Notes under the pieces: generated by a model | What the model was told of the DNA's origin: nothing | Database searches by the model: none | The model's input: the letters and a program-made list of their open reading frames with translations, nothing else | In this document: positions 1-35,021 of the stretch, one piece after another | Position numbering within the stretch: position 1 is the first letter of the stretch | Layout of the letters: each line of letters begins with the position of its first letter | Translations under genes and position numbers: made by a program | Source of the DNA: a virus | Reading direction: 5' to 3' (one strand) | Virus record (IMG/VR): IMGVR_UViG_3300049195_000059 | Length of the DNA stretch: 35,021 nt

Positions 1-127
1 AAGGTGCGGCTGCGGCCGAGCATGTCGCGGATCGCGTGCAGGGCATCCCGGCGCAAGTCGCCGATCGATGCACTGAGTTCGTCGGCCTGGTTGCCGCCCG
101 CTGCCGTCGTGTCAAAATCGCGGTGCC
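1..127. repeat. Terminal direct repeat, identical to 34895-35021. This is a circular-assembly overlap.
   Basis: The string aaggtgcggctgcggccgagcatgtcgcgg...aaatcgcggtgcc at 1-127 recurs exactly at 34895-35021. An ORF (gpL) reads through the junction in frame. Confidence 0.95.
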
Positions 128-467
128 GCTCGATCAGTTCGGCCTTCGCATAGAGCGCGATGGCGCGGGTGTAGCGGATCAGCTGCACGCTCTTCCCGTC
201 CAGCTGCGGCGCGGGCACCGCCGCCAGTTCGGCATGGCCGGCGGCGACCGATGCCGCCGCGAAGGCGCGCAGATCGATTTCTGCCGTCATCATCGCGCCA
301 AGAATAGCGGCGCGCAGCCGTGCGGGCGTGATGCTGGTCGGGATCCTCGCAGCCTCACGCACAGCCGCCGGCTCGATATCAGGGAAAAAGCCGTCGTTGA
401 TGACGGTGTTTTCCTCTGCCGGCGGCTGCTCGATCTCGGATGCGGGAGGGCGGGCGACGAAGGTCAT
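1..467 (-). CDS. L: Head completion/stabilisation protein (P2 gpL family). This is the N-terminal 155 codons. The last 5 codons and the stop continue across the circular junction at 34894..34879.
   Basis: My translation is MTFVARPPASEIEQPPAEENTVINDGFFPDIEPAAVREAARIPTSITPARLRAAILG...TLVDLI. It contains the gpL-type NDGFFPDI and TPARLR motifs. It sits between M and X as in P2. Its ATG at 467 overlaps the upstream stop (ATGA). Confidence 0.85.
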   Translation of the reverse strand, partial: MTFVARPPASEIEQPPAEENTVINDGFFPDIEPAAVREAARIPTSITPARLRAAILGAMMTAEIDLRAFAAASVAAGHAELAAVPAPQLDGKSVQLIRYTRAIALYAKAELIERHRDFDTTAAGGNQADELSASIGDLRRDALHAIRDMLGRSRT

Positions 468-730
468 AGGATCAGGATTCGCGCCAGTTCGCTCATGATC
501 AGGACGATCAGCAACAGGAGCGCCAGCGCCTTCGCCCAAAGGATGAGGCCGAACCATCGCACCCGCGACCAGGTCCAGACGCGGGCGCTCGCCGGTTGAG
601 GGCTTCGATCTTCCTCGAACAGCATGTAGCCGCCGATCGCGGCGGCAATGGTGAGAGGCGCGATCAGCAGAATTGCGCCTGCCAGCAGCAGCGTCTTGAA
701 AATCAACCAGATGATGAACGCGATGGTCAT
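464..730 (-). CDS. Small hydrophobic membrane protein (88 aa, 2-3 predicted TM segments) inserted between M and L
   Basis: The ORF is MTIAFIIWLIFKTLLLAGAILLIAPLTIAAAIGGYMLF...WFGLILWAKALALLLLIVLIM. A strong AGGAGG Shine-Dalgarno lies upstream of the ATG at 730. The stop overlaps the gpL start. Confidence 0.6.
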   Translation of the reverse strand: MTIAFIIWLIFKTLLLAGAILLIAPLTIAAAIGGYMLFEEDRSPQPASARVWTWSRVRWFGLILWAKALALLLLIVLIMSELARILIL

Positions 731-847
731 AGTGCCTCCTATTTGGCCCGCCGGCTTACAGGGGTGGGGATCGGGTCAGATGCGGCCCTGCGGCCCGAAG
801 GCCTCCCGCATCGCGCGATCCGCCCCTGAGCGCCGGGGGCGAGCTTG

Positions 848-1645
848 TCAGGCGGCAGCGCCGCCTTGTTCCGTCGAGGCAGGCGCGGCGGCTGCGATGG
901 CGGCCAGCAGCTTATTTGCCCGCTTGATCTTGTCCTTCACGCCGGCGCGGTCATTGAGACGCTGCGCTTCAGTCAGGCTCGCCAGCGCCTGTTCCAGCAG
1001 CGGCTTGGCGTCGTCGGGTGCGGCGTCTGCGCCTCGGTCGAGCAGTTCGGTGCCGATCGCCTTGAACAGCTTGGCGCGCACCGGATCATGGATGTCGCAA
1101 TTGCCGGTCAGGTCCGCGACTCTGCGCAGGATCTCGATCGAGAAGCTCTCATTGCTGTTCTGCGCCTTGATCGCGGCATCGGCGATTTCTTCGACGAGGA
1201 TGGTGGCAGCGTCGCGTTCGTAGCGCGAGGGCATGGCGACCTTATGCCGCAGCACGAATTTCGCCAGGATCAGCGCATCGTCGAAAGCGCCGGTGTCGAT
1301 CAGCCATACCATGCAGGTGGGCACGACTTCGGCGGCAAGGCCCGTGCCGACGCCATTGTCAGCGGCGAGGACGCCTCGCACCCACGGCTTATATTCCGGC
1401 AGCATCTCGCGCTTCGCCGCAATCTTCAGGTCGATCGACTTGATCTCCTTCAGGCGGCGCAGATCGTGCGTCATGCGCAGGCCGATCTGGCGAGCGGCGA
1501 TGTCCGCCGGGGAGGCGTTCGCCGCCCCCGATGCCGGGAGAGGTTCGGCAGCGGGGGCGACAGCCGTTCCACCTGCAGGTGCAGCTGCTGCGCTGACGGT
1601 CTGGGCAGCAAGGATGCGTTCACGATGACGGCGTGCGAGGCTCAT
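848..1645 (-). CDS. M: Terminase small (endonuclease) subunit, P2 gpM family
   Basis: 265 aa. Synteny is N-M-L. There are gpM-like segments (LKxIKS..LK.AAKREMLPEY.PWV, VRAKLFK..G..L.D). Confidence 0.8.
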   Translation of the reverse strand: MSLARRHRERILAAQTVSAAAAPAGGTAVAPAAEPLPASGAANASPADIAARQIGLRMTHDLRRLKEIKSIDLKIAAKREMLPEYKPWVRGVLAADNGVGTGLAAEVVPTCMVWLIDTGAFDDALILAKFVLRHKVAMPSRYERDAATILVEEIADAAIKAQNSNESFSIEILRRVADLTGNCDIHDPVRAKLFKAIGTELLDRGADAAPDDAKPLLEQALASLTEAQRLNDRAGVKDKIKRANKLLAAIAAAAPASTEQGGAAA

Positions 1646-1691
1646 ATGCGTGTCCTGTCAGGTGGAGGGATCAGGGGGGGGGTGCCGGCTA

Positions 1692-2783
1692 TCAGGCCGG
1701 CTTCTTGCCCATGACGATGTTTTCGACGAGGGCGGCGCGGCCATAATCCTCGACAACGAAATCCTCGTTGACCGATTCATAGTTCTCGATCTGGTCGAGA
1801 GCCGGTTCGTCCTTCACCTGACGGCGGCGGGTTTCCTCCTGGACGTAGATTGCCAGATTATCGAGGCTGGTAATCATCAGCGCGTCTTCCGGGAAGAATG
1901 GCACGATGATCGCGCGCTTGCCGGCCAGCTGCTTGGGCAGCGTCAGGATGCGATGCGCGGCCTCATTTTCGGTCGCGGTCGCACCTGCGCCCTGCAGCAG
2001 GTTCAGATACTTGTCCTTGACCAGCGCCCAGCCCACGATGACCACCAGATCGGTGTCGCTGCGGTGCCAGGGATCGAGCAGGTCGAGAGCATCGAATGCC
2101 AGCGCGTCGAGATTGGCATAGTCTGCATCGGCGGTAGCGACGTTGGTGGCGTCGCCATCGACCACTTCGACGCCGGCAGCGACGTAGATCGCCTTCGTCG
2201 GGTTCGTGGTGAGCGCGCCATCGTCGAGAACGCGATCGGGAGCGTTGGTGCGGATCTTGTGCAGCCACCCCTCGTTGACGTCCTGCAGCAGCGGATTGGC
2301 GACGCGATCGGTCGCGGCGGCAGCCGAGGTGCCGTTGAAGCCGATCATGATACGATCGCGGCCCTGCTGCTTCAGGATGACATCGCGCAGCAGCGTCTGG
2401 AATTCGGGCTTGTGACGCCAGGCATCCAGCTTCGCGTAGGGGATAGCGGTGTCATAGTTGGTCTGGCGGCAGTGGTAGCCGCCGTCGTTCGACGTGTCAG
2501 TCGGATCGGTGGGCGTGCGGCGGTTGCCGCCGGCGGTGTTGGTGCGGCTTGCGATCGGCCGCGTGGCACCCACACCAACCTTCTGTCCGACCTGGTTGGG
2601 TACCATGACGACGCTGATCGAATTCAGGAAGTCGCTCGACTCCTGGATCTTCTCTTCGAGCTTTTGCTCGACCACTGGGGCGACGGTGAACTTGGTGCTG
2701 GTGACTTCCGCCGCCTCGACGCTGTTCAGCAGCGCGATCTGGCTGACATAGGCGGCGAAGGCGACGCGGGTTTCTCTACGCAT
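1692..2783 (-). CDS. N: Major capsid protein, P2 gpN family
   Basis: 363 aa. The N-terminus MRRETRVAFAAYVSQIALLNSV is typical of P2-family capsid proteins. It lies between scaffold and small terminase. Confidence 0.9.
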   Translation of the reverse strand: MRRETRVAFAAYVSQIALLNSVEAAEVTSTKFTVAPVVEQKLEEKIQESSDFLNSISVVMVPNQVGQKVGVGATRPIASRTNTAGGNRRTPTDPTDTSNDGGYHCRQTNYDTAIPYAKLDAWRHKPEFQTLLRDVILKQQGRDRIMIGFNGTSAAAATDRVANPLLQDVNEGWLHKIRTNAPDRVLDDGALTTNPTKAIYVAAGVEVVDGDATNVATADADYANLDALAFDALDLLDPWHRSDTDLVVIVGWALVKDKYLNLLQGAGATATENEAAHRILTLPKQLAGKRAIIVPFFPEDALMITSLDNLAIYVQEETRRRQVKDEPALDQIENYESVNEDFVVEDYGRAALVENIVMGKKPA

Positions 2784-2825
2784 TGGAGGCTCCTGGTGTG
2801 CGGGGGGCGTGCGGTGCGGGGTGGA

Positions 2826-3677
2826 TCAGCAGTCCGTGACGATGGCCGCGCCGCCGCCGGTCGCCGGCGCGCGCTTAAAGGTGCTGGGTTGCTCGGTAGT
2901 TTCGAGGTTCGCCTTCAGCGCGGTGAAATCAGCCTTGAGAGCGATCACCGCGTCGTTTGCGGGCTTCACTGCGGCAGCGATCTGCTCGCCGATGATGGTG
3001 GCGAACTGGCTGAAATCGGCGTTGTCGTTTGCCGGCTTGGGCGTCTCCTGCGATTCCTGCTGCTTGGGCTTGCCATCGCCGCCGGTCAGCTTGGCTGCCA
3101 GATTATTGAAGCTGGCCAGGAGCGCGGCACCGATGCCCGGACCATCGGGCGGGGGCGCGTCTTCCAGTTCGATCTCGACGGCTTCGAATGCCTCGGAAAA
3201 CAGGTTGTTCGGCGCCGACTTGCGCGCATCGAACATTGGCTTGAGAGCAGCGAAATTGAAGGCCTCGACGCCAAGGGAGGCGGGATTGTCGGTCAGGCCA
3301 AGGCCGGTCAGGCCGATCTTGCCGGTGCCGGCGAAGTCGGGCGAGATTTCGACCGAGGGAAATGGCTTCTGGCCCTTGGCGCGCATGGCGATCAGCTGGT
3401 CGTTCGGTTCGACCTGGACGTAGAGGGCCTTGCGGCGCTCGGTCTTGCCGTCGATCGTGAATTCGTCGGTCTGGGCCTTCACCGCGACGACATCGCCATA
3501 GCCGTTGAACGGCGGCTCGGGGCTGTAGCCCTTGATGTGCTCGACGTTGATGCGCGGCGTATAGTTGGCAGTGTTGAAGGTGGCGACGATGTCGTCGATC
3601 CAGGAGGCCTCGATCTTGCGACCGTCGCTGACGGTGAAGCCTTCAACGAAGACGCGGAAAAATTTGCTCTTGGCCAT
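2826..3677 (-). CDS. O: Capsid scaffolding protein, P2 gpO family
   Basis: The translation from the internal ATG at 3677 begins MAKSKFFRVFVEGFTVSDGRKI...INVEHIKG, like P2 gpO. It is divergent from the terminase/portal pair. The longer ORF to 3761 runs into the intergenic region, ending 8 nt short of the palindrome, and is less likely. Confidence 0.88.
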   Translation of the reverse strand: MAKSKFFRVFVEGFTVSDGRKIEASWIDDIVATFNTANYTPRINVEHIKGYSPEPPFNGYGDVVAVKAQTDEFTIDGKTERRKALYVQVEPNDQLIAMRAKGQKPFPSVEISPDFAGTGKIGLTGLGLTDNPASLGVEAFNFAALKPMFDARKSAPNNLFSEAFEAVEIELEDAPPPDGPGIGAALLASFNNLAAKLTGGDGKPKQQESQETPKPANDNADFSQFATIIGEQIAAAVKPANDAVIALKADFTALKANLETTEQPSTFKRAPATGGGAAIVTDC

Positions 3678-3768
3678 AATCGGTCCGGTTCCCTTGGTTC
3701 CTCGGCAGCACGCGGCAGTGCGGAAGCCAGCAGAAAGGGACCGGAGCTCGCCGTTCCTCAAGGCAGTG

Positions 3769-3795
3769 CATTTGTAGAGGCCGCCTCTACAAATG
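3769..3795. promoter_or_regulatory. Copy 1 of a conserved perfect palindrome, CATTTGTAGAGGCCGCCTCTACAAATG. It is a candidate late-activator binding site shared by the divergent O and P promoters.
   Basis: 11-nt arms surround a single central base. The same element recurs at 26291-26323 and 32114-32140. It lies in the 160-bp divergent O/P intergenic region. Confidence 0.6.
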
Positions 3796-3840
3796 GACGG
3801 GCATGATCAGGGGGTTAGCGGCGCTGCATGGTCCGCCGCG

Positions 3841-5694
3841 ATGGCCACTCAATCTCCCCAGCCCGGCGCGCCCTCTGCCATGTGGCAGTTCGATCCGCGC
3901 CGCCATGCGCGCAGCCTCTACTGGCGCGGATGGGGCGTGACGCAGATCGCGGACGAGTTCGCGCTGCACGGCATCGTCAACGAGAAGGGCGGACGGATCC
4001 CGCGCGCGACGATCGAGACGTGGAAGCAACGCGATCGCTGGGATGAGGCACCGTCGATACGCAAGATCGAGGATGGGCTGGAGATCCGGCTGCTCACCCT
4101 GATCGCCAAGGAGAAGAAGACCAGCGCCGACTATGTCGAGATGGACGCGCTATCGCGCCAGATCGAGAGCCTGGCGAAGGTGCGCCGCTATGAGGCTCCC
4201 GGTGGCCATGCCGGCGACCTCAACGACAAGGTCGGCAATCGCAACGCCGGCGAGCGCAAGAAGGCGAAGAAGAACCACTTCACCGCCGACCAGGCGGCCG
4301 AGCTCAAGCGCATCTTCCTCGAAGGCCTGTATGATTATCAGCATCGCTGGTGGCAGGCGAAGGATCAGCGCACCCGCATGATCCTGAAATCGCGCCAGAT
4401 CGGCGCGACCTACTATTTCGCGTTCGAGGCGCTAATCGACGCGATCGAGACGGGCCGCAACCAGATATTCCTGTCGGCGTCGAAGGCGCAGGCGCATCAA
4501 TTCCGGTCCTACATCGTCAGCTTCGCCAAGCTGGTCGGCGTTGCGCTCACCGGCGATCCGATGCTCATCACCTCGGACCTGCGCCTAGCGGAGGAAGCGG
4601 CGGCGGAACTGCATTTCCTCGGGACCAATTTCCGCACCGCGCAGGGCCGCCACGGCAATTTTTATTTCGACGAATTCTTCTGGGTCCACTCCTTCGAGGA
4701 ACTGAACAAGGTCGCCTCGGGCATGGCGACGCACAAGAAGTGGAGGAAAACCTACTTCTCGACGCCGTCGAGCGTGGCGCATCCGGCCTATCCCTATTGG
4801 ACCGGCGATCGCCGCAACCGCCGGCGCAAGAAATCCGAGCAGGTGAAGATCGACGTCAGCCATGACGCGCTGGCGATCGGCAGCGTCGGGCCTGACCGGA
4901 TCTGGCGCAACATCGTCAACATCGTGGATGCCGAGACCGGCGGCTGCGACCTGTTCGATGTCGAGGAACTGCGGGACGAGTACGCCCCCGACGAATTCGC
5001 CAACCTGTTCATGTGCGACTTTGTCGACGACAGCATGTCGGCCTTCCGCTTCAACGACATGATCGCCTGCGGCGTCGACAGCCTGCTCGAATGGAAGGAC
5101 TTCGATCCGGAGGGCGAGCGGCCCTATGGGCAGCGGAACGTCTGGGCCGGCTATGATCCGCAGGAGAGCGAGACCGGCGATAATGCCGCCCTGGTCATTG
5201 CTGCGCCGCCGCTACAGGTGGGCGGCGAGTTCCGGATCCTTGAGCGTCACCAGCTGCGCGGGCTCGATTTCGAGCAGCAGGCGGAATTCATCAAGGCGGT
5301 GCTGAGCCGCTACCACTGCACCTATCTCGGCATCGACGCCAAGGGCGTGGGCGCTGGCGTCTATCAGATCATGGCCAAGCCCGGCACGATGCCCGGCTGC
5401 ACCGTTGCCAAGATCGAATATTCGCTCGAACTGAAGGCCCACATGATCATGAAGGCGCAGAATATCGTGCGCCGTGGCCGGCTCAAGTTCGACACCGGCA
5501 TGCTCGACCTCGTCTCTGCCTTCGTGTCGATCAAGAAGACGCTGACCACCAGCGGCCGCAACGTCACCTTCAAGGCGGGACGCGGCGGTGAGGACGGCCA
5601 TGCCGATCTCGCCTGGGCGACGATGCACATCCTCATGAACGAACCGCTCGACGGGAAGGAAAACCCCAAGGGCACGATGGAGATTATCGAATGA
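3841..5694 (+). CDS. P: Terminase large (ATPase) subunit, P2 gpP family. The start is uncertain: 3793, 3841 or 3880.
   Basis: LYWRGWGVTQIADEF...TWKQRDRWDE at the N-terminus and the Walker-A-like ILKSRQIGATYYFAFEA are typical of gpP. Its stop overlaps the portal start (ATGA). Confidence 0.9.
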   Translation: MATQSPQPGAPSAMWQFDPRRHARSLYWRGWGVTQIADEFALHGIVNEKGGRIPRATIETWKQRDRWDEAPSIRKIEDGLEIRLLTLIAKEKKTSADYVEMDALSRQIESLAKVRRYEAPGGHAGDLNDKVGNRNAGERKKAKKNHFTADQAAELKRIFLEGLYDYQHRWWQAKDQRTRMILKSRQIGATYYFAFEALIDAIETGRNQIFLSASKAQAHQFRSYIVSFAKLVGVALTGDPMLITSDLRLAEEAAAELHFLGTNFRTAQGRHGNFYFDEFFWVHSFEELNKVASGMATHKKWRKTYFSTPSSVAHPAYPYWTGDRRNRRRKKSEQVKIDVSHDALAIGSVGPDRIWRNIVNIVDAETGGCDLFDVEELRDEYAPDEFANLFMCDFVDDSMSAFRFNDMIACGVDSLLEWKDFDPEGERPYGQRNVWAGYDPQESETGDNAALVIAAPPLQVGGEFRILERHQLRGLDFEQQAEFIKAVLSRYHCTYLGIDAKGVGAGVYQIMAKPGTMPGCTVAKIEYSLELKAHMIMKAQNIVRRGRLKFDTGMLDLVSAFVSIKKTLTTSGRNVTFKAGRGGEDGHADLAWATMHILMNEPLDGKENPKGTMEIIE

Positions 5695-6740
5695 GCAAGC
5701 GCGCACGTCGAATGAACCGCCGGGAATCGGCCGCAGCGTCTCAGGGCGCGATCGTCGCGGCCAGCGATGCTCGCGGAGGTTCGGTCGAAGCCTTCACCTT
5801 CGGCGATCCGGAGCCGGTGCTGAGCCGCGCCACGATGCTCGACATGCTGGAATGCTGGCACAATCATCGCTGGTATGAGCCGCCGATCTCTCTGGACGGG
5901 CTTGCCCGCGCCTTCCGCGCCTCGCCCCATCATTCGAGCGCCATCATCCTCAAGCGCAACATGCTCGCCGCCAGCCTTGAGCCCACGCGCTGGCTGTCGC
6001 GCAAGGCATTCGCCGGCTTGGTGCAGGACTATCTGGTCATGGGGAACGCCTATGTGCAGGAGGTGCGCAATCGCCTCGGCGGCGTGATGAGGCTTGACCA
6101 TTGCCTGGCGAAATATGCACGGCGCGGGGTGGAGCCGGGGCGCTTCTGGTGGGTGCCGGGCTATCGGCAGGAAAGCGAGTTCGAGCCGGGTACGGTCCAC
6201 CAGTTGATGGCACCGGACATCAACCAGGAGATCTACGGCCTGCCCGAATATCTATCCGCCCTGCAGTCGGCGCTGCTCAATGAGAACGCGACGCTGTTCC
6301 GCCGGCGGTATTTCGAGAACGGCAGCCACGCCGGTTACATCCTCTACGCCACCGGCGACTTCGCTGACGGAGACGTCGACAATATGCGCGAGGCGCTGAA
6401 GCGATCGAAGGGGCCGGGCAATTTCCGCAACCTGTTCGTCCACGCCAGCAACGGGAAAGAGAACGGCATCAAGATCCTGCCGATCGCCGAGGTGGGCGCG
6501 AAGGACGAGTTCCTGGGGATCAAGAACACGACGCGCGATGACGTGCTAGCCGCACATCGCGTGCCGCCCCAGCTGCTCGGCATCGTGCCCGCGAACGCCG
6601 GCGGCTTTGGCGACGTGACGAAGGCAACCGACGCCTTCTTCGAACTGGAAATCGAGCCGCTGCAGTCCGTCTTCCTCGAACTCAACGAGGCGCTCGGCTT
6701 TGAGGCTGTGCGGTTTCGCGAGCGCGTGAAGGCGGAATAG
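5691..6740 (+). CDS. Q: Portal protein, P2 gpQ family
   Basis: 349 aa. It directly follows and overlaps gpP. Its length and position match gpQ. It is followed by a terminator and cos. Confidence 0.88.
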   Translation: MSKRARRMNRRESAAASQGAIVAASDARGGSVEAFTFGDPEPVLSRATMLDMLECWHNHRWYEPPISLDGLARAFRASPHHSSAIILKRNMLAASLEPTRWLSRKAFAGLVQDYLVMGNAYVQEVRNRLGGVMRLDHCLAKYARRGVEPGRFWWVPGYRQESEFEPGTVHQLMAPDINQEIYGLPEYLSALQSALLNENATLFRRRYFENGSHAGYILYATGDFADGDVDNMREALKRSKGPGNFRNLFVHASNGKENGIKILPIAEVGAKDEFLGIKNTTRDDVLAAHRVPPQLLGIVPANAGGFGDVTKATDAFFELEIEPLQSVFLELNEALGFEAVRFRERVKAE

Positions 6741-6764
6741 CCCCTTCCTTCGCTGCCACATGCC

Positions 6765-6796
6765 AGGGCGGTCCTGATCGGGGCCGCCCTTTTTCG
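6765..6796 (+). terminator. Rho-independent terminator after the portal gene
   Basis: AGGGCGG-N12-CCGCCCT hairpin followed by TTTTTCG. Confidence 0.7.
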
Positions 6797-6933
6797 TGCC
6801 CGCGCAACATTATTTCACGCCTTACCACCGGCGGACCGGCGACTGCCTGGGCGCGCGGAACCGCGGATCGCCCGCGAGGCCGGGCCTGCGGGGGCCTGCG
6901 GCGAGGGCAGGCCGCTGCCACCCCTCAAAACGC

Positions 6934-6953
6934 GCTTTTCCCCCCGCCTCGCC
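6934..6953 (-). other. Candidate cos site (cohesive-end sequence), P2-like
   Basis: The reverse complement reads GGCGAGGCGGGGGGAAAAGC. This is nearly the same as the P2 19-nt cohesive end as I recall it, GGCGAGGCGGGGAAAGCAC. Its position (about 200 bp beyond the 3' end of Q) and orientation match P2. Confidence 0.7.
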
Positions 6954-6972
6954 CGCGCGCTTTTTATGTCCC

Positions 6973-7392
6973 TTTTGATGCACTGCGGACATCTCCATTC
7001 CGGCCCCGTCGCTGCTGGGCCGCAGACCCATCCGAAGGGGCACGGCGCTGATTCGTTTTGATGCACCTTCGGGCCCGTTTGAAGGTGTGCAGCGACGTCC
7101 GATTTCGTGCGTGGAGCAGCGCGGCGATCGAGGGAGGGGGCGGGAAAGCGTAACATCCGCAACCTTGTCCGCCGGTGCCATGTCAAGGCTTTGAAATAAG
7201 GCTGCTTTCTGTGTCACGTTCAAGACGTAACCGAACGCCACCTATGCCTTAGAAAAATGCAACACCCGCAGAAAACCTAGCTTTTTCAAACTGTAAATGT
7301 TGCACTTTCAAAATGTAATCTGGTTGCACCAATGTTGCGTCAAAGGTTGCGTCAGAAATGGCGGAAATCCGTCGATGTTGCAGATGTTACAC
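6973..7392. repeat. Iteron-like cluster with consensus (T/G)GTTGC(A/G)(C/T). It is a candidate replication origin or regulator-binding array.
   Basis: Forward copies: 7298-7305 TGTTGCAC, 7322-7329 GGTTGCAC, 7333-7340 TGTTGCGT, 7345-7352 GGTTGCGT, 7376-7383 TGTTGCAG, 7385-7392 TGTTACAC. Three are spaced 11-12 bp apart. Inverted copies: 7258-7264 and 7150-7164. TTTTGATGCAC occurs twice (6973-6983 and 7056-7066). An AT-rich stretch lies at 7270-7320. Confidence 0.5.
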
Positions 7393-7436
7393 TTTTTCCG
7401 ATACCCCCCTCATGATGAATAAACAGCGTGGTGGAT

Positions 7437-8045
7437 ATGTCGGTATCGAAGCTTCTCAGATTGGCTCAGGCGATTGCCGACAAAGCAAACGAGGATCTGC
7501 ATAAGCAGTGGATCGCCCTGTCGTTTAAATTCGCCATCGTGGCGGGCCCCGCTCACACTCCAACGATCCAGAGGATTGGGCGTCTTGATCTTGTGCTCCG
7601 GCAGATGGAGGCCGATATGCTGGATCAATTGCGTCTGCCCGACGACCAGCAGGATATATTCGCGTTCGACCGCCTCTCAGATCAATCCGAGGTTTGGATC
7701 ATCCGAGCTTATGAGGTGATCCGGGCGGCCACGCAGCAGTTGCGCGTGAATCAGAAGGAGAGCGCATCGATAGCCGCGCTGAAGAAAAGCCTGGCGCTGG
7801 TGCGAATGCCGATTGCCAAGGGCGAGATCCAAGGCCGGCTGAACGGCGATCCGCTTATCCTATCCCATAGAGATGGCACCGATCCGAAGCCCTATGCGGC
7901 TGATGGAACTTACATTATGCCGCAGGGCATCTGCACAGCAACAGGATCGATCAGTTGGTCTGCCGTCGATCTGAGTGGCCGAAGGAACGTGATGATACGC
8001 CGTCAAGCATTGGCAGATGAGATGCTAAATCTGGCCATCGAGTAG
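7437..8045 (+). CDS. Hypothetical cargo protein (about 202 aa) in an AT-rich island. No family recognised.
   Basis: This is the only long ORF in a region that is clearly AT-richer than its flanks. The translation is protein-like (MSVSKLLRLAQAIADKANEDLHKQWIALSF...). The start is ambiguous (GTG 7428 or ATG 7437). Confidence 0.6.
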   Translation: MSVSKLLRLAQAIADKANEDLHKQWIALSFKFAIVAGPAHTPTIQRIGRLDLVLRQMEADMLDQLRLPDDQQDIFAFDRLSDQSEVWIIRAYEVIRAATQQLRVNQKESASIAALKKSLALVRMPIAKGEIQGRLNGDPLILSHRDGTDPKPYAADGTYIMPQGICTATGSISWSAVDLSGRRNVMIRRQALADEMLNLAIE

Positions 8046-8060
8046 GCTGTGCGGCATGCT

Positions 8061-8078
8061 TATGGTTCATTGTATGGT
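8061..8078 (+). repeat. Two direct TATGGT repeats 12 bp apart. These are candidate integrase arm-type sites (P arm).
   Basis: TATGGTtcattgTATGGT. The same hexamer recurs three times at 8271-8309 on the other side of the candidate core. Confidence 0.45.
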
Positions 8079-8142
8079 ATGCCGCCTCGATCATAAGATT
8101 ATATGCTTATTAAAACAGCTACTTATAGTGAAAATGTGACTT

Positions 8143-8157
8143 CCTCCCTCTCCGCCA
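8143..8157 (+). other. Candidate attP core resembling the 3' end of a tRNA-Ser gene
   Basis: CCTCCCTCTCCGCCA can be read as partial T-stem + CCTCTCC acceptor strand + G discriminator + CCA. That is the canonical pattern of tRNA-Ser starting GGAGAGG. No complete tRNA is present. It lies 150 bp upstream of a P4-type integrase gene. Confidence 0.45.
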
Positions 8158-8190
8158 CCACTGTTCCCACATATCGCCACATGCGGCCAT

Positions 8191-8217
8191 AAGCCCTGGA
8201 ATTACGGGCTTTTGTTG
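8191..8217 (+). terminator. Hairpin plus T-tract downstream of the tRNA-like core. It could terminate the reconstituted tRNA after integration.
   Basis: AAGCCC-tggaattac-GGGCTT followed by TTGTTG. Confidence 0.45.
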
Positions 8218-8270
8218 CCGCCGCTTTGTCCACTCCGGTCCTTGTTTGTTCTCATGTAGCCTCTCTGGCA

Positions 8271-8309
8271 TATGGCGTGATCTATGGTACGCGATTCGGG
8301 GAGTATGGT
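8271..8309 (+). repeat. Three direct TATGG(C/T) repeats (P' arm candidates). The last abuts the int start codon.
   Basis: TATGGC at 8271, TATGGT at 8283 and TATGGT at 8304. GTATGGTATG at 8303-8312 duplicates 8072-8081. Confidence 0.45.
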
Positions 8310-9656
8310 ATGGGCGCGCTGACGGACGCGAAGGTGCGGAACGCCAAGGCCGCTGGGAAAGCCTACAAGCTGACGGACGGGGGGCAGCTTTATCTGCATA
8401 TCTCGACCGCCGGTGGCCGCACATGGCGGATGAATTATCAGTTCGGGAGGAACGCCCAGGGCAATCCGGTGCAGAAGACGCTGACGATCGGCAGCTATCC
8501 CGCGATCTCCCTGAAGGATGCGCGCGATGCGCGTGACGTTGCCAAGGCGCTGCTGGCGAAGGGCAGCGAGCCGAAGCCGGAGGATCTGTTTCAGCGGGCC
8601 GCGCCTGCGGAAGACACGAGGCCGACCTTCGAGACGATCGGCCGGGAATGGCACGATCTGCAGAAGGGGCGCTGGTCGAAGGTCCATGCCAAGGACGTGC
8701 TGGACAATCTGGTGAATGAGGTATTCGCCCAGATCGGGCCAATGCCGATCGTCACGATCGACGCGCCACGGGTGTTTCAGCTGCTGCGCGGTATCGCCGA
8801 GCGCGGGGCGGTCGAGACGGCGCACAGGACACGGCAACGGATCAGCGCCATCTTCGTCTATGCGATTGCCACGGGGCGGGCGTCCGCCGACCCTGCGGCA
8901 AGCCTGTCCATCGCCCTGCCTAAAAAGCCGAAAGCAAAGCCGCAGCCGGCCATCACTACGCTGATCGACGTTCGCCAGCTGATCATAAATTGCGAAGCGG
9001 AGCGGTGCCGCGCGCCCACGAAACTGGCATTGCGGCTGATCGCCCTGACGGCGGTGCGCCCGAACGAACTGCACAATGCACGCTGGGCAGAATTCGAGGA
9101 TCTGGACGGGCCGGAACCGCTTTGGCGCATCCCGGCGCATAGGATGAAAGGCGACAAGGACCGAAAAGCCGAGATGGAGGGCGATCACCTTGTGCCGCTC
9201 GCGCCACAGGCGGTGGCGGTCATCAATGCGATGCGGCCCCTGACCGGTGATTTAGACCTGGTGTTCCCGACTGACCGGCATCCGCATAAGCCAATGAGCG
9301 AAAACACGCTGCGCGCGCTGCTGATCAGGGCGGGCTATCATCAGCGCCATGTGCCCCATGGCTTTCGATCCGCATTCTCCACCATCATGAATGAGCGGGT
9401 GGAGCGGCAATGGCGGGAGAGCGGGCACACAGGCGCGTCACCTGATCGGGCGATCATCGACCTGATGCTTGCTCATGTGCCCCAGGGCGTATCAGGATCC
9501 GAGGGCGACTATAACCGGGCGGCCTATATGCCCCGCCGGCGAGAGTTGGCCTGTGAGTGGGCGGACATTCTTCTGGCGGACATGTGGCCGCCGCAGATCC
9601 ACATCGGAGAGCCGATCCGATGGGCAGCAACCGGGCCGGGTAGGCCCGGTTGGTAG
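8310..9656 (+). CDS. int: Tyrosine integrase, P4-like (DUF4102 N-terminal domain)
   Basis: MGALTDAKVRNAKAAGKAYKLTDGGQLYLHI..GGRTWRMNYQF...TIGSYPAISLKDARD is the typical P4-int N-terminus. C-terminal catalytic motifs are present (HGFRSAFST, LAHV, YNRAAYMPRRRELACEWAD). A GGGGAG Shine-Dalgarno precedes the ATG at 8310. Confidence 0.92.
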   Translation: MGALTDAKVRNAKAAGKAYKLTDGGQLYLHISTAGGRTWRMNYQFGRNAQGNPVQKTLTIGSYPAISLKDARDARDVAKALLAKGSEPKPEDLFQRAAPAEDTRPTFETIGREWHDLQKGRWSKVHAKDVLDNLVNEVFAQIGPMPIVTIDAPRVFQLLRGIAERGAVETAHRTRQRISAIFVYAIATGRASADPAASLSIALPKKPKAKPQPAITTLIDVRQLIINCEAERCRAPTKLALRLIALTAVRPNELHNARWAEFEDLDGPEPLWRIPAHRMKGDKDRKAEMEGDHLVPLAPQAVAVINAMRPLTGDLDLVFPTDRHPHKPMSENTLRALLIRAGYHQRHVPHGFRSAFSTIMNERVERQWRESGHTGASPDRAIIDLMLAHVPQGVSGSEGDYNRAAYMPRRRELACEWADILLADMWPPQIHIGEPIRWAATGPGRPGW

Positions 9657-9658
9657 CC

Positions 9659-9844
9659 TCAGCAGCGATTGGAAATCCAAGCGTCCACTTCGCTTTCGAT
9701 CCATCGGGAACAGCGCGGGCCTAGATTTCTCGGCGCGGGGAACTCGTTGCGGCCGATCAGGACATATATGTAGGAGCGGGACAACGCCGTGCGGGCGATG
9801 ACATCTCCAATCCGCAGGAATCGTTCATGGTTTTGGGCGATCAT
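9659..9844 (-). CDS. alpA: AlpA/Phage_AlpA-family HTH protein, a candidate excisionase or regulator
   Basis: MIAQNHERFLRIGDVIARTALSRSYIYVLIGRNEFPAPRNLGPRCSRWIESEVDAWISNR matches the AlpA pattern (LR..eV....sRstiY.li..g.FP.P..lG.r..RW...EV..Wi). It is convergent with int. Its ATG overlaps the upstream stop. Confidence 0.8.
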   Translation of the reverse strand: MIAQNHERFLRIGDVIARTALSRSYIYVLIGRNEFPAPRNLGPRCSRWIESEVDAWISNRC

Positions 9845-10536
9845 GCCGCCAGTTTCCTTTCCGCTGTGCCCGCGATCTTCTCGCGTGGTGGTATCCAGAA
9901 GGTCGGCGCAAATGGCCGGCCTTGAAAGTCCGTCATGGGAGCGCGGCGCTTGTCCCACACCACCCACATATAATCGATCTTGCCATGGTCGTATGCGTTG
10001 TCGCCCAGCTGCTCGATGATGTCGCCGGGGGGCATCGAGGGCCGCTCGCAGAGGATCCAGACGCCGATCGGCGTCTCGTCCGTGAAAAGCCGGTAGCGGC
10101 CTTCGCTCGCGAGCCATTTGAGCGGCAGTAGGGCGCAGACCTTGTGCGTGGCGATCGACAGGGCACGGCGGATGCACTTTTCCGCCAGGCCGCGCACGAG
10201 GCGGCCATTCTGGAAAGAGAATGGCGGATTGAAGATGATCGACAAGCCGCCGCCTGCTTCCAGCAGATGGCGCTGGTCGCCCAGGAGGTCATGCTCGCCC
10301 ATGAACAGCCGGTGGCCGCCGGCGCGATCGAACAGATCCGTGCCGTAGGCGTTGAGGCCGCGCTCGGTCAGCGCCTCCGGGATATGCAGCTGGCCGCAGC
10401 AGGGATCCAGATAGGTGACGTCCGATTCCAGGGCGATCATGTCGAGCAGGCGGTGCGTCACCCACTTTTCTTCGACATACCAATCCCAAGGATGGCGGCT
10501 GCTGCCCTTCGGGCGGGAAGTGAGTTCGCCGCTCAT
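9841..10536 (-). CDS. Orphan DNA N6-adenine methyltransferase (NPPF motif IV)
   Basis: LDPCCG (SAM motif I-like) and IIFNPPF (motif IV). It has ATGA overlaps with both neighbours. Confidence 0.7.
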   Translation of the reverse strand: MSGELTSRPKGSSRHPWDWYVEEKWVTHRLLDMIALESDVTYLDPCCGQLHIPEALTERGLNAYGTDLFDRAGGHRLFMGEHDLLGDQRHLLEAGGGLSIIFNPPFSFQNGRLVRGLAEKCIRRALSIATHKVCALLPLKWLASEGRYRLFTDETPIGVWILCERPSMPPGDIIEQLGDNAYDHGKIDYMWVVWDKRRAPMTDFQGRPFAPTFWIPPREKIAGTAERKLAA

Positions 10537-10871
10537 CCTCGCTGCTCCGGGAGGCTGTAGGAGGTGGTCTCTAGGCGGCAGCGCATCCAGTGATTTTTCA
10601 ATTTGGAATAGCTGTTGCGATCTAAAGCGACGGACGCTTCCCACGAGCCGTTCGGATCAGTCAGGACATCGGCATAGAAATCCGGTAGGTCGCCTTCCGG
10701 CTCAACCTCAACGCGGCCAGACAAGGCGGCCCGGCGAAGAACAGTATTGACGGCATCGCGCCCGCCATCAAAGATTACGCTTTCGCAGGCAATCAGCTGC
10801 TCTCCGACGATCTTATACAGCTTCAGGCCGCAAGTGTCGGGATGTAGGCGCTCTAGGTTCAAGGCGCTCAT
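10533..10871 (-). CDS. Hypothetical protein (112 aa)
   Basis: The ORF runs from the internal ATG at 10871 (MSALNLERL...). It is translationally coupled on both sides. Confidence 0.5.
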   Translation of the reverse strand: MSALNLERLHPDTCGLKLYKIVGEQLIACESVIFDGGRDAVNTVLRRAALSGRVEVEPEGDLPDFYADVLTDPNGSWEASVALDRNSYSKLKNHWMRCRLETTSYSLPEQRG

Positions 10872-11464
10872 GACCGAAATTCTCCCTTCGCGGTCTCGTA
10901 GGCTGCGTTCAGCCGGTCCCATTCAGCGCGGGTACCGCCCGCGTCAGGATGAGCAGACGTCGCCCTGGATCGATACGCGCGGTTGATGGTAGCAAGATCG
11001 GCATCGCGGGTGACGCCTAGCACCTGCCACCATTGTTCAGGGGCAGGCAGGGCCTCGTAGCCGGCGAACGCCTGGGCTTTGTTGCCGACACCCCAGCGAT
11101 CCATGCCCCGCATCGCTTCTATGTGCTTCGCGATCGCCGTGATGTTGTCGGCGACGCGGTCCCACTTGTCGCATGCTAAAACGATCGGCTTGCCGTTGAG
11201 GCGGAAGTAGAAGGCGACGCCGGCGTCGGGGGGCTCCGCACGGTCAGAGCGCGGCCGCCCGTCAAGCCTAAGCTCCACATTGGTCGATAGAATTGCATCT
11301 GCACCGCCGAGAAGGTCGATCTCGCGCTGCAGCCGCTCACGGGCTACCGCAATGGTGACGCTCTTCATCCAACCATCGCTGCTGCGCTGGCTGAAGCGTG
11401 CGGTTTGAGGACGTGCTGTGCGCGGCCATCCAACAGGCCAGTGCAGCGGATAGGACTGGGTCAA
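10868..11464 (-). CDS. J-domain (DnaJ-like) protein with an N-terminal domain of unknown function
   Basis: The C-terminus WWQVLGVTRDADLATINRAYRSRATSAHPDAGG..EWDRLNAAYETA contains the HPD tripeptide of J domains. It probably starts at a TTG overlapping the upstream stop. Confidence 0.7.
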   Translation of the reverse strand: MTQSYPLHWPVGWPRTARPQTARFSQRSSDGWMKSVTIAVARERLQREIDLLGGADAILSTNVELRLDGRPRSDRAEPPDAGVAFYFRLNGKPIVLACDKWDRVADNITAIAKHIEAMRGMDRWGVGNKAQAFAGYEALPAPEQWWQVLGVTRDADLATINRAYRSRATSAHPDAGGTRAEWDRLNAAYETAKGEFRS

Positions 11465-11565
11465 CGCTTTTCTCCCTTGGCGCTCCCGAGGGCGCCGGCG
11501 ATGATGAAGGGGATCGCCAGCAGGGCGGCGATGATGAGGAGGGCTTTGGCGAGGCCTTTGATCAT
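11461..11565 (-). CDS. Possible 34-aa single-TM peptide
   Basis: My translation is [34 protein letters not shown]. The ATG overlaps the upstream stop (ATGA) and the stop overlaps the next start. Confidence 0.35.
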   Translation of the reverse strand: MIKGLAKALLIIAALLAIPFIIAGALGSAKGEKR

Positions 11566-11816
11566 GATCGGTCTCCGGTGATGCGGTCAGCGACGGCGCT
11601 GGGCGAATTGGTGGAGAGGACGCGGCGCGCTTCGAGGCAGTTCGCCGACCAGGCGCGGATCTGGCCCGAGGCCCATGTCTGGCTGATCGCGTCCCGAAGG
11701 GGCTTGGGCACCTGAAACCAGTGCGGCCTGCACATCAGGATCCCGCGACGGACCGGGACATCACATCCCGGCGCATCGCACGTCCGCAGTGGACGCTTCT
11801 TCCGCGCCGCCATCAC
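11562..11816 (-). CDS. Small Cys/His-containing protein, possibly zinc-binding. Function unknown.
   Basis: 84 aa containing CDAPGC..MCRPHW. It is coupled to its neighbours. Confidence 0.5.
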
Positions 11817-12055
11817 TCCATCCCCAGCGCGGACAGATAAGTTTCGAGGATGGCGCTCATTTCCTGACGATCATGCTGCGGCAGCTTCCGCAAGCGGATG
11901 ACCTCGCGCATGATCTTGGTGTCGTAGCCATTCGATTTCGCTTCCAGGTAGACGTCGGCGATATCGTCGGCGATGCCCTTCTTCTCTTCCTCCAGGCGCT
12001 CGATGCGCTCGATCAGCAGGCGGAGGTGTTCGGCAGCGACGTTTCCTTCAGACAT
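11813..12055 (-). CDS. gapR: GapR-like nucleoid-associated protein (DUF2312/UPF0335)
   Basis: [47 protein letters not shown]...[10 protein letters not shown] closely follows the GapR consensus as I remember it from Caulobacter. Confidence 0.85.
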
Positions 12056-12065
12056 GTGACTTCCT

Positions 12066-12245
12066 TCAGTTGAAGATGGCGGCCGCGATCAGCGGGCCGA
12101 AAATTGCTAGGGCGAGGCCGGCGACGATCGCGCCGGCGGCGAAGAGGGCGCGGGTGCGCATGGTGGCTTCAGCGAAGCGTTCGGCCACGGTGCGGCAACG
12201 GTCGCAGCGGCATGTCGCCGCGTGGATGGTGCCGGGGCGCGGCAT
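12066..12245 (-). CDS. Small protein (59 aa) with a CxCxxC motif and a C-terminal TM segment
   Basis: [20 protein letters not shown]...[27 protein letters not shown]. The ATG overlaps the upstream stop. Confidence 0.45.
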
Positions 12246-12685
12246 CAGCCGATTTCCTTGGGCCGCTCCAGCTGCTCGCAGCGGGTGCAAACATCGGGAT
12301 CGGCTTCCGACCAGGTGACGTCATCACCGTTCGTGTCGTATTGCGTGGTCCATCGGTCCCAACCGCAGGCGAGGCAGATGCGGGGGTGCTGATCGGGCGG
12401 CGTGTCGCAAAGCTGACGATAGACGTCGACGTTGAAGCTGAAGGCGCGCGACATGTCGGCGGCGAAGAAATGCTGCTGCATCCGGTAGCCGACCGTCTCC
12501 AGCTCCGTGATGTTGCGCTCGACGTCGGCCTGGTGTTCGGGGCGCTTCCAATAATGGGCAGCGGCCTGGGCGATGGTGACACCGGCGGCCTTGCGCCGCA
12601 TGCGGACATAGTCCCAGGGCATGATGACGGGCCGAGCTGGCTTGTCTTCGTCCAGCATGGCGAGAAGAGAGGGAACGCTACGCAT
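12245..12685 (-). CDS. Hypothetical protein (146 aa) with a C-terminal CxxC...CxxC pair
   Basis: Starts at ATG 12685, preceded by AAGGA. The longer ORF to 12925 would overlap the primase 3' end and was trimmed. Confidence 0.5.
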   Translation of the reverse strand: MRSVPSLLAMLDEDKPARPVIMPWDYVRMRRKAAGVTIAQAAAHYWKRPEHQADVERNITELETVGYRMQQHFFAADMSRAFSFNVDVYRQLCDTPPDQHPRICLACGWDRWTTQYDTNGDDVTWSEADPDVCTRCEQLERPKEIG

Positions 12686-12702
12686 TGGTGGTCCTTTCGC
12701 TG

Positions 12703-15426
12703 TCAGGATTTCTTGGCGACGGCCCGCGACGGATCGTGGAAGATCCAGCAGCGGACAGAGCCGATGTCGTTTCGGGAATTGACGGTCGCCTGCTCGATGA
12801 AGCGGCGGGCCTTTGAGGTTTTGAGCGCCCGGATCATTTCGGAATGGGTGGGCAGCTGCAGGCGCTTCTCGGCGCAGCGGGCCTCCATTTCGTTGAGGCG
12901 GACGGCGATCAGGCCTTCTTCCCACCGGCGATGGTGGTTGATGTGGCCGGCGATCGCCTTCGGATCCTCGTTCTCTTCGAGATAGTCGAAGCGCTCCCAG
13001 AACAGGCTGACGACGGGGTCTTCGCTGTTGACGGCCAACTGTCGATCGCTTGCCATCTGGACGATGAAGCGGGCGGTTTCGGCCTGCTGCTGATCGGACA
13101 GCGGCACGACGGCGCGGATCGCGTCCAGGAAGGCGAGCAGCTGGCCGTGAGTCTTGGCGAGGCGATTGGTGCGGATCGCCGGCAGCGCCAGCAGTTCATC
13201 CTCGTATTGAGCGAACGCCTGGCGGAACCGCGCCATGATGACCTGCTCGCGGCGTGCGGCGTGGACGATGAAGCCGGAGATCTTTTCTACCGGCCATTGT
13301 TCAAGCCGTTCGGCCGCCGCCTTCGTCTCATTGGTGAAGTTCGACATGTCGAAACCGAGCGACATGATGCGCTCCAGCACCGCGCGGCTCGCGTTGACGG
13401 GTTCGTTCTGCTCGATGACGACAGCGCCCCGGAAAGGCGGCTCGAACGTCTCCATGCCGCCATTCTTCACGCCCCGCGATCGGACGGTACGGCCGTTATA
13501 GGCGGTCTTCAGTTCCTCCCACTCGAATTTGCGGGCGTGGCTGGCTTCCTCGCGGCGGTCGCCCTCGATCAGCACGACGGGAAGATTGCCGACCTTGCCG
13601 AGGTTTCGCGCCATGGCCGCCGGCGTCGCCTTGGCAGGGTCGAAGCCCTCATAATTTTCACGGCCGAGCAGCTTCCAGAGGAATTCGATCAGCGTCGTCT
13701 TGCCGGTGCCGGGCAGGCCGTGCATTTCGAGGAAGGGGAAGCTCTTCATTTCGCCGCGGACTTGCTCTGCGAAGAGCGAGGCGAAGTAGAAGGTCAGGCA
13801 GGTGATGCCCTTCGCGCCATAAGCCGTCCACAGATCGGGCAACCAGCTGGTGTCCAGCTGATCGGGATCATAGTCGATATCGAGCAGCCGTTCGGACGTG
13901 CCGAGTTTCAGCGCCTGCTTTCCGATCTGGAAAAACTCGTTGTCATTGGGCTTGTAGACCCGCCCGCCTGCGACGGCATATTGGCCGAAGACATAGGCCT
14001 GTGCGTCGCGGCAGTAGCCGGTAAAACCGAGCGGGCGCACGTCGGGCAGATCAGGCGTCTGCTGCTGCAGGATGCGGGTCAGCTGGTGGGCGCTGCCGGT
14101 CCAGACGCCGCCGAAAGCGAACAGGCGGTCTTCGAAGTTTGAGGCCTTGCGCAGCTGGGCGGCGGTGAAATCTCCCTTCACCGAGGGGCGCTTGCCGCTG
14201 GGGAAGGATATGTTGAGGAAGAACTTGGTTTCGTCGGTCGCCTCGTCCCGCTGCCGGTAGAGGACGCGGAATGCGCAGTTGGCGATTTCCTCGACCATCA
14301 GCGCTTCGCGGGAGGCCTGCATGCGGATTTCCGCTTCTACGGCGGCGTCGATGTCCTTCAGTTCACGGGTGCGGCTCTTGCGATATTCGTCAATCTTCTC
14401 CTGCACGACGGCGACATCGATCGCGCACCAATAGGTCCGGTTGCCGAAGGTGAAATTGAAGCTGGTCCAGCGGTGCTTTTCCCAGATCAGGAAGGCCTTC
14501 TCCTGGGCGTCTTTCGCCAGCAGCACCTTGCCGAACCAGAGATATTGCGCGCGGTGCTCGGCGGTGAGCCGTTCCAGCCCGAGCAGGTCGTTCCAATCCA
14601 GCACCTTGCCGGTCTCGTCTTCGCCGCAGGGCTGGGCGGCGCTTGCCTGCCATCCCTGGTCTTTCGCCAGCTTCACATGCTGGCGGCTTGCGCTGGTACC
14701 GGCAGAGCCGGCGTCATAGGCAAAGACGAGCTTGGGCGAGCGCAGGGGCTTGTCCGACGTCGCGATATGCGCCCGAAGCTGTTTCAGGAACTCTTCGGGA
14801 TAATTATTGCACGACATGGCGGAGACGGCGCGCTGGCCGGCCTGCTCAAGCGCCCAGGCATTGAAGATGCCTTCGGCAATCCAGATGCTCTCAGCGTCGG
14901 CCATGTCCTCGTTCGACACGTCGGGCCGCTGCCAAGCCTGCCCCTTGTAGGATTTGCCGGGGGCGAAATGCGCCTTGCGATCGAAGCGACCAGGCTGGTC
15001 GATCAGCCGTTCCCACCAACTGCCACCGGGAAGCGGGAAGCGGACGGTGGCGGAACTGATGCCGCGCCGCTCATCCTTGAACCATTCCTGCGAATAGGCC
15101 TCGCGCATCCCCATCAGGTTCAGCTTGCGGGCGTCGGTCAGATAGGCGTCGGCCGCCGCGTGAGGGTTCTCGCGCGTCTTCTGATAGCGGTTCGACCAGG
15201 TGTCGAAGATCTCGGGGTAACGATCGCGGACGGTTTCTTCCCATCCGCATTTTTCCTGCCGATTGCACTTGAGCATCCAAGGGCTCTCGGCGTTCGTATA
15301 CACCTGATACGCCCCGCAGTCCGGGCATTTGCCACGGCGCAGCCATGAGCCCTTGTCGGTCTTCCACTGGAAATCGGCTTTGAGCCTGGGCAGCAATTCG
15401 CGGCGGATATCGTCACGCATGGACAT
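12703..15426 (-). CDS. Bifunctional primase-helicase (zinc ribbon + TOPRIM-type primase + P-loop NTPase), P4-alpha-like architecture
   Basis: 907 aa. The N-terminal zinc ribbon is CPDCG...CNRQEKC. An acidic TOPRIM-like segment (IWIAEGIFNAWAL) follows. The Walker A motif is MHGLPGTGKTT in the C-terminal half. It occupies the replication-gene position. Confidence 0.8.
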   Translation of the reverse strand: MSMRDDIRRELLPRLKADFQWKTDKGSWLRRGKCPDCGAYQVYTNAESPWMLKCNRQEKCGWEETVRDRYPEIFDTWSNRYQKTRENPHAAADAYLTDARKLNLMGMREAYSQEWFKDERRGISSATVRFPLPGGSWWERLIDQPGRFDRKAHFAPGKSYKGQAWQRPDVSNEDMADAESIWIAEGIFNAWALEQAGQRAVSAMSCNNYPEEFLKQLRAHIATSDKPLRSPKLVFAYDAGSAGTSASRQHVKLAKDQGWQASAAQPCGEDETGKVLDWNDLLGLERLTAEHRAQYLWFGKVLLAKDAQEKAFLIWEKHRWTSFNFTFGNRTYWCAIDVAVVQEKIDEYRKSRTRELKDIDAAVEAEIRMQASREALMVEEIANCAFRVLYRQRDEATDETKFFLNISFPSGKRPSVKGDFTAAQLRKASNFEDRLFAFGGVWTGSAHQLTRILQQQTPDLPDVRPLGFTGYCRDAQAYVFGQYAVAGGRVYKPNDNEFFQIGKQALKLGTSERLLDIDYDPDQLDTSWLPDLWTAYGAKGITCLTFYFASLFAEQVRGEMKSFPFLEMHGLPGTGKTTLIEFLWKLLGRENYEGFDPAKATPAAMARNLGKVGNLPVVLIEGDRREEASHARKFEWEELKTAYNGRTVRSRGVKNGGMETFEPPFRGAVVIEQNEPVNASRAVLERIMSLGFDMSNFTNETKAAAERLEQWPVEKISGFIVHAARREQVIMARFRQAFAQYEDELLALPAIRTNRLAKTHGQLLAFLDAIRAVVPLSDQQQAETARFIVQMASDRQLAVNSEDPVVSLFWERFDYLEENEDPKAIAGHINHHRRWEEGLIAVRLNEMEARCAEKRLQLPTHSEMIRALKTSKARRFIEQATVNSRNDIGSVRCWIFHDPSRAVAKKS

Positions 15427-15464
15427 GGCGGAAACGGTGCTTTCAAAGGCAATGAGAGGGCTTT

Positions 15465-15486
15465 CCCGGCGGCGGGGTCCGCCGGG
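15465..15486. other. Strong GC hairpin between the ogr-like gene and the primase-helicase gene
   Basis: CCCGGCGG-N6-CCGCCGGG (8-bp GC stem). There is no U-tract on the transcribed (-) strand. Confidence 0.4.
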
Positions 15487-15524
15487 TGTATTTCGTGGCG
15501 ATCGATGCGGTGCGACCCGCTAGA

Positions 15525-15869
15525 TCAAAGGGTTACGGCGTCGGCGGCAGGCTCGCTGGGCGGCCCGCCATCATCATTGGCGGCGCGGTCATTGTCCGCG
15601 TGACGCCATTGGGTCATGGGTATGGCTGCCAGGGGACGCGGCATGCGGCTCGGCACGGTGGCCCGCAGCGTCGCCATGCCGACAACGAACTGGCATCCGC
15701 ACCGTTCGACGTTCCGGCAATGATAATAGACCTCGCGGTAGAGCAGCGTGGCCTTGCCAGTTGTCGATCGAGCAAATGCCCGCTCGCCGCAGCCGGGGCA
15801 CTGCACCGACGGCATGCGGGGCGCTCCCCCGCCATTATTGGGTTTCGGCCCATGGCCTTCGATCATCAT
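15525..15869 (-). CDS. ogr: Ogr/Delta-family zinc-finger late transcription activator. The start is either 15869 or the internal ATG at 15815.
   Basis: VQCPGCGERAFARSTTGKATLLYREVYYHCRNVERCGCQF aligns with P2 Ogr FHCPLCQHAAHARTSRYITDTTKERYHQCQNVNCSATF. Both share the CxxC...C-x4/5-C arrangement and the ARt and Y.qC.NV motifs. Confidence 0.75.
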   Translation of the reverse strand: MMIEGHGPKPNNGGGAPRMPSVQCPGCGERAFARSTTGKATLLYREVYYHCRNVERCGCQFVVGMATLRATVPSRMPRPLAAIPMTQWRHADNDRAANDDGGPPSEPAADAVTL

Positions 15870-16354
15870 ACTACCCCCGACTTCCCCTGCGCGGCCCCAT
15901 TGCCGGGCAGGAATGACTTGAGACGGGTCAGAAGGCGGCTGTAAGCGCCGCTCGCTTCCTCGGTCTCCTTGATGGCGTGATGGATCTCAGTCGGCGATGC
16001 GCCATGCTGCATCGCGTGGATGCTGCTGCTGATCGCGCCCGCCGATTCCAGTGATGCCTGGGCGATGTCTTCGGCCAGCGCCCGCCGACATGCCATCGTG
16101 TTGGACAGCGACACGTCCAGCTGCCGCGCGTAGCTTTCAAGGATCGGCGCATAGGTGCCGCCTGCCTCCATGAACGCACGGTCAAGGGCCATGGCCTGAT
16201 CCAGCGTCGGCATGGTGCCCTTGTCGCTCTCGCTCCAATAGCGGACCGCTCGCTTAGACCGCCGCGTGATCTTGGCAGCAGCATCCCAGCCAATGAGGCC
16301 GACAGCCGTCGTGATGGCGAGAGAAAAGGTGAGAGGCGCGCGGACCTTCGTCAT
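15866..16354 (-). CDS. Hypothetical early protein (162 aa). It may be a CII-like regulator, but this is a weak call.
   Basis: Starts at the internal ATG 16354 (MTKVRAPLTF...). ATGA overlaps occur on both sides. Confidence 0.45.
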   Translation of the reverse strand: MTKVRAPLTFSLAITTAVGLIGWDAAAKITRRSKRAVRYWSESDKGTMPTLDQAMALDRAFMEAGGTYAPILESYARQLDVSLSNTMACRRALAEDIAQASLESAGAISSSIHAMQHGASPTEIHHAIKETEEASGAYSRLLTRLKSFLPGNGAAQGKSGVV

Positions 16355-16566
16355 AGACCCACCTTCCGAACTTCCGCCATCGCTTGATCGACGGTGTCGC
16401 AATAGGTGTCGAGAAGGGTGTGCGCCTGATCGCGGACGAGGGTCATCGCCGAGGTGTTGCGCATGTGGGCATAGGCAGAGAATTCCGCCAGCTTCGCATC
16501 CAACAGCGCCTTCTGCGCGGTGAAATCATGGGTCAAGTCAATGACCTTCTGCGGCAAGACCGTCAT
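16351..16566 (-). CDS. Hypothetical early protein (71 aa)
   Basis: Protein-like helical ORF, translationally coupled. Confidence 0.5.
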   Translation of the reverse strand: MTVLPQKVIDLTHDFTAQKALLDAKLAEFSAYAHMRNTSAMTLVRDQAHTLLDTYCDTVDQAMAEVRKVGL

Positions 16567-16736
16567 GCTCCGGCGCTCCCATTCTCACCGAGCGGATCGC
16601 CGACGACATGGGTGCAGCGGCGACCTACGCGCTGGCGGTAGCCGCGCACGAAACCATGGGTCATGAGGATGGTGCCGGTGCCGTTGCAGTAGCGGCAGGA
16701 TTGGGCGTCCATCTTCTGGCCGGGCCGAAGGTTCAT
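16563..16736 (-). CDS. Small protein (57 aa) with a CxxCxGxG motif
   Basis: MNLRPGQKMDAQSCRYCNGTGTI.... The CRYCNGTG resembles a DnaJ-type zinc-finger repeat. The ATG overlaps the upstream stop. Confidence 0.45.
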   Translation of the reverse strand: MNLRPGQKMDAQSCRYCNGTGTILMTHGFVRGYRQRVGRRCTHVVGDPLGENGSAGA

Positions 16737-17065
16737 GCTCCCGGCCTCCCCACTGCGCACATGGCGAACAGCGTCGAGAAGCTGATGATGAGGAAGGCGG
16801 CGGTGCTATACCAGCGCGGCAACTGCGGCGCGGGGGATGGTTCATCGCGCAGGGTGAGGCCTTCGGGCACCACGAAGGTGTGGCGGGCGGCGAAGCGGCC
16901 CTTGATCGAATAGGCCGGGGCGGCATCGCTGGGGCAAACGGATGATGGGCATTTGCCCGCATGTTCGGCCCGCGCCCTGTCGGCTATCCCGTTTTCGGGG
17001 CGGTCTGCGCGATCAGACGGCGACGGCGCATTGCGTCCGATCGCCCGTGTCTCGAAGGAAAGCAT
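16733..17065 (-). CDS. Hypothetical protein (110 aa) with a C-terminal TM segment
   Basis: ATG at 17065 is preceded by AAGGA. The frame has high GC3. The C-terminus is WYSTAAFLIISFSTLFAMCAV. Confidence 0.45.
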   Translation of the reverse strand: MLSFETRAIGRNAPSPSDRADRPENGIADRARAEHAGKCPSSVCPSDAAPAYSIKGRFAARHTFVVPEGLTLRDEPSPAPQLPRWYSTAAFLIISFSTLFAMCAVGRPGA

Positions 17066-17131
17066 TCCGTTTGGTCCTTTCAAGCGGATCGGTTGGGCGG
17101 GGGTGCGAGCCCCGCCCAACCAATTTCGAGG

Positions 17132-17425
17132 TCAGGCGGCAGCAGCCGCCAGTTGCGCAGATCGTCCTGCCGCTATGGCGGCGCGGGCAGCTGCGGTGAG
17201 TTCGAGGGGCTGGCCCTTCCGCACATTGCCAAGCACTGCCTGGGCGCGGATGGCCGACCAAAGATCGCGGCGCGTGACGCGCAGCTGGGTTTCGAGTTCG
17301 GAGACGCTCATCGGGCGCGCCGCGTCGTAAAGAGCGTTCAGCATCCGCATCTGCAAATTCACGGAAAAGAATGCGTCGGCGATGATGCGGCGGCCCTGCT
17401 GCGCGGGCGTGTTGGTGGCGGGCAT
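17132..17425 (-). CDS. Hypothetical early protein (97 aa), possibly a winged-helix fold
   Basis: Second gene of the early operon. The ATG overlaps the Cro-like stop (TGATG). Confidence 0.5.
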   Translation of the reverse strand: MPATNTPAQQGRRIIADAFFSVNLQMRMLNALYDAARPMSVSELETQLRVTRRDLWSAIRAQAVLGNVRKGQPLELTAAARAAIAAGRSAQLAAAAA

Positions 17426-17718
17426 CAATGGATGTCCTTTCGTTGCAATTCCGGCGTCTGATTGAAAGCGACGGCGGTCGATTGATCCGATAGTTCGACA
17501 GGCGCGGCGGCATTCGGCCGACCCAGAGGGAACACGACATGGTCAGCGGTGATGGCCAGGCCGAGCGCCTGACCGACCTCCAACACGTGCGGCTGCTTTT
17601 CAGCGGGTATGCGACCCACTCGCTTCCAGGCGGCCACGTTGGACGGCGCTTCACCGATGGCGCGTGCCATGGGCCGGATGCCGCCAAACAGTGCAAAAAC
17701 TGAGACTTGCTGTTCCAT
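17425..17718 (-). CDS. Cro/Cox-analogue HTH protein, first gene of the early lytic operon
   Basis: FGGIRPMARAIGEAPSNVAAWKRVGRIPAEK resembles the YdaS/Cro-like HTH pattern (G...lA..lG...s.V..W...g.IP). It is divergent from the repressor gene across 72 bp. Confidence 0.65.
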   Translation of the reverse strand: MEQQVSVFALFGGIRPMARAIGEAPSNVAAWKRVGRIPAEKQPHVLEVGQALGLAITADHVVFPLGRPNAAAPVELSDQSTAVAFNQTPELQRKDIH

Positions 17719-17729
17719 AAACAGCGGTG

Positions 17730-17791
17730 TGCAAAATATTTACACAAGGCGCAAGTCATTTTTTACACGGACGGCGTGCAAAATATTTGCA
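17730..17791. promoter_or_regulatory. Genetic-switch operators: two copies of TGCAAAATATTT(A/G)CA 47 bp apart
   Basis: 17730-17744 is TGCAAAATATTTACA. 17777-17791 is TGCAAAATATTTGCA (TGCAAA-N3-TTTGCA dyad). An extra TTTACAC half-site lies at 17762-17768. The second copy abuts the repressor ATG. Confidence 0.65.
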
Positions 17792-18351
17792 TGGGTGGCG
17801 AAGTGTCAGTTTCACTCAACACTCGCCTCAAAAATCTGCGGCTTTCCGCTGTTCCCTCGCTGTCGATCCGGCGCATGGCGGAAGAGTTGGGCATCGGATA
17901 TTCCCGCTACGCCTACTTCGAAGATCCGAAGCGATACAAAAAGCGGGAGTTGCCGCTGGATCTCACCCGCCAGATAGCCGATGTGCTCTCGCGGTATGGC
18001 GTTGATGCTGGCGAAGTGATGAAATTGGCTGGGCTGAAGGATGCCGAAGCTGAGCCGGAAGTGCGCGAAATAGAGGCCGCTCGCCCGCAGGTGCAGTTCA
18101 TCAGCCTTCCCGTCATGCTCCCTAGTGAAGCCGCGTTGCGTGATATGTTCCGCAGCCTGCTCGTGCTGGTGCCAGAGGGGGCGACAAAGGACGAAGCCGC
18201 TGAAATTCTCGCTCGGCGGCTTCCATCTGGGCTTGCAGCGATCGGACCTCTCTCGCTCGATCCGAACGCGGCCGCATCGCCTGCAGCCGGTGAAGCGCCT
18301 CGATCTCCCGCCACAGATCATCACGAAGCTGCACCATCGTCGCGCACCTGA
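17791..18351 (+). CDS. Immunity repressor candidate (XRE-type HTH). Start and true 3' end are uncertain.
   Basis: LNTRLKNLRLSAVPSLSIRRMAEELGIGYSRYAYFE is an HTH_XRE-like N-terminus. It is divergent from the early operon. No S24 peptidase motifs are seen. The last 50 or so codons are low-complexity with reduced GC3. Confidence 0.6.
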   Translation: MGGEVSVSLNTRLKNLRLSAVPSLSIRRMAEELGIGYSRYAYFEDPKRYKKRELPLDLTRQIADVLSRYGVDAGEVMKLAGLKDAEAEPEVREIEAARPQVQFISLPVMLPSEAALRDMFRSLLVLVPEGATKDEAAEILARRLPSGLAAIGPLSLDPNAAASPAAGEAPRSPATDHHEAAPSSRT

Positions 18352-18566
18352 CAGTGCAGGACTGACAGGCAAACTCACACCCTGGCGTCAACCTAATCGC
18401 TCGCCCGCTCACCTTCGCACACTCCTGCGTGTTCCTGATTCGTTCTCGTTCTGGCTAAAGGCGTTCGTGTAGGAAAGAGTTAAACGCCTCGTGAGATAAT
18501 TTCCTTGTGGACAAGTGCCTTGGCCGCAACCAAGGCGGGAGCCGTAACGGAATTGAAGGGGGTCAC

Positions 18567-19136
18567 ATGGACGAAAAGACGTGTCCGCAGTGCGCGGAGA
18601 AGGTGAAGGCCGAGGCTAAAATCTGCCGCTTCTGCAACTATAATTTCGAAACGGACACGCCTGCCGGGACATATGTCGCGCCAGTTCCGCCGAAGAAAAA
18701 AGGCTTGGGCAAAGGGTGCCTGGTCGTGATCGGCATCATCGTCGTGCTCATGATCATCGGCGCAATTGCCGGGGGCGATCAGAAGACGACGGCGACCAGC
18801 GCGCCCGAGGAAAAGGCCGAGGCCGCTCCGGCGCGCCCTGTTTCGGCGAAGGAACTCGCCCAGGCATATGATTCCAATGAGGCCGCCGCGAAAAAGGAAT
18901 ATGGCGATCAGCGCCTCGCCGTCACGGGTGTCGTGGCCGGTGTCGATCTGGACTTTGCCGATGATCCTGTCGTGAAGCTGGAAGGGATCAACCAGTTCAT
19001 GCCCGTGCAGGCCTCGTTCGGAAAAGACTATTCCGACGCGACCGCCGCGCTCAGCAAGGGGCAGAAGATCACGGTGACGTGTGACAAGCTGACAGAGGTA
19101 ATCGGCACGCCGATGCTGGACGACTGCACCATGTGA
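18567..19136 (+). CDS. Membrane-anchored protein with an N-terminal zinc ribbon, one TM segment and a C-terminal OB-fold (tRNA_anti-like). It is a moron candidate.
   Basis: CPQCAEKVKAEAKICRFCNYNF forms the zinc ribbon. KKKGLGKGCLVVIGIIVVLMIIGAIAGG is the TM segment. SAKELAQAYDSNEAAAKKEYGDQRLAVTGVV...KGQKITVTC matches the tRNA_anti-like OB pattern. GAAGGGGG precedes the ATG at 18567. It has its own terminator. Confidence 0.7.
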   Translation: MDEKTCPQCAEKVKAEAKICRFCNYNFETDTPAGTYVAPVPPKKKGLGKGCLVVIGIIVVLMIIGAIAGGDQKTTATSAPEEKAEAAPARPVSAKELAQAYDSNEAAAKKEYGDQRLAVTGVVAGVDLDFADDPVVKLEGINQFMPVQASFGKDYSDATAALSKGQKITVTCDKLTEVIGTPMLDDCTM

Positions 19137-19158
19137 ACCAGCTGGTTGGCTGAGACGA

Positions 19159-19190
19159 GGGCCGGGGCGTCATCGCCGCCGGCCCTTTTG
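19159..19190 (+). terminator. Strong rho-independent terminator between the convergent moron gene and gene D
   Basis: GGGCCGGGGCG-tcat-CGCC(G)CCGGCCC followed by TTTTG. Confidence 0.8.
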
Positions 19191-19193
19191 CAT

Positions 19194-20204
19194 TTACGGG
19201 GCCGTTTCCATCTTCACATCGGTTGTGAAGCCGCCTGCCTTGTCGAGCCGGTGGGTCACTTCGGATATCAGCCAGGTGGTCGCGTCGATTTCATCCTTAT
19301 AGCCGCTGACCTTCACGCGCGCTTCCGGCATGGCATCAGCGCGGCCGAGCGCCAGCTTCATGTCAAAGGTGGCCGGTGCCCGCTTGAGCCGGTCCCGTTC
19401 CGCTATGGCCGCCCGTTTTGCGGAGGCCTCGTCGGGATAGACCTTGCGCAGCTTCTTCGCGCCATCTTCCTCGCCGACCGTGAATGTTTTGCGCTTCGCG
19501 CCCTTCTTATCGTGCCAGCTGGCAGACACGCCCTGCTGCCCGTCGCGCTTCTGTCGCTGCCAGTTGTGGCGATCGCCATCTTGGCGGCGGATGGTGAGGG
19601 ATGGCAGGGCCTTGCCGCTGGTGGTTGTGCCCGCGCCTTTCTTGGCGAAGATCAGATGCTTGTCCTTGATGGTCGCCACGGCGTCATGCTCACGGCCGAG
19701 GCGGCGCAGGAAGGCGATATCGCTCTCGCGGCTCTGGCTGATCGACTTGAGCGCGATCGAGGATAGGGCCGGCGCGACCTTCAGCGTCAGGCCGTTCCGC
19801 CCCGCCACGTCCTTTAGCACCGCGCCGAGGGTCGTGTTCTTCCAGCCCTGCTCGCGCCGGTTGCGAATCTTGCTGGTGAAGTCCGCCGCGCGCGCCTTGA
19901 TCGTGATCTCGTTGGGTGGCCCGCTATGAGATACGTCGTCCACCTTGAAGCTGCCTTTGTCGACCAGGCCGACTGTCACGTCGAGGCCCTGTTTCCAGCC
20001 CAGCTGCACCTTCAGCACCGCGCCTTCCTTGGGAATCGCGAGCATGCCGTCAGCGTCCGACAGCACGATGTCCAGCTGATCGGCTTCATCGCCGCGCTTT
20101 TCGGAGATGCTGAGCGAGACCAGGCGCGGGCGCAGGCGATCGGATAGATCCTTGCCGTCGAGCGTGACGCGCCAGTCCGCGATGTTGGCGACCTTCTCCG
20201 TCAT
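19194..20204 (-). CDS. D: Tail protein D (late control gene D family)
   Basis: 336 aa. It is the last gene of the FI-FII-E-T-U-D block and overlaps U. Confidence 0.85.
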   Translation of the reverse strand: MTEKVANIADWRVTLDGKDLSDRLRPRLVSLSISEKRGDEADQLDIVLSDADGMLAIPKEGAVLKVQLGWKQGLDVTVGLVDKGSFKVDDVSHSGPPNEITIKARAADFTSKIRNRREQGWKNTTLGAVLKDVAGRNGLTLKVAPALSSIALKSISQSRESDIAFLRRLGREHDAVATIKDKHLIFAKKGAGTTTSGKALPSLTIRRQDGDRHNWQRQKRDGQQGVSASWHDKKGAKRKTFTVGEEDGAKKLRKVYPDEASAKRAAIAERDRLKRAPATFDMKLALGRADAMPEARVKVSGYKDEIDATTWLISEVTHRLDKAGGFTTDVKMETAP

Positions 20205-20614
20205 GCCGTCGCCTGGGCGTTGTTCGCCGGTGCGGCATCGTCCACGCGCAGCAGGTCGATGCCGAAGTCGATGCGGCGCGCGCGGCCGTCAGCCATCAGG
20301 AAGGCGTGGCGCTCATCGATCGCGGTGATGACGAAGGTGCCATAAACCGTCCCGCGTCCATCGACCAGCGGCAGAGCCTCGCCATCGTCGGCCATGGAGC
20401 GCAGATCATCCAGTGACACGCGCCCATCGGCAATTTCGGCATAGGTCGATCCGGATAGGCTGATCGTCTCATCGCCGACGCCGACGAACTGCGTGGCATC
20501 ACGGGCGCCAATGCGCGCCGAACGGGCATGCTGCCAGTCCGTCTTCCGCTGCAGTTCGTCGAAGGCGAGCGTGCCGAGTTCGAACAGGAACATGCCCAAG
20601 GCCATCAGGTGCAT
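20201..20614 (-). CDS. U: Tail protein U (P2 gpU family)
   Basis: 137 aa. The N-terminus MHLMALGMFLFELGTLAFDELQRKTDWQHA is typical of gpU. Confidence 0.85.
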   Translation of the reverse strand: MHLMALGMFLFELGTLAFDELQRKTDWQHARSARIGARDATQFVGVGDETISLSGSTYAEIADGRVSLDDLRSMADDGEALPLVDGRGTVYGTFVITAIDERHAFLMADGRARRIDFGIDLLRVDDAAPANNAQATA

Positions 20615-20626
20615 GGATGATCCCCC

Positions 20627-23122
20627 TTATTCATCGCCGAACGAGCGGCCGCGACGCTCACGCTCGATCTGCTCGATCGCCTTGCGGACCTGGTCGGCAA
20701 TGTCCTGCGCCGGCGCGGAACCGGCGTGAATGGTGATGGTGTAACTGGCCTGCACCGGCTGTTGCGGGGCTGCGCTAGGGGCTGTGGCCTGCGCCGCCAC
20801 GGGTGCGGCGGCGATGGCGGTGCCGACCGCGCCGACGCTCAATGCCCGGGTCATCTGCCCTGACAGGTCGCTGATGCGCGACAGCGGCCCGGATGTGTTG
20901 GCGGAAAGCCCCTGATCGAGGCCGGCCATGACGAAGCCGCCTAGACCTTCGAATACCCGCGACGGCGAGTGGATGCCCAGCTTCGACTTGAACCAGTTTG
21001 CGACCGAACTGGCCGCGTTAACGATGGTGGATTTGAGCGCGCCGAGCATTCCCGTCACACCATTGATCAGACCCTGTATCAGGTTACGCCCGATTTCGGT
21101 GAAGTTCAGCGATCGCAGATACGCGAGCGCGGGCATGAAGGCGCGGATCAGCAGGCCGAGCGGGTGAAAGGTGAAGAAGGCGTCGACGATGGCGCTGATC
21201 GCTTTTCCCACCGCCGAACTCACGGAATTCCATACGCCAGTCGCAAATGCGACGATGCCATCCCAGTTGGCATAGATCAGATAGACCGCCGCTGCGATCG
21301 CGGCGATCAACAGCAAGATGGGGTTGGCGACGATTAGGGCAGTGATCGCCCGGATCGCAGTTGCCACGGCTCCGAACGTTCCGGTCAGCAATCCCGCCAG
21401 AGGGGCAAGGGCGGCCGTCATGGCACCGACCGCCAGCGCGATGCCTCCAAGAACGACCAGCAGTGCCGCGCCCGCGCCCATGAAGATCATGATGCCTTTT
21501 GCAAGGGCCGGGTTGGCATCGGCCCATTTGCGCAGGCTGCCGGCGGCCGACCGCACCTTTTCCGATACGGCGACGACAGTCGGCAGCAGCGCCTTGCCCA
21601 GAGTGATGTTGAGGTTGGACAGGGCGTTGCCAGCAAGGCCGGTTGCGCCTTCGGTGGTCGCAACGCGGTTGAGGAATTCGGCGTGCATGGATCCTGCGAC
21701 GGCTGCCTGGTCACCGACCAACGCAAGCCGAGCTTTGAGTTGGTCCAAGTTGGTGAGCATCGGCGCGATCGCAGCCACGCTTTCCGATCCGAATAGCTGG
21801 GTGAGGATCCCGGACTGCTTGTCCGGGTCGAGCTTTCCGATCCGCCCCATGACGTCCACAATTGCCCCCGCAGCATCCTTCTGCATCCGCTTGGCGACGT
21901 CGGTCGCCTCCAGCCCCAAGGCTTTGAAGGCGCCCTGCTGGCCCTTTGTGGCCGCCTCGCCCTTGGTGAGCGCGAGCATGGTATTCTTGATGCCGGTGGC
22001 CGCCACCTCGCTCGGCACGCCAATGGAATCGAGCGTCGAGCCCAGCGCGGCGATCTGGGGCGCAGCGAGGCCCGCAACCTTCCCCAGAGGGCCGATGCGG
22101 GTGACGATATCCGCGACGTTCGCCGCCTTGCCGCCGAAGGTGTTGGTGAGCGCGTTGATGCGGTCGCCAAGCGCCACGACGCCCCCCTGCGGCAGTTCGA
22201 ACGCCGTGCGCCATTTCGCCATGGTCTCGCCCGCAACATCGGCCGTCATATCGAACGCCACGCCCATCTCGGCGGCGTCGTTCGTGAACTGCAGCAGCTG
22301 CTGGCGCTGGTCAGCCATGGGCCGGCCCATCTTGTCCATGCCGACGCCGGCAGCACCGGCGGCAGCGGCGATGGCGGCCAGTTCATGAGCGGCCATCGGG
22401 ATGCGCTCGCTCATATCCATGAAGTCCGTGGACATCTGATTGATCGCCGGCGACGTCATGTTCGTCACCTTACGGACGTCTGCCATTGCGCTTTCCAGCG
22501 TCATCGCCTGCTTTACCGCGCCAATCACTGGCGCGCCGGCAGCAACGCCGGCGGCCACCATGCCGAGGCCCATGCCCGTGGCCTTCTGGCTGACGTCATT
22601 CAGCTTTTGCGAATTGCGGTTGGCTTGGGCGACCTTCTCCAGCTGCGCCGTCTGCTGCTTCAGCGCACGGTTCGCCTCGGCGGTGCGATTGGCAAGGCGG
22701 TCCTCATGGCTGGCCAGATCCATGACGTCCACGCCAGCAGCGGACAGCTTGGCCGATAGCTGCTGCAATTCCGCGCCGCCCTGGTCGAGCCGCGCCGCCA
22801 GCTGGGCGGACTGCTTTTCCGCCCGTTCGAATTCGGTGCGCAGCTTTTTGGTCGGCTTTTCCGTCGCCTCCAGCTGGGCGCGCAGCTGCGCCAGCTTCGC
22901 CTGCTGTTCCTGATAGGCGCGTGTGTCGTTAGCAAAGCGGGATTCCGCGGACTTGTAGCTGCCAATCTGCTTCTGCAGCGCGCCCAACGACTTCAGTTCC
23001 TCCTGCGTCTTCGCCAGATCCCGGCGCGCGGCGGACGACGCGCCAGTGATCGACTTGAGCGGCGCGGTCACCTTGTCGAGCGCTTCCAGGATGATCTGCA
23101 GCCGAAGGTTCTTGTCCGCCAT
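20627..23122 (-). CDS. T: Tail tape measure protein (gpT)
   Basis: 831 aa, Ala/Gly-rich, with coiled-coil N-terminal and hydrophobic central segments. It follows E/E'. Confidence 0.9.
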   Translation of the reverse strand: MADKNLRLQIILEALDKVTAPLKSITGASSAARRDLAKTQEELKSLGALQKQIGSYKSAESRFANDTRAYQEQQAKLAQLRAQLEATEKPTKKLRTEFERAEKQSAQLAARLDQGGAELQQLSAKLSAAGVDVMDLASHEDRLANRTAEANRALKQQTAQLEKVAQANRNSQKLNDVSQKATGMGLGMVAAGVAAGAPVIGAVKQAMTLESAMADVRKVTNMTSPAINQMSTDFMDMSERIPMAAHELAAIAAAAGAAGVGMDKMGRPMADQRQQLLQFTNDAAEMGVAFDMTADVAGETMAKWRTAFELPQGGVVALGDRINALTNTFGGKAANVADIVTRIGPLGKVAGLAAPQIAALGSTLDSIGVPSEVAATGIKNTMLALTKGEAATKGQQGAFKALGLEATDVAKRMQKDAAGAIVDVMGRIGKLDPDKQSGILTQLFGSESVAAIAPMLTNLDQLKARLALVGDQAAVAGSMHAEFLNRVATTEGATGLAGNALSNLNITLGKALLPTVVAVSEKVRSAAGSLRKWADANPALAKGIMIFMGAGAALLVVLGGIALAVGAMTAALAPLAGLLTGTFGAVATAIRAITALIVANPILLLIAAIAAAVYLIYANWDGIVAFATGVWNSVSSAVGKAISAIVDAFFTFHPLGLLIRAFMPALAYLRSLNFTEIGRNLIQGLINGVTGMLGALKSTIVNAASSVANWFKSKLGIHSPSRVFEGLGGFVMAGLDQGLSANTSGPLSRISDLSGQMTRALSVGAVGTAIAAAPVAAQATAPSAAPQQPVQASYTITIHAGSAPAQDIADQVRKAIEQIERERRGRSFGDE

Positions 23123-23570
23123 TATCGCTTCCCGGGCTTTTCAGAGGGCTTGGATCGACGGGCGGCCTGCTCTCGCCAGCCCATCAGTTCGGACAGGTCC
23201 ATGCTGTCCATGACGGCGGGCGACCAATGGAAGATGATCGCCACGTCCGCCATCGCGTCGTCTACTGATCGAGGACAGCCGCACGCTGCGACTTCTGCAG
23301 CAAAAAACCGCCAATCTCCGCACCACAGGCCAGCAGGTCCGCCGGCTCCATGTTGGAGACTTCCGCTTCGGTGAGCGGGGGCACGGTGATGCGCGGCAGG
23401 ATCTTGGTGAGGCTGTCCACCTTCAGCTGTCCCAGATCGACGAGGGACAGGCCGCGCAGTTCGCCAGAGCGGGGCTTGCGCAGCTGCACTTCCTCGATCG
23501 TGGTTTCGCCGCGCACGATCGGCGCGTCGAGCGTGACGGTGCGGAAAACGGGGGCAGTGGGTTCGCTCAT
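23122..23570 (-). CDS. E+E': Tail assembly chaperone fusion E+E', produced by a -1 frameshift at 23301-23307
   Basis: The -1 frame after the slip site is open for 59 codons. It reads AAEVAACGCPRSVDDAMADVAIIFHWSPAVMDSMDLSELMGWREQAARRSKPSEKPGKR, which has the gpE'-type FHW...L.EL..W..A.RR motif. It ends at a TAA overlapping the gpT ATG. Confidence 0.8.
23262..23570 (-). CDS. E: Tail assembly chaperone gpE (zero-frame product)
   Basis: 102 aa, located between tube and tape measure. Confidence 0.85.
   Translation of the reverse strand: MSEPTAPVFRTVTLDAPIVRGETTIEEVQLRKPRSGELRGLSLVDLGQLKVDSLTKILPRITVPPLTEAEVSNMEPADLLACGAEIGGFLLQKSQRAAVLDQ
23301..23307 (-). promoter_or_regulatory. Programmed -1 ribosomal frameshift slippery heptamer T TTT TTG
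   Basis: In the E frame it reads GGT TTT TTG, 13 codons before the E stop. I recall this as the same heptamer used by P2 E/E'. Confidence 0.8.
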
Positions 23571-23628
23571 GATACTCTCTCAGATTTTAGGGAAGGGCGG
23601 CCCGACGACGCGCGCCGGGCCGCAGGGA

Positions 23629-24141
23629 TCAGAACATGCCAGCAGAGGCGCGCAGTTCGGCGGTGCGGTCCACGCCGCCCACGATCTCGACCATGTTGAT
23701 GGGGTCGATCTCGATTTCCGTCCGCCCGTTCCAGACCAGCTTGTAATAGGCCAGCGCCATGGTGGCGGCGAACTCGCCGACTTCGCCCATTTCCTGATCG
23801 CCCATCTCGATCTCGGAATAGCGACCGCGCACGATGACCTCGACGGTGTCGATCGTCGCGCTGTCGTCCTTCTGGTAGCTGCCGGTGAAGCGAAGGTAGA
23901 CGCCATCCACCGTGTTGACGCCCCACTGCTGCAGGACGTCCCGCAGCGGGCCGGGGCCGCTGAATGACAGTTCCATCGCCTCCATCCCCATGTCCAGCTG
24001 GAGCGGGGCGTTCATGCCGCCGCCGCGATATTCTTCCAGCTTGCGGGTCAGGGTCGGCAGCGTGACGGTATTGACCTCGCTGCCGTAGCCGACGCCTTCA
24101 TTGTAGAGGTTCATGTTCTTGAGGGTGCGGGGCAGTCCCAT
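23629..24141 (-). CDS. FII: Tail tube protein FII
   Basis: 170 aa, beginning MGLPRTLKNMNLYNEGVGY.... It follows the sheath gene. Confidence 0.9.
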   Translation of the reverse strand: MGLPRTLKNMNLYNEGVGYGSEVNTVTLPTLTRKLEEYRGGGMNAPLQLDMGMEAMELSFSGPGPLRDVLQQWGVNTVDGVYLRFTGSYQKDDSATIDTVEVIVRGRYSEIEMGDQEMGEVGEFAATMALAYYKLVWNGRTEIEIDPINMVEIVGGVDRTAELRASAGMF

Positions 24142-24179
24142 CGCTGGCTCCTATGATTGAAGGGATGAAAGGGGCGGGA

Positions 24180-25355
24180 TCAGACCGTCTCGGCCAGCTG
24201 GCTCGCAAAATCGGCGAAGTAGCTGTCCGTGATGCGCTGGTTGAAGCCCAGATCTTCCAGCGGCGGCGGCACGGTGTAGTCGTAGTCGATGCGCAGCTTG
24301 CCCGCCTTGAGGCTGGCCGTGCTGTTGTTCGCCTCATCGAACCATGCATTCGCGCCGAGGATGATCCCCTGGGCCTTCAGCTGGCGGAAGAAGCCGTTGA
24401 TGGTCTCGATGATGTCCTTGGCGAGCGCCGGGGTCAGCGGCTTGTCGATCGCCCACATCATGCCGTTGACGATGGTGTCGGCGAGCAGCTGGGCGACGCG
24501 GACAGTGCTTTCGAAGGCGAACAGGCTTTCCGCTTCCGCCGTGGTGCGGTTGCCCCAGAAGCGATAGCCGGTGTCGGTGCGGACCAGCGCGGTCACTTCC
24601 TTGGCGTTGAGCAGCCCGGCTTCGCTGGCCGCATCCTCAATATCCCAATGGATATCCTTGGTCAGGCCGACGACGCCCTGCACGGCGACGTTCGAGAGCG
24701 TCTTGTGCGGGCCGGTCTGGGTGTCGATCAGGGCGCGCAGGCCCATGGCGCGGGCGGCGGCATAGCTGGTGACGTTGGCGCTGGTCGCCGTGTCCCAGGC
24801 TAGGAAGTCAGGCATCAGCAGCATCAGTTCGCGCGCGCTGAAATTGGCGCGGTAGAGGATGGCGCTGGCGACCGTTTCCCCGATGGCGCGCGCATAGGCG
24901 AAGCCGCGCAGCTTCTGCGCCACGACTGCCAGCGCCGTCGTTACCGCCTGCGTTTCGAGGCCGGGAGTGCCGAGGATCTTCGGCTTGACGCCCAGCTGCG
25001 CCTGCGCGGCCAGCAACGCCTGCATGCCGGTCTTCTGGCCGTCGGCATCCGTGGTGCCGATGACGTTGCTGGCGGTCTCAGCAGCATCCGCGCCTTCCTC
25101 GACACGAACCACAACGACGACGGGGCGGGTCTGGTCGGCAATGGCGCGCAGGGCGTTCGCCAGGGTGCCATCCACGCCCGCATCGCCGATTGCCGTCTCA
25201 ATGTCCGTGATGAGCGCGGGGCGATCGAGGGGAAAGACGGCGGCGTCGGCATCGGAAGCCGTGGCAACCAGGCCGATGATAGCGGTGGAGACGGCGGTCA
25301 GCGTGCGAGCGCCGGTGTCGATCTCGGTGACAGTGATACCATGTTTGAAGGGCAT
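24180..25355 (-). CDS. FI: Contractile tail sheath protein FI
   Basis: 391 aa, beginning MPFKHGITVTEIDTGARTL... as in P2-family sheath proteins. Confidence 0.92.
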   Translation of the reverse strand: MPFKHGITVTEIDTGARTLTAVSTAIIGLVATASDADAAVFPLDRPALITDIETAIGDAGVDGTLANALRAIADQTRPVVVVVRVEEGADAAETASNVIGTTDADGQKTGMQALLAAQAQLGVKPKILGTPGLETQAVTTALAVVAQKLRGFAYARAIGETVASAILYRANFSARELMLLMPDFLAWDTATSANVTSYAAARAMGLRALIDTQTGPHKTLSNVAVQGVVGLTKDIHWDIEDAASEAGLLNAKEVTALVRTDTGYRFWGNRTTAEAESLFAFESTVRVAQLLADTIVNGMMWAIDKPLTPALAKDIIETINGFFRQLKAQGIILGANAWFDEANNSTASLKAGKLRIDYDYTVPPPLEDLGFNQRITDSYFADFASQLAETV

Positions 25356-25370
25356 GACAGGCTCCTTGGG

Positions 25371-25721
25371 CTAAAGAGAGAGGGGCAGGACGAGGCGAGT
25401 GCGCGCATTCGCGGCTGCGGTGTCGGTGCGATCGCCGTCGATGACGAGGGTTGCTGATCCTGCCCGTTCGCCGGCAGACAGGCTGACGCGGCGCAGGCGA
25501 ATACGATCTTCAAAGCGGGAGATGGCGACAGCGGTGGCAGCGTAGACGCGCAGGATGTTCGCCGGCGTCATGGGCTGGTCGATCAGGTCGGGCAGCAGCG
25601 AGCCATAGTCGCGTCGGCCGACACGGGTGCCGAGCGGCGTGCCGAGAATATCGGCCACCGACTGCTTGATATGTTCGAGGCCATCCAGCACCGCCCCAGA
25701 GGTTCGCGCCATGCCCGCCAT
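25371..25721 (-). CDS. W: Baseplate wedge protein W (gp25-like)
   Basis: 116 aa. LEHIKQSVADILGTPLGTRVGRRDYGSLLPDLIDQP is the GPW/gp25 signature. Confidence 0.88.
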   Translation of the reverse strand: MAGMARTSGAVLDGLEHIKQSVADILGTPLGTRVGRRDYGSLLPDLIDQPMTPANILRVYAATAVAISRFEDRIRLRRVSLSAGERAGSATLVIDGDRTDTAAANARTRLVLPLSL

Positions 25722-26251
25722 CAGACCGGGGCTCCGGTCTGCGCGCCGCCGGCCTGGACGCCGCCATGCTTGTGGTTCTTGAGGCTGATGCCGCCGCCCA
25801 GCACGTCATCGGACGCGGTGACCTTCCCGTTCACGGTAACATCGCCGTTGATGGTGACGCCGCCGGGTGCATCGATCGTTGCCGTCCCGCCTTCGGGTAG
25901 CGTCACGGCAAGCGCATGGCTCGCATGATTGTAGCTGATGACCGCGCCGTCGGGCAGTTCGAGATGGGTGACGTCCGGATCGTTGGACGGTGGCGGATTG
26001 GCATCCGAATAAAGCCCCAGCACGACCAGGCCGTTCTCCACGTCGCCTTCCGGGCAAAGCACAATGCATTGCTCGCCCACCGTTGGAGGCGACCAATAAC
26101 GAGAGCCGCCGGCGCGCTGCGCCACCCACGGCAGTTCCCCCGTGGTAAGCTCACCAAGCTCGACCGTGCAGGTTGCGTTGGCATGGTCGACGGACGCGAT
26201 GGTGCCATATTGGATCGCCTCACCGATCTGCTGTTCGCTGTCCTGTGCCAT
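25721..26251 (-). CDS. V: Baseplate assembly/spike protein V
   Basis: 176 aa. It contains PWVAQRAGGSRYWSPPTVGEQCIVLCPEGDVENGLVVLGLYS and a C-terminal KNHKHGGVQAGG, as in gpV. Confidence 0.88.
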   Translation of the reverse strand: MAQDSEQQIGEAIQYGTIASVDHANATCTVELGELTTGELPWVAQRAGGSRYWSPPTVGEQCIVLCPEGDVENGLVVLGLYSDANPPPSNDPDVTHLELPDGAVISYNHASHALAVTLPEGGTATIDAPGGVTINGDVTVNGKVTASDDVLGGGISLKNHKHGGVQAGGAQTGAPV

Positions 26252-26290
26252 GCGCGGACCATGGCGCGGGGCTTAAGCCCTTGCGCGGCC

Positions 26291-26323
26291 CTGCATTTGT
26301 AGAGGCCGCCTCTACAAATGCAG
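26291..26323. promoter_or_regulatory. Copy 2 of the conserved palindrome, extended here to 33 bp (CTGCATTTGTAGAGGCCGCCTCTACAAATGCAG). It lies upstream of V.
   Basis: It is identical to copy 1 over the full 27-nt element (23-nt core plus CA/TG flanks). Its centre at 26307 is 56 nt from the V ATG. It lies directly after the methylase stop. Confidence 0.6.
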
Positions 26324-26334
26324 GAGATTGCCGC

Positions 26335-27153
26335 TCATGCGTCGTTAGCGGGCAGCGGGAAATTGCTGATCAGCACTTCGCCTGCTTTGGTCGGCTTGCC
26401 GCCCACGCTGTAAGTCGTGTCGATCGCTCCGATGGTGAAGCGGGCGAAGGTATCGCGCACTCCCTCATTGTCGTTGAGCGACATGAGGAAGCGGCCCTTG
26501 ATCCCGGCCAGCTGGTCAGCCAGGGCGGAGAAGTCCGCTCGGCTGAAAACGTCTGGGCCATAGTCCCGCTCGCAAGCCCAATAGGGCGGGTCGAGATAGA
26601 AGAGCGCGCCCTCCCGATCATATCGGCGGATGAACTCGGCATAGGGCAGGCGCTCGATGACGACGGATTGCAGCCGCTCATGGACATCGGCCAGCATAGG
26701 CTCGATCTTGCCGACGTCGAACCGTGCGGGCGAGGCAGCGTCCACGCCGAAACCACGGCCCTTGACCTTGCCGCCGAAGGCGAGGCGCTGGACGTACAGG
26801 AATCGCACCGCGCGCTGGAGATCCGTCAGGCGATCAGGATCCTGCCCCAGCAGCCGCTCGAACTCGGCGCGGCTCGCCACGCGGAATCGCAGCATGTCGA
26901 TCAGATAGGGATAATGCTCGGCGAGGCAGCGGAACAGCGTCACGACGTCGCCCGAAATATCGTTGATCGCCTCGGCGCGCGGGCGGCGCGAGCGGCGCAG
27001 GAAGATGCCGCCCATACCCACGAAAGGTTCGGCGTAACTGCTGTGCGGGATGCTGTCGATGATGGCACAGATCCGCCTGGAAAGATTGCGCTTTCCGCCG
27101 ATGTAACCGGCAACGGGCGAAACGGGACGGACGAGAACAAAAGGGGTAGACAT
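26335..27153 (-). CDS. dam: Dam-type (D12 class) DNA N6-adenine methyltransferase
   Basis: EPFVGMGG (motif I) and YLDPPY (motif IV). 272 aa. It has its own Shine-Dalgarno and a 170-bp upstream intergenic region with terminator hairpins. Confidence 0.85.
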   Translation of the reverse strand: MSTPFVLVRPVSPVAGYIGGKRNLSRRICAIIDSIPHSSYAEPFVGMGGIFLRRSRRPRAEAINDISGDVVTLFRCLAEHYPYLIDMLRFRVASRAEFERLLGQDPDRLTDLQRAVRFLYVQRLAFGGKVKGRGFGVDAASPARFDVGKIEPMLADVHERLQSVVIERLPYAEFIRRYDREGALFYLDPPYWACERDYGPDVFSRADFSALADQLAGIKGRFLMSLNDNEGVRDTFARFTIGAIDTTYSVGGKPTKAGEVLISNFPLPANDA

Positions 27154-27277
27154 GTTGGAAATCCTGCACGATGTCCCTCCATGGCTCGGCCACGGAGGGA
27201 ACTCGATATGGGCAGGCGCGCTGCCCTGAGAGTGCGAGTGCAGGCTCGCGGCTTTGAGGATGTGGGGACATCCAAAG

Positions 27278-27318
27278 CCCCCTCCGTAAAGGGGGAACGG
27301 CGGCGTTCATAGCCGCCG
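27278..27318 (-). terminator. Two tandem GC hairpins after the tail-fibre operon
   Basis: On the - strand, CGGCGGC-tatgaac-GCCGCCG is followed by CCCCCT-ttacgg-AGGGGG and then CTTTGG. Confidence 0.5.
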
Positions 27319-27324
27319 CGCGCA

Positions 27325-27576
27325 TTATTCAGCAGTCGGTTCGGGCGCTGCGGGCAGTTCCGGTTCCGGCGGTGGATTGGTGATGACGCCCAGCTTGATC
27401 TTCTGGTCGACCCCTTGCGCCACTTCATCAACTCGGGCCTTAGTTCCGGCCTTGTCATAGCTGCCGTCGTCTTTCAGCACGGCATTCACGGTGCGGTCAT
27501 GCTTGACGCCGCCGCTGGTGAAGGTGACGGGCACGGTGCGGGTGTCAGGGTCAAATTTTCCGATACGAACTTGCAT
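27325..27576 (-). CDS. Hypothetical protein (83 aa) with a Pro/Glu-rich tail
   Basis: A strong AAGGAG Shine-Dalgarno is present. The sequence is protein-like. Confidence 0.55.
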   Translation of the reverse strand: MQVRIGKFDPDTRTVPVTFTSGGVKHDRTVNAVLKDDGSYDKAGTKARVDEVAQGVDQKIKLGVITNPPPEPELPAAPEPTAE

Positions 27577-27587
27577 GGGTCACTCCT

Positions 27588-27863
27588 TCAATCGTCAAGA
27601 AACTGGTAATGCCGGAAAGCGCGCAGGCAGTGGTCAGGCTTGTCGCCGAGCCGTGTCGCGCACCAATCAATCACAGCGGCGACGCGGGCCGCCCAGCGGT
27701 GGCCGTTGAACTGCGCCTCGCCGACATAGCTGCTGATCATTTCGCGGCCTGACGGGCGGCTTGCGAGGCCGAACGGATAGAGGCAGCACAGCCAGATCGT
27801 GCAGGCAAGAATGTCCAGCGAGCGCAGCAGCGGGAAAACGCAATGGCCGAGGCGGCGGATCAT
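27588..27863 (-). CDS. Hypothetical Cys/Trp-rich small protein (91 aa)
   Basis: ATGA overlap with the fibre-assembly gene. It begins with a hydrophobic N-terminal segment. Confidence 0.5.
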   Translation of the reverse strand: MIRRLGHCVFPLLRSLDILACTIWLCCLYPFGLASRPSGREMISSYVGEAQFNGHRWAARVAAVIDWCATRLGDKPDHCLRAFRHYQFLDD

Positions 27864-28423
27864 GCAGGCCAGCCTTCCTCAATGTCGATCGCTTCCAGAT
27901 CCGCGATGGTGTCGGCGGCAGCTATCAGCAGGCCAAGCGCCTGACTGCGTGCGTGGCAGGTCGAGACATGCGCCAGCACCGTCTGGCCGACAACGAACAT
28001 CTGATCTGCATCCAGTTCGGCAAGGCTGTTGTCGGCCAGCTTCCACTGCACCGCGAAAGCAACGTCCGCGGATTTGGCCATGACTGCCCCGGTGACAGCG
28101 CCGTTGATGTTGGACCGGCTTAGCGCGTCCGTATCGAACCGACCGATGCCTGGAACATTGCAGCCACCGTCGATGCGCCAATCGCGGTTCTGCTTGACCT
28201 CCTGCCAGCGCAGATCTTTAAGCTGCTCGAGCGTGAGACGAGACCGAGGCTCAACGGCGACCGGGTTGCCGCCCTCATCGGCGACGATGACCTTTCCCGC
28301 GCTCTGGCTTTGCAGCAGTTCCGCGTGGCGATCGTTACTGATTTCCACCGCATCGGCAGGAATTTCCGTGTGCACGCCATCGTCAAAGAAGCCCCTTGCG
28401 GCGGCGCTGTAAAACAACGTCAT
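27860..28423 (-). CDS. G: Tail fibre assembly/chaperone-like protein (DUF4376-like C-terminus)
   Basis: Starts at the internal ATG 28423 (MTLFYSAAARGFFDD...), preceded by GAGGGA. The C-terminus ends ...LEAIDIEEGWPA. It lies immediately after the fibre gene. Confidence 0.7.
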   Translation of the reverse strand: MTLFYSAAARGFFDDGVHTEIPADAVEISNDRHAELLQSQSAGKVIVADEGGNPVAVEPRSRLTLEQLKDLRWQEVKQNRDWRIDGGCNVPGIGRFDTDALSRSNINGAVTGAVMAKSADVAFAVQWKLADNSLAELDADQMFVVGQTVLAHVSTCHARSQALGLLIAAADTIADLEAIDIEEGWPA

Positions 28424-28436
28424 TAGTCGGTCCCTC

Positions 28437-30614
28437 TCAATGTCCAATGGCCAGCCAGGTGACGCCGATCGTCCCGCCGAAATTGGCGGGAAGCGCGATG
28501 TTGCCTTGGGTGTTGCTGATGGGTGCCGCGCCACATCCGACCCGATTGTCGGTCAAGGTGAGTGCAGTGCCCAAGGATGCGAGCATTTGAAGCGCGCCGT
28601 TCGGGAATGCGATTGGGAAGGTGATCGTGGTGGTGGTGCGGGTCGGCAGGGCGTCGGCGAAGCCCCACTGGATGATCCGGCCATCCGGCAGAATTTCGTA
28701 GTTAGTCGCCTTGGTGAAGTTCACATATTTGACGAAATCCGACGCCTGCAAGCCGTCGAGCAGATCTGCATCGAGGCCAGATCCAGAGCCGTCGTTCGCA
28801 CCATGCCAAACATCAACACCGTTGACCCTGTAGCCAGCTTTCACATCCCACCGGCCCGTGCGAGCGTCGTAAAACCCGTTTACGCTGCCGTCGTAGGTCT
28901 TGATGCCAAGACCCCACCAGATGTTCATCGTCAGATTATAGAGCGAGTAGCTGGCACCGTCGCCCGTGCCGCCCGAAAGGCCGTTTGTGCCTGCCGCGCC
29001 AGCCACCACCAAGGTAGGAAGCGTGAGCGCGCCCGACATAGTGTCGCCAGCCTTGTTGACAGGCGAATATCCAAGGCGCGCGGTGATGTTCGAATAATAG
29101 CTGCCGTCCTGACCATCGAGCAGATCGGCGTCTAGGCCCGAGCCGGCACCGTCATTATCCGGCCCCCACAAGGCATAGCCTGCACGTCCTACGGTCGCGC
29201 CGTGGATCGGAAAGGTGCCGCCATTAAGCAACCCGTTAGTGATGATGTACCCAAGATCGACAGTATCGACCTGCATCTTCATGTAGGTGCCGGACCAGCC
29301 GATGTAGACTTTGTTTCCGCCTTGGCCAGCCCCACCCCCCTGCTGAACAGGGGTGTAGCCCAGCCTCGCCGGAATGTTGGTATAGTAGCTGCCGTCCGAC
29401 CCATCGAGCAGATCCGCGTCCAGGCCGGACCCAGCACCGTCGTTGCCGCCGTGCCAGACCAAGCTGCCGTTGGCCGAAAAGCCAGTTTGCAGCCCAAGCC
29501 AACCATCGCTGGTGAAGGAGGCGCGCGTCTGACCGCCAATGATCAAATGGAGGTTATTGTTTGCCCGATCATAGAGAAAGTAATCCGAGGCGTCCCAATT
29601 GACCATCGGATTGCCGCTGCTGATGTCCAGATAGTATGCCGTGTCGCGCTTTATTGCGCCCGTGAAGGTGTCGCCTGCGCGGTTGGCTGGCGTATAGCCA
29701 AGTCGAGCGGTGATGTTAGAATAATAGCTGCCATCCTGCCCGTCGAGCAAGTCGGCGTCGAGGCCCGAACCAGCACCGTCATTGTCCGGCCCCCACAGGC
29801 TGTATGAGCCGCGATACATAGTGTAGCCGGTGATGCTGAGGCCGCCAGAAGCGAGCCAGCTATCTGTTGCGATGTTGCCCATATCGGCCATGTCTACGGT
29901 GGCCTTAAGGCGGGTGCCGCTCCACCCGATCTTGATCGTGTTCGTGCCTTGTCCAAGCCCCGTTCCCTGCTGGACCGGCGAATAGCCGAGCCGGGCCGGG
30001 ATGTTGGAATAATAGCTGCCATCCTGCCCATCGAGCAGATCGGCGTCGAGGCCGGACCCAGCGCCGTCCTGCGCCAGCAGCCAACCAAGAACGGCGGCCT
30101 TTGCTGCCGCAGGCGTCAGTGAACGCAGGGCGTCAATTCCGGCCTGCGCCTCTGCCACAGTCGCCAGCTCCACCACGCCGATCTGCTCCGTCGTCGCAGG
30201 CGGATTGAGGAAGTTGGCATCGCCGAAAGTAATGTTGGTGGCCGCGATGTCTTCGAAGCGGACGTCGATGCCGAGCAGCATCATCGCCTGCGCCGACTTT
30301 TCGACGAGGACCGGCGCTTGCCCATATACGCCGAACAGGGTGCCGTCGCCGAGATAGAGCGCGATGCTCCGCACGGTGAAAACGTCGCTACTCTCGTCGC
30401 GCACGATCAGGTGGATCGTGTCGTCAGCCACGACGTCGCCTGACAAGGTAATGAGCCGCTTGAATTCCCCAGGCAGCGCAGCCGTGGCGGGCGTGGGCAC
30501 GAGCGCAGTGGCGGAAATGCCAACCTGCGCGATGACGACGGGCGCGGTGCCGGTGTTGGCGGCATTTACAAGCGCGGCGCGGCCCGCATTGGTGACGATG
30601 AAGGTAAGGGCCAT
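28437..30614 (-). CDS. H: Tail fibre protein (gpH-like N-terminus, five GSGLDADLLDG modules, gp53-like C-terminal tip)
   Basis: 725 aa. The N-terminus is P2-H-like (IVTNAGRAALVNA...IALYLGDGTLFGVYG). The repeat motif starts at aa 186, 282, 395, 491 and 611. The C-terminus is RIIQWGF...FPIAFPN...WLAIGH. Confidence 0.9.
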   Translation of the reverse strand: MALTFIVTNAGRAALVNAANTGTAPVVIAQVGISATALVPTPATAALPGEFKRLITLSGDVVADDTIHLIVRDESSDVFTVRSIALYLGDGTLFGVYGQAPVLVEKSAQAMMLLGIDVRFEDIAATNITFGDANFLNPPATTEQIGVVELATVAEAQAGIDALRSLTPAAAKAAVLGWLLAQDGAGSGLDADLLDGQDGSYYSNIPARLGYSPVQQGTGLGQGTNTIKIGWSGTRLKATVDMADMGNIATDSWLASGGLSITGYTMYRGSYSLWGPDNDGAGSGLDADLLDGQDGSYYSNITARLGYTPANRAGDTFTGAIKRDTAYYLDISSGNPMVNWDASDYFLYDRANNNLHLIIGGQTRASFTSDGWLGLQTGFSANGSLVWHGGNDGAGSGLDADLLDGSDGSYYTNIPARLGYTPVQQGGGAGQGGNKVYIGWSGTYMKMQVDTVDLGYIITNGLLNGGTFPIHGATVGRAGYALWGPDNDGAGSGLDADLLDGQDGSYYSNITARLGYSPVNKAGDTMSGALTLPTLVVAGAAGTNGLSGGTGDGASYSLYNLTMNIWWGLGIKTYDGSVNGFYDARTGRWDVKAGYRVNGVDVWHGANDGSGSGLDADLLDGLQASDFVKYVNFTKATNYEILPDGRIIQWGFADALPTRTTTTITFPIAFPNGALQMLASLGTALTLTDNRVGCGAAPISNTQGNIALPANFGGTIGVTWLAIGH

Positions 30615-30625
30615 GATTCCTCCGC

Positions 30626-31180
30626 TCAGGCCGCCGCCGGTGCCGTGCAGGACAGGCGGGCGTAGATGGTCGGGCGAACCGCTGCGATCAGCCCGACGCT
30701 GGCCTTGGCGGTGATGCCTTGGGTGAAGGTGAAGTGGCTGCGCACCGGCTTGGCGCGGTTCACTTCGGCAATGACCTGATCGACAAAGGCGGCCGATGCG
30801 GGCGCGCCGTTCTGATCAAGGTTCAGTACGAGATCGAAGGTGTAAGGATCGCCCTTGGGCTCATGCTGCCACCATTCGCGGATTGCGACCGATCCGCCGA
30901 AACTCTGGATGACGGCGCGCACGGACTCTGCGGTGCCCTTCTGCCGGGCGATGGCAATGGCCTTGCGGACGCGCTCCCGCTTGATGGCTTCGGGCCAATC
31001 GCTGGACCAATTATCGAGCGACAGGCCCCATGCGAGCCACGGCAACAGGGCGATGGGGCAATTCGACGCCGACCAGACTTCCCGGACCAGCACGGCGATA
31101 TCGAGCAGGCGGGCGGCCACCTGCTCCAGCGCCTTTTCCATGTCCGTCGAAGCGGGAGGAAGGATGGATGGATAGGTCAT
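30626..31180 (-). CDS. I: Baseplate/tail protein I
   Basis: 184 aa. ILPPASTDMEKALE...CPIALLPWLAWGLSLDNWSSDWPEAIKR is the gpI signature. Confidence 0.88.
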   Translation of the reverse strand: MTYPSILPPASTDMEKALEQVAARLLDIAVLVREVWSASNCPIALLPWLAWGLSLDNWSSDWPEAIKRERVRKAIAIARQKGTAESVRAVIQSFGGSVAIREWWQHEPKGDPYTFDLVLNLDQNGAPASAAFVDQVIAEVNRAKPVRSHFTFTQGITAKASVGLIAAVRPTIYARLSCTAPAAA

Positions 31181-32079
31181 TCGCCCGTCCCCGCGTAGGT
31201 GAGCGTAATGCCGGTGCAGTATGGAGCTTGCTCGCGGGTGACGATGACGTCCGCCGCCGGTTCGGTCAGGACGACGTTCTGCACGCCCTCGACATGCAGG
31301 GCGGCGAAGACGCCGGATCGCGTGATGTCACGGCCAATGCGGTGGCTGGACGCGACATAGTCATCCAGCTTCGCGCGGGCGGCATCGAGAACGACGCTGC
31401 CGTCGGGGCCGCTGAACGTCGTGATCTCCGCGAGGACTTCATAATTGACGATTTCCGCCGACTGCACCGTCACGAAGTCGGTCAGCGGGCGGCGCGTCTC
31501 ATCCGACACATAGGCCGCCACAGCCTCGAGCAGATCTGGCGATGCGGTGCCCGGTGCGGTGCGGGCGAGAACGGAAACGAGGACTTCGCCGGGGCTGGGG
31601 CTGGTCGCGCTGGCGTCCAGCACATCGGCGTCTGCCGACAGCGCGTGGAAGATATAGGCCCCTTCCGGCCCGGCCACGGAATAACCTTCTGGTGCCAGCA
31701 CCATACGGCGGCGGAAATCCGCGTCGCTTTCCATGACAGCGGGGATCCCCAGAACAGCGTCCGCCGGCGTGATCTCGAACCGGGCGATGCCGAACAGCGC
31801 GGCAATGTTGTCGAGATCGGCACCCACGGCATAAGCGGGCATGACGGCGCGGGCCGCGTCGTTTACGCGCTGGCGCAGCAGCTGGGCGAAATAGGCGAAG
31901 GTCTGCAGCAGCTTCGATGCCGGATCGCTGTCCCTGCTCTCGAAATCGGGCATCAGCGTCTTCATGTACGCGACGGCATCGGCATAGATCGTCTCGAAAT
32001 CGAGCGGATCTATGACGTCGGGCGCGGGAAGGCGCGACAGATCAACGGCGGTGAAGGTTGCATCGGCCATGCGGTGCAT
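31177..32079 (-). CDS. J: Baseplate protein J. An alternative start is at 32070.
   Basis: 300 aa. AVDLSRLPAPDVIDPLDFETI resembles the gpJ N-terminus. Confidence 0.88.
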   Translation of the reverse strand: MHRMADATFTAVDLSRLPAPDVIDPLDFETIYADAVAYMKTLMPDFESRDSDPASKLLQTFAYFAQLLRQRVNDAARAVMPAYAVGADLDNIAALFGIARFEITPADAVLGIPAVMESDADFRRRMVLAPEGYSVAGPEGAYIFHALSADADVLDASATSPSPGEVLVSVLARTAPGTASPDLLEAVAAYVSDETRRPLTDFVTVQSAEIVNYEVLAEITTFSGPDGSVVLDAARAKLDDYVASSHRIGRDITRSGVFAALHVEGVQNVVLTEPAADVIVTREQAPYCTGITLTYAGTGE

Positions 32080-32113
32080 GTCGGGGCAGGCCCTAGCGCC
32101 GCGCTATCATGTG

Positions 32114-32140
32114 CATTTGTAGAGGCGGCCTCTACAAATG
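32114..32140. promoter_or_regulatory. Copy 3 of the conserved palindrome, in inverted orientation (central base G). It lies upstream of J.
   Basis: CATTTGTAGAGGCGGCCTCTACAAATG. Its centre at 32127 is 48 or 57 nt from the candidate J start codons. It lies just after the S stop. Confidence 0.6.
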
Positions 32141-32151
32141 GAGGCGGATCA

Positions 32152-32823
32152 TCAGCTTGCGGCTATGTGCGCGTAGAGCATGTCGAGCAGCTGCTCGCGG
32201 TCGGTTGCTGTGGCTCCGAGCAGTTCGCGGCGAGGATAGGGGACTGCCTTCGCCTTGCTCGAGGGCTTGTCGCGCAGGCCGAACTGGTGAACGCCGGCGA
32301 TCTGCGAGACCTTGCCGGAAAAACCAACCCAGAAGCCCTGATCGTCAGCGCCGGTGCGGAGGAATCGCGCGCTCGCCAGGCGGCGGAACATGGCGCGGCG
32401 GCGCAGCCCTCCGCGCCGACGCAGGCGACCGCCGCCGGCGTTGCGATGCTCTTCGGGCACCGGCAACCATTTGACGATCTTGTCGAACTCGAAGGAGCGA
32501 ATGCCGCTTGCCTCGATATCGAAGCCGGTCATCATGCGGCCACTGCCCCAGCTGAAGCTCTTCATGATGACGCGGCGCGGCTCGCCGCCGCCACCTGACG
32601 GATAGAGAAAACAGGCCGCGCCACGGCCAGACACCGGCGGAGCCTTATCCTTGCGGGGCGCGAACGCCGAGCCGTCAGGCTGTCGTTGAGCAGCGATACG
32701 ACGGCGCTGGCTCTCACCAAGGGAGCGGCCCATCCGCCGCATCAGCGCGCGCCGCTCGCCCGATGACAGGCTGCGCAGCAGCGCGCCCGCAATGCGCTCC
32801 ACTTCGGCGAGTTCGTCCGTCAT
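32152..32823 (-). CDS. S: Tail completion / virion morphogenesis protein S
   Basis: 223 aa with a gpS-like N-terminus (...RRIAAQRQPDGSAFAPRK). It follows R with an ATGA overlap. Confidence 0.75.
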   Translation of the reverse strand: MTDELAEVERIAGALLRSLSSGERRALMRRMGRSLGESQRRRIAAQRQPDGSAFAPRKDKAPPVSGRGAACFLYPSGGGGEPRRVIMKSFSWGSGRMMTGFDIEASGIRSFEFDKIVKWLPVPEEHRNAGGGRLRRRGGLRRRAMFRRLASARFLRTGADDQGFWVGFSGKVSQIAGVHQFGLRDKPSSKAKAVPYPRRELLGATATDREQLLDMLYAHIAAS

Positions 32824-33338
32824 GCTGCAGGCGGGATGGCGGGCGTTAGCACCGCGCCAGGCGCTTCGCTCTCCACCAGCAGTTCGGCATTGCCAAAGCC
32901 CTGCAGGAATGATGCATCGACGCCGGCGAAGGCATCAGCAAAGTCCGGTTCGGGAGGATGCTCGACATCATAGCCGCTGCCGTCGGCGCGGGGCAGAACC
33001 AGCACGGTCTCCGTAAGGTCGATCGAGATCTCGATATCGGACGTGTCGCCGTCGAGCAGTTCGGCTTCGAAGCTGAAAGGCTGGGCATCGGTGCGGCGCA
33101 GCAGCTGTGGCTGCTCCTTCTCGATCCATGCCAGCACCGGAACCATGATCCGGTCGGCATCGCAGGCGAAGTCCGTCAGCAGCACCTTGAGCGTATAGCC
33201 ATAGGCGAATGACGGCGTCGCGGATCGTCGGGTGTTGATCGATCCCGCCTCGACATAGATCTGCAGGCGGTCGGGATGCGTCTTCAGGTCAGGGATAAAG
33301 GCGGTGAGCCACCGCCGCAAGCTGTCGGCCTTGCGCAT
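32820..33338 (-). CDS. R: Tail completion protein R
   Basis: MRKADSLRRWLTAFIPDLKTHPDRLQIYVEAGSI...LLTDFACDADRIMVPVLAWIEKEQP parallels P2 gpR MLKPDSLRRALT...VTDFTGDFDLLIVPVLAWLREN. Confidence 0.88.
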   Translation of the reverse strand: MRKADSLRRWLTAFIPDLKTHPDRLQIYVEAGSINTRRSATPSFAYGYTLKVLLTDFACDADRIMVPVLAWIEKEQPQLLRRTDAQPFSFEAELLDGDTSDIEISIDLTETVLVLPRADGSGYDVEHPPEPDFADAFAGVDASFLQGFGNAELLVESEAPGAVLTPAIPPAA

Positions 33339-33340
33339 CG

Positions 33341-33631
33341 TCAATCCGCCTGTGCGTTCGCCATGCGGGCCTGCGCCTGCAGTTCGATCAGGGTCGCGCG
33401 GATCTGGCCTGCGACGTCATAGATGCTGGCCAGGCTCCCATGACATTGCGCGCCGGTCATCTCGCCGGTTTCAGTCCGCTGCACCCTGGGCAATGGGGCG
33501 GGTGTCGCCAGCAATGCCCCAGAGATCTTCGCTGTTGGCCGTGGCGGCTGCGCGGTCGAGCAGGCCGACGCCATCAGCATCGACGCAGACGCTGCGATAA
33601 ACCGGGCGCTCAATGACCTTCTGGCTTTCAT
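33341..33631 (-). CDS. o-spanin candidate (LysC/Rz1-like lipoprotein). It is overlapped with the i-spanin gene in another frame.
   Basis: The internal ATG at 33631 gives MKARRSLSARFIAASASMLMASAC|STAQPPRPTAK.... This has a signal peptide, a lipobox-like Cys and a Pro-rich mature part. It is 96 aa. It starts inside the i-spanin gene and ends beyond it. Confidence 0.6.
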   Translation of the reverse strand: MKARRSLSARFIAASASMLMASACSTAQPPRPTAKISGALLATPAPLPRVQRTETGEMTGAQCHGSLASIYDVAGQIRATLIELQAQARMANAQAD

Positions 33632-33866
33632 GGTAGATTTCCCTGACACTGCCCTGCCGGGCATATTCCTTGACCTGGGCGGCCTCGGACGAGGCGTCCA
33701 GCTTGCCCTGCAGCTTCTTGCGTTCTGTTTCCCGCGCATCCTCTGCGCGCTTCTGCGAAGCCTGCTCCTGCGCGATGCCGACGCTTGTGCCGTAGAAGAA
33801 GCCGCCAATCCCTGCCGCGCAGGCGGCGAGCGCTGCGGCCATGGCGAGGTGCGATTTCCCGATCAT
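33471..33866 (-). CDS. i-spanin candidate (LysB/Rz-like)
   Basis: 131 aa. It has an N-terminal TM segment (LAMAAALAACAAGIGGFFYG) followed by a charged helical region. It follows the endolysin with an ATGA overlap. Confidence 0.65.
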   Translation of the reverse strand: MIGKSHLAMAAALAACAAGIGGFFYGTSVGIAQEQASQKRAEDARETERKKLQGKLDASSEAAQVKEYARQGSVREIYHESQKVIERPVYRSVCVDADGVGLLDRAAATANSEDLWGIAGDTRPIAQGAAD

Positions 33867-34315
33867 GCCAGCAGCCCCTTGAAATAGGACCGACGCGAAT
33901 AGGTCAGCACGTCGTGGCGCAGGCGGCCTTCCCGATAGCTGACGTGGATCCAGCCGCTGTTGGGCTGGCCGCGCGTGTAATTTTCAAGGATCAGCTGATC
34001 AAAGGGCAGGTGGTCACGGATGAAGGTTGCCACCGTCACATTGTCGATGCCGGGGATTTCGAGATCCGCGGCTTCGCCTTGGGCGTGCTGGCTTGTCGAG
34101 GAAGATCCCACGGCGAGGCAGAGCTTGATCGAGCGGAAGCCCGACGTGACGCGGACAGGCTGGCCGAAATGGGCGCGCAGCGGTTCCAGCACCTTGGCGC
34201 AGAGCAGCTGCATCGCCGCGATCTGACGGGCACCGGGAGTGTTGGCGATTCCCTGCGCCTTCGCGGTTGCGGACGCGGTGAGTTCGGCCAGGCTGAAGTT
34301 TGGCGACAGCTGCAT
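33863..34315 (-). CDS. Endolysin, peptidase M15 (M15A/M15_3) family
   Basis: LSPNFSLAELT..., SGFRS, SQHAQGEAADL and GWIHVSY are the zinc-ligand and substrate motifs of M15 D-Ala-D-Ala carboxypeptidase-like lysins. Confidence 0.85.
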   Translation of the reverse strand: MQLSPNFSLAELTASATAKAQGIANTPGARQIAAMQLLCAKVLEPLRAHFGQPVRVTSGFRSIKLCLAVGSSSTSQHAQGEAADLEIPGIDNVTVATFIRDHLPFDQLILENYTRGQPNSGWIHVSYREGRLRHDVLTYSRRSYFKGLLA

Positions 34316-34318
34316 GGA

Positions 34319-34651
34319 TCAGTCCTTTTTGGGCAGAAAGCGGTCGACGAGGCGGCCCGGAACGCTGACCAGCTTATCGGTGATCTCGCGCGCCAGTCGG
34401 GGCGTGGCGTCTACCGCGATCAAGGCGATGCCGAAGGCGATGGACTGAGCGACGAAGCCGCCCCAGCCCGTCAGGGCAATCACGGCTAGCATGGCGTAGT
34501 AGCTGACGGTCGATCCCACGACCCACTGCAGGAATCGCTGACGGAAGGGCAGCGCCGGCTTCCAAGCCTGCGCGACAGCCGAGCCGATCAGCGAAGGGGT
34601 GAGCGAGCCGATCAATTCGGCGGCGGATTCCAGAAGGTGGCGCAGGTCCAT
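34319..34651 (-). CDS. Holin candidate
   Basis: 110 aa with hydrophobic segments (VVGSTVSYYAMLAVIALTGWGGFVAQSIAFGIALIAV) and a charged C-terminus. It sits between X and the endolysin, like P2 gene Y. Confidence 0.6.
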   Translation of the reverse strand: MDLRHLLESAAELIGSLTPSLIGSAVAQAWKPALPFRQRFLQWVVGSTVSYYAMLAVIALTGWGGFVAQSIAFGIALIAVDATPRLAREITDKLVSVPGRLVDRFLPKKD

Positions 34652-34654
34652 GGA

Positions 34655-34879
34655 TCAATCCCAAAGCTGGATGAGGGGGCGGACGCGGGTGGCGTTCGCA
34701 TCGGCGGTGGCGGGCACTGTGACGATCGTGCCGAGCGGTAGGATGGGGCCGAGGTCCGCAAGGCCGGGATTGGCGTCGAGCACGCGCGTCAGTTCGCTGG
34801 GACCAAGCCCGGCATCACGCCAAAGCATCAGATCCAGCTTGTCACCGGATCGGGCAACCAGGCGGCGCTCCTCGGACAT
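34655..34879 (-). CDS. X: Tail protein X (LysM-like)
   Basis: 74 aa. DKLDLMLWRDAG...VLDANPGLADLGPILPLGTIVTVP is the gpX pattern. Confidence 0.85.
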   Translation of the reverse strand: MSEERRLVARSGDKLDLMLWRDAGLGPSELTRVLDANPGLADLGPILPLGTIVTVPATADANATRVRPLIQLWD

Positions 34880-35021
34880 CAGATGAGGTCCACCAAGGTG
34901 CGGCTGCGGCCGAGCATGTCGCGGATCGCGTGCAGGGCATCCCGGCGCAAGTCGCCGATCGATGCACTGAGTTCGTCGGCCTGGTTGCCGCCCGCTGCCG
35001 TCGTGTCAAAATCGCGGTGCC
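34879..35021 (-). CDS. L: 3' end of head completion gene L. Bases 34895-35021 duplicate window bases 1-127.
   Basis: It reads ...DMLGRSRTLVDLI* with the TGA at 34879-34881 overlapping the X start codon. It is the same reading frame as feature 1-467 across the junction. Confidence 0.85.
   Translation of the reverse strand, partial: HRDFDTTAAGGNQADELSASIGDLRRDALHAIRDMLGRSRTLVDLI
34895..35021. repeat. Terminal direct repeat, identical to 1-127
   Basis: Exact 127-bp identity with the start of the window. Confidence 0.95.

Follow-up and report, generated by a model that had tools for sequence, protein, structure and literature searches.

The window, a stretch of 35,021 nucleotides of viral DNA analysed at its full length, contains three identical palindromes that very probably serve as the cis-acting activator sites of four late promoters in a P2-like temperate Sphingobium phage. 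A pattern search of the whole window for CATTTGTAGAGG-NNN-CCTCTACAAATG revealed three exact copies with 0 mismatches, in agreement with the initial annotation of three mismatch-free 27-bp palindromes, and showed no further copies at up to 3 mismatches and no isolated half-sites at up to 2 mismatches. When 100 dinucleotide-preserving shuffles of the window were searched in the same way 0 matches were obtained, and no copies are therefore expected by chance. The copies are:

3769..3795, centre 3782: palindrome copy 1, candidate common activator site of pO (leftward) and pP (rightward)
26294..26320, centre 26307: palindrome copy 2, candidate pV activator site, 56 nt to the V ATG (26251)
32114..32140, centre 32127: palindrome copy 3, candidate pJ activator site, 57 nt to the J ATG (32070)

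The core spacing of the palindrome is TGT-N13-ACA. The arms, earlier given as 11 nt, are 12 nt long, and a centre of CCG or CGG also pairs the outer bases of the triplet, resulting in a 13+1+13 arrangement, while copy 2, earlier described as extended to 33 bp, is perfect over 35 bp (26290-26324). When related junctions were aligned on the palindrome the central triplet was found to be variable (CCG, CGG or CGT) and without fixed orientation. A second perfect palindrome of 12 bp, GGGCTTAAGCCC, is situated at 26269-26280, between copy 2 and the -10-like box of V; it is shared by the window and the S. tyrosinilyticum prophage (L042) alone, the other relatives showing no conservation of it.

A gene map based on PHROGs and Pfam scans together with third-position GC content shows the window to be a circularly permuted P2-like genome of ~35 kb, nearest to Sphingobium prophages. 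The following genes are of importance for the palindromes:

2826..3677, minus strand: O, scaffold protein, heading the O-N-M-L…R-S operon, 105 nt off the palindrome centre
3841..5694, plus strand: P, large terminase, heading the P-Q operon, without Shine-Dalgarno sequence
15525..15869, minus strand: Ogr/Delta-family zinc-finger gene, 114 aa, CX2CX23CX5C, the proposed palindrome-binding activator
25721..26251, minus strand: V, baseplate spike/assembly protein, heading the V…D operon, without Shine-Dalgarno sequence
26335-27153, minus strand: Dam-class methyltransferase, end of the J operon, upstream of copy 2
31177..32070, minus strand: J, baseplate wedge protein, heading the J operon, without Shine-Dalgarno sequence
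32152-32823, minus strand: S, upstream of copy 3, last of the stretch of lysis genes, R and S

On the minus strand the order runs O, N, M, L and, across the window ends, the lysis genes, R, S and copy 3, followed by J, I, H, …, the methyltransferase, copy 2 and V-W-FI-FII-E-T-U-D, and on the plus strand copy 1 is followed by P and Q. Copy 1 is thereby located between the divergent starts of O (3677, minus strand) and P (3841, plus strand), and copies 2 and 3 lie 11-14 nt past a stop codon. The palindromes thus occupy the junctions O|P, S|J and methyltransferase|V, so that every late operon has a site upstream, and the PHROGs and Pfam assignments agree with the earlier placing of the copies at O/P and at the heads of V and J.

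The gene order in the S. tyrosinilyticum prophage (L038) confirms that the window ends (1-730 and 34655-35021) join between L and the lysis genes; there L (464-730) and the gene at 34655-34879 adjoin, so that the window represents a whole phage genome in circularly permuted form. The region 7000-8000 is low in GC (0.55) and may contain the attachment site and the integrase junction. Between 26320 and 32114 the J-to-methyltransferase module has an order that differs from P2 and is bounded by two identical palindromes, which are direct and inverted repeats at once and could serve as recombination substrates. The methyltransferase itself, last in the J operon of the window, is of the Dam-class (D12) N6-adenine type, and a 68-71% identical methyltransferase adjoins Q in some relatives with the same palindrome (L002 11106-11906, L019 10965-11765 and L025 4-789); the D12 methyltransferase behaves as a movable accessory gene.

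The start codons were assigned by comparison with related loci. An ATG inside the palindrome (3793) was rejected as the start of P as it breaks the frame in L002, where the palindromic ATG lies out of frame with P (47 vs 48 nt to the next ATG, also counted as 44 vs 45 nt), leaving 3841 as the P start. The blastx alignments begin directly after the palindrome at the P side, and since the ATG at 3793 is out of frame in L002 the similarity between the palindrome and the P start is read as promoter DNA and not as coding sequence. For J the start is 32070, L004 having no in-frame upstream ATG. The distances from palindrome centre to ATG are then 59 (P), 56 (V) and 57 nt (J), and they stay within 56-60 nt across relatives with terminases 55-92% identical. 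This comparison upholds the distances first proposed for P (59 nt, with the start at 3841) and V (56 nt), and from the pair of values first given for J (57 or 48 nt) it retains 57 and discards 48.

None of the three starts had been credited with a clear Shine-Dalgarno sequence, and the calculated anti-SD complementarity is indeed poor for P (-2.2 kcal/mol), V (-2.2 kcal/mol) and J (+0.4 kcal/mol) when compared with many internal genes, such as L, U, H, FI, I, N and Q, which score -6 to -10 kcal/mol. A consensus σ70 promoter was not found at any of the three palindrome regions, and on the sides of P, V and J the hexamers at +8 to +13 bear no relation to TTGACA; the core promoters thus have neither a good -35 nor a consensus σ70 promoter, as is characteristic of P2-type late promoters. 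The following elements were identified instead:

3827..3832, plus strand: CATGGT, -10-like hexamer of pP, last T 9 nt before the P ATG
26258..26263, minus strand: CATGGT, -10-like hexamer of pV, last T 7 nt before the V ATG
32078..32083, minus strand: CGACAT, tentative weak -10-like element of pJ, last T 8 nt before the J ATG (32070)
3756..3761, minus strand: TTGAGG, -35-like hexamer of pO, first T 21 nt from the palindrome centre
3730..3739, minus strand: CCCTTTCTGC block at the expected -10/start position of pO, conserved in the O-side alignments

The CATGGT box has an A at position 2 and a T at position 6. On the P side it is kept as gcggCATGGTC in relatives, even in those with a differing palindrome, and in distant relatives (terminase 61-76% identity, other palindromes) TAGGCT is found in the same register with a centre-to-ATG distance of 59-60 nt. 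The -10-like box of pV is likewise present in phages of another palindrome type. From these positions pP is predicted to start 0-2 nt before the P ATG and the V transcript is predicted to be leaderless. The conserved hexamer 7-9 nt before the V and P ATGs thus gives support, at the level of sequence, to the earlier suggestion of leaderless or nearly leaderless transcripts. On the J side a CCGACATGG block is conserved in 14 distinct junctions, and the assignment of a -10 element there is weak.

On the O side TTGAG is conserved in every alignment, also where the phages carry other palindromes, and the first T of TTGAGG falls at position -35 if the palindrome centre is placed at -56. The CCCTTTCTGC block was rejected as a σ70 -10 box of pO, having no resemblance to one, but it is complementary to the Shine-Dalgarno-like AAGGGAA (3689-3695) before O, with which it might pair in the O leader, or it could be a site for another factor. 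A leader of ~50 nt with a Shine-Dalgarno-like element is predicted for O. Taken together, the centre-to-ATG distances of 56-59 nt, the V and P hexamers ending 7-9 nt before the ATG and the position of TTGAGG 21 nt off the centre fit a palindrome centre at about -56 to -58.

The P2 record (GenBank AF063097) offers the closest annotated parallel. There, one activator site labelled "pO, pP promoters" (3057-3087) lies 55 and 56 nt from the divergent starts, the pV site (10239-10266) has its centre 55.5 nt from a start at the first base of the V ATG, making V leaderless, and the pF site is located 58 nt from its start. The matching architecture bears out the earlier remark that the palindromes sit where P2 has late promoters: in both genomes three activator sites serve four late operons, one of them common to the divergent pO and pP, and both carry a gene of the ogr type. 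In the P2 pV site the right half, TTCTACAAATG, has 10 nt in common with the arm of the window palindrome, and the half-site TCTACAAATG is common to the window dyad and P2 pV. The spacing of the window dyad is TGT-N13-ACA, in place of the P2-type consensus TGT-N12-ACA, which counts against the assignment. A literal TGT-N12-ACA was not found in the three activator-site regions of P2, whose sites are imperfect partial dyads in contrast to the identical perfect 27-bp palindromes of the window. Other differences concern the operon order (J-I-H, then V-W-F… in the window; V-W-J-I-H-G, then F… in P2), the apparently leaderless P and J (P2 P has a 23-nt leader) and the O leader (40 nt in P2, predicted ~50 nt in the window).

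Two further phage groups come near to the arrangement described here. Stenotrophomonas phage Smp131 has putative late promoters PP'/PO', PJ' and PV' with, as in the window, rearranged operons of the JIHG and V…D types, a single dyad that is used in both directions by P and O, one further dyad before J and another before V, and a gene for an Ogr-like zinc-finger protein; its sequence-predicted sites resemble TGT-N12-ACA and were not reported as identical perfect palindromes, and its host is a gammaproteobacterium whereas the host of the window phage is alphaproteobacterial (PMC3931495). The Ralstonia phages phiRSA1 and phiRSY1 carry a TGTTGT-N13-ACAACA motif, sharing with the window the N13 spacing, four late promoter regions that have a dyad in common at 50-90 nt from the initiation codons, the lack of a σ70-type promoter and an Ogr homologue with a zinc finger, but their arm sequence and host differ, the spacing to the start codons varies more and the motif is sequence-predicted (PMC5694545). 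A literature search for sphingomonad P2-like late promoters found nothing relevant. Among the enterobacterial phages, P4 Delta, phage 186 B, PSP3 Pag and phiR73 Delta are small C4 zinc-finger activators whose target dyads lie near -55 in P2-type late promoters; Delta consists of a tandem duplication, and cross-activation between helper and satellite is documented. The N13 spacing, the common bidirectional site and the leaderless V all have precedents, and what is particular here is the combination of three identical perfect 27-bp sites, apparently leaderless P and J, an alphaproteobacterial host and a visible diversification of the boxes.

The presence of an Ogr-like gene at 15525-15869, as first annotated, is confirmed by a match to PF04606 (E 2.7e-10, 40.5 bits, with a curated cut-off of 26.3), and BLASTP against P2 Ogr gave 33% identity over 51 aa (E 1e-5). 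Its four cysteines are conserved in 16 homologues. The P2 protein is shorter (72 aa) and has the spacing CX2CX22CX4C, and it lacks the acidic C-terminal tail of the window protein. In the C-terminal third of the Ogr homologues of this group the acidic, proline-rich motif W(R/H)xA(A/D)NDRAANDDxPP(S/T)EP is conserved, absent from P2 Ogr, and may constitute an activation or interaction tail. A PDB sequence search returned no relatives of the Ogr/Delta family.

The distribution of the palindrome was followed in viral and host sequences. A scan of IMG/VR with the 21-bp core gave 32 loci, 30 of them with the full 27-bp palindrome, and in all 30 the site occupies either O|P or the region ahead of J or V, next to genes whose proteins are 48-93% identical to those of the window; the same element is thus found at the same junctions in about 30 related viral contigs. 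Among host genomes (one genome per species, 185,579 species) the palindrome was found in prophages of three Sphingobium species only, with three copies in Sphingobium aromaticivastans, three in S. tyrosinilyticum and two in Sphingobium sp. WCS2017Hpa-17, again at the same junctions, while six single matches in unrelated organisms have different flanks and were counted as chance. The nearest prophage is that of S. tyrosinilyticum CGMCC 1.16225, with 95-99% protein identity. Near relatives were not found among sequenced phages, a 16-kb megablast against 50,697 phage records giving only two 72% tail-sheath matches.

Palindrome-anchored alignments of 39 distinct junctions (13 O, 12 V and 14 J) showed the arms to be 100% conserved. 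The 40 nt upstream of the J copies are 43% conserved, the columns +31 to +46 downstream of the palindrome are 91-95% conserved across the junctions, and at the V junctions columns +31 to +46 past the palindrome are 95% conserved vs 58% upstream. Relatives have inserts of 0.5-1.2 kb between the palindrome and the upstream gene (S or the methyltransferase): at copy 2 the gap to the methyltransferase gene reaches up to 1.1 kb with the distance to V constant, and at copy 3 there are 0.5-1.2 kb between S and the palindrome with the distance to J kept. Inserts between the palindrome and the downstream start were not found in any of the relatives. Because the palindrome keeps its ~56-60 nt to the downstream ATG despite these upstream inserts, it is taken to be part of a promoter and not a terminator.

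The inserts directly upstream of the J or V palindrome (L002 725-1608, L013 159-1314, L023 1097-2217, L033 699-1964 and others, 0.5-1.2 kb) are an observation in their own right. Accessory genes seem to be located by preference between the end of a late operon and the activator site that follows it, for which orf30 and fun(Z) of P2 offer a parallel.

At the same positions other relatives carry other boxes. When the boxes were collected from terminase-anchored loci, of which ~80 contigs were available, about 14 different palindrome types appeared, among them CATATGGAGAGG…, CATTTGGA(C/T)AG…, CATCGGGCGAGA…, CATTTCGCT…, CATTTGGTC… and CTCTTGTAGAAA… as well as GCAATGGTAGAG…, GCAATCGTAGAGAC…, TTGTGGAGA…, CCTTGTAGAGAC…, TCGTGTAGAAA… and CCTTGTGAAAT…. 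Within a phage the boxes vary together: by a strict test the arm at O|P and the arm upstream of J are identical in 28 of the 34 distinct phages in which both junctions are present, and four of the six failures represent one asymmetric site that is flipped. For the CATTTGGA(T/C)AG type the V site matches too, and in L076 and L079, in which an insert of 1.4-2 kb lies between O and P, each of the two genes has a copy of the palindrome on its own side. Such concerted variation, as read from the alignments, carries the signature of a regulon recognised by a phage-specific trans-acting factor. The box type ATTTGGATAG…CTGTCCAAAT (L049, L052, L062 and L201-L214) is consistently asymmetric, one arm reading GGATAG and the other GGACAG. 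For V, J and O it is the arm with GGATAG that is promoter-distal, which points to a role of orientation or to a difference in binding between the two subunits. In a distant relative (L098, 13416-17370) three copies of a repeat, (G)ACCGGGACGGAGGG-N-TCCGTCCCGG(TC), are present within 4 kb downstream of the terminase gene, and this repeat is unrelated to the late boxes.

Whether the boxes follow the Ogr protein was addressed with 13 related genomes with recovered Ogr homologues. Inside the terminase-anchored loci only L078 contains a homologue, as the gene is situated just beyond the 10-kb flank. Several phages with the same palindrome as the window have terminases 86-87% and Ogr 89-93% identical to those of the window, while phages with CATATGGAGAGG or CATTTGGAYAG boxes have more similar terminases (90-92%) but an Ogr of only 54-58% identity. 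The pattern is suggestive, not proof, of a closer link of the box type to the distant Ogr gene than to the terminase gene beside it. The covariation is loose: UViG_2864665875_000003 has the same palindrome with a terminase 90% (partial) and an Ogr 63% identical to those of the window, and in L116 the site closely resembles the L046 type but the Ogr is rather different. Given the exception of UViG_2864665875_000003, Ogr specificity must rest on few residues, and positions fitting the pattern, for example Q vs E after the last cysteine, give only hints. The early regions may be mosaic as a block, in which case another early gene could co-vary equally well. Box types differ sometimes between phages with terminases over 90% identical, and it is conceivable, though on balance doubtful, that Ogr and its box form rapidly diversifying specificity pairs in sphingomonad P2-like phages, with each type orthogonal to the others and all late boxes of a phage changing jointly to a new sequence. 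If so, co-resident prophages or satellites would be unable to trigger or hijack each other's late genes, and from the perfect palindromes and the many natural pairs of protein and site one could read the code by which the Ogr/Delta zinc finger recognises DNA.

The same data bear on other explanations of the palindromes. Late-promoter operators bound by another regulator, either an early or middle phage protein or a host activator or repressor, with the Ogr homologue acting elsewhere or without sequence-specific contact, are unlikely. The phage with an identical site and an Ogr only 63% identical would be accommodated in this way, and linkage across the early region as a whole could produce the covariation, but the genome has a bona fide Ogr/Delta protein, the position and geometry of the sites equal those of Ogr-dependent P2 promoters and the half-site core is common to P2 pV; moreover, a host factor cannot account for about 14 phage-specific site types in one host group. 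The operator of the host regulator PpsR/CrtJ in purple bacteria is TGT-N12-ACA upstream of photosynthesis genes. This candidate was rejected by the N13 spacing, the phage context and the variation of the site between phages, and the resemblance is regarded as coincidental.

It is very improbable that the palindromes act as RNA hairpins at operon ends, that is as a terminator, 3'-end stabiliser or processing site for the transcripts ending with S or the methyltransferase, although they may have a secondary role of this kind. The closeness of copies 2 and 3 to the preceding stop codons, the stable stems (-22 to -38 kcal/mol in 66-nt contexts, z -2 to -5) and the failure to detect other terminators at these two copies would all suit a hairpin; against this, copy 1 lies between divergent starts with nothing to terminate, none of the copies has a U-tract on either strand, which together speak against a Rho-independent terminator, and in relatives the palindrome is found 0.5-1.2 kb from the upstream stop with the distance to the downstream ATG kept. 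Within a site type the arms are also invariant without compensatory changes while the loop is free, which is characteristic of recognition by a protein and not of a base-paired RNA. It is hardly credible that the element has no regulatory role and is either a palindromic repeat of mobile or host-wide kind (REP/MITE-like) or a recombination hotspot at which modules are exchanged. Such an element could explain why identical copies, being both direct and inverted repeats, flank the J-to-methyltransferase module with its order unlike P2. It is largely refuted by the scan of 185,579 species, in which the site occurs in 2-3 copies per genome, all within P2-like prophages of three Sphingobium species and at the same three junctions, the six unrelated single matches differing in their flanks; nor does it agree with the fixed spacing to the downstream ATG or with the other site types found at the same positions in relatives. 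The host-wide REP-like repeat considered in the initial annotation is thereby rejected.

The reading of the palindromes as sites of a late-activator regulon, put forward initially, is thus supported by the comparisons, and the following course of events is proposed. After induction the Ogr/Delta-type protein would bind each dyad at ~56-58 bp upstream of the transcription starts, probably in dimeric form so that each 12-13-nt arm takes up one subunit, and once bound it would recruit host RNA polymerase to core promoters without a usable -35. In P2, Ogr recruits RNA polymerase through the alpha subunit. Copy 1 would act in both directions, on pO and pP, copy 2 would drive V-W-FI-FII-E-T-U-D and copy 3 J-I-H-(G)-methyltransferase. 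The transcripts of P, V and J would start at the ATG or within ~2 nt of it, making them leaderless or nearly so, and the O transcript would have a leader of ~50 nt. The direct binding of Ogr, the -55 geometry, the transcription starts and the polymerase contact are each steps that we infer.

For the Sphingobium prophage group the analysis adds four late promoters to the annotation together with the starts of P (3841) and J (32070) and three operons that are likely to be leaderless. Judged from sequence comparison, it shows the P2 late-promoter design, in which the dyad is near -55, pO and pP share a bidirectional site and V is leaderless, to be conserved from enterobacteria to alphaproteobacteria. 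Current understanding is not overturned by this, the phage being a clean new example of a known switch and not a new kind of element. As the box sequence diversifies in concert in each phage, the group offers a natural series of activators and sites for studying how Ogr/Delta proteins read DNA, with a possible use as non-cross-reacting activator-promoter pairs for high-GC hosts.

Follow-up and report, generated by a model that had tools for sequence, protein, structure and literature searches.

Genome and landmarks of the locus

The stretch of DNA analysed here, referred to as the window, is a viral record of 35,021 nucleotides (IMG/VR record IMGVR_UViG_3300049195_000059), and the locus under study lies between its portal and integrase genes (Table 1). 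Reading along the plus strand, the portal gene was followed by a terminator-like hairpin, a P2-type cos sequence, an AT-rich iteron array, a single gene encoding a 202-aa protein, and an attP core bracketed by short repeats. An earlier note, made from the letters of the window alone, had placed this gene between cos with the portal gene and the integration module, and the positions of cos and the attP core determined here agree with that placement.

The first 127 nt of the window recur at its terminus, and the record was thus read as a circular assembly with a genome of ~34.9 kb. The head module was of the P2 type, with homologues of gpL-M-N-O/P-Q recognised by Pfam and PHROGs; the small terminase, capsid, and scaffold genes were located on the minus strand, and the large terminase and portal genes on the plus strand. 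The portal protein matched 488 records among GenBank phages at identities of 65% or less, and the named matches were P2-like phages of Burkholderia, Klebsiella, Ralstonia, and others. The P2-like nature that the earlier note had read from the sequence was thereby confirmed by both the head module and the portal matches. The organism-named relatives of the cargo protein were nearly all Sphingomonadaceae. Overall, the phage is a P2-like temperate phage of sphingomonad hosts. Beyond the integrase gene, a 61-aa AlpA-like product was predicted as the probable excision or directionality factor, and the same gene was also called immediately after int in an integrated copy (L143).

Table 1. Positions of the cargo gene and of the surrounding features in the window
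Feature	Position	Strand	Details
Large terminase	3793-5694	+	Pfam Terminase_5/6N/6C
Portal gene, gpQ homologue (left landmark)	5691..6740	+	Pfam Phage_portal; phrog_68 at 1e-143
Terminator-like hairpin past the portal gene, P2 tQ equivalent	6765..6790	+	11-bp stem, then T-run
cos, P2-type cohesive-end sequence	~6932..6953		aligned to P2 cosL 1-19 (NC_001895)
Conserved AT-rich iteron array, phage backbone	7120..7415		10 GTTRC motifs
Cargo gene, 202-aa protein	7437..8045	+	609 bp; family uncharacterised
Two TATGGTW repeats, P-arm side of attP	8061..8079	+	candidate integrase arm-type sites
attP core, 15 nt	8143..8157	+	CCTCCCTCTCCGCCA; equals last 15 nt of tRNA-Ser(CGA)
Two TATGGTA repeats, P'-arm side	8283..8310	+	candidate arm-type sites
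Integrase, P4/CP4-57 type (right landmark)	8310..9656	+	Pfam Arm-DNA-bind_3, Phage_int_M, Phage_integrase
AlpA-like gene, 61 aa	9659..9844	-	Pfam Phage_AlpA
Toprim primase (replication gene)	12703-15426		4.6 kb from the cargo locus

The cos region and the iteron array

The cos sequence was assigned by alignment to P2 cosL (12 identical nt, CCCCGCCTCGCC), and the surrounding segment (6913-6986) was 77-97% identical across 51 related loci. The layout was as in P2, where the stop codon of the portal gene is followed by a terminator (tQ in P2) and, ~180 nt on, by cos. The portal-to-cos interval ranged from 176 to 5861 nt among the 51 related loci (median 1409 nt), and is a second variable interval among the relatives. 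The window phage had the shortest interval of all (176 nt), containing the terminator only and no cargo. On the other side of cos, the cargo ORF starts 484 nt further on, and the iteron array alone occupies the space in between.

The array consisted of four GTTRC motifs on the minus strand (7150-7259) followed by six on the plus strand (7299-7386), that is, 10 motifs within 7150-7390 against approximately 0.8 expected per 300 nt; no other GTTRC cluster was found elsewhere in the genome. The region 7120-7415 aligned with eight other loci, seven of which lacked the ORF; nucleotide identity to the relatives without it was 65-88%, and individual blastn pieces were 64-78% identical. In every locus where the array was detected, it was offset from cos by 268-306 nt. 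Its conservation breaks off sharply after TTTTTCCGrTACCCCCC, ~20 nt before the ORF start, and the end of the array directly precedes the cargo, whatever that cargo is. The gene had previously been credited with a repeat array of its own; the array itself is real, but it does not belong to the gene, being kept in relatives without it. Of the nine aligned loci, counting the window, eight have cargo that begins immediately past the array and is oriented away from it, and this shared start and orientation hints at a promoter near the array end.

Within any one phage, all copies of the motif in the array were of the same variant. The GTTGCA variant was present in the window, L004, and L067, GTTACG in six other loci, and GTTATGG in the homologous arrays of L069-L078 and L095, while GTTATA-, GGTAAC-, and CTATAA-type repeats were found in L090, L091, L094, L030, and L037. 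Judging from the motifs, such uniformity would be the signature of sites co-evolving with a phage-specific DNA-binding protein. The small terminase did not emerge as the binder, its sequence identity being unlinked to the motif type, and no segment of the primase tracked the motif type either. A role as integrase arm sites was considered and rejected, since the array has a fixed distance to cos and a variable distance to att, and another motif, TATGGTW, brackets the core.

The array could be a replication origin used by the Toprim primase, could act as an accessory site in packaging, or could have a regulatory function. The ori and crr iterons of P4 are bound by the alpha primase. The array resembles them in its many short TGTT-type motifs, its AT-rich stretch, and its occurrence with a large Toprim primase rather than a P2 gpA, but differs in that its fixed distance to cos would equally suit packaging. 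With motifs that co-vary inside each phage, the array deserves attention in its own right.

Integration site and prophage layout

The attP core was placed at 8143-8157 because both attachment junctions were recovered from integrated copies. At attR, a 933-nt metagenome contig (L098) matched window positions 7625-8157 exactly and then continued into a host cyclophilin-type isomerase gene. At attL (L143 and L144, with identical integrase), host genes were followed by a tRNA-Ser(CGA) gene ending in CCTCCCTCTCCGCCA, after which came the window sequence starting at 8158, with int. One and the same 62.7-kb contig carried int at the left end and, ~34 kb further on, the exact ORF at the right end, with Pro_isomerase, DUF72, GGACT, DLH, and AhpC as the host genes past the ORF. 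The 448-aa integrase product was recorded from 14 contigs.

Integration takes place at the 3' end of tRNA-Ser(CGA) via the 15-nt core, and the prophage runs from tRNA-Ser-int to ORF-attR, with the ORF as the outermost gene of the right end. A spacer of 97 nt (8046-8142) separates the ORF from the attR core, and the ORF reads outward, toward the host peptidyl-prolyl isomerase gene. The distance from cos to the attP core is 1.2 kb, and in virion DNA cut at cos, the ORF is the rightmost gene, like old in P2. The gene had been described as transcribed against the neighbouring early genes, which is true only loosely: the early genes are on the minus strand, with int in between, but the ORF is co-oriented with the terminase, portal, and int genes.

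The TATGGTW motif occurs in just four copies in the genome, all bracketing the attP core, and these may serve as integrase arm-type sites. An exact-pattern scan of viral contigs for the attP-int junction returned two chance matches only. An Rfam search of 6500-8500 detected no RNA feature, and the predicted RNA fold of the spacer between the ORF and attP was not better than that of shuffled sequence.

Variability of the slot among relatives

No homologue of the ORF was present in any of the 68 related P2-like loci, which were found via the portal gene. Instead, relatives with the same array had seven other gene sets in the slot. The cargo past the array was a 305-aa protein with a SEC-C motif (L043), a protein of more than 723 aa (L061), a pair of 379-aa and 178-aa proteins (L063), a 233-aa protein (L064), a 145-aa protein (L096), or two minus-strand ORFs (L067), and in one case a pair of a HipA_2 kinase and a DUF3037 protein that matched the PADLOC candidate system PDC-M66A/B (L049). 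A comparison of the locus across related phages had been proposed as a check on the variability of the slot; with other cargo at the same place and the ORF in none of the 68 relatives, the slot is variable, and the gene is not a fixed core gene of these phages. No relative of the 1.57-kb region was found among GenBank phages.

A second lineage (L004-L006 and L099-L103) carried the ORF in the same slot. Its identity to the window phage was 87% for TerL, 76% for the portal protein, 48% for the capsid protein, and 56% for the ORF product, and it uses a different att site, at tRNA-Val. The idea that the ORF is a host gene beside tRNA-Val, with a phage inserted in its promoter (L001 and L004), was discarded for the window phage since the junctions put attP downstream of the ORF. 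L078 points to an attP containing the 5' portion of tRNA-Val in the L004-type phages.

The cargo gene and its protein

The sole credible gene in the low-GC tract is the ORF at 7437-8045. Translation could start at GTG 7428 or ATG 7437, of which the latter is the likely start because homologues begin with MSV or MSA there; a GGTGG sequence lies just upstream of it. No sigma-70 sites were found in 6700-8400 using the E. coli consensus, the host being alphaproteobacterial, and no intrinsic terminator was found near the ORF. The protein is soluble, with a mass of 22 kDa, a GRAVY value of -0.14, and a pI of 7.9, and neither a signal peptide nor a transmembrane segment was predicted in its 202 residues.

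Thirteen close relatives were identified among 5.8 billion proteins, only one of which, a Sphingobium vermicomposti hypothetical protein, was named. By exhaustive profile searching, 562 cluster representatives were retrieved as distant relatives (E<=1e-3), nearly all of which were single-domain proteins of ~200 aa. Among 150 listed relatives, 10 were longer than 240 aa, eight of them via N-terminal extensions; in two of the extensions, matches below threshold were obtained to RHH_5 (P0093, E=0.16) and to a YdaS-like HTH (P0116, E=0.15). Five residues were invariant (D51, W87, R123, W174, and R189), and W25, R55, E58, Y92, R96, K128, Y153, and G170 were nearly so. AlphaFold2 run on a 136-sequence alignment returned a model with a pLDDT of 96.7 and a pTM of 0.91. 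It predicts five helices (residues 3-128), then a stretch of extended structure that includes three short strands, and finally a helix at the C-terminus.

Pfam, PHROGs, PADLOC, and NCBIfam contained no family for the protein or for ~135 of its relatives. In PADLOC, the protein alone had no match at E<=1, and the 136 family members gave a single match (E=0.0068), which is at chance level. A profile search of PDB sequences yielded a marginal partial match to Get3 that was read as chance. Foldseek with a first model (pLDDT 80.6) found nothing below E=0.1 in the PDB, and with the second model (pLDDT 96.7) the best values were E=1.5 in the PDB and E=0.14 in BFVD. With hhalign, the family profile matched neither the other cargo of the slot nor a HEPN-like neighbour, and no homologue was found among 50,697 GenBank phage genomes. 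These results bear on several points raised before. The ORF had been called protein-like and single, and its relatives and the confident model support this; it had been called unassignable, as it proved to be in Pfam, PHROGs, PADLOC, NCBIfam, and PDB sequences; the suggested Foldseek search with an AlphaFold model gave no match in the PDB or BFVD; and homology searches placed the ORF in no known replication or packaging family.

Genomic contexts of the homologues and possible functions

The contexts of homologues elsewhere were diverse. A metagenome scan with a 38-sequence alignment recovered seven loci. In L012, the homologue was an opposite-strand insert in the structural cluster of an HK97-type prophage, and L010 and L011 were similar-looking. 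Two homologues lay at prophage edges, one next to a DUF4145 gene (L013) and one, P0116, divergent from an integrase (L111). A Novosphingobium conjugative plasmid carried a homologue in an accessory island, alongside RelE/ParE, a pair of AAA ATPases, NTase-HEPN, and integrases. In Sphingobium vermicomposti, the homologue was located between housekeeping genes, in plasmid pMSHV of Sphingobium herbicidovorans it followed a multihaem cytochrome gene at a distance of 12 nt, and L112 had plain chromosomal or metabolic surroundings. No neighbour or partner gene was shared across these contexts, and those with any signal were mostly prophage or plasmid accessory regions.

The gene is very probably accessory cargo in a variable slot between cos and att. 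In the explanation we favour, it would be a horizontally acquired accessory gene (a 'moron') inserted between the cos-proximal iteron array and attP. It would be transcribed alone in the lysogen, under signals located at the far end of the array region, and its product would act on its own as a conflict factor that most likely excludes superinfecting phages or aborts their infection. It would probably do so by binding a component of the phage or the host directly, as P2 Tin does, or through triggered toxicity, rather than as a recognisable enzymatic effector, and the conserved polar residues D51, R55, E58, Y92, E93, R96, R123, K128, and R189 may form the putative binding site. This mechanism is conjecture because no effector, sensor, or membrane domain was recognisable in the protein. 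In P2-like phages, hotspots next to cos serve as reservoirs of anti-phage genes (Rousset 2022, PMC9122126), and the literature provides a sizeable prior for anti-phage cargo in such slots (PMC9122126; PMC13586616), although this prior was drawn from E. coli P2 and P4 rather than from alphaproteobacteria. An anti-phage function is plausible, at a likelihood somewhat short of even. Counting against it are the negative PADLOC results for the protein and its family, the negative sigma-70 consensus scan, and the homologues in ordinary chromosomal or metabolic surroundings. More tentatively, and with doubt prevailing, the protein may found a new family whose members act as single genes against phages or in inter-MGE conflicts, with ~560 representatives, none of them annotated, that move between prophage morphotypes and plasmids and have a fold unmatched in the PDB and BFVD. 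In the window lineage, the gene would have been delivered into a slot delimited by the iteron array and attP.

Among the alternatives, the gene might be a lysogenic-conversion or host-fitness factor, that is, a cytoplasmic protein altering host physiology (stress, redox, or regulation) for the benefit of the lysogen, in the manner of ctx and other morons of phiCTX and phiRSY1. Hotspots of this kind also hold anti-defence, virulence, and fitness genes. The same positional and mobility evidence applies to such a factor as to an anti-phage gene, and the homologues beside the pMSHV cytochrome gene, in S. vermicomposti, and in L112 lie in non-MGE surroundings. Moreover, P2-like phages of Pseudomonas and Ralstonia hold non-defence cargo by cos, phiCTX and phiRSY1 carrying theirs in the same region (PMC5694545). 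However, the protein has no metabolic, regulatory, or secretion domain, no signal peptide, and no transmembrane segment, and its contexts shift constantly with no conserved host pathway adjoining, most of those with any signal being prophage or plasmid accessory regions. We therefore regard a host-fitness role as rather unlikely.

A gene of benefit to the phage itself was judged to be slightly less likely still. It could be a counter-defence gene (anti-restriction or anti-abortive-infection), or it could influence the decision of the phage between lysis and lysogeny or on excision. Like many anti-defence genes, it is small, stand-alone, fast-evolving, and uncharacterised; it adjoins attP and int; and P0093 and P0116 have possible DNA-binding N-termini, the latter encoded divergently from an integrase. 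These DNA-binding fusions are, however, statistically insignificant, and the role of directionality factor is already filled by the AlpA-like gene. The 68 relatives manage without the gene, which is therefore dispensable for the life cycle, and the presence of homologues in structural clusters and plasmids speaks against a function tied to att.

Composition of the low-GC tract

The GC content of the whole genome was 0.634, against 0.517 for 7200-8130, in agreement with the AT-rich stretch first noted there, and 7166-8157 was the lowest-GC stretch of the genome. The lowest value for any 609-nt segment genome-wide (0.509) was that of the segment starting at 7151, and all segments with starts from 6901 to 7951 had a GC content below 57%. 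Within the tract, the values were 0.454 for the non-coding array part (7166-7436), 0.560 for the ORF, and 0.429 for the part from the ORF end to the attP core (8046-8157). The GC3 of the ORF (0.66) was below the 0.70-0.86 range of eleven other genes. In the array and the attP arm, the low GC is that of functional backbone, not of foreign DNA; thus, the foreign composition proposed for the tract holds for the ORF, with the lowest GC3 measured, but not for the array and the attP arm. Because the array belongs to the conserved backbone, the cargo is limited to ~7416-8050.

These values bear on the possibility that there is no island at all, the low GC reflecting functional non-coding DNA and the ORF being an old resident of the lineage. 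The AT-richest parts, the array and the P-arm of attP, are indeed backbone, and the 56% identity of the L004-type ORF falls inside the 48-87% range of the structural proteins, which fits vertical descent. Nevertheless, the ORF has the lowest GC3 among the genes measured, it is missing in 68 relatives that have other genes at the same coordinate, and its homologues occur in unrelated phage types and plasmids, which renders this explanation improbable. Finally, a spurious or decaying ORF without function, for which nothing but the missing annotation speaks, is effectively refuted by the 562 relatives with invariant residues, the pLDDT of 96.7, and the occurrence of the exact protein, intact, in 19 contigs from several samples.

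Comparison with known systems

Morons are independently transcribed accessory genes inserted between phage backbone genes. As an accessory cargo gene, the ORF shares with them its lone occurrence, atypical composition, conserved flanks, and presence or absence in close relatives, and unrelated phages carry its homologue opposite to structural genes (L012). Consensus scans, which used the E. coli sigma-70 consensus for an alphaproteobacterial host, showed no promoter or terminator of its own.

The locus also resembles the P2 old/tin locus (PMC9122126) in having a P2-type structural module and cargo at the right virion end by cos, in content that varies greatly, and in stand-alone genes, those of P2 being expressed from the prophage; one relative (L049) carries a pair of candidate defence genes at this place. 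In contrast, the P2 slot lies between gpA and gpQ, whereas the one described here is flanked by cos and the array on one side and by attP-int on the other. Unlike P2 Old, the 202-aa protein has no ABC-type ATPase or Toprim and no Pfam domain, and it is too short. The equation with the position of the P2 old/tin hotspot made in the earlier note is accordingly correct as to the cos-adjacent location at the right virion end, but not as to the flanks, since attP-int rather than the gpA-gpQ arrangement is found on the far side.

Phages of the phiCTX/phiRSY1/phiRSX type (PMC5694545) likewise have attP near cos, a 15-nt 3' portion of tRNA-Ser, int at that end, and low-GC cargo by cos (ctx and ORF1-4 in their case). 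Their cargo is, however, located between cos and gpQ and not between cos and attP, their tRNA is Ser(GGA) and not Ser(CGA), and the cargo protein is unrelated. Overall, the locus belongs to a known kind, namely the swap-prone accessory slot at the cos/att end of a P2-like phage.

Significance

The locus is convenient experimentally, consisting of one 609-bp gene with exact att sites, and the same metagenome set holds an excised circular form as well as integrated copies. The natural 'allelic' cargo replacements of the relatives are usable as comparators. The protein is a moderately interesting candidate for testing because it is confidently folded yet without a known match. If it is not a defence gene, it would be an ordinary moron of uncharacterised role. 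If it is an exclusion or defence factor, it would add to the defence catalogue a new single-gene family with an unmatched fold, and it would extend the idea of the P2 cos hotspot from enterobacteria to the phages of alphaproteobacteria, in a rearranged order of cos, array, cargo, and attP.

Circular form and attachment sites of the phage genome

The first and last 127 nt of the window (1-127 and 34895-35021) form an exact terminal repeat; the window is therefore a circular assembly of an excised or replicating phage. Contigs from related samples also contained the same phage in its integrated state (L143 and L147). The motif TATGGTW occurred four times genome-wide, and all four copies flanked the attP core (8061-8079 and 8283-8310), making them candidate arm-type sites of the integrase. 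TATGGTW was similar to the TTATGGT iteron in the arrays of the related loci L069-L078, a likeness that may be coincidental.

In a sister phage lineage, the homologue of the ORF was followed by a conserved spacer of ~128 nt and then by an intact tRNA-Val(TAC) gene. The related contig L078 contained the same spacer, but only the 5' half of tRNA-Val, which was linked to an integrase gene. This arrangement suggests that the attP of the sister lineage carries the tRNA promoter and 5' part, in which case the right prophage junction would rebuild the gene. Such an att geometry is unusual.

Gene content around the ORF and in the early region

At the position of the ORF, the related phage L049 (9800-11373) encoded a HipA_2-like kinase and a DUF3037 protein, a pair corresponding to the PADLOC candidate system PDC-M66A/B. 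Downstream of the Methylobacterium homologue of the ORF, we found a gene for a 188-aa protein (L009, 10751-11317), for which hhalign detected no relation to the ORF family; by eye, its RNRVVH motif (Rx4H) was judged HEPN-like. The stretch separating the portal gene from cos formed another variable interval, ranging from 176 to 5861 nt (median 1409) across 51 relatives, against which the window carried the empty, shortest version. Small extra genes were present there in L004, a carrier of the ORF homologue.

The early-region genes are listed in the table below; among them, the Toprim primase replaces the gpA-type initiator of P2. A GapR-like DNA-binding gene was also observed in the early operon of L143.

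Coordinates of features in the window and related loci; array rows are examples, as further loci carry the array
Feature	Sequence	Position	Strand	Match
Portal-to-cos interval	window	6741-6931		
Portal-to-cos interval, counterpart	L030-L097	portal end to cos		
Iteron array	window	7120-7415		
Iteron array	L004	7685-8000		
Iteron array	L043	9385-9700		
Iteron array	L078	8640-8940		
DNA methyltransferase	window	9841-10644	-	phrog_799
DnaJ-domain protein	window	10868-11464	-	phrog_9210
Toprim primase, 907 aa	window	12703-15426	-	
Spacer and tRNA-Val(TAC) after the ORF homologue	L004	8622-8825		
Spacer and tRNA-Val(TAC) after the ORF homologue	L001	934-1139		
Spacer and 5' half of tRNA-Val	L078	12363-12523		

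A conserved iteron array near cos

The AT-rich iteron array was conserved in many related P2-like phages at a fixed distance of 268-306 nt from cos. Its first element in the window (7133-7150) opened with GGGAGGGGGCGGGAAAGCG, a partial, inverted copy of the cohesive-end sequence (GGCGAGGCGGGGGGAAAAGCGC, minus strand at cos, 6932-6953), and this copy was also kept in relatives. Each phage used one motif variant across all of its array copies, namely GTTGCA, GTTACG, GTTATGG, GTTATA or GGTAAC, and this uniformity would imply a DNA-binding protein co-evolving with the motif. Possible roles of the array are an origin, a packaging site or a regulatory region.
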